DNA of 64,000 bases from Schmidtea polychroa (taxonomy: Eukaryota): contig CM097887.1 of assembly GCA_044892525.1 (NCBI GenBank), forward strand, positions 114,864,397 to 114,928,396, given 5' to 3'. The notes under the pieces were generated by a model. It had not been told where the DNA came from. It ran no database searches and was given only the letters and a program-made list of their open reading frames with translations. Position numbers and translations under genes: made by a program. This document shows positions 1-64,000 of the stretch, one piece after another. How positions within the stretch are numbered: position 1 is the stretch's first letter; every line of letters begins with the position of its first letter.

Positions 1-890
1 TTACTGATTGAATGTCAACATCCATAATCGATTTTAATTTTGGAAAAGGAGTTCTGATGCCAATGCATGACGATGTAAAAAACAGTGAATGATCTGTCTT
101 TGTGGGACTTGCTATTTTACTATGACTGCAACGCCAGATTTACCCCAACATTGCAAGTGCACCGTCAATGTAGATAGAACCTAACTTTTTCTCAAATCGA
201 ATTCATTTCTTAAAAAAAACTCGTCGATTAACTGATATACATCAGCAGCTTTTGTTGCAGCCTCCAGCAATTCACAAAATAAAAAATTCTTCTTTGATGC
301 AATCATTGGCAGCGTATCTCACAAATACCAATAGTTGGCTGCATTGAGCGACGTCAGTACTTTTATCCAACTGAAGCCGAAGAGAAACATTCTTCAGTAC
401 ATCCATTGGTTGATCCAGTACATCACCAGACATATCTTGAATTCTAGGATGAATGATGCCATTTGACATGGGTATTTCGGCAATTTGTTTTCGTTTGTCT
501 TTTCCGACAACAGTTTAGACCATTTCAAGAGCACACCGCTTTACCAAAGTTTCAGCGATTATATGAGACTTTTAGTTTCTAACAATTAAATATGCTACTT
601 TGTGTAAGGCCTCGAGAAGAGGTTTTTTTGTTGATTCGAAATTAAATTTGATAAGAGTATGTGATAACTGAAAACAAACTTTCTTTTGCTAAAGTGCTGC
701 TAATGAGTCTTCAAAATTTCCTAGGTGCATTTTCATGAAATGTTCTTGAAGCTTCATAGGTCTCATATTGTCATTACAAAAAACCTTAGCACAAAAAAAG
801 CACTGAAGTTTTAAATTTTCATACCGATCATTAAAAAAAAGTAAATCTAAATTTCACATAATCTTCACTGCAATCTCTTTTCTGACACTT
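1..890 (-). pseudogene. Decayed hAT (Buster/Charlie, ZBED5/SCAND3-like) transposase, running off the window start
   Basis: Minus-strand translation gives the BED finger region (LQCFFCAKVFCNDNMRPMKLQEH), HIIAETLVK, LQLDKSTDVAQCSQLLVFVRY (ORF 272..469) and IDGALAML/IHCFLHRHALA-like motifs, with stops and frameshifts. Confidence 0.85.
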
Positions 891-1089
891 TTCTTTCTTG
901 AAAAGATGGTACAAAATTTATCAATTAAAAAAAAATTAATCAGACATGTTTACGAAATTTATATTTACTTTCTATTGATTTTCAAAACCAGACTAACCGG
1001 AGCAAATAATTGGAAGCAACTGCATTTATCTGCATTCATTTATCGTAAAAATTTATCAAAAGATTTTATTTCTCAGAATTCTTTATATT

Positions 1090-1828
1090 TGTTGGGTTAT
1101 TACTGGTACAGTCAGTACTGATTCTGACTACTCGTTTGTCTCAGTTATCAAGATAAAACTCAACACAACACTTTATTAAATGTCAACAAACTTTGATACA
1201 AAGTTCTTGATTTCACTCTTAGTTCTGCACTCTTCAATATCAATTGAAAGCAGGTGACCCTAAGAGAGACCGCTTTATTCAAATTTGGCAATGAGTTTTA
1301 TCTTGTTAAAATTTGAAATATCTAAGATTTTTAATATTTAATCACGATATTGTACTTTCCTCTTTTTGACCAACTGGCATTTGCCTAACATTGTCGTTTA
1401 ATTTTAGATTGCTATTCATCCCACTTACTCACATAATTGAATTAGCATCGGCTTTGTTCACAGATCTCGTTTCGCTATTTAAACAAAACTAATAATTTTG
1501 AAAGGAAGCCTAATTATATTATCGACTTGTTTACAGCTCGGGTTTCCCATATGTGTCTGGTTTTCTACATGGCTCAGGCTTCCCACATACCTAATAAATC
1601 ATTCATTTATTTTTAATTAATTTTTATTTATTGAATATCTATTTCTGGGGACCCCTATCGGTTTTAAATTAGTGTATATGTGCTAGTCTTAAACGTTCGC
1701 TATCCGTACATACGAAATTTTCCCCGGAATACGTCATTTTGATTTTTTTCAAATTTTTTTTAATCTTGGATTTTTAAAGGTTTTCGCAATTTATTGATTT
1801 GTACATTTAATGTTTGCACATTCCAACT
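1090..1828 (-). mobile_element. Solo LTR (Gypsy-like), diverged relative of 12034..12812
   Basis: Begins TGTTGGGTT and ends TTCCAACT (decayed CCAACA). Flanked by a 4-bp direct repeat TATT. Shares ordered motifs with 12034..12812 (AAAC(T/C)CAACACA..CTTTATTAAAT, GCTCGGGTTT, TTATTGATTTT). Orientation inferred from an AATAAA on the minus strand. Confidence 0.6.
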
Positions 1829-2536
1829 TATTTTGAGCTTATTTTAAATGAACCCAAAAAGATTTAAGGAAATAAAAATTTTAAATTGCAAAAAAACGTA
1901 CAAAATAAATTTGTTTTTTATAAAATAATTTGATGTTGAATTTAATTTAACAATCACTTCATTTCCGCACCTCTATAGGAATGTGCACCTCAAAGGCTAA
2001 GAAACCCCAACTTCAATAGTGAAAAAGAATAAATTGACCATTGTCTGAAGCTATTAATTTTAGTTTCAAAGAGTTGATTATGTAAAGTTCATCAAAGCAA
2101 CCTGATGCGACAAATTGATTTAAAGCTGCTATATGCTATATATGTGTTTAAATTGTTCATAACTTAATTATGTTAAATACCTCTCGACCCGAATGATTCA
2201 ATGGGTTATCATTAAGTAAATTATTAAGTTTCAAACGCTTCTTTGTAACAGTTAGACTGCGGTCATTATTTATAATCTTATAATTTTATGTTATTTCAAT
2301 ATTTTCATTTCATTACAAGATTATCCTTTAAAAAACCTTTTCGGTTAAAATTTCAGTGTTATATATCTTACTTATCTTGACAGAAAACTCGAAGTATAAA
2401 TCAATTTGTATATACACTTCTGTGCAGGTTTCCATTCACAGATAGTTCAAATTAGACAGTAAATTAGATGACTTATGCATTTGAATGGTCCTAAAATTTT
2501 ATTTTTAACTAAGTTATATAGAATATAGAAGCAAGA

Positions 2537-3908
2537 CATTGGCGTCACTAGGGGGTGCGGGCCGCACCGGGTGACACCAATTTCTCAATTTGTCACCAAA
2601 ATGAAAAAAACATTTATTTTTGTGAAATTTAAAAATTTTATCAATATCTCTAACATAGTTACAGTTTACATAATATTTAAAGGAAATTAGGACAAGACAT
2701 AAATTTTAAAGATAAAAACAGTGACAGTCTTCCACTCAAAAAGTGGCTACTAGTAGTTTACTACTACAATAAAATAATAATGACGATATGCACATGTTTT
2801 TCTATCTGTCCGAAAAAAATATATATTTTTATTTTTTACTTAAAAAGATGGAAATAAAAAGATAAATAACTACATTCATTACCTAATGAATAAATAATGT
2901 TGGTTATAAATAATTATATAGATTTCATATAGATTTTATATGTTTATATGTTTGTTTAGTTGTATATTTTTAAGTCTCTAATTTATTATATATTTATTAT
3001 TTAAGAATATTATATCATGCCACATGTAGTGTACAAATCAAAGAGGCCTAGTGGATGTGAGCAGCGAAAAGAAAGAAGAAAAGATGTGAATCACTAAAAT
3101 CACAATAGGGATTTATGCTTCAATATGTCAAGAGACCAAATGATGGCCGAGGTTCATCAAAAGACGTTGTTCCACAATCTACAATTGATAGTGATTCCTC
3201 ATATGCAAGCAGCATGCATTCTTCAAAAGAGCAACTAGAGCCGAAAATGGAGGTGATCGATTCAGACATAAATGAATTAACAGTTTGTGGAGTTAAAACA
3301 GAAATGAATGCTGGAAATGTTTCTAACCGTAATATTTTAAATGTGCTGAGTCAAGTTAATGAGAAAAATTGGAATCTTTTATCTGATGCTTCTTTCTGGA
3401 ATGTACCAGTTCTAGATCGTTTTCGAGTTGAAATTGTTACAAGAGGAAGTTGTTCTTTTCAGATCAAGGACGGGCCTTTCAGTGCTGTGACAAGATAAGG
3501 TGCGAAAACCAAAGGAGATGTACGCCAGCTGTCAAAAAAATGGTTTTACAAGACGTTGCAAAATGGTGAGAAAATACTGCGGTCATGAATGGTTTACTCG
3601 CTCGTCAATGAGAAATTATACTGCTTTTTAATAAACTTTTAAATAAAATAAAGTTTAATGACATTAATGTTAAATAACGATAACTTAAGTTTGGTTTACC
3701 TGAAGTAGTAAAGTTATATTGTTCAATTTGAATTTGTTTTCTTTTTCTGCCCTTATTTGACTTATTTTACAAACATTAGTATATTCCATTATAATGATTA
3801 TATATGGTCTAGTACAGGAACACTCGGAAAACCATGGCGATTCAAGTCTAGAGGCGTGACACCAAAGGTTTACCGCACTGGGTGACACCAACCCCAGCGA
3901 CGCCACTG
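2537..3908 (+). mobile_element. Internally deleted hAT (Tip100/ZMYM-like) element
   Basis: TIRs CATTGGCGTCACTAGGGG and (reverse complement) CAGTGGCGTCGCTGGGG; subterminal CCGCAC(C/T)GGGTGACACCA at both ends; degenerate 8-bp TSD AAGCAAGA/AAACAAGG. Confidence 0.75.
3115..3625 (+). pseudogene. 5' part of hAT transposase (TTF-type zinc-finger region)
   Basis: ORF 3115..3498 continues past a stop into WFYKTLQNGEKILRS..MVYS..KLYCF, typical of the N-terminus of ZMYM/Tip100-type hAT transposases. Confidence 0.7.
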
Positions 3909-6573
3909 AAACAAGGGACAGATTAATACATGGGATATGGATTTTTAATATTAATTTAAAATAAAACTCGCCAACAAAAATATTTTTTAATTTTTTTAAC
4001 ATTCATGTGTTATTTACGATTTCGTTTATCTCTATCCTTTCAGATTATAAATTTTATAAAATGAAATTAATAAAACTCTAAAATTCATTAAAACACGTTT
4101 TACTAAATCTTGCATTTCCCAGAATTTTGAGCTTTATTAAAAATAACAATTTCAAAACAAAACCGTTAAAATTAAACCTCTAGAATCATTAATTTAATTT
4201 TATTTTTAAGAATTTTATAAAGAAATTGTCTTTTATTGTCTCATACTCATAGTCTTTCGTTTAATCTCTTTTAGTAAGATTGTCATATGGAATACTTTGA
4301 TTAAAATTCCCCCTATAATTTTAATCAACTTTTTTATAACTATTTTTTTGTCGATTAATTAATTTTACATCTTATCATTGAAAATAAGTGTTTTGAAATT
4401 AAATTACCCAGATCTTTGTTACGCTCGTCAATTTTATTTTTCTTTTAACTTTAGAGATTTTTTTATGACTAGCAATAACAATAAATTAATATAAATTAAA
4501 TTAAATATAAATTTAAAAAATTTTTAAGCAAATTTTTATTAGAAAAACGAAAAAAATAATTTGTTTTAGCCTTGGAACTAAAAGTGTTGTGCAAGTCTTG
4601 AGTTGTTCTTTTTATATATGTTACACAGAATCCATGAAATTGCCGAATAAGTGAAATCAACAAAAATAGCTTAATTCATGGAAAACGCAAGCCCATTGCC
4701 GATTTGAATTAACCGGCTAATTCTAGTGTGTACATATTATCATTTCCCCTGTATTTTGATGTAATTATTGGATATATTAATTTATCTTGAATTTTAACAA
4801 TGCGATTTATTGTTTTACATTTTTTTAGAGAAAAGTTGTTAAAATTCATTGTTTTCAATATATCGGAACATATAAAATAAAATATTTACAATACAATACT
4901 GATGTTTTAATATAAATTTTCACCATTGATGAAAATGTATTAAAATACCAAAAAATTAAAGTCTTATTCAACTGTCACTTTGACAGTTAACATTGACGAA
5001 TTCATGATTTGGCGTAACATGCACCATACCGCATTCGTTAAAAACTTTTAGAATGTGTGATGGTAATAATTACGTACAAAGAAAAATGAGTAATTATTGC
5101 TTACACATTATTGTACGGATTTTTTTGATCAAACTCTGGAAACTTCACATTTTAAATTATTCTCTAAGGTTTTAATCTTTTGTTATGATGAAAATAACTG
5201 AAATATCGAAAATGAAAACAGATCAAAGAAAACATATCTGTGGTCATATGATAAACATAGAATTACAATAACAAAACAAAGATGGTATAAAAAGAGCTGC
5301 AGAGAAGATAATTGCCAATTGGTCGAAGAGAAAAGAATTATTTGAAGAGAAGTTGAAAACGAATCAAGAAAATTTCAACGAAAGGAAGCAACTTTTGAAT
5401 ATAACTTCAAATCAGCTTAAGGTTCCAGACAAGGGGATCACCTTAAATAAAATTAATTTCTGAAAGAAAAGTGCAAAATTTGTGAATTAGTTGTAAATTA
5501 CATTGAGGTGACCAAAAAATAATAAAATATTTTCCAAGCATCTATTTAAATTATTAGTATCACAAAATGTAAGAAAATCTATTTAAACAAGTAGTATATA
5601 CATTTACAAATATATTAAATAAATTGCTCATAATTTTATAATATGATGAAAAGTATTTTTTATAACAATTTAACAATAAACAATTAGAATTCGCAAATTT
5701 CTTTCTTTATTTTCTCAAAAAAGTGTACTTGGAGTACTAACTTTCGACATATTCTTTAAGTTCATATTTTGAAACTTATTTGTATTTTCTGCAGCAGGCA
5801 CATTTTTAATTAAAATTTTATTATCTTAGAATAATATTTTTCAAAAATTTCTTTTATTACTTAATTTTATTTTTTTCATTAAAACAAATTAAATTACTGC
5901 ATTGTCATCAAAACTACAATTATATGAGATATTTATTAATTCACTCTAATATATTTGGAAATGCGTCAAAATTATATTATAAAATTTTATCCTAAAATTT
6001 TATACTAACAAGAAACTAAAGTTAAATATGAAATTATATAAACAAATGATTGTAATTAATTAAAAACTAGTTGCAACCTATGAATATTCACGGGAGTAAA
6101 ATTATTGGCCTATTTATATAATAATTTTTTTTTATTTTTTTATATATATAATAATATAATAATTTTTATATAATAATTTATATAATAATTAATTATATAA
6201 TATATGGATCAATAAAAATAATAATGATGATGACTGATGACAAACAAATGTACGTTTTTGCCTATTTATATACTAATATTTTATATGACAATTATTTTAC
6301 AAATTCAAAATATAACGATTTGTATAATTTTAACAGCTGTAAATTTTATCACATAAACACTTAAAATTTGCCTCGTACTATTAAAATTTTTCATTATCAG
6401 ATTTGTTTAGACAAATAATTTATTATATTTACTTACAATTAAAAAAGACAAAATATCTCACGCATTCAATATATGCATATATATAGCATTTATATATATT
6501 AGTCTTGAAAAGCTCATTATTCTGTCATATGTACACTAAGTCTAAAAAATATACATTACGCTTTAATTATTAA

Positions 6574-7034
6574 CCCTTTCGTTACTATGAGCGTACATAT
6601 GCAATTTGCATATATGGGTCCAAAGGACAAAAAACATTTTTTTTGGATATGAGTTTTGAATGTGTTATTAGATGATTAGCGTTATATTTAACTTATTCAC
6701 GAAAGTTTGTTACGAAGAACGTGCGTTTCCGTTATTAAATTTATTAAAAATAACTCGTCACGAAAGGATTGAGGTGTTAATAGTCGTCGAAGTAAATGTG
6801 AATATCCAAACTTTATATTTGATTGGAAACCATTTTAATACATTTCTATTAAAATTTCTATTTAAATTTTATTTCAAAGTTGCCTATTCTATATTTATTT
6901 TATTTTATTTTATCTTGGATATTCAGAATATGAACAAAATATATGAAAGATATTGTAATTGAGAAGAGAAAGTATGGTAGGACACAGCGGCTAGCCGACT
7001 CTGTGTAAATTATCCGGCGTACGTATAGTAAAGG
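6574..7034. mobile_element. piggyBac-like non-autonomous element (degenerate right end)
   Basis: TTAA followed by CCCTTTCGTTACTATGAGCGTAC; the right end GTACGTATAGTAAAGG matches its reverse complement with small deletions; right TTAA missing. Confidence 0.5.
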
Positions 7035-7808
7035 CACCATAAATTTCAGGTGAGAATGAAATATTTGAAAAAATTATTATTCATTAAGTTTATTATATTC
7101 AAATTTATTTTAATTTAAATTATATATTATAGATTTGTCTCAAATAAATTATTTATAATCACTTATTTATTATTATTCTTTAAAATTTTATTTTATTTTC
7201 ATCTAACCTAATACAAAGTTTATAGAAAAAAAGTAAACTATAAATTTCATGAGTCATATTATACAAGTTTTTATAAAGTAATTTTCTATTGTGGGGAGAG
7301 AAGCGCAAATAAAGTTCGGCATATAGTTTCTGGACACTACTGAGGCTACTTTGGTAAGACGTACTTTGTAATCTGTAAAAAAAATTTTATAATAACATAA
7401 CGTGTCAAAGTCTTTTCAATTAGAAAATTATTTGTCAAAGAAGTGAGATTGCATTTATCTTAGAAAAAGTAACAAATCAAGTTTAGAAACGAGAAATTAG
7501 TCAATTATTTCAAAGTTAAATAAACATTATTCCATTTAAAATATAAATTAAGCCAATAAGTAAATAAAAGAAATTCGAAAATTTATAAAGCAAAGCAAAT
7601 AATATTTTTAAAACCTGTCACAAAGGTCAAGGAAAATTTAAATATAGAAAATGTTCTTTCAAATGGCACACAAGTGAACTCACCGCCCCATAGCTTGCCT
7701 ACAATATTTCTTACTTACATATTAATTATGTATTTGAAAATTTTCATTAATAAATACTTGACATTTATTTTCATTTATTGGTTTTTATTCTTTTTAACTT
7801 CAATATTA

Positions 7809-8174
7809 AGTGATAATTTCTTGGTAGCAGCATTAATTAAATTTTAAAAAATTAAATGATAATTTAAGCCTTTTACTGCGAATAAGAATATATTTAATAC
7901 AAATGAAAAAATTTTCGACTATAACATTTTTAGAGGATATTTAATTAAAAATAATTTTTAAATTTTAAATTCTTCAGAAAAAAAGTTTATTATTATTTTT
8001 AACGAACGAGAATTAAGAAAATTGGAAATAAAAGAGAAGATCAAAGATCATTTTGAAAATAGAAGAAGCTAAATTCCAGGAAATCGAAAAGGGCTTATTG
8101 TCGAAAATATTTTCATTTGTATTAAATATATTATTCGCAGAAAAAGGCTTAAATTATCATTTAATTGTTTAAAA
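7809..8174. mobile_element. Short Penelope-derived element with inverted arms
   Basis: Arms are homologous to those at 20224/21316 and inverted relative to each other; flanked by a 16-bp direct repeat TTTAACTTCAATATTA (7793-7808, 8175-8190). Confidence 0.65.
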
Positions 8175-9050
8175 TTTAACTTCAATATTATTTATAAAAT
8201 GCATTAATAAAGTAATAAGCAATAATATTTTGATTTTTTTATTATTTAATTATATTTTAAATGAAAATATTTTGTAACATATATTTAAAGTTTACGACAT
8301 TTAAAAGTCATTACACAATAGCCCATGTTCACTATTTTTATTTTCATCTTTTATTAACAAATAGTCCATTAATATTGGTTAATAATTGCTTTATTAAGTA
8401 ATTAAAATTTGCATACAACCATGTAATTTATATGATATAGTTAATGTATAAGGATTAATTAATTTAGAATTGTTATTTTATAAAGATTTAATGACAATTA
8501 ATTTTATATCAATTATATTCTAAACATCGAGGAAAATTTGTTTACAAAATAAATGTTATCCATCACTAATTTTACATTATATCCGTGCTCAAATGGTCGA
8601 ACTGTTTAATTACTTCATTTATAAAATTAAGTATTTAATCGCTTTTAATAACTAAGTAGGATTCAAGTTTAGTCTACGCAATGTAAGGGATATTTAAATA
8701 ACGACATGAATTAATTTAATTATTTTAATATATTTTTCAAGCGGAAATTCACGGATAAATGAGCCTAACCGTGATGAAACGAAGAAATCATTGTTAATAA
8801 ATATTAATTATTTATTTTAGTTAATAATAAATCTATCTACAGTTTTTTAGGTTGGGAAATTATTTTTAATTCAAAATTAGATAATTCGATTAATTGAATT
8901 AAATTAAATATTATTCCTGACTGAAAATATATCATTCATTATTGGCAACTTGAGTTTCACATATCTACCGAATTGAATGAAAATGTCACTGTTGTTATAA
9001 CTTGGAACCATTTATGATAATGTATTTAATACTTATTTAAATATTAGTTA

Positions 9051-9397
9051 GGTACTTCCGTGTTATCTTACTCCCAAAAATTAAATTATAAAATACAATT
9101 AAAATAACAATATAAAAAATGAGAGAATACATTATTGATGACGTTATTGAACATAATTTATTAAGGCTATCTATGATTTATATGATTATGTGATTGTGTG
9201 AGTAACGTGTTCTAAGCACAGTGCCAATGTGTTCGACACTATTCTCAACGACATTGTGGTTTCCTGGCCACCTGGATGACCATTTGCAAACTCTTTACAA
9301 ACATTTGCTGAGTTTGTAACTGTGATTTAGAAAATATATATAATAATTATGTTCTTTTTTAATTTAATTTTTGGAGGTAAGATAACACGGAAGTACC
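9051..9397. mobile_element. MITE with GG-starting ~38-bp TIRs (Merlin- or MULE-type)
   Basis: TIR GGTACTTCCGTGTTATCTTAC(TC/CT)CCAAAAATTAAATTA is near-perfect; 9-bp TSD TATTAGTTA/TATTAGTTT; faint RKPQCR-like transposase residue on the minus strand. Confidence 0.75.
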
Positions 9398-9723
9398 TAT
9401 TAGTTTTTATTAAAGCTATAAATTGATGAAAACAGAAATTTATTGAAGGCAGTCTCTCATATTTATGCATATNNNNNNNNNNNNNNNNNNNNNNNNNNNN
9501 NNNNNNNNNNNNNNNNNNNNNNNNNNNNNNNNNNNNNNNNNNNNNNNNNNNNNNNNNNNNNNNNNNNNNNNNNNNNNNNNNNNNNNNNNNNNNNNNNNNN
9601 NNNNNNNNNNNNNNNNNNNNNNNNNNNNNNNNNNNNNNNNNNNNNNNNNNNNNNNNNNATTGACGGTTATATAACCACTATTTTTTTTAATTGTATATTT
9701 TATTTTAAAAACCAGCACCCAAG

Positions 9724-10748
9724 ATGGAAGAAGAGGAGAGCAGACGAAAGAAAAGGACAAAGGTTGATGTTAAAGATATTAAAACAATAAAATTAATGCG
9801 ATCACAAGGAGATAAAATTGATAAAATGGCGACTGTCCTTGATTTATCGATACCGACGATAAACAAACTTTTGAATAAAATTAGAGTATGTGAAGAAAAC
9901 AATGAAAATATTACTAATATAATTAAGAAATCTGGTCGTAGGTCTTTAGAAATAAACGATGCTGTTATTAAGATTTCTGAGGTGATACAGAATGATCCTC
10001 GTTTAACACAAAAAGGCATTATTGAAAAGCTAGGAGAAGATGGGATTACTCGTTCACAGTCGATGGTAAGCAGGAGTCTGAAAAACTCAATATAACGAGA
10101 AAAAGAATTAAGAAGATATCAGATAAAGTATTTGATATGGGTATCATTTTAGACAGGAAAGCCTTTTCAATAAAATACAGAAATATATCAAATACGAGGT
10201 TACTTTTTTCTGGATGAGACTGGTTTTAATCTTCATACGATGTATGATTTCGGATATTCACCAAACAACATCCCCGTCAATGTGTTGGTTCCCCAAGGGG
10301 GCGTAATGTAAGTGTTATATCTATCATATCAGCAGAAAAAAAATTTGCATAATAAAATGATAATTGGACCGTATAATTCTAATTATTTTACTGTATTTTT
10401 GGAGGAATGTGAAGAGTTGAATCTATTCGGACGAGATAAAATCGTGTTAATGGATAATGTAAGATTCCATAAGACTTCGGTAATAAGAAATATTTTTCTT
10501 CAAAAGGAATTAATTATGATTTTATACCGCCGTATTCGCCCCAATTAAACCCAATTGAAGAGGTATTTTCTACTTTAAAAAGTAGATATTTCCATAAGTG
10601 TCCTTTGCCTAAAACTGCACAAGAGATAATGCAGTATGTTTCGGATGTAATTTTTGAAATGAATGAGGATGATAATTTGAATTTTGGTGATTTCTATAAT
10701 CATATCTTGTCATTTATGGATATGGCATTTAATGGTGACTTTTTTTAA
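9724..10748 (+). pseudogene. IS630/Tc1-like DD34E transposase, frameshifted
   Basis: HTH N-terminus (ORF 9724..10095), LFLDETGFN, VLMDNVRFHK, IPPYSPQLNPIEE; 34 residues between the second D and E after frame correction; element ends hidden in the flanking N gaps. Confidence 0.9.
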
Positions 10749-12033
10749 ATTGGTGTTTTGTTGTTTATACTTGTAATTTGTTGTTTTTATCTTCTTTTTT
10801 TGTTTATTTAGTCAATACATAAACATTTATATTATACATTGTATATTATATATTAATGTATAGTGTATATANNNNNNNNNNNNNNNNNNNNNNNNNNNNN
10901 NNNNNNNNNNNNNNNNNNNNNNNNNNNNNNNNNNNNNNNNNNNNNNNNNNNNNNNNNNNNNNNNNNNNNNNNNNNNNNNNNNNNNNNNNNNNNNNNNNNN
11001 NNNNNNNNNNNNNNNNNNNNNNNNNNNNNNNNNNNNNNNNNNNNNNNNNNNNNNNNNNNNNNNNNNNNNNNNNNNNNNNNNNNNNNNNNNNNNNNNNNNN
11101 NNNNNNNNNNNNNNNNNNNNNNNNNNNNNNTGACTTTCGATTCTTCAAATAATATTTAAAACAAAATCTCATTTTCTGCGACACGCAAAATAATTGAATA
11201 TAAGACTGAATGAGCTAATTGTATTTGAATAAAAAATTGTCGAAAATAGAAACTCAAATGCCAAAAATTCACCAATATGAAAAGACAATTATTTTTTTTG
11301 CAAAGCTGTCTGTGATGTTCTTTTTGTCTTTGTATGCAGTTGAAAAGCAATGTCTCGTCAAAGAAAGGTAAATAATTTGAGTGGCAGATCATCTTGAGAC
11401 AATATCTCAATTGTAAATGAGCATTGCAAGTCTCTGATATGTCTAGGAAGCACATCAAGAGCAAAACAACAAACAAGCCGAAGTAATTCGACTGTGTGAT
11501 AATGACAAGTTCAATTAATTGCTTTCTAACGAAGGATACCACACGAATTAAGATTCTAAGGAACAAAATTGATTTTCTCCATCGGAGAATAAAAAAATTA
11601 GTGCTTTCATAAAATGGAGCACTTTAAAATTTAAATTTAAAATTTCAGTTTTATTTAATTTGGGATTTTTATGGTAAATTTCTCTGAAAATTCACACAAT
11701 AAACTTTCTTAAATGAAGTAATATTTGAAATTTTAACTTTAATAAAACACATTATATAGATTTTTATAATGTAAATAATTCTCATTTGAAAGGCAATAAC
11801 CCTTTCACAATATCCATGGAACACAAATTCTCTCTACCAGCTTTTTATTATCTCTGGACTTGTATTAATAGACCATTTTGTTGATTTATTTATTTACCTA
11901 ACCCTGTAACAAACATATGCGAATAAGTGAAATTTATGCGTTTATTGTCACATAACACAGTAAAAACCTATATTTAAAATATACTCTAACCTCATATTAA
12001 CAAAAAGGGGTAACGTATTACAAAAATAAAAAG

Positions 12034-12812
12034 TGTTGGGTTTTTATTTGAAAGTCGGCTCTTTCTCTGACTCCTCGTGTTCTTATTCAGCCAAATGACT
12101 CAAACCCAACACAGAATACTTTTTATTAAATCTTTATCATAATTACAATTTGTCACTATTTGCACCTTTCTCTCTAGATACTTTTCACTAGATAAGGTAG
12201 AAAACCCAAAGTATAATCACCTTTTTTGGTTCGAGTCTTACCTTGTTTGAATTAATATGTTTCTCTTTCAAATTATTGATCGCCGGATTGGGCTCTTTGC
12301 TTTTCTGTTCTCTCTTCGACCAAATGGCGGCTTTTTCACTTCTGAGGTCTTGTTCTATATTCTTTATGAGAGGCCAATTATCTAGAAAATTGCGCTAAAT
12401 TATTTCCACGGAACCCAAAATCAATATTTGAGGGTTTTAAGATAACTTTAATATTTTTACCCTTGATTAGGGCTCAACATATTCCTTCTTTTATCTTGTT
12501 GCTCTGGTCTCACTGCGCATCGGATTTCCTACAGCGCTCGGGTTTTTCATCGGCTCGGGTTTTCCATTACCGATTAATTAATTTTAATTAATTTGTTTTT
12601 GTCGCATTAACTTTCCTTGTGAACACCTTATTAAATTTTTATTATAATTTCTGAACTCGTCTATCGATTTGGCGTTCAACCATTCCTGATACCTCCGTTC
12701 AATATTGATTTGTATTAAATTTTAATTGATTTTGCACTTTTATTGATTTTACGCATTTTTGTTATGCTTCCCTTTTATATATGAATTTTTGGTTTTTGCG
12801 CTAACCCCAACA
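12034..12812 (-). mobile_element. Solo LTR (Gypsy-like)
   Basis: TG...CA with terminal inverted TGTTGGG/CCCCAACA; 4-bp TSD AAAG; no coding capacity. Confidence 0.7.
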
Positions 12813-14269
12813 AAAGTAAATGAAAATGAATTAGTACCGAAATATACTTATTAAACTAAAACTAATAATTAAAATAAAAATAAAATAGCAAAAATGGTAA
12901 AACGAAAGTGAAAATTTGAGATATAAAAATTTAATGCGCTATATTGTTGGTGTGCATGGTAGGCGCAGTTCAAATAGAACGTCAAACATTATTGGTAATT
13001 GGGAAAAGTGCTTCGAATGCAAATGTTTAAAAGGTCATTTTTCAATTAAGCACTTACGATAGTAATTATTTAGCCGAGGAGTTTGGCGAACCACTATAAA
13101 AATATTTGCAACGAATTGGTATGTTTTTTGATTAATATAAATCAATTAGGCGCTATACAATATATAACTTGTTGATACAACTGTTAAATTTGCAACGATA
13201 ACACGATGTACTATGCATTTCATATCGATATTTGGTACAGATAACATTCGATGTATTTAGCATGTCATTCTAGTGGAAGTGGTTAATAGTCTAAAAAGTT
13301 GTTAATATTTTAAAAATAATAATTATAAATTCAAATTTCCGAAAACAATATGTTTGATTTAAATCTATTTGTGAAAAATAAAAATTAATTGTGAAAATGA
13401 AAAGTATAGAAAATATTCAAGTAATGATGAAAAAATAAAACATTTTATTATTTTTAATTTATTTTTTCCCATTTTATTTTTTCCACAAAATATACTACTC
13501 CTGCATTTTTTCATTGACATGCATTTTTTCCTTGAATCAAATGTTATAGACTCGTTATTAAAATTGAATCTATTATATTTGATTGTCTTTTAGAATCCCA
13601 TTGGGATTTTTGAATATTTACAAATGTTTCATTCGCTTTATACATTTTCTGAGCTAATATTTCCCACACATTTTTAGTCACTTTTCTAATCTAACCAATG
13701 CGCTAGCGAGTGAATAACCTAAATGATTATTTTTGATGCTAAACATTGTGTTGGATTGGAGACTAAAGATACTCAATTTCCCTACAAACATAAAATGTAT
13801 TTATATAATTGCTTATATTTATATAATTGCTTATACTAATGAAAAGAATAATTATTCTTTTATATTTAATATTATATTCAATAATTGCGATTGACATGAC
13901 TGGTTTATTTTTAAATAAATTATTTATTTTCTTTGGAAATGCTTTCAAAACTCGAGATCATAATGATTTAAGGAGATTTACCGAAGCCTTATGTTAAGAT
14001 TTCCAAATCATTTTAAAGTTGTCTATGGCTTTTTTTCTTATACAGCTAAATATAGTGCTTGTCCATAACGCTGGGGTACTGAAGGTACTTAATGTTACTT
14101 AGTATCCATAAATATAAATTGTGAACCTACTGAATAGTTTGTCTTAATGATGTTTTGATATAAAGTCACAAATGGTATATAGGGGATCGTGTTTTCTGTG
14201 TTAAAACAGAGATTCAAACATACTGCAAAACATTTCCAAAATGTTCATAAATCTATTTTCAACACTCAC

Positions 14270-14716
14270 CAGGGCCGTAACAAGGGTGGTGCGAGCGGTG
14301 CAGTCGCACAGGGCGCACATCTGAAAGGGGCGCAAAATTGGAATGTATCATTTTTTTAATGTTACCAAAAAATAACAAAATATAAATAAAAGAAATTATC
14401 AAATGGCCTGCACGAAAAAAACGGCACACTAACTAGCCTATCTTTAACATTGCTGATTGGACTGGTCCATTAGCGTGCCTTCGTAGGTGTGTATTTTGAA
14501 AAATGTTAGTCCACAAAATGGACTCCTGTCATTTTTTCAATTAGCAACAAAATTTTAAGAGCATTACTGCCTATTATAATAGCTGGAGATGAATACATAG
14601 TTAACAATCTCAACATGAATATTATAATTATTATAGTAGGCTGATTTGAATTCGGGTTTTAGGGGCGCCAGATAAATGAACCGCACAGAGCGCAATAATG
14701 CCTTGTTACGGCCCTG
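14270..14716. mobile_element. hAT MITE
   Basis: Perfect 16-bp TIR CAGGGCCGTAACAAGG; perfect 8-bp TSD ACACTCAC. Confidence 0.9.
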
Positions 14717-15491
14717 ACACTCACTAATATACTTTTATTATTTTGTTCTTCTTATGTTGTCCTTCACCATTAATTCAAACCACGACCCAATTTTTCCATT
14801 AAAATTTTCTCACGGTCTTTACATTTTATAAGATCTCAACAAAAATTACACACAATTATTTTAAATAATAATATTTTTAGTAATGAAAACTGAAATATTG
14901 CTAAAACTTGTTGTTGATAATAATAACAAATATAATTCTAGTCACAGAATTTATCTATGCGAGTCGATTAAAACAAAAATGATATTTTATTTTACTTTTA
15001 TATTCTCCTTTTAAATTGCCATATGTTATTTTCCGTGAACGTGAACATTTTCCTACAAACTTATTGCCACTTTTTATATTCTAATAAAAAGCTATAAATT
15101 TTTTTACTAATGATGAAATATTTTTGAATAATTTATATTGTTGCTTGATCCTTATGCAGAAGCTAAAATGAAAATCTTGAAATTTGTTAAGGCTTATGAG
15201 AATATTATACTATTTAATGAAACTGTTTTTTTCACTTTTCTGTATAGAATTTTATTAATTTACTTTTTTATAAAAATTTAAATTTAAAATATAATGTAAA
15301 TTTACAAAAAGTAAATTTGTTGAATAGAAAATTAAAACAAACAATTATGTGATTCTACAATTGATATTTTGAAAGAAAATATTGTTAATTCTTTGTTTAG
15401 TTAAACAAATGTAATAAATATATATTAAACTAAAGTTTGTTCTGTCATTGTTTTTTCTCAATTTTGTGCTTTGTGATGGATTGAAGTAATA

Positions 15492-18108
15492 CAGTAATAC
15501 CCGCACTTACGTACACCTTGGGACCGGAGCGTGTACGTAAAACAAAAATGTACGTAAAATGAATCTACTGCTTTAATTGATGAATAATATGTTTGAAATA
15601 AACTAAAACAATAAATATATAAATAAAAAGAAAAAGAAAAAGAGGGATATTATGCATGTAGTTTTATACTTTTATTTCATACTTTTTTATACTATATTTA
15701 ATACTTAACGTGTATTAAAAAAATAAAACAAAAACCAAATTCATATACATACATATTAAACAAAACTTAAAAATAAACATAAACTTCAAAATTCATCAAT
15801 ACATAATTTAAATATAAATAATGTTGTAATTCAAATTTAATTGCTCGATAACGTGGAGAATGATGTATCATCTTCATCTTCATAAGTGATGTAATCAACC
15901 GCTAAACGCTTTTTTTGCTGGTGAGTCAGGAGATGTAGATGAACTTATTGAAAAAGTCTTGCGACTTCCTGAAGTGGATGCCAAATTCCGATTTTCTTTT
16001 GATTTTGAGCTAGGTGATATAGATTTTGTAGCAAAAAATCTTTTAAAGAGGTTTGTTTACTATGTTTTTTCATTTCCCTGTATAATTCTGAATAACAGGA
16101 ATATGCGTCCATAATGTCTTTGTTAACCTTTGAACTCCTCTCAAAATCTGGATCGTATTTTTCAAAAAGAGCCATTCCATTTTGAAAACATTGGAAAGCA
16201 TCTGATAAAATTTTCAGGTTGTATCTGTTCATTTAATTCTAAAAGATCTTCATTTTTGAGAGGTTCATCGTAGGATGCTGCAAGTTGAACTACATCATTT
16301 GAATCTACTTCTAACTCAAGATGTTGCGCCATATCTACAATATTGCCAATGATTTCAGCGTTATTATCTTCGAAATCTTCCCTATCGTTTGTCTCCTGCG
16401 GAAATAATTTATTCCAGGCCTCTTTCATTGTAGAAACTGAAATATCATTCCAGGTGTCTCGAATTATTTTTATGCAATCTAAAATATTGTATTCCGCCCA
16501 AACCTTTTTTAAAACTTCCCTACCTGAATCTTCTTTACTGTCAATTGCAGCAATTATTTTACTGAATGTCTTTTTTAAATAGTTCAGTTTAAATGACGCG
16601 ATAACACACTGGTCCATGGGTTGAAGGATAGATGTGGTGTTTGGAGGTAAAAATTCAACTCGAATATTACCGTTGCCTAAATTTTGCGGATGACCGGGAG
16701 CATTATCGATAACTAATAAAATTTTATACGGTATTTTTCTGCTTCTACAATATCCTTTAACTTCAGCTGTAAACATTTGTTAAACCATTCTTCAAAAATA
16801 TATGCAGTAACCCATGCTTTAGGGTTAGATCTGTAGTAGACTGGTACTTTAGCTTTCGCATAGTTCTTTAACGCTCTAGAGTTTTCATAACGATGCAAAA
16901 GCATGGGTTTAAGTTTATACGTTCCTGCGGCATTACCACCTAATAAAATAGTAATTCTCTCTTTATTTACTTTATATCCTGACATAGTCTTTTCTTCTTT
17001 AGAAATAAACGTTCGAGCTGGCATCTTCTTCCAAAAAGACCTGCCTCATCGACATTAAAAATTTGGTCTTTTGTATATCCTCCTTCTTTCACAATTTTTG
17101 CAAGTTTTTCTGGATATATTTTTGCAGCCTCAACATCTGCAGCTGCTGCTTCACCGGTGACTTTAATGTTATGTAAGTTGTATCTGTTTCTGAAACGATG
17201 AAACCATCCACGACTAGCACAAAATTTAGTCTCGTTTGCGCCTTTTTTAACTTTTAAGTCATTAAACAAGCTTTGGGATTTACTTTGAATAATAGCCTGA
17301 CTTAAGGGTACGTGTTGTTTTGTTTGATTTTCTATCCAGATGACTAGTAATTTCTCCATATCTGCAACAAGACCATGTTCTTTTCTTATGATGGTACTAT
17401 TTATTGGTGTAGCATTTTTCACTGCAAAAAGAATTTTATCTTTGTTCTTGACTACAGTGTTTACAGTAGAACGTTTCAAATCTAGTTGGCGGGTTACTTC
17501 AGCTTGAGGAGTTCCGTCATCGCACATTCTAATTATCTTAACTTTGGCTTTCAGCGAAAGAACATTTCGAGTTTTTTTTAATTTTTTATCTGCCATTTCT
17601 TAGAGAAAAAAATTATTTTAAGAATTTAAAAAAAAATAAACGTATTTCTACTTACTGTGCAAGTTAATATTTCATAGAATTATTGTTCCAAGAAAAAAAC
17701 TATACATAAATCAAAATAGAAAAAAATATTCTTTATTCTTCTAAAGTCGAATTAATTATGAATATTATGTATTTATATTTTACAAAGGTTTTTATATTGA
17801 TTTATTTCTACAAAAGTTTCGTTTTTGTTCTTATTCCACTTTACATATTTTGTTTTGACTTGTTTCTACATGCATTCACTCATAACAAAATTTAGGTTTC
17901 ATAGAAATAATGTACACACATACTCAAACACTTTGTTACAAGTGTACATTCATAATTTATTATCCTAGTATTTTCCATAAATTGCAAAAACCAGAAAAAA
18001 TGTAAGTAAAAAAAGTACATGTACGGAAGTGTGAATCATATAATGGGCAAATGGGGACAAAAATGAGATGTACGTAAGTGCGAGTGTACGTAACACGGGG
18101 TATTACTG
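15492..18108 (-). mobile_element. Full-length Tigger/pogo DNA transposon
   Basis: TIRs CAGTAATACCC..TTACGTACAC at both ends; TA TSDs; encodes the transposase listed next. Confidence 0.92.
15945..17596 (-). pseudogene. Tigger-type (CENP-B HTH + DDE_1) transposase, frameshifted
   Basis: ORF pieces 16967..17596 (HTH, FCASRGWFHRFRNRY, IFNVDE), 16713..17024 (KERITILLGGNAAG), 16162..16776 (LLVIDNAPGHP, LQPMDQCVI) and 15945..16232. Confidence 0.9.
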
Positions 18109-20487
18109 TATACATTTACAAACTAAAAGGTGAGGATTTTTCCCTCATGTTATATTTAATATATGTATTATTTCCCCAAGGCTTTCTTAATAACAACGAT
18201 ATTAATTTCGATTCTCTCGAGAAAGAAAAATTTAGTGCAAATAAAACCGATTGGATGTGGATTTCGGAATAATTAAATATATCCTCTTTCAGCCTTAGTA
18301 TTTAATTTCCTGTACCATTTTGGTTCTTCTCTTGATATTTTATCTATCATTTTATTAGTTTCCGTAAAGTTTACTCAGTTTCTTTTACTCCATCTTTAAT
18401 TCGTCGTTTATATTGCTTTAAGTATTGCTACGAATAAATATTTATAAAAATATTACATCAAGTTACTGTAGGCTTACCCAGTAATATAAATTTACCAGTG
18501 TTAGAAAAGTATTTCGTGATTTTTTTATTTAAAATTGAAACTGAAGTTTTTAATTAAATAATACTTTTAAACAAGGACCAATTTTGAATAATTAAATTTA
18601 AAATAAAATTTGTAAATCACCCTATTATCACTGTTAATAAAATTTTATTTAAAATTTCTTTTTACTATTCAAAATCAAGTTTATTATTGGTTTTTATAAT
18701 TTAATTTAAAAAATTAAAATTTAAAAAATTAAGAAATTATAATTTAATTTAAAAAGCAAGTAAGAAATAATAAAATGGATAACAAAATAAATGTTTTGAC
18801 GATTATATACTTTTTATATAGGATTAATACTAGTATACTTTTTTCTTTTGCTTTTTACTTTAAATTACATTTTTTCTATATTTATGTACATTTTTCTATT
18901 TCATATAACTATAAATAAATAATAGAATGAAATATTATTTAAGGGGAATGAAAACATTGCAAAATCGGACTTCACCAATTTCACTTAATAATTTCACAGT
19001 GACGTTGATTGGAGAGATTGGGAAAGGTTGAAAATTGTAATTTATTAACTATTGGCGATGTTTGTTTTATTTCATGAAAATATTAGTTTTGTTTTACAAA
19101 GAGTTTCAACATTACAATTTAGATAAGTGACTAAAAATGACACTTAAATTAGTAAAAATTAGCTTGAATTATAAAATTCACTGTTGTACACGACAAAAAT
19201 ATAAATTGATCTAATATTATAGTTAAAATTAAAACAAAGGTCTCACATTTAAATTAAGTAATTTAAAATATTGAAATGCAAAGATAACTTTATTCTACTC
19301 AGTGATTCTTATTTATTATTTTATTTAATTTTAATTATTTTCTCCAGTTTGGCGGTTAAAATGAAAGTGATATCAGAAGAAAGAAATTTGATGAATCCAC
19401 TTTGAGTTTCGCTAGTTTTTTAATATGACATATAATCTTTATCGACATTGCAACAAAATTCTCATATTTAATTCAACGTGTCGGTACTTTAGGAAAGGAA
19501 AGTTTGAAAAATTTTATAGAGATTTGATTACAAATGTGTAAGAATATTTTAGTTTATTTTCCCAGCATAATAACGAGCTGTAATTGATATGTTTCTATTA
19601 ATTATATTTTTNNNNNNNNNNNNNNNNNNNNNNNNNNNNNNNNNNNNNNNNNNNNNNNNNNNNNNNNNNNNNNNNNNNNNNNNNNNNNNNNNNNNNNNNN
19701 NNNNNNNNNNNNNNNNNNNNNNNNNNNNNNNNNNNNNNNNNNNNNNNNNNNNNNNNNNNNNNNNNTAATAAATGATATTATAAGTCATTGTAACTTTTTT
19801 TTCGTTTGAAAAATGATATATTTCGACTCAGAAATTAGCTTAAATATGAAATTGAAACTTTCTAAATTGAAATAGCTGCATTTTTTGATTGTAAAATTCA
19901 GATTTTTTACTAAAAAATCTGTAATATCATTTTTATTGTTTTTGACAATTTTTTAATAATTTTGATGACTTTTGTCATATATTTTTATATAAATGGAAAA
20001 GTAATAATAATAACACAAAGTAATTTAATACACAATATTTAAAAAACAATTTTAGAATATATATATATATATATCTTGAGACTCAATCTGAAAAAAGAAA
20101 TTTGTATTTGGATATCAGATGAAAGGAATATAAAAATGAATGTAACATTAAACTAAATTTTTTCTTACATAACTTCATTATTAATAAATAATAATAATTA
20201 TAACAATAGTAATAATAGTATAAAGTGATGATTTCTTGGTAGCAGCATTTATTATTTAAAACAATAAAATGATAATTTAAGCTTTTTGCTGCAAATATTG
20301 TATTTAATGAAAAAACTTTCGACTATAAGATAGTCCTTGTCAATCTCCTCTAGAGAAAATATTTACACATTGGAAAAATGTCAGATACCGAAGAAATGAA
20401 ATATTGATATTAATAATAATTTATTAACATTTATGTATATATCAAAATTTCAAAGACTATTTATAATTAGTAAGCACTTTAATTCTA

Positions 20488-20796
20488 AAAAACATCGTCT
20501 ATTGCATCACGTGCAATGTATGCAATGAAATCTACATTGGAAGTACCCTCAGGACATTGCACCAAAGAGTTAAAGAACATCTAGATCCTGGTGGAACATC
20601 CTCGTTGGGCAGACATCTCCGGCAGTGTCAGCCAACAGAGGAAAGAAAAAATATTTCAATAGAAATCATAGCTAATGGAAACATCCAAAAGAAAAATGTC
20701 AGAATCAAAGAAGCAATTCTCATCATAAACAGACAGCCAAAGATCAACATTAAAGAAGAAATCAATGAAATCATGAATTTGATCTGTTGTCATTGA
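20488..20796 (+). pseudogene. Penelope GIY-YIG endonuclease fragment
   Basis: KNIVYCITCNVCNEIYIGSTLRTLHQRVKEH...RIKEAILIINRQPKIN; the reverse transcriptase part is absent. Confidence 0.85.
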
Positions 20797-21192
20797 CTTT
20801 GAGAATAACTGACAATATATAAAGAAATTAAAAAAATAGAATAAATTAAAAAGTAATAATTAGAATAATATAGAAAAAAAAATTTTAAAAAATAGGGTTT
20901 GAAAATCAAAATTGACACATTTATTGAAATATTTAAATAGCATATATAAGTAGTTATTGGAGGCTTTATTTAAAATATTTTCAAATATTTTATTAGGCTT
21001 CTAGAAGCTAATTATAGAAGCTGTAAAAAATTTAAAAATTTTTAGTTTGTGTCATTTTGAAATTTTAAATGTAAAAATTTTAAAAGTTTTTAGTAAAACA
21101 ATTCATTATATTTACAACCAATGAGAATTAAGAGAAAGGAAATAAAAGAAAGATTGAAGGGTATTTTGGGGAAGAACATTGATAATTTCCAG

Positions 21193-21231
21193 GAGATTGA
21201 CAAGGACTATCGTATAGTCGAAAATTCTTTC
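21193..21231 (+). ncRNA. Degenerate minimal type-I hammerhead ribozyme fold (mirror copy in the left arm)
   Basis: GAGA-TTGACAA-G-[GACTAT-CGT-ATAGTC]-GAA-AATT-C-TTTC: stem I, a CUGANGA-like box with two core changes, a 6-bp stem II, GAAA, and a palindromic tetramer in place of stem III. Position inside a Penelope pseudo-LTR fits known biology. Confidence 0.55.
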
Positions 21232-21983
21232 ATTAAATACATTATTTGCAGCAAAAGGCTTAAATTATCATTTTATTGTTTTAAATAATAAATGCTGCTA
21301 CCAAGCAATCATCATTTTATACTATAATGAACAATGTACAATAGGTTAAATTAGATATTTTTCTACCCTATATTCCGATATGGCACATGTAAACATTTCC
21401 CATTCTAGTGTACCATGCTTTATATTAAAATTTGAATGTTAATGTTTATCACCATCTTTTAATGGGTGATTTTCTAATTTTTTTAACTATATTCAAAGAA
21501 TACTTTAGTGGAACTTTTCTTTGATCTCATTTTAACAATCTCCTCCTATTATTTAAATTAATGAATAACACTATGTATGACTTTGATTAAATATGTAGCA
21601 CAAGTTTATTGGTGCCTGAGTGCAAGGCATGTTTACAGTTTGTCTAAAAATATCGCGTGGTCTCCCTAATTATACATATTAGCATTAATTATCTTGTATG
21701 GCTTTGAAATTTTACAATATATTACAAATGTTTCATACCATCAACATTGATCCATCAATATACATAATTTCTTTGAATTTAAAATGTGAAAAAGATTAAA
21801 AATAAAAAAATTTTAAATGCCAAAAATTTAAATAGATATTTTAAATTTAAATATTTTACTAAATATCTGATTTGATGAAGTTGATATTTATTTTAACTGC
21901 AACTCAATTAATCATGCGCGCGTTATATGGCTTCATAATATAAGTGTTACACCTGCTAACTGCACTCCGATGTTATTTTAACT

Positions 21984-22372
21984 CAGTGTTTTCCAAACTT
22001 TTTTGAGCCACGGCACACTTGGCTGAATTAAAAATTTTCGCGGCACACCTAAATTTTTTTTTGCTTTATTTGCAATTTTTATTGGACTTTTACTAATCTT
22101 TTAATAAGAAATGAAAAACTTATTTACTTGAAATAAATTTAATGTAAAAAAGTTTAAATTTAGAAAAATTAGTGAATGACAGACGGCACACAGTTTTGAC
22201 AACACTGTTATAAACAAATAAATTTCGCACTTAATTGACTGATTAACATTTAAATTTAAATAACTGTTAAAATATCCACAATTCAATTTCCTTTTATTAA
22301 GTTGTTTGGAAAAACAGGGTTTTTTTGAATTTTTTTAAAAAAATTTCACGGCACACTGTTTGGACAACACTG
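21984..22372. mobile_element. hAT Charlie/Buster-type MITE
   Basis: TIR CAGTGTT(T/G)TCCAAAC; perfect 8-bp TSD TTTTAACT; internal CACGGCACAC repeats. Confidence 0.9.
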
Positions 22373-23889
22373 TTTTAACTAATATAAGTGTATTAATGTA
22401 TTTTTTTCATGCAATATTTTTTTGGCTTTAAACATACTTCATTAAAATCCATTGTTATAAAAAATACTTTTAATTCCAAATACTTACAGTAAATTTCGAT
22501 GAAATCACATCAACATAGCTTCATTTAAATAAACAAAATAATTCAAAAAAAATATTCGAGAATTTATTATTATATAATGAATAAAACATTAAGAAAATGC
22601 ACTAACCAAATAAATTAGAGGTTTCCTAAATGGTTAGCACAGAAAAAAACACGGAAGCTTGCTCACGTTTTAACTTACAAGGATTCGGATCAGTTACTAA
22701 TTAATGAAAATAATAAAGAAATTGTCTTAAGTAAAAGAATATTTTTACTAATAATAGAAACAAAACCATTCAGATCATATAATATTCGCAAATTAATTAA
22801 TATGGATGTAAGTCTGGGAACAAAGGCAATTAAATGAAAGTATATTATGAGATCATTTACATAGAGGATTACTGTCTGTTTACGGTAAACCTCAAGTGTA
22901 TATTTCATAAAAATAATATAATTTTACTCATAGTATTTATTTAATTCATTTTCATTTAATTTATTTATTATAAATTATTATTTTGACCAATATCTCAATA
23001 GAGCTTTCCTTGAAATGTCGTTTGAAACTATTAGAATGAGCGAAAGCCTCCTAGGATATTTTCTGACATTTGTCGAATTGACGATTGAAATGCATTATTT
23101 ATGACAATTTATGTGATTAACAAATGATTATTAAAAAAAATCATTCTGAATGAATACAATTTAAAAATACCCGTTGACTATTTTTAGGAATATTATACAT
23201 AAATGTGAGATATGAAAACTAAGACAATTCAGTATATTTAAACAATGTGTAAATTGAACAAATAAAAAATACAAAGTCCCAGTAAAAACAATTTTTCAAG
23301 AATTTTACTAGTTATTTTTAATATAATTTGCTGTGATCGGTAGATTAAAGAGAATATTAACATTAATTCTCTTGCTCAACAAACACAACTTTTGTATTAC
23401 ACGTAATAAATTGTTCTCATTTAAAACAAACTAACTGAAATTAAAGTTTAACAAATCATATATTAATGGCTTCGGTGGATCTAGGTCATCTAGGAAGGAT
23501 AGTTCAATTTTTAGGTTTCAGCGTCAACAACCAAAAATTGTAAATTTGCTATAAAACAAATATACGTTGGGAGTTTGTGTTTGTCAATTTTGGGACACGT
23601 GGAGTCAGAGTAACCAACGGTCAACTTCTTAGTATCATAAAACCCAACAATATTATTCATTAGATTAAGATCTAGTAAGGTATTTTATTATGAATTTTGT
23701 CGATTTTTATTTACAAAAAAGCCATTTGAAAAGATCTTGATCATGCCGAGAGAATTCTAGTTCTACAAATGTTGAAAGTAAACAATCAAATGTGTTTTAA
23801 ATTTTATATTTTCGATTTTGAAACCATTTGGGAATTCTAAAATATTTTATATAGTTTAGAGATATTTAAAAGTGGAAAATATGCTTAAA

Positions 23890-24545
23890 ACAAATCTAAT
23901 ACCCCAATGAGTTTAGTTTCTGATTTAATGAATAAATTTACATGTAATTGGTAAAATATTTCAAATATTGAAGATACATTCAGTCATCTCTATATACGAA
24001 TTCAGGAACATACCCAGTTAATATAGAAAAACATAGAATAAAATTCTAGGGGGACAACATATTTTCAAATTTTATTTAGAGCTGATAATTATCGGGAAAG
24101 TACGACATTTGAGGCATTGGTGATTAAATCACAATCCTTTACAATTAATCAGCAAGAAATTTAATGAGATTATTTAATTTCTTCATTAATTCATAACTAT
24201 TACGCCATTCAGAGGCGTAACTAGTGGACGCAGGACCCTGCGTTGCGGGGGCCCACCAGCTATAGGGGCCCAAAATTATTACTAAAAAATATTTACAATC
24301 ATTTTCTGAAACTTTTTTCCTGCAGTTATATTTGCCTACAAACATAAAACTATCATTGAATAGCGGCTGCTGTGAATAACTATGTATTAAACTTTAACCG
24401 AAAAATTTAAGTGGAAATATTTTACATTACGCGGGGGGCCCAAATTTTGAAGTTCCGCCACTGACGCCATTATTGGTTTCCTTATACTACACAACGATTA
24501 AGATGGCAATCTGATGATGGGGATTATTTTCTTGAAATGTATTGC
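23890..24545 (+). mobile_element. Old Penelope-like 3' remnant (GIY-YIG plus putative hammerhead), split by a hAT MITE
   Basis: Decayed KFTCN..IEDTFSHLYIRIQEH...FQILFRADN..FEALVIK..IN; hammerhead-like GCAAT-CTGATGA...TGAAATGT-ATTGC at 24506-24545. Confidence 0.6.
24210..24463. mobile_element. hAT MITE
   Basis: TIR CAG(A/T)GGCG(T/G)AACT; perfect 8-bp TSD ACGCCATT. Confidence 0.9.
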
Positions 24546-25181
24546 AAGTATTTGATGTTTTCGTTTATTTTTTAAAAATATGATAATATTCTTTTGTTTT
24601 TTATAAAGATAAAAGAAAAAGAAATTCCGTTTTTAAATTTGCCAATATTTGATTTGGTTTTAATATTACAATGGTCATATTTAGTTAATTTTTTAATTAA
24701 ATTTATTTAATCTCATCAAAAAGAGAACGTGTTGTCCTACTATTAAAAGACAAGTACGATTTTATTAATGTCTTGTAAAGAAGAGTTTCGGGATGTTTTT
24801 TTTCTAATATATATGGAGTACAGTAGTCCCTCGGTTAACACGGTATTTGTATAACACGGTTTCGATATTACACGGTATAAGACTTGAAATTTATAACGTA
24901 ACGCTTTCAAAAAATTGAATATGTTATGTATATATTGCTTTGTATTTTTTTAAAATTGCGTTTAATAAGGCGAATAGCAGAAAAATCAGTATCGCTTTGT
25001 TCTTTGTAAATGAAGTTGATAAAGATTTTGCATGCATTGTTTTTAATATTTTGGAAAGTAAATAGAAAAAAAAGTACATACATAGTAAATAATAATAGCC
25101 ATCTTTTGAAAGTCTATAAGTTCATAATAATTTTAATATCAGGTATGTTAAAAATTAAGTTGTAATGTTTATAGTAAAGCT

Positions 25182-25430
25182 CAAGGGTGGGGAACCTGCG
25201 GCCTCCGGAGCCTTATCAAAATAAATCTTAATTTATATAAAAACCATGAATTTTGAGGATTTACAAATAAAAATGTTTGTAACTACTGAATTGTATATAT
25301 ACCGTACTGTACAAGCATCCCGCCGAGTACAAAGAACGAAATATAAACGAAACACTTTTTGACTGCGGCCTCATTTGAAGGCGACAAATTTCAATGTGGC
25401 CTATGGAAATAAAAAGGTTCCCCAACCCTG
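25182..25430. mobile_element. hAT Charlie-type MITE nested in the Tigger 5' region
   Basis: TIR CA(A/G)GG(G/T)TGGGGAACCT; perfect 8-bp TSD GTAAAGCT. Confidence 0.9.
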
Positions 25431-25462
25431 GTAAAGCTCATTTTGTTTCCTAAATTTAGATA

Positions 25463-27182
25463 ATGTCTGACAAAATTAACAATCAAAGATTTTTCACTCG
25501 AAGAAAAAATAGGAATTTTAGATCGCATAAAATGTGGAGAAAAACCTTCATCGATTGGAAAATCATTAAATTTAAACGAAGCTACTATTCGAACTATATT
25601 AAAAAATGAAAAAGAAATTAGAAAAAATGTTTGTGGTGGTTGTTTGCAAGGTGCTAAACGTATATCACGCAACCGAGATATAAATATCGTAAAAATGGAA
25701 TATGCTCTTATTATATGGATAGAAGATTGTTTAGATAAAAAAAATCCCTTTGGGCACGAATATTATTAAATAAAAAGCGCTCAGAATTTACAACCATTTA
25801 AAACAAGATGAACATTCTTTTAAAGAGCACTTGAAATTATCATTTTTGGAAAGTAAAGGGAGTGCTTCGAAAATTAAAAAAAAAGATTTTCTTTGCGTAA
25901 TGTAAAATTTGAAGGAGAGCGAGCTTCAGCAGATATACAGGCTGCCCAAAAGTTTATACTGGAAATACCACAAATTATTAAAGAGGGACAATATGCAGCT
26001 GATCAAATTTTCAGAGCTGATGAGACAGCTTTATATTGGAAGAAATTGCCGTCTCGAACTTTTATTTCAAAGACAGCAAAGAACGCGCCAGGTTATTACC
26101 CTTCACATGTGTAGTAACCTATCGGGAAATTTTGTAGTAAAACCAATAATAATAAGCCATTCCTTGAATCCCAGAGCAATGAAAGCCTTGATAAATCTCA
26201 TCTACCAGCCCTCTGGTGGGTAAATAAAACGGGTGGATGACGCAAAATTTGTTTGAAGACTGGTTTAAAAATTGTTTTATCCCAGAGGTAGAAGCGTATT
26301 TGAAGAAAAAAAAATTGAGCTTTAAAGTTTTATTGCTCATAGATAATGCAGGTAGCCATTGTAAAGAGTTGAACCATCCTAACTTAAAAATTGTGTTTTT
26401 TCCTGCAAATTGTACATAATTGATCCAACCTTTAGATCAAGGAATCATTGCAACAATCAAAGCACTTTATATATGACTAAAATTCCAAAAATTATTTGAA
26501 AGACTGGAAAACGATAGAAATATAACTCTTACCCAAGCTTGGAAAGAATTTTCAATTTTAGATTGTGTTACAATTATATCTTTGGCTTGCAGGGAATTAA
26601 AAAAGTCTACACTTCATGCTTGTTGGAAACCTTTGTTACCCGACATGGTACAGAAAAAAACGTTGTCCCATTTGAGAAAGAAGAATATAACAGAATAATA
26701 TCGGTTGCTTCTAGTTTTGAAGGGAACGAATTTTCAGATATGAATATTGATGATGTTCAAGAACTATTTGAAGACCAAATTTTGAATGAGGAAGAACTAA
26801 TTGAACTACTAAATACCTCAACTTTTAATTACGCCAATGATTCCCAAAACATCTGTAATATTACATCTGTCCCACAATTAAATGTAATTGATCTGCAAGA
26901 AGGAATAGCTTTAACTCAAAAATTAGAAACATTTTCGTTGAAAAAGATCCCTCTGTAGTACATAGCGGAAAATTTAAAAGAGAATTGCAAAGTTCTTTAG
27001 CTCCTTATAAAGAAATTCTGACCGAATTAAGAGATCAAAACAGGCAGGTAATTGAAACTACGTCAGATAGTTTTTGTAATGAGGAGGAGATAACTAGTGA
27101 AGAGGAGTTTCAACCAACTTTGAAAAAAAGAAATAAATCAGCTGTAGTTTTTGATGAGAGTGAGAGTGATGATGAAAATTAA
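25463..27182 (+). pseudogene. Tigger-type transposase, multiply frameshifted
   Basis: FSLEEKIGILDRIKCGEKPSSIGKSLNLNEATIRTILKN (HTH), IFRADETALYWKKLPSRTF, LLLIDNAGSH, QPLDQGII. Confidence 0.85.
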
Positions 27183-27200
27183 TATGGTGGTCGTAAGAAC

Positions 27201-27769
27201 CGGTAGCCGACGAGTTTATCGAAAACGAGTTTATCGAAAGCGAGTTCTTCGAAAAATATTATTTTTAAGGAATTAAAAACTTTTAAATTTTTTCTTTATA
27301 TGCAGAAACTTAAAATGTGTTTATAATAGCATTTGTTGCAAAAAATTCGTTTTAGGTAAAAAATATTGAAAAAAGGGTTAAGGCAAAAAATACTGAAATA
27401 ATGAGGTTTAAGGTAAAAAACACTGAAAATTTTTCATAAGAATAACCTGCAACGGGTTTTCCGTAGGTTTTCATTAATTGTGGGAAATTCCCTTCATTTA
27501 TGCATTTTTTGATTTTGTGTTAATAAGAAAGGGTTTTTATATTTTTGAATTTAATATATATTCAGTTATCAAGTAGTGCGGTTATTAGTGATAATAATTT
27601 AAATATTTAAAAAATTAATTTCAAAATGGATTTACAATTCTTTATTAGTGAAAAAGGAAAACAGAAATAAACTCGATAAACTTGTCATTCGATCAATTGA
27701 TCATTCGATAAACTCGTTTTCGATAAACTCGCTTTCGATAAACTCGTTTTCGATAAACTTACCGGGAAT
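27201..27769. mobile_element. Non-autonomous MULE-like insertion with subterminal tandem ~14-bp repeats
   Basis: GAGTTTATCGAAA(A/G)C repeats in inverted orientation at the two ends; 9-bp TSD CGTAAGAAC/CTTAAGAAC; stub MDLQFFISEKGKQK resembles a MULE/FLYWCH N-terminus. Confidence 0.65.
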
Positions 27770-28126
27770 CTTAAGAACCTGTTTTTATTTAATCTATAAT
27801 AATTAGAATTATGATTTTTTGAATATATTTTTTATTATATTTTTAATTTTTTTTTCTCATGCTGAATATTTTTGTAATAAAACTTGAAGTTAACTTAGTT
27901 TTACTGATTCATAGTTAGATTTTAACAAATACAATATATAAACAAGCTTTTATCAAAATATATACTAAATATTTAATAAAATATAAAATTAAAATAAAAC
28001 ACTATTAAAATAGAAATTATGTGGGTCACACTATCAGATGAAAAATGATAACTTGCTTGCATATATAATATTTATGGATGGTTGGTTTAATTTTAAATTA
28101 AAATGTTGTTTTTTAAAAAGTATATG

Positions 28127-29002
28127 CAGGGCCTGTTCTTCCTTAGGGCAAAATTGGTATTTCCCAAGGGCACCAAAGAGTTGGGGGCACTCATTTTGTT
28201 CTCAATATTTGAAAAAAAATTTTACAAAATAATTTTTTTTAAAGTTAATTGTATTTTATTTTTTATTTTTTGCTTTCTAAAATTTTTCTTTTAAATTCAT
28301 TAAATTCATTACAAAATCAATGTATGTATTTCTTTTCATTTGATGATATAGGTATACTTGTATCTTGTTGAAATTATATAAATAAGAAAAAAACACGTGA
28401 GAATTACGTTAGAATTGTGATTAGCTAACAAACGATTTACTAGGAAAAAACAGAATTTTAAAATCCTAATTTCTAAAAAAAGCTACATCTACACCAGATA
28501 ATTTGTGAACTGAATTTGTGAATACTGTAAAAATTATATAGAGTGGAAGGTTAGAAGATGGTCTTGATGTCCATTGAAAGGGATTTAATGAAAAAAATAG
28601 AAACAAAGGATGTAATTACCAAATTTGCTGCAATTAAATTACGAAAAGTTGTGTTGTAATCTTTAGCATGAAAGTCAACGAAATAAATATATTATAGACA
28701 TTATAATATATATTATTTGCTTCTTTTTTTATAAAATGTTTTGTGTTGTAGTGAGTATAGGGAGATGAGTTTATAATGAAAATAATATTTTTTCAATTCA
28801 TATGTTCGTATAATGACATTTAGAATATGTTCTTTTCTTTTGTTTATGACGGAGAAGCCGGTTATTTTTATTTTGAATAGCAAATACAACAGTTTGTACT
28901 TGGTGTCTTAATCTCTTAGATATGCAAATCAAATCCACTGGCATTTTTATATATGAGAATAAAACAGTACGTAGGGCGCCCCGTACTTATATGCCGGCAC
29001 TA
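28127..29002 (+). mobile_element. Decayed hAT (Tip100-like) non-autonomous element
   Basis: CAGGGCC... start, ...GCCGGCACTA end; internal C-terminal dimerisation stub LMSIERDLMKKIETKDVITKFAAIKLRKV* near 28560-28660; TSD not clear. Confidence 0.55.
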
Positions 29003-29808
29003 TATGTATTATATTTTTAAAAGTAAAAATACATTTGCGAGAAGAAAATCTATTTTCTGTATATCGTTTATTATTGTTTATTAAAGATTTAGCTAACTTC
29101 CAACTTTGAGTAATATTTTTACATCCAAAAAAACCACTTATAATCTTTTTCAAATTTATAAAATCTTGATTCTTTTTATATATAAAACTCATTATAATTC
29201 ACGCTTACCTTTATGAAATATTTGTTTAATCTTCTAATGTATGAAAATGGAAAAATTAAGTAATGCTAATCTCTAATTAACCATTCTGTTAAAATTCTTT
29301 ATGAAGCTCTTTTACTTTTATCATACCATTAAAGCAAAATTTAATTATCCGATATTTTTATTTGATTTTAAATTTTCAAATATTAAAAAATTTGTTTCAA
29401 TTTATTCAAATTTTCCTTTTTAAAACCTAATAAAAGTACAAATATTTTATTATAAATTTACTAATAAGTAAGAAAAAGTAAGAAAATTAATAAAAATTAA
29501 AATTAAAAAACACCCTTTAAAAATTTCTTATTATGTCAACATCATTAAATTTAATGTTATAATGTTTTCCACACTTAACAAGAATCAATTTGATTTTCTT
29601 TGATTTTTTACCATTAAAAAGTGAAATAATTTCCATGTGAAATCCTTGATTTGTTCAAGGTTTCCATCAAAGCTTGATTAATTCAGCTACTACTATATTT
29701 TTCAACAATATGTTACAACTTTTATTAATATCACTTTAAAATACAAGAATTTTCAAGAATCTATATCAAAGTAATTTTTCTTTCTATTAAAAGATAACCG
29801 ATCTCAAA

Positions 29809-30330
29809 GAGTCAATACACCAATTACGCGGTACCCATTTTACGCGGTTTGCTTTTTACGCGGTCATAAAAAATAATATTTTTTTATGATATCAAACATA
29901 TTTGGTGGCGTGTTTCAAATGCATATATTGCATAAGATTACTCAGATTTCAACTACCAGACGCCTGTAACCCACTCCATTACGCGTGCAGTATTGTGTTG
30001 TGGAGTGCATGTGTTTCGCTCAAGATTTTGCTCGTTTATACACCCAATTCCAAAATTTTTCATGCATTTTTCATTATGTGTTTTGTGTTTAAATATCGAT
30101 TTTTTAAATCTATTTCTAAATGAAATTGTATTTTTTATGCCTCGTTTTACGCGAGTTTCTGGAACCTATCCCTTTACTTTATATGAACTCGAAGTCTCGA
30201 TTTACGCAGATTTTTATTTTCTGGAACCTATCTATCATTTTTGTATGAATTTGAAGTCTCGATTTACGCGGTTTCGATTTGCGCTTTAGTTTCTTGGAAC
30301 GTATCTACCGCGTAAATCGAGGGATTGGTT
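29809..30330. mobile_element. Tigger/pogo-type MITE
   Basis: Degenerate TIRs AGTCAAT..TTACGCGGTA and TACCGCGTAAATCGAGGGATTG; internal repeated CGATTTACGCG and GGAACCTATC motifs. Confidence 0.65.
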
Positions 30331-30901
30331 TACCTCTAAATTTAACGAACTAAATTTAACAAGAAACTTTTTTAATACCATTAATAAGCTAAAGAATAAT
30401 TAGATTCAATTAATTTTGTTTTTCCATTCTTTGCAACCTTTTAGTCATTTTTAAAAAACATTTTCTTTGGCTACTTTTTGATAATTCGTAGTTGAATAGT
30501 GGTTCTATTTATTTAAATAAAATTATTTTTAGGTGAATTGCGATTTTGATATTGAAGGGCATGTCGAAATTGGATTGATTGTAATTGACAAATTAATTTA
30601 AAATATGAAATATTACATTTTCGCGAAATTATAGCTTAAAACCAATTCGGACAATTAATGAAAGTAAAATAAAATCTGATCCCACGTGTTTTTTAGATTA
30701 AAATAACAAGACACAACACAAATGAATTTAATTTACAAAACAGTAATTACAAAGATGCAATCATTCAACAATAACAGTTTGGTCGAAGAGCTCATTTTCT
30801 TAAGAACGACCGCCTTGTTCATTTTCAAATTCAAAATAACGCATAATCATTTTTTTTCCGAATAATAACAATTTTTCCGTGTCCATACCAGGAGATAATG
30901 T

Positions 30902-31174
30902 CATCATTGAACAACCTAATGGTCGCATCTCGGTTGATTGGGTAGAAAACTGCTTAATATCCGCAACAGAACGACTTATTATGTCGCAAGGCATTTCATA
31001 TCCATGTTTATATCAAAATCGAGCTGCTTCCATTTGTGCGCGACATACTTGAGATCGATAATCAGGGATCATACCAGTCATAACACCTCCAGTACTTTCA
31101 GTAATATTAAACAATCTTGTAGCTGAACTCTTCTCAATCATTTTATCTGGAACCTGTCTTTGTGTAGCTACACA
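30902..31174 (-). pseudogene. PSMA6: Proteasome subunit alpha type-6 fragment (middle of the protein)
   Basis: CVATQRQVPDKMIEKSSATRLFNITESTGGVMTGMIPDYRSQVCRAQMEAARF*YKHGYEMPCDIISRSVADIKQFSTQSTEMRPLGCSMM aligns by eye with PSMA6 (VIVTQKKVPDKLL..THLFKITENIGCVMTGM..DSRSQVQRARYEAA..YKYGYEIP.D.....ADISQ.YTQ.AEMRPLGC); one stop at 31013-31015. Confidence 0.9.
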
Positions 31175-31219
31175 TAAATTTGATCTCATATTATTCTTTT
31201 CTGAACACAAAACAATATC

Positions 31220-31498
31220 GATTCGGCCATTTTGATCTTGAGCAAATTTCAACAAATTTGTTTGATCCATATTCAACTCACCAGGTACAGATTGAACTAA
31301 TTGCCGGTCTCGAGATAATGTGATTAGAGAAAATCCATTACCCAGAATTTTAATAGATTTGATAGATCTGATAACATCGTCTTTACAAATAGTTTCTATT
31401 TCCATTTTGCTGCGGGTTCTATTCAACCTTGCCACTAAATCATCGAGATCCATCAATCCCCCGTTATATTTAGATGTTGCCATTGTAATTTCAATTAT
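31220..31498 (-). pseudogene. SNF8: ESCRT-II subunit SNF8/Vps22/EAP30 fragment
   Basis: IIEITMATSKYNGGLMDLDDL...DDVIRSIKSIKILGNGF...LVQSVPGELNMDQT..LKFAQ..NG matches SNF8 (IIEVCLA..HRNGGLI.L.EL...DDLIRAIKKLK.LG.GF...LIQSVP.ELNMDHT..LQLAE.NG); both termini missing. Confidence 0.9.
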
Positions 31499-31562
31499 TC
31501 AAAAAACCAATCGAATAAAACTCCATAAACAAAGAAGATTTCCATTTCCATGCACAATTTTA

Positions 31563-31624
31563 CGCGTCTGTGTGCGCACACAACCAAAAATACACAAGGA
31601 GAGCAAAAAGCGCACACAGACGCG
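31563..31624. repeat. Perfect 15-bp GC-rich inverted repeat (hairpin)
   Basis: CGCGTCTGTGTGCGC (31563-31577) and GCGCACACAGACGCG (31610-31624); overlapping 14-bp palindrome TGTGTGCGCACACA (31569-31582). Confidence 0.9.
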
Positions 31625-33372
31625 AGCATCGAATTAAACACGCCTCAAACTGCTTTATTCCTTTTAAACCTGATTGACACTTATTGCAAGAACAATACCC
31701 TAAAATACCTTTGATATTAACACTTGAACGAAGTTTATCGCAAACTGATAATGATAAATTCGGCTAACTTTGTCTTCCATTATATATGACTAAATTGCGC
31801 ATTAATCGACTTTTTTAAAGTTTTTATTTAAAATAAATGAAAAATATTATTTTTGACAGGCCATTATTATCTATGTTAAATTTAGGAGATTTTGATTTAT
31901 TATTGAAATAATTAATGCCTTCAACAGGATTTAAATTAATTAGTTTGTGTTTATGTAATTACTCTGTACAGGGAAGAGATCACTCATATCTTTTCCCCGA
32001 AAAATATTGATTTTTCCAATTTTTAATTAATTTTTGAACTTAAATTTGTATTTAAAATTTCAATATCTTCGTCTTTGAATCTTTGTGCCTTTAAATTTAT
32101 TTGCACTCACTTGTGTAACCACAATATTATTAATTTCAACCATTATATATTAGCTCCGCCTATATCCTCTATAAATGATAATCATTTCAGCGTTGAAAAC
32201 CGAAGTCATGTAATAGAAACAGAGTTGATTTTGTTTAAATCGAGTTAAAATTTTCTTTTCCTTCGAAATAAATGATCCAATTTAAATTGTTTTTAGCGTT
32301 TCCGATATACTTGACAATGTATAAATAATTTAGAAATATATCATCAAACTCTTTTCAGTCCAGCCAAAATTGCTCAAATAATATTTTGACATTTTATAAA
32401 TTAATATCATTTGAATTATTGTTATCGTTTTAACTAATTTTTCAATGAAAAAATCTTGTTTTTTATTTCTATTGGTTGAAAATATTCGTATTTTTTAATG
32501 ATATTAATTATTCTTAAAGAAAACTAATAATTAATCATTATAAATAATATTTTATATTTTTTGTTTTATTTTGTTTTGTTCTTTAAAATGACAGAATAGC
32601 TTATTCATTTCAAACAAAATTACTGATGTCATTTTCAGTTTCATCAGTTTCACCTAATTGGCAGCAAATGTAACATAAAAATGATGTTTTCTTATTATAT
32701 TTTCTGTTGATTGACCAATTTCTGACACAATCTGTCCGTTTATGAATTCGATTGTTCCAGACTTATGTTGTGTATATAGTATATATCAGTTTTCTACTTT
32801 TTTCACACTTTCTTTTCAGTCAAATCATTTCGGTATATTCAATATTTATTGCTACCTGACTTTCGATTGATAATATTGACAGTGCATTTAAACTCTTTTC
32901 TTTAATTGTTGCTCTTGTGAGGAATTTTCAGCTGAGAGTTAAATATTCCAATGATTTATCAAAATAATTTTAAATTGTAAATAATTGATTATTAAAATAA
33001 CTTTTAAATAATTTTTAAATTGGATTTTTTAAGTTGAAATTTTTGAATTAAAAATTAAAATAGATTTTTAAAAAAGAAGTTTTATTAATGAAAAATTTTT
33101 AAATAAATATGTTTTAAATATTGAAATATTTTGATAAAAGGTTTTGAAAATTTTTTTTTCAACGCTGAAAATTTGTTTAAAATTATACAATATGTGATAT
33201 AATAAATACTTGGGATTATGTCGTTAACTTTTGAACCGGATTTAAAAAATAATTTAGAAGATGTGTTAGCAGATTCTAATAACTCTTAAATATTTTTTTA
33301 GTATTTTTAGTAAGAAAAAAACTGCGTTCTACAGAAGCATTAGTGTCTGTGTACGGAGGGATATAGTTAATA

Positions 33373-34887
33373 TACTGCCCGACACTATTTTTAGCACAGT
33401 AAGAAATTTCGTTACAAAATCATGAAAAATCATGTAATAAATGAAATAAATTTTGTATGATTGTAATTAATATAGTAATACTTTTAATAATTATCACTAC
33501 TTAGACATATATTATTTTTTGTTTAAATAATATTTGAATTCTTAGGTTTTTTAAAAATTAAAATACGACACAATTTTTAGCACACTTTAAACTTTAAAGA
33601 TTTTTAAGTATTAATAATTTTAACCTATCTTTTTATACTACTTTATATGATTTTAATGTTTATAATAATTTTAGAATTGATTATGAGATCTCCAGATTTA
33701 AAGAAAGTTGCTATAAAGATGAAACTGGGCATGTCTAGATATGCTGTTAAGAATTTAGTCACCTACAAATAAGTGTTACATAAACGCAAACGTGGAAACA
33801 GAAGAAAAATAAGTAAAGCAGACGCGTTATCCATCAAAAGAGAAACTGCATGGATAACGAGAGCACAGGAAAAGTTAATTCGCCCAAGATCAAGAGAAAT
33901 TGTGGCCTAGCTGTATCAACAAGGACAGTACAAAGGTATATGCAGCTTGCTGGTATGAAATACGCAAAAAGTTATCACGAAATCATCCTATCTAAGAAAC
34001 ACAAGGAAGAAAGAATGAAAGTGATAACAGAATGGATTTCGACCAATCACATTTGGGAGAATACTATATTCTCAGACGAAAAAAGGTTCACACTTGATGG
34101 ACCAGATTGTTGGATGACATATATTCCGAAAACATCAAAATATGTGCGTAATATTCGGCAATGTCATGGAGGTGGAATTATGGTCTGGCTGATGATCCTT
34201 CCTAACGGACTTCTATCTTTCCACATGATAACTGGCAAATTTAAGTCGACCGATCACATTACCCTGTTGAAGACCTTTGCTGTGCCAATAATGAAAGTTA
34301 ACCTAAAGAGGAATTTTTACTTCCAGCAAGACAATTGCACAGTACACAAAGCACGGATTGTCCAAGATTATCTGAAATCAAGTTTATATATCAAGTTTAT
34401 ATATATTAGTTTATATATCAACGATTACATGGCCGTCACGAAGGCCAGACTTGAACATAGTTGAGGATGTCTGGAAGATGATTTCAGATATGGTTTATGA
34501 CGGACCGCAGTTCTTAAACATAGCTGTTTTAGAAAAAAAAATTACGGATGTCATATCTCTTATCAACTGTACCAGGCGACATAAAATTTCTATGCATCAA
34601 TAAGATTGAGACTGTGTAAAGTTCTGAGTAATCACGGAAATTTGTATAATTGTTAAGTATTAGTGTGTATAAATAAAGTGTGCTAAAAATTGTGTCGTAT
34701 TTTAATTTTTAAAAAACCTAAGAATTCAAATATTATTTAAACAAAAAATAATATATGTCTAAGTAGTGATAATTATTAAAAGTATTACTATATTAATTAC
34801 AATCATACAAAATTTATTTCATTTATTACATTATTCATGATTTTGTAACGAAATTTCTTACTGTGCTAAAAATAGTGTCGGGCAGTA
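33373..34887 (+). mobile_element. Full-length Tc1-like (DD34E) element with ~215-bp IR/DR-type TIRs
   Basis: Near-perfect long inverted repeats starting TACTGCCCGACACTATTTTTAGCACAG, each with an inner direct repeat CGACAC(T/A)ATTTTTAGCACA; TA flanks; transposase motifs IFSDEKRFTLDGPD, FQQDNCTVH, WPSRRPDLNIVE. Confidence 0.92.
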
Positions 34888-35730
34888 TATAATATTTATG
34901 TTTGGAAATATTATTTCGATTTTTTTATATCTAAAACAAGTTTAATAAGATCTAGCATTGAATGCTCTTGGACATTAATAGATATTAGTGAGATTTTTGT
35001 GCAAATTTCCAATAAGATTTTTTTAAAAAATATTTTGTATAGAGAAAATCAGTATATTTTTTTATTTACTAAATTGAAGCGCCACATTGTTCTTGGCGCC
35101 CTGAGGAGATGGCCTCAATTAGTTTAATAGATCCGGCTTAATAGATCTTACTATTTGTATTTAAATTTGAATAATATGAATGTACAACGAAATTTGGTAA
35201 GATATTGTGATATCTTCATACATAGTGCGTTTAATTAGTCCCTCGCCTAATATAGAATTAAAATTAATAACTTAGTCAGTTTTAATTTCGAAGTAGTCAT
35301 ATAAGCATAGGTAAAGAAGATGTAATGTAATTATTGTTATATTTAAACTAGTTATTATTAATATTTTATAAGTTGTAACTTGTAGCTATGTAGCAGTAAC
35401 TGCTTCAAAAAGTCTGATATTATATAACAATCATACACAATTTCCTAATTTAATCTTTTTTTAGCTTTAGTTTCAATTGCTGTTGACTAAATTCAAACAA
35501 CTGTGAGAAATTAATTAAAACACACACTGAAACGTTTTTCAAAAATAATTGTTATATTTTAATAATTTTTATATTTAATTAAACTCCAGAAACATCAAAG
35601 TACTGAAACTGATCGGCCTTTCAATTTACATAGGAGATTGAGACAAGCTTTGGCTTGTAATACTATGAAAGAAAATAAACGCAAAATAACGAACTATCAA
35701 AATATGTTTCTACAAAAGCGTGGCCTACTG

Positions 35731-36199
35731 CAGCGATATTCAACCGGTGGTATGCGTACACTTAGGGGTACGACTGCTGTTGCCAAGGGGTACGCCAGGA
35801 AAAATATTATAAAAATATTTACTGCAAAAACAGACAAAATAAATGTTTTCATGTGTTTGAAAAAGATTTAAATAAACTAATAAAATTTTCAGTAAAATTT
35901 AACTGATACGATTCGATTTGTTCGTAACAATAATAATTTTAATAAATATTTATATTATAGATATTTATATTATTTATTTATATTATTTATATTATTTATA
36001 TTATTTATACTATACTATATTTATATATTATTTATACTATACTATATTTATACTATATTTATATTATTTATACTATACTGGTCCTCTAATTAACTGAAAT
36101 GAGTATTTTTTAAAAAAACGATTCTAATAATTTTTTTCTATGGTTTCTCACACAATTAAACTTTTGGCTTGGGGGTACAACAAAAGGTTAGTAAGCATT
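35731..36199. mobile_element. Decayed Charlie-type hAT MITE containing an AT minisatellite
   Basis: CAGCGATATTCAACC start, GGGGTAC motifs, AAAAGGTT..AAGCA end; (TATATTATTTA)-like repeats at about 35960-36078; no clean TSD. Confidence 0.45.
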
Positions 36200-36397
36200 A
36201 TGTACTGCAGTATGTACAATGTATATGAAAAAAGCACTGTAAACATCTTTAAAGAATTGCTTCAAAGAATTAAAGAGTGCTATTTTATCATTAACAATGT
36301 CAATCATCACAAGTTATAAAGTCTAAAAGTTATTCTCTAAAGTTTAGCAAATTTTAATAAAAATATTGACTTCGGAATTTTAACAAAACATCTTTAA

Positions 36398-36623
36398 CCC
36401 TATTAACGCTAGGTTGTGACTTTGAATCACATTTTGTTTTAATTACTAGATATTATACACAAATACATTGATGTTTCCAAATGATATCAATGTATTCTAT
36501 CATTCGTTAAAAATTTGTTTTTTGTCCAATAACATAATACTCCTTATGTGGATTATTAAAATACAATTTTGCAAGTCACATCGTGGTGTTTTACGTAAGT
36601 ATATCAACCTGGTAATAATAGGG
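36398..36623. mobile_element. piggyBac-type MITE
   Basis: TTAA TSD on both sides; TIR CCCTATTA.....AGGTTG. Confidence 0.8.
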
Positions 36624-37786
36624 TTAAAACTGATTTTTATTATAAACAATAGACATTTACTTTAAAAGTTTCCTTTAAAAACAGAAAATAATAAAATTTT
36701 GCAATAAAATACAATCGAAAGGCATATAAATTAATTAAAAAAAGATCAAAAATTTTCAATTTCACATGCTGGCTATTTTCTAGTATAACTTGAAGGAGAC
36801 TATTTCATGGTTGAATATTTTCATTTTTGTTTCAATCAAACTGGAAGCTTGTAGAAATTGAATTTTAAAATATTTATTAATTATTTTATATTTAATTGAC
36901 GCNNNNNNNNNNNNNNNNNNNNNNNNNNNNNNNNNNNNNNNNNNNNNNNNNNNNNNNNNNNNNNNNNNNNNNNNNNNNNNNNNNNNNNNNNNNNNNNNNN
37001 NNNNNNNNNNNNNNNNNNNNNNNNNNNNNNNNNNNNNNNNNNNNNNNNNNNNNNTAAATTAATCAAAAATGATAGTCATTTTGTGAAAATAATAAAAATT
37101 TCTGAAAATGAACATATATAGATTCAATTTCATAGTTGTAATAATTTAATTTTAATTTTAATTTATTAATGATTTATTACGTATTATACAAAGAATATAG
37201 AGTATGATATATACCACGTAAGAGTCTTTAAAATTGAGTCTAATCAAATATTGACAGACCGGGTCGTTAATGATGAATCAGGTAAATAAAACCTCATTAC
37301 CAAGCTGGATAACATTTGTTCAAGCTATCAGTTTACACAATATGACAAGATATATTAATAATATTAATAATATTAATAATAATAATAATGATCTTAAATC
37401 TCATAACCATTGTTAAAAAAGCACATTCAATCAATAAAACAATGATTAGCAGTGAAAAGAAAATTATTAAATGTAAATTCACATTTTCTTGTTTTTGCGG
37501 CGTTTTTAATTCTTTCATTTGTTTGAACTGGATTTCATCGTGCTTTTATTTTGTTTGCGCATTTGGATATGCAAACAAACGTTTAATCATTAGAGATATT
37601 TGTCGTCTTAACTGCAAGCCGCAGTTGATTATTTATTATAAAGAAAAACTATTTTATAATATTTATGTTATTAGAATTCAAAGGAAGCAGGGACTAAATA
37701 TTTATTTTGTTCGATTAAGAAAATATATAAAAACAAAAAAATGTTTTTTTTTCTATTATTTAATCAAGATATTGCAAGCAAATTGT

Positions 37787-37788
<2 letters not shown>

Positions 37789-37856
<68 letters not shown>
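37789..37856. repeat. (AAT)n microsatellite
   Basis: Directly visible; it explains the poly-Asn ORF 37741..37959. Confidence 0.95.
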
Positions 37857-37858
<2 letters not shown>

Positions 37859-40152
37859 TATTTTTTAAAACAACAATATTAGAAAAGTATTATTTATTTT
37901 CATTTCCCAAGATGACTGAAAATGCAATTAATTATATTCTCAAAGCCACACCCTTCTAATATTAACGGTTTTTGAGTTAGGTTATTAGTCAAATGGAATA
38001 ATGTAAAGTGTTCATTTTCATGTGACATCGAGTCAAGATAATAATAAAAAAAATTCACAACGAATATTAATTTTTATTTTAGTTTTTTAATTTTTCAATT
38101 CAACAATTACAGTTCGAATTCTTAACTTCTTAAATTTCGTTTACTTTAAAAGATATAATTATTAAAAGGATTTTGACAGATTTAAAAAAATGCTATACTA
38201 ATTAAATACTTTTATTTTTCTGATGAGCAATGAAAATAATTTTGGATTAAATCCTTCAAAAGTTTGATTTATATTTCAATTACAAAATCTTTGAGGTGAA
38301 GAAATTCTACAATATTCAAATTGGCGGGAAAAATACATTTTATCAAAACAAAATTTAATCACGAATATACTAAGATTAATCAACAACTACTTTAATATTA
38401 ATTAACGTAACATTATTCAAGTAAACATTCATACAAAGTATTTATACGGAATTACATAACATACTGTAGTAATCAGGGCAATCAAATATCACATTATAAT
38501 TTCATTACAGAAACTTAAATATTTATTTATAAATGTATTAAGATTTTAGCCAATCAAAATAAGAAAATTTCCAGTAATGAAATTTTAAATATTTAGTTAC
38601 TTACTAAATAATAACTTTTATTGAGTAGTACACAGATTTTGAGTAAGATAGGACAAACCCTTTTACCTTTTATAAACACATGGAAAAAGGCTAACTACAA
38701 CTGATTTATTGAGTCTCCCACAAATATTTATGGTTTCTTCTAACTAAATATAAAATCAGTTACTTTTCCATATTCTTTTAATAAAATAATTCTAGTTAGA
38801 AAAATATTTCAACTGTTAATCTTTTGAATTCTCGTAGATTAACTGACTTATTAAATCAACTGAAAACTTTTTTCGGCCAAAATTGTTTTCTTCACAAAAG
38901 TTTTTCCTAATCATTTCCATATTATTTTATTTAGGATAAAGTTGAAATGTATATCAATAGGAAAAATGTCCTGTCCCAAAGGATTAATTATCGATAATAT
39001 CAGTTTTCTAGAAAATGATTAAAAAATGATAAAACGCTTGATAGACTCTTGTATTTGGATTTTACAATGATCGCTATTCAACGGTTGAGTAAATTTTTTT
39101 TGGCTGGTAAAGATGAATAATTAATTTCTTCATTTTAGATGTTATTAGTGGACGATGTCTTAACAAGGAGAGTTTTGTCGAATTAATTTTCTAGAGATAT
39201 ACGATGCTCATGGCAATATCTAGATATGAGCTTTTCCATATTAAAATTAATTGAATATAACAATTTTGTTTCTTTATTTTTCTGGATTTCCATGTATGAT
39301 TTGGCATTCAAAAGACCTAAAATTATNNNNNNNNNNNNNNNNNNNNNNNNNNNNNNNNNNNNNNNNNNNNNNNNNNNNNNNNNNNNNNNNNNNNNNNNNN
39401 NNNNNNNNNNNNNNNNNNNNNNNNNNNNNNNNNNNNNNNNNNNNNNNNNNNNNNNNNNNNNNNNNNNNNNNNNNNNNNCCTACCGTTACCTGTAACTTAG
39501 CCTTACACCTCTCTGATAGCCCCAAAACTGGAATTACTGTCAATTACTCGAGCTTTGCATAATTTGTTTTTCTACAACTAGATTGTTGTCATCAAAATAA
39601 ATGTTATAATGATTCTCAAAATTTGTGCCTTTGTGCGTGCATCGTGTATGTATTCTTTTATCTGCTAATTTTTGTTATTGTTTTGGTTATTGTTGAAATT
39701 TATATTCGAATTCAGCTAATTTTCAAGGAATGAAAGTTTTTGTTTAAAAGATTAAATCAGTATTTTGTTATTTGAAACATGGAAAAAAGCTGATGATTTT
39801 TTAAAAAATAAATGGTATGTGGTTTAATTTTGTAATTTCTTATTTTACGAATACAAAAATTCAAATAGATGAAATAATTTCAGTCGTGTTGTCAACAACA
39901 AAAGCTAGAGATGATGCAAATTCTAAAAAAATGATTACGGATACAAATAATTATCGATTTTCGATAGGGAATAATGTTACCTGTTGTCGAGAATTTAGTT
40001 TTGTTGGAATAAAACAAAGTTATTTGCGGTTGAAAAATAAAAAGGGGAGAGGGATGAATATTAAAATTACACTTATTAAATAATAATAATAAGTTGCTTT
40101 AATATTATTTTGTAGTTTAATGTATTTCAGGAATGATTGAAATATTTTTTAC

Positions 40153-40157
<5 letters not shown>

Positions 40158-40221
<64 letters not shown>
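40158..40221. repeat. (TA)n microsatellite
   Basis: Directly visible. Confidence 0.95.
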
Positions 40222-40224
<3 letters not shown>

Positions 40225-41419
40225 TTGAAATAAATATTTGAACAGAAAAAGTATAATAGCTAAAACGATGAAAACATTTTCTTCATTTCTAAAATTATTT
40301 TATCTTCAAACTGTTGAAATATTTCATTATTTCACTTAAAAAGAATAAATAAAATCTGTTAATAATATATGTAATGTTGAATTGATAATCTGAATCTTCA
40401 GTTATTTCTATTATTCCTAATGACATTTTATTCAGTATTTGTGTATAAATACATAAAATGAGTATTTTTGTTTTAATATCCGTTTTATGAGGATATATAA
40501 TGGATATGTATAATTCTTATATGTAAATGTTAGAAAATAAGATGCTTTCTTTGACTAAAAATTATTGCTCTCTAGTCGTATCATTTGAAAGGAATTTATA
40601 TCTCGTACAAAATGTACATTTTAAATGTAATAAATTCATTTCATTCAAATAAATATTTCATTATAAGAAAAGGAAAAATGAAATTTAAACTGAAAATCAT
40701 TTAAAGAGTTTTTAGGTTGAATCCTATTTAAAAATAGTAAATTATTTTCATTCAAAACTCGACAATCAGCCCATTAAATAACGACAAAAATAAATAATTA
40801 CATAGAAAAATAGTAATTTCCATTAACTTAATTGAACTTAAAATAATTGTTAAAACAATGAAAAAACAAATTTGCTGAAATTAATTATTAAATAAAGAAT
40901 TAATTGCAATAAAATCTGAAACAGGTTATTTACAAAGTCATTATGTAACTTTTTATTAACAAATCAAATTTATATCACCAAAAAATTTGCTAATTGGATA
41001 TTTATCAAAAGAGGTTGACACTTTATCACGAATGCCTTACATAATGCTCTTCCTCAATAATTATCAACGTTTCTTTGCAAAGTTTCACATTTGAAATCAC
41101 AAAGGCTAATCTACAACGATTTAAACAAACCCTCACCTAAATGAGGACGAAAAGAAAAATTTTTCATTACTGTCATTTTTCTATATATTAAATAATGAAA
41201 AATCATTTGTTGTCATACAGTTTAAAATTATTTTTCAATTAGTTAAGAAAGAAGCTAAAAGCGAGAAATCAGAATAAGATAGTTACATAAATAGAAGTTC
41301 TTACGAATTAGAAAAAGAAGCAACTTATCTTAGAGAAAAAATGGATACATTAGAAAAGAAATTAAATGATATTTGGAAAATGCTTCGAATTATTAATAGA
41401 AAAGGGAAAGATTAAATGA

Positions 41420-41770
41420 GAATAACAAAATGTTTTAATTGCCATAATATTAGAGATTTTGTTTGAAATTGTCAAATATTTTCTAATAAAATAGGCCAAA
41501 CATGTGCGTAACATTAAGGGAGATGAAACTGATCCCATGATTAAAACTCATATAAATGACACAGGTTCGGGAAAATTAGAGTCCAATTTTTTCGATCAAA
41601 GAAAATAAAAAATATAGCTCAATTTATCAATAAACTAGGAAATAAAAAGACAATAAAACTTTAATTATACAAATTCACTCGAAATCAGTTAGGAATAAAC
41701 TTCTTATAAAAGTTGATGTCGGTAGGAAAGTAATATCCACTTTTATTAGATATTGGAGCAAAATTATAAA
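41420..41770 (+). pseudogene. Highly decayed Gypsy gag/protease remnant
   Basis: CFNCHN..FV.NC (zinc-knuckle-like) followed by LLLDIGA (aspartic protease DTGA-like); many stops. Confidence 0.4.
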
Positions 41771-41778
41771 TTGTAGAC

Positions 41779-42126
41779 TCTACCTAGAACTTTTACCATT
41801 TCCAACAACGTATTTGTGTGAGGCTAGTTTTTCCGTTTTAACGGAATTAAAAAATAAAATTCGAAATAGGTTATGTCCTGAAAATCATTTACTTCTAGCT
41901 TGCAGCACCATTAAGCCAAGGATTGAGCTTCTAGTTGCAGCCAAACAGGCTCATTGTAGCCATTAATTTTTTTATTTTTTATATATAAAAAAAACTAATA
42001 AAAAGTTATTGTTAGTTGTAAAAATTGTTGTTTTAGTTATATTTGCATAATAAAATTTTACTAGGGTACTTCAAAATTTAATAAATTACGAAAGGGTATT
42101 TTACGTAAAAAGTTTGAGAAACACTG
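41779..42126 (+). mobile_element. hAT Buster/Charlie 3' end fragment
   Basis: LLPFPTTYLCEASFSVLTELKNKIRNRL..EN.L.LA.S.IKPRI..LV..KQAH.SH*; right TIR AGTTTGAGAAACACTG; flanks TTGTAGAC/TTGTAGAG. Confidence 0.8.
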
Positions 42127-43078
42127 TTGTAGAGTATTTACTTTTATAAGAACTAAAGTTGATTAAACTTAAGCAAGGTAAATGTTGATTACTTTGTGCA
42201 ATTGTTTTATAAATTTTGTAAATTTGAGAAACAATTAAGATTTAAGGTTGCTGCATTATCGTTGCATTTTCATTGCATATTCGTTGTATTTTTGTTTTAT
42301 TTTTATTTATTTAAACGATTGATGAAAATAAATGTTATCTTATAAAAAAAACTACGAAATACTGATTAATGCTTGCGATTACATAAGAATTTCCATGTAA
42401 GAATTTTCTCATCTTGGAAAATCTTAAAATAAGTAGTAGCGAAAATTGGTGTTAATTATTAAAGAAGATATGGATGGACTTTCCGAAAAACTAAACGAAG
42501 ATAAAGGCAATTAAAAAATATCACTAGTGAAAAAACAAAAGATTATTTATATTTTTTTGCCCATATATATATTGCCCATTAAAATAAAAGTTCTCTTAAA
42601 ATAAAATTTTTCTAAAAGAATCTACGTAGAAAATTAGTTACTATGGATTTCAGCATAAAATTAAAGATTATATGTTGACAACAATTAATGTTTAAATTCA
42701 AGTTAGTTAATTCTGTGCAGCAAAACAACTATTAGAACTTTTGTTTGTTTAAAATGAAATCAATTTAAACGGTTAGAAATTGACAGATGAAATAAATTCT
42801 ATTAATCGAGCTCGGAATAAAAACAAACAGTATCCTAGACAAGAGGTTAGTGAGGCCTCGCCGTTAACACTTTAGAGCATTTCCTTAAATATTTCCATCT
42901 CTCTACTCACCACCAACTGTTTATGCAACAAATTCATTATAAAAAAAAATAATTTGTGAAACATATAAAAGTAGAAGTATGATAATTTTTATATTATTAA
43001 AATTAATTTTAAAAATGATTCTATAAATTTTTTAAAAGCAAAATCTTATTTAATAATATGTAAAATAAATAAAGTTTC

Positions 43079-43164
<86 letters not shown>
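43079..43164. repeat. (AAT)n microsatellite
   Basis: Directly visible. Confidence 0.95.
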
Positions 43165-43165
<1 letters not shown>

Positions 43166-44654
43166 CTCTTTCTCTGTAAATGAACTAATTAATTAGGTGC
43201 AAATATTGCGTGAGGAATTTTCTAGTTTTTTATGCACAGACGTGATATTTATGGATTTTACAGAAAATTTCATGATAATTTAGCCACTGTTAAAAACTGA
43301 AAATTTCCATGTAATGAAACAAATAAAAGATTCGTTGAATAAAAATAAAAATATTGACTTTATTTAAATCTGAACGGATTCAGTAAAGAAAAATGATCTT
43401 ATCTATGATCAAAACGAAACTGGAGTAATTGTGTAATTGTTTAATATGTATAAATTATTTAACCGGACAGTTATCAATTTTTTTCGAGGGGGGTTATCAA
43501 TGAAATTTAGGTATTTTCTGCTGATTTAATAATTCATAAATTATTGCATACATTTTTTGAACCTAAATGAGAATTGATTAGTTGACAATTATTAGTTACA
43601 TAAATATGACTATAAAAGTTACATGAATGCGCAAGAGCCTGAACTAAATGAACTTTAACCTTGTATATCCTCAACATATTTATTTAAATATGATTATTAT
43701 AATAAATATTTGTGATAAATTTCAGTTACTGTGATTAAAAACAGTTTTTTGGTGATTTATTTAGTAATTAATTGTTTTAATTATTTATAATAAGTATGAA
43801 TATTTTGTTTATCGAGATTCTACATTATTGTCATTTCCATTAATGTCCATTACTCTCAGAACAAATTGGTAAACATTCAATAATTATATGGAGCCCTGGA
43901 AGCTTTCTTGCGTAAAGGCCCGACTATAATTGCGCAATTGGTTCTGACTCAAAATGTGTTCCTGGGTATGGAAAAATAATAATCAAAGATTTTTTAGGAA
44001 AAAAGATAATTTACCGGCATAACAGACAATTATTATTTCGGAAATTAAATGAATTCTTCGATTTGTGGAGTTGTTTAAAAATACTATTTATCAAACGATT
44101 AACATTTTTTATTGTTACTTTTATCCTTACAATGCAATATATTTTTATTACAGTCTCGATTTCTAAATTCACTTCTATATCATCTTTCATTAATTATCTC
44201 TAAACCGGGTAAATTTTATGTTACTTTGAAGAATAAACTGACTGCATTGTAGTTTAGAATTTTCACATATATCAAATTTGTTATAAGAACTAGATACCTT
44301 GAAAGATTTTAAACTATTTGACCTAGGCTCAACCATTGCATAAATTTAATGCCTCCTATCATCTATACATGTTTTGGTTGAAAATTGCTCGGATATCAAT
44401 AAATTTTCTGCACGAATTAGCCCTGAATCTTTTTCTTCGTGTTCAATAGAAAAATTGGTGACCCCACAAAAGCCTATAGCTTATGTTTGAAAACAGCGTA
44501 GATATGAACACAGAGCTGAATTGTTTGGCGTGATAGATTAAACGCAATTGTAAGATGACCCAATTAAGACGTATTCCAGGAAGTCCAGCTAGTAGAATGC
44601 TTCTTCCATCTCGGTCAATGTAAAATTTAAAATCTTCATTTAGCATAGTTTTAT

Positions 44655-45089
44655 CGTAATGATGCTAAAATGCTGCAGGCTCTTAGATTCATTCTAGTAG
44701 GTGACGTGCTGGTAGCTTTTAATGATTTGGTCGATAATTATTCCCATCATAGACTATTGGAAAGACATTAGACCTTTGAATATGCGCAATCGTTTGAACG
44801 AAAATCTGTCCCGTATCAATAATTAAGTGGAGGCTTTGAATTGGGAATTTCAGCAGATGGTTGACTGCCGACATCCGTCTACCAATAAGCTGGTAAATCA
44901 TTTCCGGAAAGAGCAGGAACACGTGGAGTTGTTGATCCAACTTTAACAATCCGGTTTTAGAAATTCAGAAGCGTCCAGGTCAAAATACATTCAATTTAAT
45001 CGACGCATAAAAACTTTACTCCCAACTTAATGAACATCACAATTAATGGATTACCTACGCGGTGTCGCAAATAACGGTTCAATGTAGAC
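44655..45089 (+). pseudogene. MULE transposase C-terminal remnant
   Basis: MLQALRFILVGDVLVAF, RINN*VEALN..FQQMVDCRHPS..KLVNHFRKEQ, KY..FN.RI..L, LMDYLRGVANN. Confidence 0.75.
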
Positions 45090-45795
45090 ATAGACTTTAC
45101 AATAATATACGTTGCTTTTCATTGAAAAATTGTTAATAAATTTGGATGAATTAATTTGTTTGTAGTATTTTCATAATCTACATTTATTTTTGCATTTATT
45201 CTGTTGCGTAACCAGAAAAACTAAAGATGAAACCCAACAAAATTGCACTAATTTATTGATAACTAAAATTATATTTAGATACAATAATTTTCATTTATAA
45301 ACTTGAGATAAATTCCCCAAGGATTTCATCCAGTTTAAGACCAATTTTATATCATAAAAAAGCCAGTCCCCCAAAAGGCGACTCCCACCTATTAGCTAAA
45401 ACAAAATGCTTAATTTCCTTTTTATCAACTGGTTAGTATCCATGAATTTAACAGTATTTTGTAGAAAGTTTTAGCTAGTTGTAAGATCTGGCACAAAAAG
45501 GTCCAAATTATGTCTTCTGATTATTTGAATTGAAATCTTCCTATAAAATTTATTTTCGTTTAGGTCATATATTTATTAATTTTACAAAATATATAACTTT
45601 TAATAAATAAAATATTAAAATCTTTAAAACGTCATCATTTCTGATGTCATGCAAAATGAATTTTGAAACCCAGAGAATGTAGAAAGATGAAAATAAAAAC
45701 AGGCAGATAACCCTTAATCCACAAAGATGCATGACAATGTTTTAGAAAATATTTATTTGTCAAAATCGTAAGTCAAATTGACAGAATAATACGCT

Positions 45796-45830
<35 letters not shown>

Positions 45831-48023
45831 CATTCACATCAGACTTTAATTACAAGACCTCTCATTACACAATTTTCATTAAATCGACTTCTCTGATTCA
45901 TATTCCTGTTTTTATTAGTACAAAAATATCGTAATAACTTGGAGATGCAAATTTAGGAATTTAAATGGATATCAGTTTTATATAGTTTTCACAAAGCATT
46001 TTTCCCTTGAGTTTAATTTTATATGAAGGGTTAAAATGCATTTTGTATAAATAATGAAAATATCGGTTCCCCTCCTCACAATGCTTAATTATAAACTGTT
46101 AAATGAATCTTGAAATGGTTTTTTAATATGAAGGATACGACAGAGAGGTTGTGAGTTTCTACGAGTAACATGATACGCACAATAAGGATATTTAATCAGT
46201 AGTCTATTGGATATAATTTTAATATATTGAATCTGAAAAAGAAATATTTTGTATAAATTTAGTTTTAATTTACAATTTTTATAAATAAATCTTTCATATA
46301 ACTCATTTGTTCTTTATTTTTAAATGATATATTAATCTAGTAAAAACTAATGTATGTTGAGATTATGACATATTTTGAGACCTCAACACTTATCTCATGA
46401 TTCCGCTATTGGCCTTTCCAAGGAATTTCTTAGGATCCCGGGATATAATTAACTATGTTAATTAATTAGCCCGAATAAGTAAGGTGATTAATTATTTAAA
46501 AATTGAAATCAAGCAAAGAACTTAAAAAAAATAAGAAGAGACAAGTTAGAATAAAAGATTTCAAAATGTGTTACTTTTTCAATTTATATTGTTAACTTTT
46601 ACTAAACCTTGAGTTTGAATACAAGCATCCCTCAAATAGTTATTTAAAAAAAACGTATTTCAATCTAACTGATATAAAAACGGTTGGACAACTATTTTAT
46701 CACAAAGTTTTTATCTCTTATTTGGTATCATCCTAATCTCAACCTAGCCATGAGCCTTTTTTATGATTCATTCTATAGCTAATATAATAAATAAAAAAAT
46801 TGACTATGAATATTGATTCATAGTCAAATTTATTTTATAAATACAATGCCAATTGTAAAGAAATTAGAGGTGAACATCGAAAGAAGTTCTTATAATATAT
46901 ATTGTGGGTTTACATATCTATAGTATAACACAAATACTCATACATTCACAAAATATATTCATGAAAATTTCACAATTCACTAATTTTACCAATTACCCCA
47001 GGTAGTTATTACAGTCAAACCTCAACAGGTCACTTCTTTTCATTCGCATTTATCTTACCCTTAAGTTCTCATACTAACTCCTAATCTATTTAATATGACA
47101 TTTTAAACAATTTTTTGTTTATCAGTAAAATCTGTTCTTAATTATTCTTTAATTTGAATTATTTTTATTTTTCAATTTCTAAAGCTTCCTTTATTCACAA
47201 ATTATAAATCAATATTTTTATTTATTTATCACAAATTTTCGATACAGCCTTTTACAAATGCTTGTTTATGTATATTTTTAATTTTAAGTTTTCCAAAAAA
47301 TGAAGAGAGGAATTTCTTTCTTTTCTTTTCGTTTACACAAAACACAAATAAAAATTAAACGAATAAAAAACTAAACACTTGAACCTGCCACAATAATTAC
47401 CTAAATTGCATTTAATTTTTTTTTTCATTTTTGCTAGTTGACATTTCAGTTGAATAGAAGAATTTTCAAATGAATTTATGTATATTTTAAAAGTAATATT
47501 ACATTTTAATTTGCTTGAGATTGATAGGAAAAGAGAGAGTGCAATAAATTTGTAGACATTTAGCAAAAAAAATTATGACTCATTCTCAATCATGGAGTTT
47601 TTTTCTTTTTTTGTTTTAATTTTTATCATGAATTTGAGTTTAATTAAAAATTTAGTTTTATTTCAAATATTTGATTTATTTTGTTTTTCTTAATATGTCA
47701 TAATAATATGTTATCATAATATGTTATAATATTTTATAAACAATTATTTTGAATATTTAAATTATTTAAATTTGAATATTTAAATTATTTAAACGTAAAT
47801 AATTTTGTAGTTAACCATAGAATTATTTCGAGCAACTTTTTAAAAATTTAATTAACCAAAAATTTTTTATTTTCAAAAGATATGGCAAAGTTTCTTTGTG
47901 AGACTGAGAGAGTCTTTGAATAAATGTATATAGTCTTTATCAGTTTTTTTCGACTAATTTAGATTCTCGGAAGGTAAATGTGGGTCACAGTCTTTATAAA
48001 CCTATTTTAAATATTGAATATTT

Positions 48024-48893
48024 GGATCAGATAACAAAAAAGCCCCAAAGGGTATTAGGTAAAAAAAGCCCCAAAGGGTATTAGGTAAAAAAAGCCCTAG
48101 ATAAAAACAAATAAAACAAATAAAAGATTCAATATGAAAAGAATGAAATTATAAAAAAAATACAAAATCTATTAATTAACCAAGTCCTAAAAATTATAGA
48201 AAAAAATAAACCAGATTGAAAAACTTCGTAAATTATTTATTAGATTAATATAAATTAAAATACAGTTTAATACAGGAAAAAAAACTTTAAACTGCGATAA
48301 TTATAGAAAATAAAATTTAAGATTTAAAGTTTAACTATTCTTAGCAATGATTCAAGTAAATTTTTCTTATTATTCCATTTCCATTTATACATTCTGATAG
48401 AAATTCATCTCTCATACATGTACACACCCTTTTCGTGCCTTTATCTCAAATTTTAATGCATTATTGAATGACTCTACATGTTAAGTGTGAACTCCAGATT
48501 CAGGGTTCACAAAATTATACTTATGGCACACGGTACTGTGTGAAAACCCTTCCTCACAAATCCTTCCATAACTCTTGTGCTCATCTGTATGAATCACTGA
48601 ATTCTGAACGACCCACTTCTTTAAAATAGATACCATTGTTGTTGCTTTTTTATCATCAATCACCTGCGCCCATACCAATGCGTCCGTTTTATTTGTAGAA
48701 AAACGACCCATATGACTCTTACATTTGTAATTCATCATTGTCTCATCTATCTGTACATCTTTTATTTCAGTTTCAGTTTAATGTTTAGTTTAATACATTT
48801 CTATATTTATTTTTAATTATTTAATTATTAAATTCAATTAAATTAAATTAAACCACAGGTAAAAAAAGCCCTGGGGCTTTTTTTACCTGATCC
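48024..48893 (-). mobile_element. Merlin (IS1595/ISXO2-like) internally deleted element
   Basis: TIR GGATCAG(A/G)TAA(C/A)AAAAAGCCCCA; perfect 8-bp TSD GAATATTT; subterminal tandem repeats; fragment MMNYKCKSHMGR..TDAL..IDDKKATT..VIHTDEHKSY..HSTVCHKYNFVNPESGVHT (48481..48738). Confidence 0.9.
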
Positions 48894-50910
48894 GAATATT
48901 TTGTATATCCTTGAAGCTAAGCTGTTTTACTTTTCATTGAAAATGCGTCAATACTATATTAAAATAAATTACGTAATAAACATGGCAATGATTTATTTAT
49001 TAGCAATGCAAACATACGTACAATATATTTCGAAAGTCTCACTGTCATCATCTGTTACGATAGAAAACAACTATAGATATTATAGATTTATTACACAAAT
49101 TATAATCATTATTTAAAAAAATTTAATTTTAATTTGAATAACGATTTATTTTTAATTTAATCATATTCTCAAACAATCTTTATAACCATTTTAAAATTCT
49201 ATTTATATTTTGTCATAATGCAAATAAATGAAATATAAAAAAAAGATCTCTCTTTCGTTGATAAACAAATTAATCAAATAATTTTTTTAGTAAATTGAAA
49301 AAATATGAGTTTGCCGCAAAATTTCGTTATTTTATTCACTGAAACTTTATGTTGTTTTCTTACGTTCTGTGATTAAATTTGCATTTATAGACGTTGCAAA
49401 ATCATACAAATTAGTCATTGTTTGAATACCACCAAGGAAATTTACATTTTCTGAACTGCCACAGGTTAAATTTCACACTAATGAGGAAAGGTTTAACTTA
49501 TTTTTTGAGTCAACTATCTATGCTCTTTTCAAAATATGAGAATGGAAAAATGGATTAGAATTCTTTTAGTGTTAGAACTTTCATTAACCACATTACAAAG
49601 TTTGAGTTATTCGTGTTAACTAAGCCTTTGAAGTTCAATTTTTCGTGAATTGTTTCATTGCTGCGGTATTTTCTTTTTTTTATAAATTGTGTATCAGAAT
49701 TTACGTTTGATGGCTAAAAGTTGAAATGAATGATATCATGGCCTTTTTTGAAAAGACTTCAACAATCTCTAAAAATAACATCATAACTATATATTCTTGG
49801 TGTTTTATTTAGAGATTCAAGATAAACTTTTAGTAAATATTACACCCCCAGATTTTTCTCATCTTATATGGTTGAAGAAGTTTTTAGTTCAGCAATTCTT
49901 CTACCTTATGGAAATTCGACTACTCATTTCAATGTTTTTGCACTAGAGAAATTATTATTAAAAGAAAAAGTTAAACTATATAAGAATTTAAATTTTGCAA
50001 TGAATCTTGAACCTTGAATAGCTGATTACAGTTTTCTAAGCCTTAAAAAACGCATTAAAATTGACGTTCAGAATTCGATTTAGGAAAACTTTTAAGTGAG
50101 ATTAATTTTTTAATATTCATCTGAACATTTTGATAACTTTCTAGAGTTTGAGACCAAGACTTGATATTACAGATAAGAGTGAAAATTATTTTTGAAAAAT
50201 AAATTTTTATATAATAACGATAAATTTCCTAATACCTTTTTTTGAAAAAATCGCTCGAAATAAAGTTTGCCGCCCCATCAAAGACTTCTGGCTGTGAAAT
50301 TTTTGTAGAATATATTTTTACAATTTTATATTATTGCTAAGAAAATTAATATACAAATAGTAAACAAAATCTTAGAAAATCTTTAAATATTAATAATTGA
50401 TTTTATTATAAAATATGAAAAAAAACTTTTAGTGATAATTAATTGAAATTTCATTAATTTAATATTAAATATCCATATAAATAATTATTAAAGTTCATCA
50501 ATAAATAAGAAAAATATCTATAAAACTATAATTAAAACAAAAACTCAATCAATGAGATGGAAAATGAAACAAAGTGAAATTTTATATTTTGTTTTGTTTA
50601 GTTTGAAATGAATAAGAAAAAAAACATTATCTTTTAAAACAAAATTACATTATTATACCTGTCAATTATCTCATTGAAAAAGATTTCAATTATCTCCACT
50701 TGTCGTTAGACAATTAAATAAAAGATTTTCTTTTCATTTAATTATTAAATTTAAAATTCTTATATTAAAAGATGTATTTCTCGAAAGTTAATTTTTTTAA
50801 TTTTAGAATTTGAAATAAAATAAATAATATATGCTTTATATTCAAGTAAGATGTTGTGAATTGTGCCAAAAGTACATCAAATTTCATGACAGCAGTTCTT
50901 TTTGAAATTT

Positions 50911-51016
50911 ATCTTAGACAAAATACTAGAGGAAGAATTGTAGAAAGGAAAATATTAAAACAATGCAATTATTCAATTAGACAGTGTTGAAAACTTATTT
51001 AAAAACTTACAAAGGA
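50911..51016. repeat. 106-bp direct repeat, copy 1 (copy 2 at 56435..56540)
   Basis: ATCTTAGACAAAA(T/C)ACTAGAGGAAGAAT...CTTACAAAGGA, with a few substitutions between copies. Confidence 0.85.
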
Positions 51017-51609
51017 TGTAGTGAGCTTTTAGACGGTCTCATCATAATCTATATAAATCTTGGCTATGTATATTTCGCCGCTGTGATTCAATCATCACCA
51101 ATGACTTCGAAAATAAATAAATTAACAAATCGGTACACAAGCATCCGTCGAATTCCTGCGTCGATTGTCACTGGATCTCATTGGATCAAATTAACCTCTC
51201 TCAATTTAACCTCGATTATTTAAACTCTTACTGATAATGATATAATGATACATAAATTAAATGTCATATCTGCATTATTTCAAATGAATTTCTTTTTGGA
51301 AGCGGTTAAGCGGTTAAATGAACATGTAATTTTTTTAATGCAAATTATGTAAAATTAATTATATGATAAACTTATTATGAGGAAGTTTTATGATGAAGAA
51401 ATTTTTAAATTGAAAATTTTAAAAATTAAAGTTTAGATTAATTTTTAAAAAAACAAAATAAGAAGATATTTTAATTAAAAATATCTTCGTAGAAAATTTG
51501 TTTAAATAAGAAAGATTAAAGAAGATATAATTTGATTTTGATATTTATTGAAATAAAATTTATAGAAACAAAAACTGATTTTAATGTTTTACAGGATGAA
51601 CCTCCTAAT

Positions 51610-52656
51610 ATGGTGGCAGCGGTAAACACGGACGCAATCACCGAAAGATTGCTACCAAAGGTATTCTGCCAAGGGGACGATTTGGAAAAGTTCATTAAAA
51701 GATGCGAAATTTATTTCGACGCCAAGGGAATCACGCAGAAGAAAGACCAGGAAAGATTAACATCTTGCATGATTGATGAGGATCTCCTGGAAGTGTACGC
51801 TAAAACACTGAAAAAAGCCGAAGGATTCCAGGCTAGGTTGCGATTGGCATTCGATCGTGAAAGAGATGTTTTAAAGGATCTACAAAACTTGTTGAATTAC
51901 AAACGGAAGGGTGAAGAAATAGAAACGTATTTTAAAAAGGTGGAGGACCTTGTTGATAGGTTGTTCGAAAATAAAGAATTTACCAAAGAGAAATTAACAG
52001 CAAGGATGTTAATAGTATGTGCGGAGAATAAAGAAGTTGAGAAAGAAGTGATACTACGGAAGATAAAAAGCACAGAAGAAATAAAGGAAACATTAACTCT
52101 GATGGACAAAGTAGACAAGCAAAGAGAGCAAATAGACAGTATGAAACGTTACGCCAGAGTGGTCTATCAGGAACCACAGGGAAGAGTACAATACAAGAAG
52201 AAAGAACAGAGAGAAGAAAGTATCCGAAGAGAAATGCCAGAATGCTGGTTATGCCACAAAATAGGACACATGAAAATTGATTGTCCAATAAAAGGTAAAA
52301 TAGAATGCTGGACATGTCATAGAAGCGGACATATAAGTAGAAACTATCCAGATAAAAAAGCTCCAAGATGTTTTGGGTGTGGGAAAGAAGGTCATATAAG
52401 AAGATTGTGTCAGGAAATACGTTGTGAAAGATGTAGCAGAAATGGTCATAGATCCGAGGAGTGTTATACAAAGATGAGGCACGGGAGAGCGACGGAGAGA
52501 CAAAGATTCACGGGAAACAGATACAGTCGGATAAATGGTATCGAGGAAGAAGAAGAAAGGGAATCGTGTGTAGAGACAAATGAAGATAATTTTAGGAAGA
52601 CGTTCCCAAACAACAGGGCTCCACCAGTAGAGGAGTTGGTTGGAGCCATATTCTAA
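51610..52656 (+). CDS. gag: Gag with four tandem CCHC zinc knuckles
   Basis: Open frame from ATG 51610 (MVAAVNTD...); knuckles CWLCHKIGHMKIDC, CWTCHRSGHISRNY (last C mutated), CFGCGKEGHIRRLC, CERCSRNGHRSEEC. Confidence 0.9.
   Translation: MVAAVNTDAITERLLPKVFCQGDDLEKFIKRCEIYFDAKGITQKKDQERLTSCMIDEDLLEVYAKTLKKAEGFQARLRLAFDRERDVLKDLQNLLNYKRKGEEIETYFKKVEDLVDRLFENKEFTKEKLTARMLIVCAENKEVEKEVILRKIKSTEEIKETLTLMDKVDKQREQIDSMKRYARVVYQEPQGRVQYKKKEQREESIRREMPECWLCHKIGHMKIDCPIKGKIECWTCHRSGHISRNYPDKKAPRCFGCGKEGHIRRLCQEIRCERCSRNGHRSEECYTKMRHGRATERQRFTGNRYSRINGIEEEEERESCVETNEDNFRKTFPNNRAPPVEELVGAIF
51611..51622 (+). other. Primer-binding site, probably tRNA-Leu
   Basis: TGGTGGCAGCGG directly after the 5' LTR; complementary to the ...CCGCUGCCACCA 3' end typical of eukaryotic tRNA-Leu. 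Confidence 0.75.
52605..52647 (+). promoter_or_regulatory. -1 ribosomal frameshift signal (gag to pol)
   Basis: Slippery heptamer C CCA AAC in gag phase (52605-52611), 5-nt spacer, then hairpin GGCTCCA-CCA...TGG-T-TGGAGCC (52617-52647); the pol frame is -1 and open from 52596. Confidence 0.8.
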
Positions 52657-55600
52657 CAGAAAATTTGATGGGATATCCTCAAGGGGCAGAAAAGTGGGAG
52701 AATGTTGGAAGGGTAAGCGAGAAAGTATACAGGTTCCTAAAGAGAGAAATGTTTGAAGAGGAAGTGAAAAGAATTGGAACCATTGAAACGGAGCAGGTTG
52801 TTGAAATTTTGTATAACAGAATGCAAGGAAGGCCTAGTATAACAGTAAGGATGAATGGGGAAAATTTCGACTGTTTATTAGACACTGGGGCAAGAATCAA
52901 TGTAATGAGTGTGAACTGTTTCAACAAGCTACGAGGACAACAATTGACGAAAAGTGACGATAAGTTACGATGCGCAAACGAGAGTACGATCGAGACAATA
53001 GGAAAAACGAAGGTGCAAGTAACCATTGGAAATGTTTCGAAGTAAGTTATATTCATTGTGGCGGAGAAAGTGACACCAGACGTGATTGGAGGAATCGAAT
53101 TACAAGAAACATTTGGATTTAGACTGTTAAAAATTAAAGATATCGAGGCTAGTGAAAAAGACAAGAACTATATTTGTAACATTGAAGCAAAATTTGGCAG
53201 AAAAATAAAGGATGAAGAACGATTGATACGAGCGTTGGAGCAGTTAAAGATCAATGAAGATAGCAAATTAAAGGAAATTATAACAAACAGTGGAAACGTG
53301 TTTATGGCAGATAAATGGGATGTGGGTCCACACATTTGGTAAAACACAAGATAGTTACAAGAGGTGAGCCGATAAACATAAAACCATATCGCCAACCACT
53401 AAATTTGGAATCAAAGATTGAAGAAGCAATACAAAATTTGTACGAAAATAGAATTATACGGAAATGTAACTCTCCATGGAGTACACCGCTAATATGTGTA
53501 TGGAAAAAAGAGAAAAAGTATATTAGAATATGCTGGGACTTTAGACAGCTGAACGCGGTAACAGAGAGGCAGGCATTTCCAATGCCAAACATAGACGAGA
53601 TGTTGGATTTGTTAGAAGGATCCGTCTTTTTCAGCTCAATCGATCTAGGTAATGCATATTACCAAGTGGAACTAGAAGAAGAATCACAGGAGAAAACAGC
53701 TTTCTCAACAAAGAACGGACAATATTGTTTCAACAGAATGCCGTTTGGAATTGCAGCAGCACCAGGTACGTTCCAAGAAATGATGACAAAAGTATTAGGC
53801 AAAATAAAGGGAGCAATGGTGTATTTGGACGACATCTTGATTTATTCAAGCAGTAAAGAGAAACACTATACAATACTCGGAGAAGTGTTAAAGGCGATTG
53901 AGGAAGCAGGCCTAAGGATTAATCCAGAAAAATGCCAAATAATAAAGGAAGAAATCAGATTCTTAGGACACTTAATCAGCAAGGAAGGAGTACAGACAGA
54001 TCCATCTAAAATTCAGGCCATACAGAACTTTGGGAAGCCTAATTGCGTAAAGAAACTCCGAAGCTTTTTAGGTATTTGCAATTATTATAGAAGATTCATC
54101 AGTGATTATGCAAAGAAGGCAAGGATGTTAGAACAATTATGTAGCGGACCAAGTAACAAAAAATTAGAATGGAGTGAAGGAACGAATAGCGTGTTTGAGG
54201 GATTGAAATTAGCACTCACGACGGCGCCAATCTTATGTTTTCCGGATCTGAAAAAGGAGTTCATTTTAGATACCGACACTAGTTTCGATGCCATTGGAGC
54301 AGTACTTTCACAAAGAGATAAAGATGGAAAGGAAAGAGTAATTGCGTATGGATCACACTCGATGACGAGCCACGAGAAAGGATATTGTATTACAAGAAAG
54401 GAACTATTGGCGGTATATTATTTTTGCATTCATTTTAAGCACTATCTCTACGGAAGAAGATTCACGCTCAGGACAGACCACAAGGCAATCACGTTTATGA
54501 TGACAACCAAGAAGCCGATTACTTCACAATTCCAAACATGGATCAATTATTTGAGCAGTTTAGATATAAGAGTAGAATACAGAAAGGGTATTAATCACCA
54601 AAATGCAGATATGGGGTCGAGAACTAAATGTGACACGTGTGTTCAATGTCAAATGGCCCACGAAGAAGCTAAGAAAAGAAAGATAAAAACAAGATTACTA
54701 GACTCGATCAGAGAAGAGGGAAGAAGCAACATCCAACATGGAATTGTAGAAGAAGTACGAAAGAAAACGATGATACCTGAAAATGAGTTACAAGAAACAA
54801 TAAAGGAAATACATAGACTATTGTGTCATGCTGGAGTCGAGAAGATAGCCGATTATATGAAAGATAGATATGTTGGAAAACACCTGTGGAGTAAGATTCA
54901 GGAGATTGTTCGAAGTTGTGAGATTTGTCAAAAAACCAAGGCTTTAACAATAACAACGAAAGAACCAGTGAAAAGACAAGATTCGAAGGAAATGTTCGAA
55001 ATTATATTCGTGGATATATGTGGACCGTTGGCAGAAACAAAAGGACGTAAGAAGTATATATTGGGCATAATAGATCAGTATAGTAAGTATCAAGTCTTGA
55101 CAGCGATAACAAAACAAGACGAAGAAACAATAAAGAAAACGATTTTAGAAAAGTGGATTTTAAGATTTGGATGCCCAAAGGAGATAAGAGTTGATTGCGG
55201 AAAGGCGTTTGAATCAGGAATGATGAGAGAATTCACAAAGATGCTAGATATTAAACTATGTTTTTCGAGTCCATACCATCACCAAACAAACGGTCAGATA
55301 GAAAGACAATTCAGGACAATACGGGATTTTATAAATGCTACTTTACAGGATAGAAAGAAGACGGATTGGGCAGAGATATTACCAGAAGTCGAATTCACTT
55401 TAAATGCAACCAAACAAAAAACGACAGGGAAAAGCCCGGCAGAGATAGTTTTTGGGAAAAGGATTAGCAGGGAAAAATGGTACGGGTCCAAAGAAATACC
55501 GATAAAGGAAGAACTAGAAGAACAAACAAGGAGAAAATTCAATGTAGGAGAAGAAGTATTAGTAAAAGTAGAAACACGCCACAAAGGCCAGGACAGGTAT

Positions 55601-55707
55601 GAAGGTCCGTACAAAGTAATAGAGAAAGTGCATGACAGACGATATATCTTAAGAAATGAAGATGGAAAAAGGATCGAAAGAAATGTGGAAAAACTTAAAA
55701 ATTTCTT

Positions 55708-55718
55708 AAGAAGGGGGA
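55708..55718 (+). other. Polypurine tract
   Basis: AAGAAGGGGGA directly before the 3' LTR. Confidence 0.85.
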
Positions 55719-55985
55719 TATGAGGAAGTTTTATGATGAAGAAATTTTTAAATTGAAAATTTTAAAAATTAAAGTTTAGATTAATTTTTAAAAAAACAAA
55801 ATAAGAAGATATTTTAATTAAAATATCTTCGTAGAAAATTTGTTTAAATAAAAAAGATTAAAGAAGATATAATTTGATTTTGATATTTATTAAAATAAAA
55901 TTTATGGAAACAAAAACTGATTTTAATGTTTTACAGGATGAACCTCCTAATACTTATTATGTTAGGAAATCATTTGTTTATTTAA

Positions 55986-56223
55986 CCTCTCAAGTGGTTT
56001 ATTTCGTCAAACGAAATACGCTCCTCAGCGGCGAGATTGTTATACTCTAGCGTATATATACGTCTTGGGCATAATGTTACAAAAAATAAAATAATATATT
56101 ATTGGATGATATTTATTAAGATAATATGTTGACAAAAGTAATATCTATGATATATTTTTATCCGTCGTATGCGTTTTGTAATGCATATGTTGACGTATAT
56201 ATCCGTCATAGTCACTTAAGAGG
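55986..56223. mobile_element. piggyBac-type MITE
   Basis: TTAA TSD on both sides; TIR CCTCT(C/T)AAGTG. Confidence 0.8.
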
Positions 56224-56434
56224 TTAATTTTCTGTAATACTTTTGCGAAGTTTAAAATAAAAATTAGATATAGCTGGACTTATTTGTTAATTAATTTGAC
56301 ATTTGAAATTTGTAAATGTCGGAATTCAATGATAATTCTTTTCTCAAAAATGTTAAAGCTGTTGATCAAAGTAAATTCGAATCGGATATTTTACCCAAAG
56401 TATACAAAGCATATATGAACCACATCACCACACC

Positions 56435-56540
56435 ATCTTAGACAAAACACTAGAGGAAGAATCGTAGCAAGGAAAATATTAAAACAATGCAATTATTCAA
56501 ATAGACAGTGTTGAAAATTTATTTAAAGACTTACAAAGGA
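56435..56540. repeat. 106-bp direct repeat, copy 2
   Basis: Matches 50911..51016. Confidence 0.85.
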
Positions 56541-57810
56541 CAAGGAAGTGAAAATCTCAGACCGCCACCAAATTCTGTTTGTTGATAGAAGATAAAGAGT
56601 TATATATACATGTAAATTTTGTAAATAAAAAATTTTAAGATCCATTTTCCAATTAAAGTTTGCTAAAAATGAGTACGTTAATCATTTAAAAATGGTCAAT
56701 TAAACATCACAGATGTTGTGTAATCTTTTGTAAAAATAAACAAAACAATTTTATTGCAGTCTTTTAGACAGAAATTAATATTTTAACAGGTTTCCTTGCA
56801 TAACCATAAATCTTACATCAGACACAATAATAAAAATATCACTTCGAGAGTTTTACTTGCTAGATAAATGTCTTCCACGACAAAGGAATTGTAATAAAGT
56901 ATCTGGTTTGTCCAATTAACCCTTTGCGTGCTGAATAAAATTTTATTAAAAAGTCACCTAATGAGTCAATTATATAATAAAAATAATGTTAAAGATTTAA
57001 TTGCGATTTGTTATATGTATTCAAGCATTCTTTGCTGGATATCTCCGCACCTCGCACAATAGCTGAGATTTTTATTGAGAGTGCAATAATTCCAATTTTT
57101 CCCTTAAGAACTGTACACCGGAGTTATGACTTTAGGACTTTATTCTCCTGGTGCTTTTTTTGATGAACCTTTGTGTGTTGATCACATTTTTGCGGTCGGG
57201 GTTAAAAAACTTTGAAAAAATGTCGCGCACCCATAAAGTTCTAAAAAATCATATATGACAAAAGTGTGATCTAGTTGTTTTTTAAGTTTTTCTAAACAGT
57301 TTAAAGTAAATATTTCTATTTACAAAAAAAACCCTGATTTGCAGGCTAAACGTTACATTTAAGAAACTGTCCTACGAGATTGCCGTTGTTTACCTTTCTA
57401 TGCCTCCAATTCTATAATGGAAACAGAGTAACATTAATGTGATAATTCTTAATTAATTTTCCTGATAAATAACGTTTAAAAATTAAAAATTAAGTTCTGA
57501 TTTCAGCTGAAAAGAGCCAATTGGGTCATATATAGGAATCCCATATTATAGGATGTTGTTTAAATAATGTTTATTTTCCCGTTTATTCAAGTGCATTCTC
57601 ATTACTTTATCAAAAACTTCAAAATTGTGAGTTCATTTAAATTTATATCGACAGCAACGAAACAAAAGCGTCATGTCTAAATTATCGATGAATAATGTCG
57701 AGAAAAGTTCAAAAACATGGCAAAAGAATTAGAAAAATCATGTAAGAAGAAGATCTGAAATTAAACTACTGGAAAACTTGCACTTCTCTCTACCATTCAT
57801 CCATCTAGAA

Positions 57811-57889
57811 CAGTGTTTCCCAGACTTTTTTAGGCCACCGCCCCCTAACCTTTTGGTAAATTTATAATAAATAATATATATAAATTTAT

Positions 57890-57960
<71 letters not shown>

Positions 57961-59700
57961 CTTTTTCTTCAAAAAATTGAATAACAGAATCAAATAAGCT
58001 AAAAAAAGTGTTAAACACGTACCTTTCAATAACCATCGAACTTCTGTATGTAAAAGAAGGCGATTAAAATCTTCATTTTCTTTGCACAGTTGGCCAAATA
58101 ATCTGTCATTTGAAGCTTTGCTTCTAATTTCATTGATCTCTTTTACAACAAAATTAAGGGATGTATGCAAACGCTCAGAGAGATTTTTAGCAACCAGGTG
58201 CTGACGATGAATTACACAATGCACAGAAATTAAATCTGGAACTGCCTGCTTTAAGTGAGCCACAAACCCATTGTAGTGACTCGTAATTGCAGGTGCACCA
58301 TCCGTAGCCACAGATAAAATATTGGTCAAGGGAATACCTTTTTCAACTAAAAATCCTTTTAAAACATTAAAAACTGTAATCCCTCTAGTGTTGGTTTTTA
58401 AACTTTTGACATATAATAATTCCTCATAAACTTTGTCTTCTTTCACAAACCTTACAAAAGATAAGAAAATTGACTCGTTATTATCGAGCTGAATTGAAGA
58501 CTTAGAAGTTTTCAAATATTCGCATAAAGAAATATCAACGTCTTCTGCCATTTCATCAATTCTCCTTTTAACTGGATTATTACTCAAAGGAATTTTTTAA
58601 TGATTTCTTCAGTGAAGTATTGTACTGATTACTTCCTTCACTACTGGCGAAATCAGCTGTTCACCAATTGTATGAGGATTTGCAGGTTTTGGAATGAACA
58701 AGGAAATTTTGTATGAAGCCAGTAATCCATCATAAGAATCCTTATACGACAACCGAAACATATCTGGTAGAGTTAGATTCTTTACATATTTATTTTTTAA
58801 TTCTTGAAAATAAGATATGCCTTTCCCAGCTTTCCCCGGATGCATTTTCAAAAATGTTCTTCTAGCCTAGAATGCTTCATTGATTCATTTGAAAACGTTT
58901 TTTCACATATTAAAAATAACGGTAGTGTATTATTGAAAGGTAATTCAATGAATCCAAATTTCAAGAAGTCAGAACTATATTTTCGGATTTTTTTCTTCGT
59001 TATGAAATTCGTCATAATGGGGATAAAAATCTTTCAACTAAAATACGTAAAAATAAATTAATTTTGGTAATAATTTTTAATTAAAAAATAAGAAAAATAA
59101 AACACCTTTAAAATTTTTTTGGATATATACCGTATATACTCGCGTATAAGTCGAGAAATTTAAGTTAAATTTTCAAGTCAAAATAGCCACTTCGACTTAT
59201 ACGCGGGTCAAAAAACGTACAAATTAATTTTTAATGAAATAATTAAACCTTTTTTTTATTTTTGTTACTTCTACCTATATGCTGGTTTCCAATTTAGGAC
59301 TTAAAAACCTCTTAAAATTTACTCGACTTANNNNNNNNNNNNNNNNNNNNNNNNNNNNNNNNNNNNNNNNNNNNNNNNNNNNNNNNNNNNNNNNNNNNNN
59401 NNNNNNNNNNNNNNNNNNNNNNNNNNNNNNNNNNNNNNNNNNNNNNNNNNNNNNNNNNNNNNNNNNNNNNNNNNNNNNNNAATAAGAAAATTTAATACTA
59501 GCACAAAATAAGATATATCTAAGGTTTAAAGTGAAATAATTTTGTAAATGTTTTGATAAATTACAATTGATTGATATTCTGAAAGTCAATATGTTTATAA
59601 TATATTTTTTACTTTAATTAATTTAAATTAAAATTTAAATTAAAAACTTGCCAGCGCTCCCACTAAAGGGATCCAGTGCCCACTAGTTTGGGAATCAGTG
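57811..59700 (-). mobile_element. hAT Charlie/Buster element lacking the transposase C-terminal half
   Basis: TIR CA(G/C)TG(T/A)TTCCCA(G/A)ACT; perfect 8-bp TSD ATCTAGAA; transposase pieces 57960..59015 (BED region, KPANPHTIGEQLI, QLDNNE, VATDGAPA, VHCVIHRQHLVAK, LLHTEVRWL); (TA)n at the truncation point. Confidence 0.92.
59130..59330. mobile_element. pogo/mariner-type MITE nested in the Charlie element (right end in the gap)
   Basis: TA followed by CCGTATATACTCGCGTATAAGTCGA; internal CGACTTATACGCG; ends in CTCGACTTA at the N gap. Confidence 0.75.
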
Positions 59701-59708
59701 ATCTAGAA

Positions 59709-60360
59709 GAAGCAAACTGACAGATACTCCAAGTAAAGAGGTAGGGCAGCAAGGTTCGAGTAATATGTTTGTACTGTTTAAGGAAATTGCAGCAACAACT
59801 GAACATGACTCTGATTACCAAAATGAGGAAGTTGAAAATGTTAAAAAATACCACAGTACCAGCTCAGCTGCAAATTTAGTTGCACGATATAATCTCTCAG
59901 CGCAGCAAGCATCAAGAGTCTGTCGCAGTTTAGTACAAGAAGGTGCAGATAATTTAGCCACTCTATCATAAAGTGGCATTTGAAAATGAATTTTCAAAAA
60001 TAGTGAAAAGAAAATCTCCAAAATAAAGGAAATCCTTACCCGGGAATATGATTTCTGTCTTTATTTCGATGGAAAGAAGATTGCAAATAAAGAAGTTGTA
60101 TGTCTACAAAGTTCCTCAAGATATTTGAAACTGGGAATTCTCATTTGCTAAATTGGTTCAGCAGACGTTATTTTTGATTCAATGACGAATTTGTTAGATA
60201 GTTTTGACGCTTGGAAAAATATTAAAATGATCGTGTGTGACACGACATTTGTTAATACAGGCTGACACAATGGGATTGTCATTCGAATTCAAAGAGAGTT
60301 CCAAAGGAAAAGATTAGAAAACCACGATATATCGGTTTCCAAAACCATGTACTCATTCGC
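59709..60360 (+). pseudogene. Decayed hATm/hATx-like transposase
   Basis: FCLYFDGKKI...LKLGIL...SAD.IF..M..LLDSFDAWKNIKMIVCDTT.VNTG.HNGIV..I...YIG.QNHVL, resembling the DTTAxNTG..NG..CxHHxLE family; probably continues left of the Charlie insertion. Confidence 0.65.
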
Positions 60361-60461
60361 CATTTGCTTCATTATTGTGTCCCGACACGTTTGGCCAAGC
60401 CCAATATGAACTATGCCTTTTTTGAGTCCATTTCCAGGGAATATGATATTTGAAATATATA

Positions 60462-61272
60462 TAGTGGTGGAATTCTAATGATTTTACAACCGGTTCACAA
60501 CGAAAAAATGTGGCTGGGAAACTGTTTACTTCCTTTTCTTTTTGGAGTATTTCAAAAAAATTAATTGACCTTAGATCAAATTTTTCGGCCTTAAATATGT
60601 CCATATTTTTAGCTTTTAGCGCATGTGACAGAATAGAAATTTCATTTAAAATGTCAATCATTAAAGATAAACCATTTAAAAAGAATTTATTTTCCAGTCT
60701 TAGCCATACCCATGTATTTTTCATTTGATGAAAAACTAATTATGTAAAGCAGGATAGGCACGCCAAACAGCTATGGTTGATCTTTATAATATCGATTTCT
60801 AGTTCCTTTGATATTTCGGAAAGCTCGATTTGATTTTTATTAGATTGATGAAAAATAGTGTATATTTTGTCAATTTAAATTTTAAAATGGTTTACTTGCT
60901 TTATTTCATTTATAGAATCATCCAAAACAAGTTGGAGGCGGTGGTTTAAACAATGCAATATTAATACATTTGGAAATTCATTTGAAATTTTCGTGCTGAC
61001 TCCAAATCTTGCTCCATCTATGATATGTAGATTTCATAATTATTTTTAATTATTATTTTCCATTCTATTCTTCTATGTGTATTATGCATGAAAATTACAA
61101 ACGCATATCTTTATCATGGTGCTGTATTTAAGGTCAATACAATAATGTACCTATGTACAAATACGCATATAAAAGAGATAAAATTTATTTTTACAACCGG
61201 TTCGCCGAACTTGGAAACCTTTTATAAAACGGTTCTAGCGAACCGGTGCGAACCGGCTGAATCCCACCACTA
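60462..61272. mobile_element. Non-autonomous hAT element with an internal minus-strand transposase fragment
   Basis: TIR TAGTGGTGG(A/G)ATTC; ACCGGTTC subterminal motifs; fragment LSLMIDILNEISILSHALKAKNMDIFKA (about 60510-60724, minus strand). Confidence 0.75.
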
Positions 61273-61452
61273 GAAATTCATCTTAAATTTTTCTTCGGAT
61301 ATTTGTTCTGAATTTTGGACAAAATATTACTTTAAATAAAAGTTTTAATTTTTAATTTAAATATTTGAAAAGAGAGTACCGCGTGTAAATTGGAAATGTC
61401 TTATGCGAAAATTTCATAATAGTGGAAATATCGTCCATTTGTACTCAAATTA

Positions 61453-61860
61453 ATCACAAATCTAAGGACTGACAAGGAAAATGCCCAAAAATCGGTGGAA
61501 GAACTAGTGTCGGGTGTCCAAACTCAAGGACCAATGCAGAGAGATGGAGAGTACTTGGTTCCGTCAGACCTAAAAGAAAAAAAGTAAGCTTATCCAGCAG
61601 CTGCAAAGCGAGCAAGATGAAATTGTGTTCAAAGCCCTCAAAATCTGAGCGCGTCAGTGGGGGACGCAGGTCAACAAAGAGGTTATCGATCAAGACTTAT
61701 TTGAGCACATCCGACCTGTAAGCCTAGAATTGGCGGGCTTAATTAAGCCCCAATGGCCTACGATGAGCAAGAGCAAGTCGGGGAAGGCCGAGAAAGCGTG
61801 ACTTCGGGCTTGTAGAGAAGCGCCAATTCCGGAAAGCCAGAAATGATCGATTATTTCAAT
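61453..61860 (+). pseudogene. Decayed unidentified coding frame (likely mobile-element derived)
   Basis: GC-richer, codon-like frame (ITNLRTDKENAQKSVEELVSG...LIQQLQSEQDEIVFKALKI*ARQWG...) with one frameshift at an A run and three TGA stops; no motif recognised. Confidence 0.45.
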
Positions 61861-61941
61861 GTAAATAAACAAATATTCTCTATATTATGGTTATTTATTT
61901 GATAAATACCGGATTCAAAATAGTTGATTTTAGCTAATAGG

Positions 61942-62196
61942 CGACAGAGAGGGACCTAAAAGAAAGTCGGACATAGGTCTTTTAACGGCAGTCCGTGACT
62001 CCTTGTCGATTATAGTGAACAAAGGTAGGCTCACTTTTCGCAAGTAGCCATCCACTCGATACAGTAACAAAGTTAATTAGCGGCCATCGAGCGGGGCAAC
62101 ATTTCTGTATTCTGGGTTACGCTGGAAACAGTACGAAAGGGTAAGATGTGGATTACCTGTAACCCACCAATTCCAACTTCTTATAAGATAGAAGTT
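61942..62196 (+). other. Densely base-paired GC-richer segment (candidate structured RNA or element 3' UTR)
   Basis: Stems 61942-51/61999-62008, 61952-58/61974-80, 62051-59/62085-93, 62113-20/62159-66 (three-way junction with a GAAA tetraloop) and 62175-80/62191-96. Confidence 0.5.
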
Positions 62197-62240
62197 TAAC
62201 ATCTAATTACTCAATTTTTCGTATACCACTGCTATCAAGC

Positions 62241-62258
62241 TTAAGGTTAGGGTTAAGG

Positions 62259-62309
<51 letters not shown>

Positions 62310-62325
62310 TATATTATTATTATCA
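62241..62325 (+). repeat. Telomere-like TTAAGG-TTAGGG-TTAAGG followed by an (ATT)n tract
   Basis: Directly visible. Confidence 0.8.
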
Positions 62326-64000
62326 TTAAAAATTGAAAAAAATTACTACATTTCATAATTTTGAATAAAGATATTCGACTTCATTAGATTTTTTTTATTT
62401 CAACAGAAAAAATCTTAAATTTTATATCTAATCGAAATATGATTGGTTTAGATAATCGAATTTCTATTGGCTGTGGTTTTATTAATAATAAAACACATTT
62501 TTTATTTTATATTTTTTATCAGTTGATTTATTAATGCAATATTAGCTTAATGGAGATTTAAAACCTGTGGCTATTTTTCACATCTGAAGTATATCAAAAT
62601 GCATCTACAAATTTTGGTTCTATTTTCAATCTATTTCAAACTGATTTATGCAAAAATTGGTAAGTCATAATTTTTAATAATTGTAATAAATTTTGTTTTT
62701 GATGATAAAAATTAATTTCTTCCGAAATAAAAATTCTAAATGAAATTATTTCTAAGTAAAAATTATGATTTCTTCATTTTTACAATTTGAAGCCCAACGA
62801 TTTTGCTTTCTTTTGTAATTTTTCAAAGTTTTGTAAATAGAAACAAAGAGGGTTCTGTTTGTTTTTTAATTGCAATTTAATGCAAAACCGCTAAATATTA
62901 AACAACATTGAAAATCTGCGTGCTTTAAAACTCAATATCTCTATTTAATTACGTTACGTAATACAACTGAAAACAAACTTCAAATTATCACATAGGAATG
63001 CTACATGCGTTTAATATTATTGCGCGTGAAATAATGAAAATTTACAAATTAATTGTTTTTTCTTTCCTTTTATTCTCGTGAAATTGATATTAATAGAATT
63101 TTCCCTTATCCTCAGAAATCCATTAATTAATCGACTCGGTAATTTGTGATTCTATTATAAGTTGTAAAAAAAAATTTACTCAATAAGATAAAAGGGATAA
63201 AAAGTGAATAACTTTGTGAGTCAAATAAAGAAAATATCCTATACCATAATTAATGTGTGATGTAGGGGATTGGAGAATTGTAATTATGAAAAAGGATTGC
63301 CTAAGAATTTAATTGAATTTATTGATAATATTCTTTAATTTAAAATAAACAGAATTAAATTATAATAAATATCAACGAATATATAATAAGAACTTTTTTC
63401 AATTTAGACATAAAATTAGACATAAGTTTTTATAAATTTGTAGAGTTTGTAGAAATTTAAATTAAAAATTTATCATTTTCAAAATAATTTCATTAATTAA
63501 TCTGTAACTATTTCCCATTAATTTGAATTGAACAAAATTTATTATTAAAATTTGATAAATCTTTTTAAATCTTTTTCGAAAACTTACACCTTAATTAGAG
63601 CTTTACTAATTGCATCATAGACGTAGTTGATAGTTAATGAAAATAATTTTTCAATACTCAAAACAATGGAAATTAATTAAAAATTGGATTAAATTAAAAT
63701 TTAAATCACAGTTATATATGGGTTTTTTTTAAATTTTTAAATTTTGATTATAAAATAATGCCAAGCCTTTTAATCTATTTCTTAGATTATTTTTTTTTAA
63801 AAAAGACTTTTGTGAATTTAAGTGTTAAAAATGACCGCCTTTCTGTATAAGTCGATGTAAAAATAAGTAGGAAAAATTGGTTTCCTTACTTCAATGTCTT
63901 CAAAAATTTTAATTATAAAATTTCTTGTTATATTTTCTAAATGGCGCCTCCCCATCTATGATAATGGCGTTGTGATTTTTATATTGAATAAATAAAATCA

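Follow-up and report, generated by a model that had tools for sequence, protein, structure and literature searches.

On the minus strand of a 64-kb stretch of DNA from Schmidtea polychroa (hereafter the window, 64,000 nucleotides in full), parts of two unrelated housekeeping genes, SNF8 of the ESCRT-II complex and PSMA6 of the proteasome, follow one another in a single reading frame. This arrangement raises the question of whether the locus is a gene, a cassette of captured gene fragments or part of a mobile element, and of why one frame should run through pieces of different origin.

Gene pieces and their boundaries

The minus strand from 31498 to 30803 forms one reading frame that is interrupted once, by a stop at 31015-31013. 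Upstream of the stop, the frame matches positions 102-202 (of 219) of the Pfam profile EAP30 with an E-value of 5.9e-11, and the Proteasome profile is matched on both sides of the stop (E 2.7e-6 before it and 1.2e-4 after it; profile positions 17-110 of 189). The best matches among solved structures are to residues 88-171 of human SNF8 (E 7.5e-14) and residues 49-100 of human PSMA6 (E 5.8e-12). A preliminary description, made from the sequence without database searches, had claimed an in-frame SNF8-PSMA6 chimera that consists of two internal gene fragments and is interrupted by one stop. These three points were confirmed by the significant profile and structure matches: the SNF8 and PSMA6 pieces are real, are internal to their genes and share one frame.

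The boundaries of the pieces were set with the contigs of four public sequencing runs from the same organism, aligned on window positions 29000-33000 (the label of each run as RNA or DNA is the guess of the tool). A contig of the host SNF8 mRNA (RNA, 675 nt) differs from the window by a single mismatch in 301 positions, and SNF8 sequence extends past both sides of the match. Beyond 31498 this contig encodes ...GDFYYHLAIR, and a companion contig encodes LNWSEERSQQ below 31196. A contig of the host PSMA6 mRNA (RNA, 569 nt) shows 19 mismatches in 261 positions and continues with parental sequence on both sides (...VGIRGNNCDV above 31171 and YDNEMDKPLL below 30893). The loose ends of the two parent mRNAs therefore divide the frame into SNF8 (31498-31196), a filler (31195-31172) and a PSMA6 core (31171-30893), and the lengths of all three are multiples of three (table 1). 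Both genes had thus been named correctly at the outset, and it is the limits that had to be moved: the SNF8 piece, first placed at 31220-31498 (~93 codons), begins and ends at 31498 and 31196 (101 codons), and the PSMA6 piece, first placed at 30902-31174 (~91 codons), occupies 30893-31171 (93 codons). What had been taken for an unrelated linker of 15 codons turned out to be mostly SNF8 (the residues DIVLCSEK belong to it), leaving at most 24 nt of true filler. The ~34 further open codons reported behind PSMA6 are indeed open to 30803, with the qualification that the final 13 nt are flanking DNA beyond the repeat described below. Both flanks of the PSMA6 core show a ragged similarity to the parent in which indels leave the length unchanged, so the filler may itself be degenerate PSMA6, as is weakly suggested by loose ends of 30 letters.

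Ends, copy number and relatives of the repeat unit

The chimera lies within a unit that has the termini TGT...ACA (5'-TG...CA-3'), which form a short, imperfect inverted repeat (TGTT..AACA), and that is flanked by a 5-bp duplication, AGGCG, within the 4-6 bp usual for LTR elements and a G+C-rich 5-mer in a window of 26% G+C. In run X1 the summed contig depth is 254,155-1,340,805 inside the unit (~30876-31679) versus ~270-570 in the flanks, and the same ~10^3-fold step between unit and flanks is present in run X5. Thousands of distinct contigs align there, and by summed depth, although this is only a rough proxy for copy number, the family numbers roughly a thousand copies. Error-free single-copy contigs end at 30844 and resume at 31612, which is 29 nt inside the repeat at k = 31. 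The TGT...ACA ends, the 5-bp target duplication, the ~10^3-fold depth and the single-copy flanks together identify 30816-31640 very probably as a solo LTR of a very abundant LTR retrotransposon. Pieces of host mRNA would have been brought into this LTR by template switching, and the frame would have been kept by translation of the LTR. The ends and the duplication are compatible with, and not diagnostic of, a BEL/Pao element. As a solo LTR, the window copy is without gag, pol, primer-binding site (PBS) and polypurine tract (PPT); no meaningful terminal inverted repeats (TIRs) or direct repeats were found around the cassette, no direct repeats inside the unit, and no poly(A) at the 3' end of the LTR.

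Two further copies, L001 and L002, are contained in ENA metagenome assemblies (ERZ2272692, ERZ2272703) and encode the predicted proteins P0001 and P0017. Homology to L001 begins at the TG of the LTR, and homology to L002 stops at its CA. Over the coding part the identity is 95.6-96.2%, and both have an identical SNF8-filler-PSMA6 junction. At position 31015 nearly all depth differs from the window in four out of four runs, and in both L001 and L002 the codon is a sense codon, which makes the stop a private mutation of the window copy. The suggestion of a young chimeric retrogene at this locus does not hold: the unit is a high-copy LTR, and the copy in the window, with its private stop, is an ordinary solo LTR in decay and not a gene.

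Within the 64-kb window no other copy of the unit and no full-length element was found, nor was a full-length copy found in the public contigs examined. In JGI metagenome contigs the exact junction 29-mer and a protein-guided search each gave 0 matches, and a protein search with the 70-residue part that follows the stop gave none. Among the 577 hits of a whole-library HMMER search there was one chimera cluster (P0001 and P0017); the remaining hits are ordinary SNF8 or proteasome proteins with identities of 62% or less, which means that the searched collections do not contain SNF8 and PSMA6 of the host itself. Copies of the LTR frame have been deposited already as predicted proteins, P0001 and P0017 being listed with EAP30 and Proteasome domains. 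For annotation, an apparent fusion of two genes that is in fact a repeat present about a thousand times is expected to lead to many false "SNF8-proteasome" gene calls in the host genome.

The 5' part of the LTR is closed by an in-frame TGA (31501-31499) immediately before the SNF8 piece. It is only weakly similar to L001 and L002, except for the terminal TGTTT and a GGAGTTYTMTTCGATT block. The hairpin in this part has a predicted energy of -36.5 kcal/mol (z -4.7; 0 of 200 shuffles equal it) and is located 16-78 nt from the minus-strand 5' end of the unit. It is absent from L001 and L002, the reads carry several alternative sequences at this place, and an Rfam search of 29500-33500, which includes the hairpin, gave no match. 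An interpretation as a conserved stem with variable loops was dropped because the reads equally fit replacement of the whole segment in other copies.

Table 1. Coordinates of the repeat unit and its parts in the window, in minus-strand order.
Feature	Position	Strand	Description
Target-site duplication AGGCG, upstream copy	31641-31645	minus	5' flank ...GTTTGAGGCG, then LTR
Solo LTR (very probable)	30816-31640	minus	825 bp; starts TGTTTAATTC, ends GAAAATGAACA
LTR 5' part	31499-31640	minus	varies between subfamilies; high read depth
Perfect 15-bp G+C-rich hairpin	31563-31624	minus	CGCGTCTGTGTGCGC / GCGCACACAGACGCG, 32-nt loop
SNF8 (ESCRT-II) piece	31196-31498	minus	303 nt, 101 codons; by the flatworm gene structure, exon 2 in full plus 9 nt of exon 1
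Filler (NNMRSNLC)	31172-31195	minus	24 nt at most, in frame; bracketed by loose ends of the parent mRNAs
PSMA6 (proteasome alpha-6) core	30893-31171	minus	279 nt, 93 codons
In-frame stop	31013-31015	minus	private to the window copy
Open tail of the LTR frame	30816-30892	minus	first ~30 nt with ragged PSMA6 similarity; last ~45 nt LTR backbone common to L002
Target-site duplication AGGCG, downstream copy	30811-30815	minus	LTR, then AGGCGGTCG...

The flanks of the insertion differ between runs. In X5, which comes from a different study and differs by SNPs around the insertion, the contigs of the flanks reach only to ~30815 and restart with 21 unaligned letters before 31641, whereas those of X1 extend 29 nt into the LTR. 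The insertion (30811-31645) may be polymorphic in the X5 strain, or the LTR ends may be different there.

Frame preservation and transcription

The chimeric frame runs from 31498 to the last base of the LTR, with abundant stops in the other two frames, and at least 228 codons, mostly derived from the host, sit in the frame of the LTR. For the window copy alone, the chance that the frames match and that both the filler and a 25-codon tail are open is ~0.03, an estimate that uses the frequency of stop trinucleotides in the window (7.3%). The earlier remark that a preserved frame is unexpected for random capture stands. The junction between PSMA6 and the tail is located elsewhere in L002 (window position 30994), where the frame is again kept and reads through the LTR end, and the loose ends at 30994 and 30996 are likewise in frame. 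Preservation of the LTR frame points to translation of that frame, not to a working SNF8-PSMA6 protein.

The main alternative regards the SNF8 and PSMA6 peptides as selected cargo: the element would express a truncated ESCRT-II/proteasome fusion with an effect on the host, such as that of a decoy or dominant-negative that aids particle assembly or blocks degradation. An open frame maintained across independent junctions would fit such cargo, both parent genes belong to pathways used by retroelements, and the dN/dS point estimates for the window copy against L001 and L002 (0.45 and 0.63) are below 1. However, L001 against L002 gives 1.06, and the values between the three copies (0.45-1.06 on 17-19 changes) are not significantly below 1 and cannot separate selection from neutrality. 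Moreover, both fragments are internal and cut through the folds of their proteins, as the partial coverage of the two profiles indicates, and PSMA6 is cut at differing places in L002 and at the loose ends 30994-30996 and 31017. Cuts through the folds and variation of the pieces from copy to copy argue for selection on the open frame and not on the peptides, and we consider selected cargo unlikely.

The preferred reading, in which the frame is kept by translation of the LTR, can be taken one step further. In active copies translation would begin within the LTR and read through the host scraps to the element's own protein, so that descendants would be left only by captures that are in frame and free of stops, with the host scraps as passengers. 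Frame would then be kept across the junctions because translation in active copies starts inside the LTR. Under this proposal the LTR would be an in-frame landing pad in which scraps of host mRNA persist only if the frame is kept, which we put forward tentatively, as a possible rather than a probable explanation. The candidate start is the first ATG of the chimeric frame in the window copy (31483-31481), and a different ATG is found in L001. If the pieces are located in U3, they would escape translation upstream of Gag. Were the landing-pad proposal true, the family would constitute a natural high-throughput shuffler, and its transcribed and translatable mosaics of exons from housekeeping genes would number about a thousand.

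RNA data across the junction, which the preliminary description had envisaged as a check, come from run X10 (labelled RNA). In this run a contig covers the junction (31142-31227) at a depth of about 10, and the parent mRNAs have depths of about 40. The comparably abundant neighbouring repeat at 29804-30339 has zero depth in X10, which argues against carry-over of DNA as the source of the junction contig. In run X6 the LTR repeat and the neighbouring repeat are present in DNA-like proportion, which is uninformative on transcription.

Capture through RNA and known systems

The nearest genomic SNF8 genes are those of a metagenome eukaryote (L003) and of the cestode Mesocestoides corti (L005), both with 52% protein identity. 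Each has three exons, with introns at RIIE/IC and CVxK/L (the slash marks the intron). The SNF8 piece in the window begins 9 nt before the RIIE/I position, crosses it without an intron and ends within one base of the flatworm exon 2/3 boundary. A snail SNF8 gene (L006) has further introns within the region, all of which the window lacks. If the host SNF8 gene has the flatworm structure, from which the host intron position is deduced, the SNF8 piece was copied from spliced RNA; the absent flatworm intron and the single mismatch in 301 positions to the host SNF8 mRNA both argue for capture through RNA. The exact end at the exon boundary may be due to chance (about 1-2%); alternatively, and speculatively, it hints at a splicing intermediate as the template. 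The loose ends of the two parent mRNAs, 30 letters each, showed no clear microsimilarity at the junctions; the matches around the filler (AATAAT and ACAT) are a weak likeness in A+T-rich sequence.

The description of the locus as a gene-fragment capture cassette is supported and the cassette is intronless. Among the mechanisms that had been suggested for it, template switching during reverse transcription is the best, given the SNF8 piece that is without the flatworm intron and all but identical to the host mRNA. The reverse transcriptase of the element would have switched template onto co-packaged host mRNAs, by which the pieces would have entered the LTR. Sequence in the LTR part of the RNA would reach both ends in the next cycle and would spread with each insertion.

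The two pieces differ in abundance and in distance to their parents. No segment of the family is more abundant than PSMA6, for which bin 31010-31143 is covered 3-5 times as deeply as the SNF8 part, and in the window copy the PSMA6 segment is about 7% from the host mRNA, compared with 0.3% for the SNF8 segment. Based on this higher depth and greater divergence, the old core is probably PSMA6, to which one subfamily later added SNF8. Loose ends reveal variants in which PSMA6 breaks off at 31017 or at 30994-30996 and a different continuation follows. The SNF8 part of L001 and L002 is about 3.6% from the window, and the first 26 nt of the SNF8 piece are replaced in them; either the L001/L002 lineage mutated faster or recombination with SNF8 mRNA refreshed the lineage of the window copy. 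Such a refreshment of the SNF8 part is the explanation we lean towards for its single mismatch in 301 positions against 19 in 261 for PSMA6. The likely sequence of events would thus be a capture of PSMA6, followed by the addition or refreshment of SNF8 and, for the copy in the window, by loss of the internal part through LTR-LTR recombination and subsequent decay. RNA contigs of X6 and X10 share PSMA6 down to 31017 and continue with an unrelated coding-like sequence (...KSDIGMDKI); this transcript variant probably represents a further LTR mosaic, in which PSMA6 is joined to another partner gene.

Three other origins of the chimera were considered. A LINE-type reverse transcriptase could have made a young chimeric retrogene or pseudogene that stands alone, and such a product would also be intronless and could unite two parents in one frame. 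However, the unit has no poly(A), its duplication is 5 bp and not long and variable, and its ends are TGT...ACA. Both pieces are internal, whereas LINE chimeras carry the 3'-terminal part of an mRNA, and the ~10^3-fold depth with sharp unit boundaries belongs to a repeat and not to a stand-alone copy (the junction shared with L001 and L002 excludes depth from unrelated sequence). An origin of this kind is very improbable.

Capture at the DNA level by a Helitron or by a Pack-MULE or other TIR transposon, which had been among the initial suggestions, did not survive the analysis of the ends and is likewise judged highly improbable. Such elements do join fragments of host genes, and a strong hairpin is located near one end of the unit. 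However, TIRs are absent beyond the short TGTT..AACA, with no TIR pair around the unit, and the duplication is 5 bp, not the 8-10 bp of Pack-MULEs. Helitrons insert between A and T, make no target duplication and have a hairpin about 10 nt from the 3' end, and the unit has TG/CA ends in place of 5'-TC and 3'-CTRR, with its hairpin on the side of the minus-strand 5' end. In addition, the SNF8 piece has no intron at the flatworm intron position. A plus-strand Helitron with the hairpin near its 3' end was also considered and was ruled out by the TG/CA ends and the AGGCG duplication. Finally, an assembly chimera, conceivable in a high-copy repeat where assemblies are error-prone, is excluded for all practical purposes by the identical junction in two independent ENA assemblies and in DNA and RNA contigs of at least four runs from several studies, and by error-free single-copy contigs that span both boundaries between flank and LTR.

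The capture of host mRNA by LTR elements is known; unusual here is the combination of capture into the LTR, high copy number and a frame that was kept across independent junctions. LTR-mediated retroposition produces multi-gene, partial and intronless chimeras with 2-26 nt of de novo filler through template switching guided by microsimilarity, and the chimeras are co-transcribed and re-transposed (Tan et al. 2016, Genome Res, PMC5131818). Ty1 chimeras in yeast and the maize element Bs1, which carries parts of three host genes, are examples. The unit in the window resembles these in having partial, intron-free host mRNA from several parents within LTR-retrotransposon sequence, short filler at the junction, and a chimera that is co-transcribed and further amplified as a non-autonomous element. 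It differs in that the pieces are located inside the LTR itself and do not replace internal gag/pol sequence, so that every LTR, solo LTRs included, carries them. It also differs in having reached ~10^3 copies and in the single open frame that unites the pieces and continues past the end of the LTR.

Three further systems share single aspects with the unit. Cassandra TRIM elements reportedly contain 5S rRNA gene sequence inside both LTRs, and there, too, host gene sequence is fixed in the LTR and is duplicated and spread with each LTR; the Cassandra sequence is non-coding, a Pol III gene together with the promoter, whereas here fragments of protein-coding mRNA are kept in frame. In yeast Ty1 the start codon of Gag lies within the 5' LTR, a precedent for a main reading frame that begins in the LTR. 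Ty1 has a few codons of its own there, in contrast to the at least 228 mostly host-derived codons of the unit, the translation of which is putative. Cytopathogenic pestiviruses carry inserts of host ubiquitin and other mRNAs acquired through RNA recombination and thus also gain in-frame host mRNA fragments by copy-choice; unlike the LTR element they are RNA viruses, and their inserts create a functional cleavage site. The LTR family offers a natural system for template switching, for the tolerance of foreign sequence in a Gag leader and for chimeric coding sequence in bulk.

Several other repeats and transposable elements are present in the window. The neighbouring repeat at 29804-30339 is of very high copy number (depth 80,000-260,000 vs. 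about 400 in its flanks) and contains direct units of ~62 nt (TTTCTGGAACCTATC...TTACGCGG). On the other side of the LTR, depth jumps about 10^3-fold at 32886, where another abundant repeat starts (32886-33000 and beyond) upstream of a Tc1/mariner-like ORF (33850-34464) with matches to the Pfam profiles HTH_Tnp_Tc3_2 and DDE_3, both under the curated cut-offs. A pogo/Tigger-type transposase on the minus strand at 16162-17596 is broken up into three ORFs (Pfam CENP-B_N, HTH_Tnp_Tc5 and DDE_1). A Ty3/gypsy-like element on the plus strand at 51532-55723 contains a zinc-knuckle Gag (374 aa) and a pol ORF of 802 aa, and its region has the highest G+C content and the strongest skew in the window.
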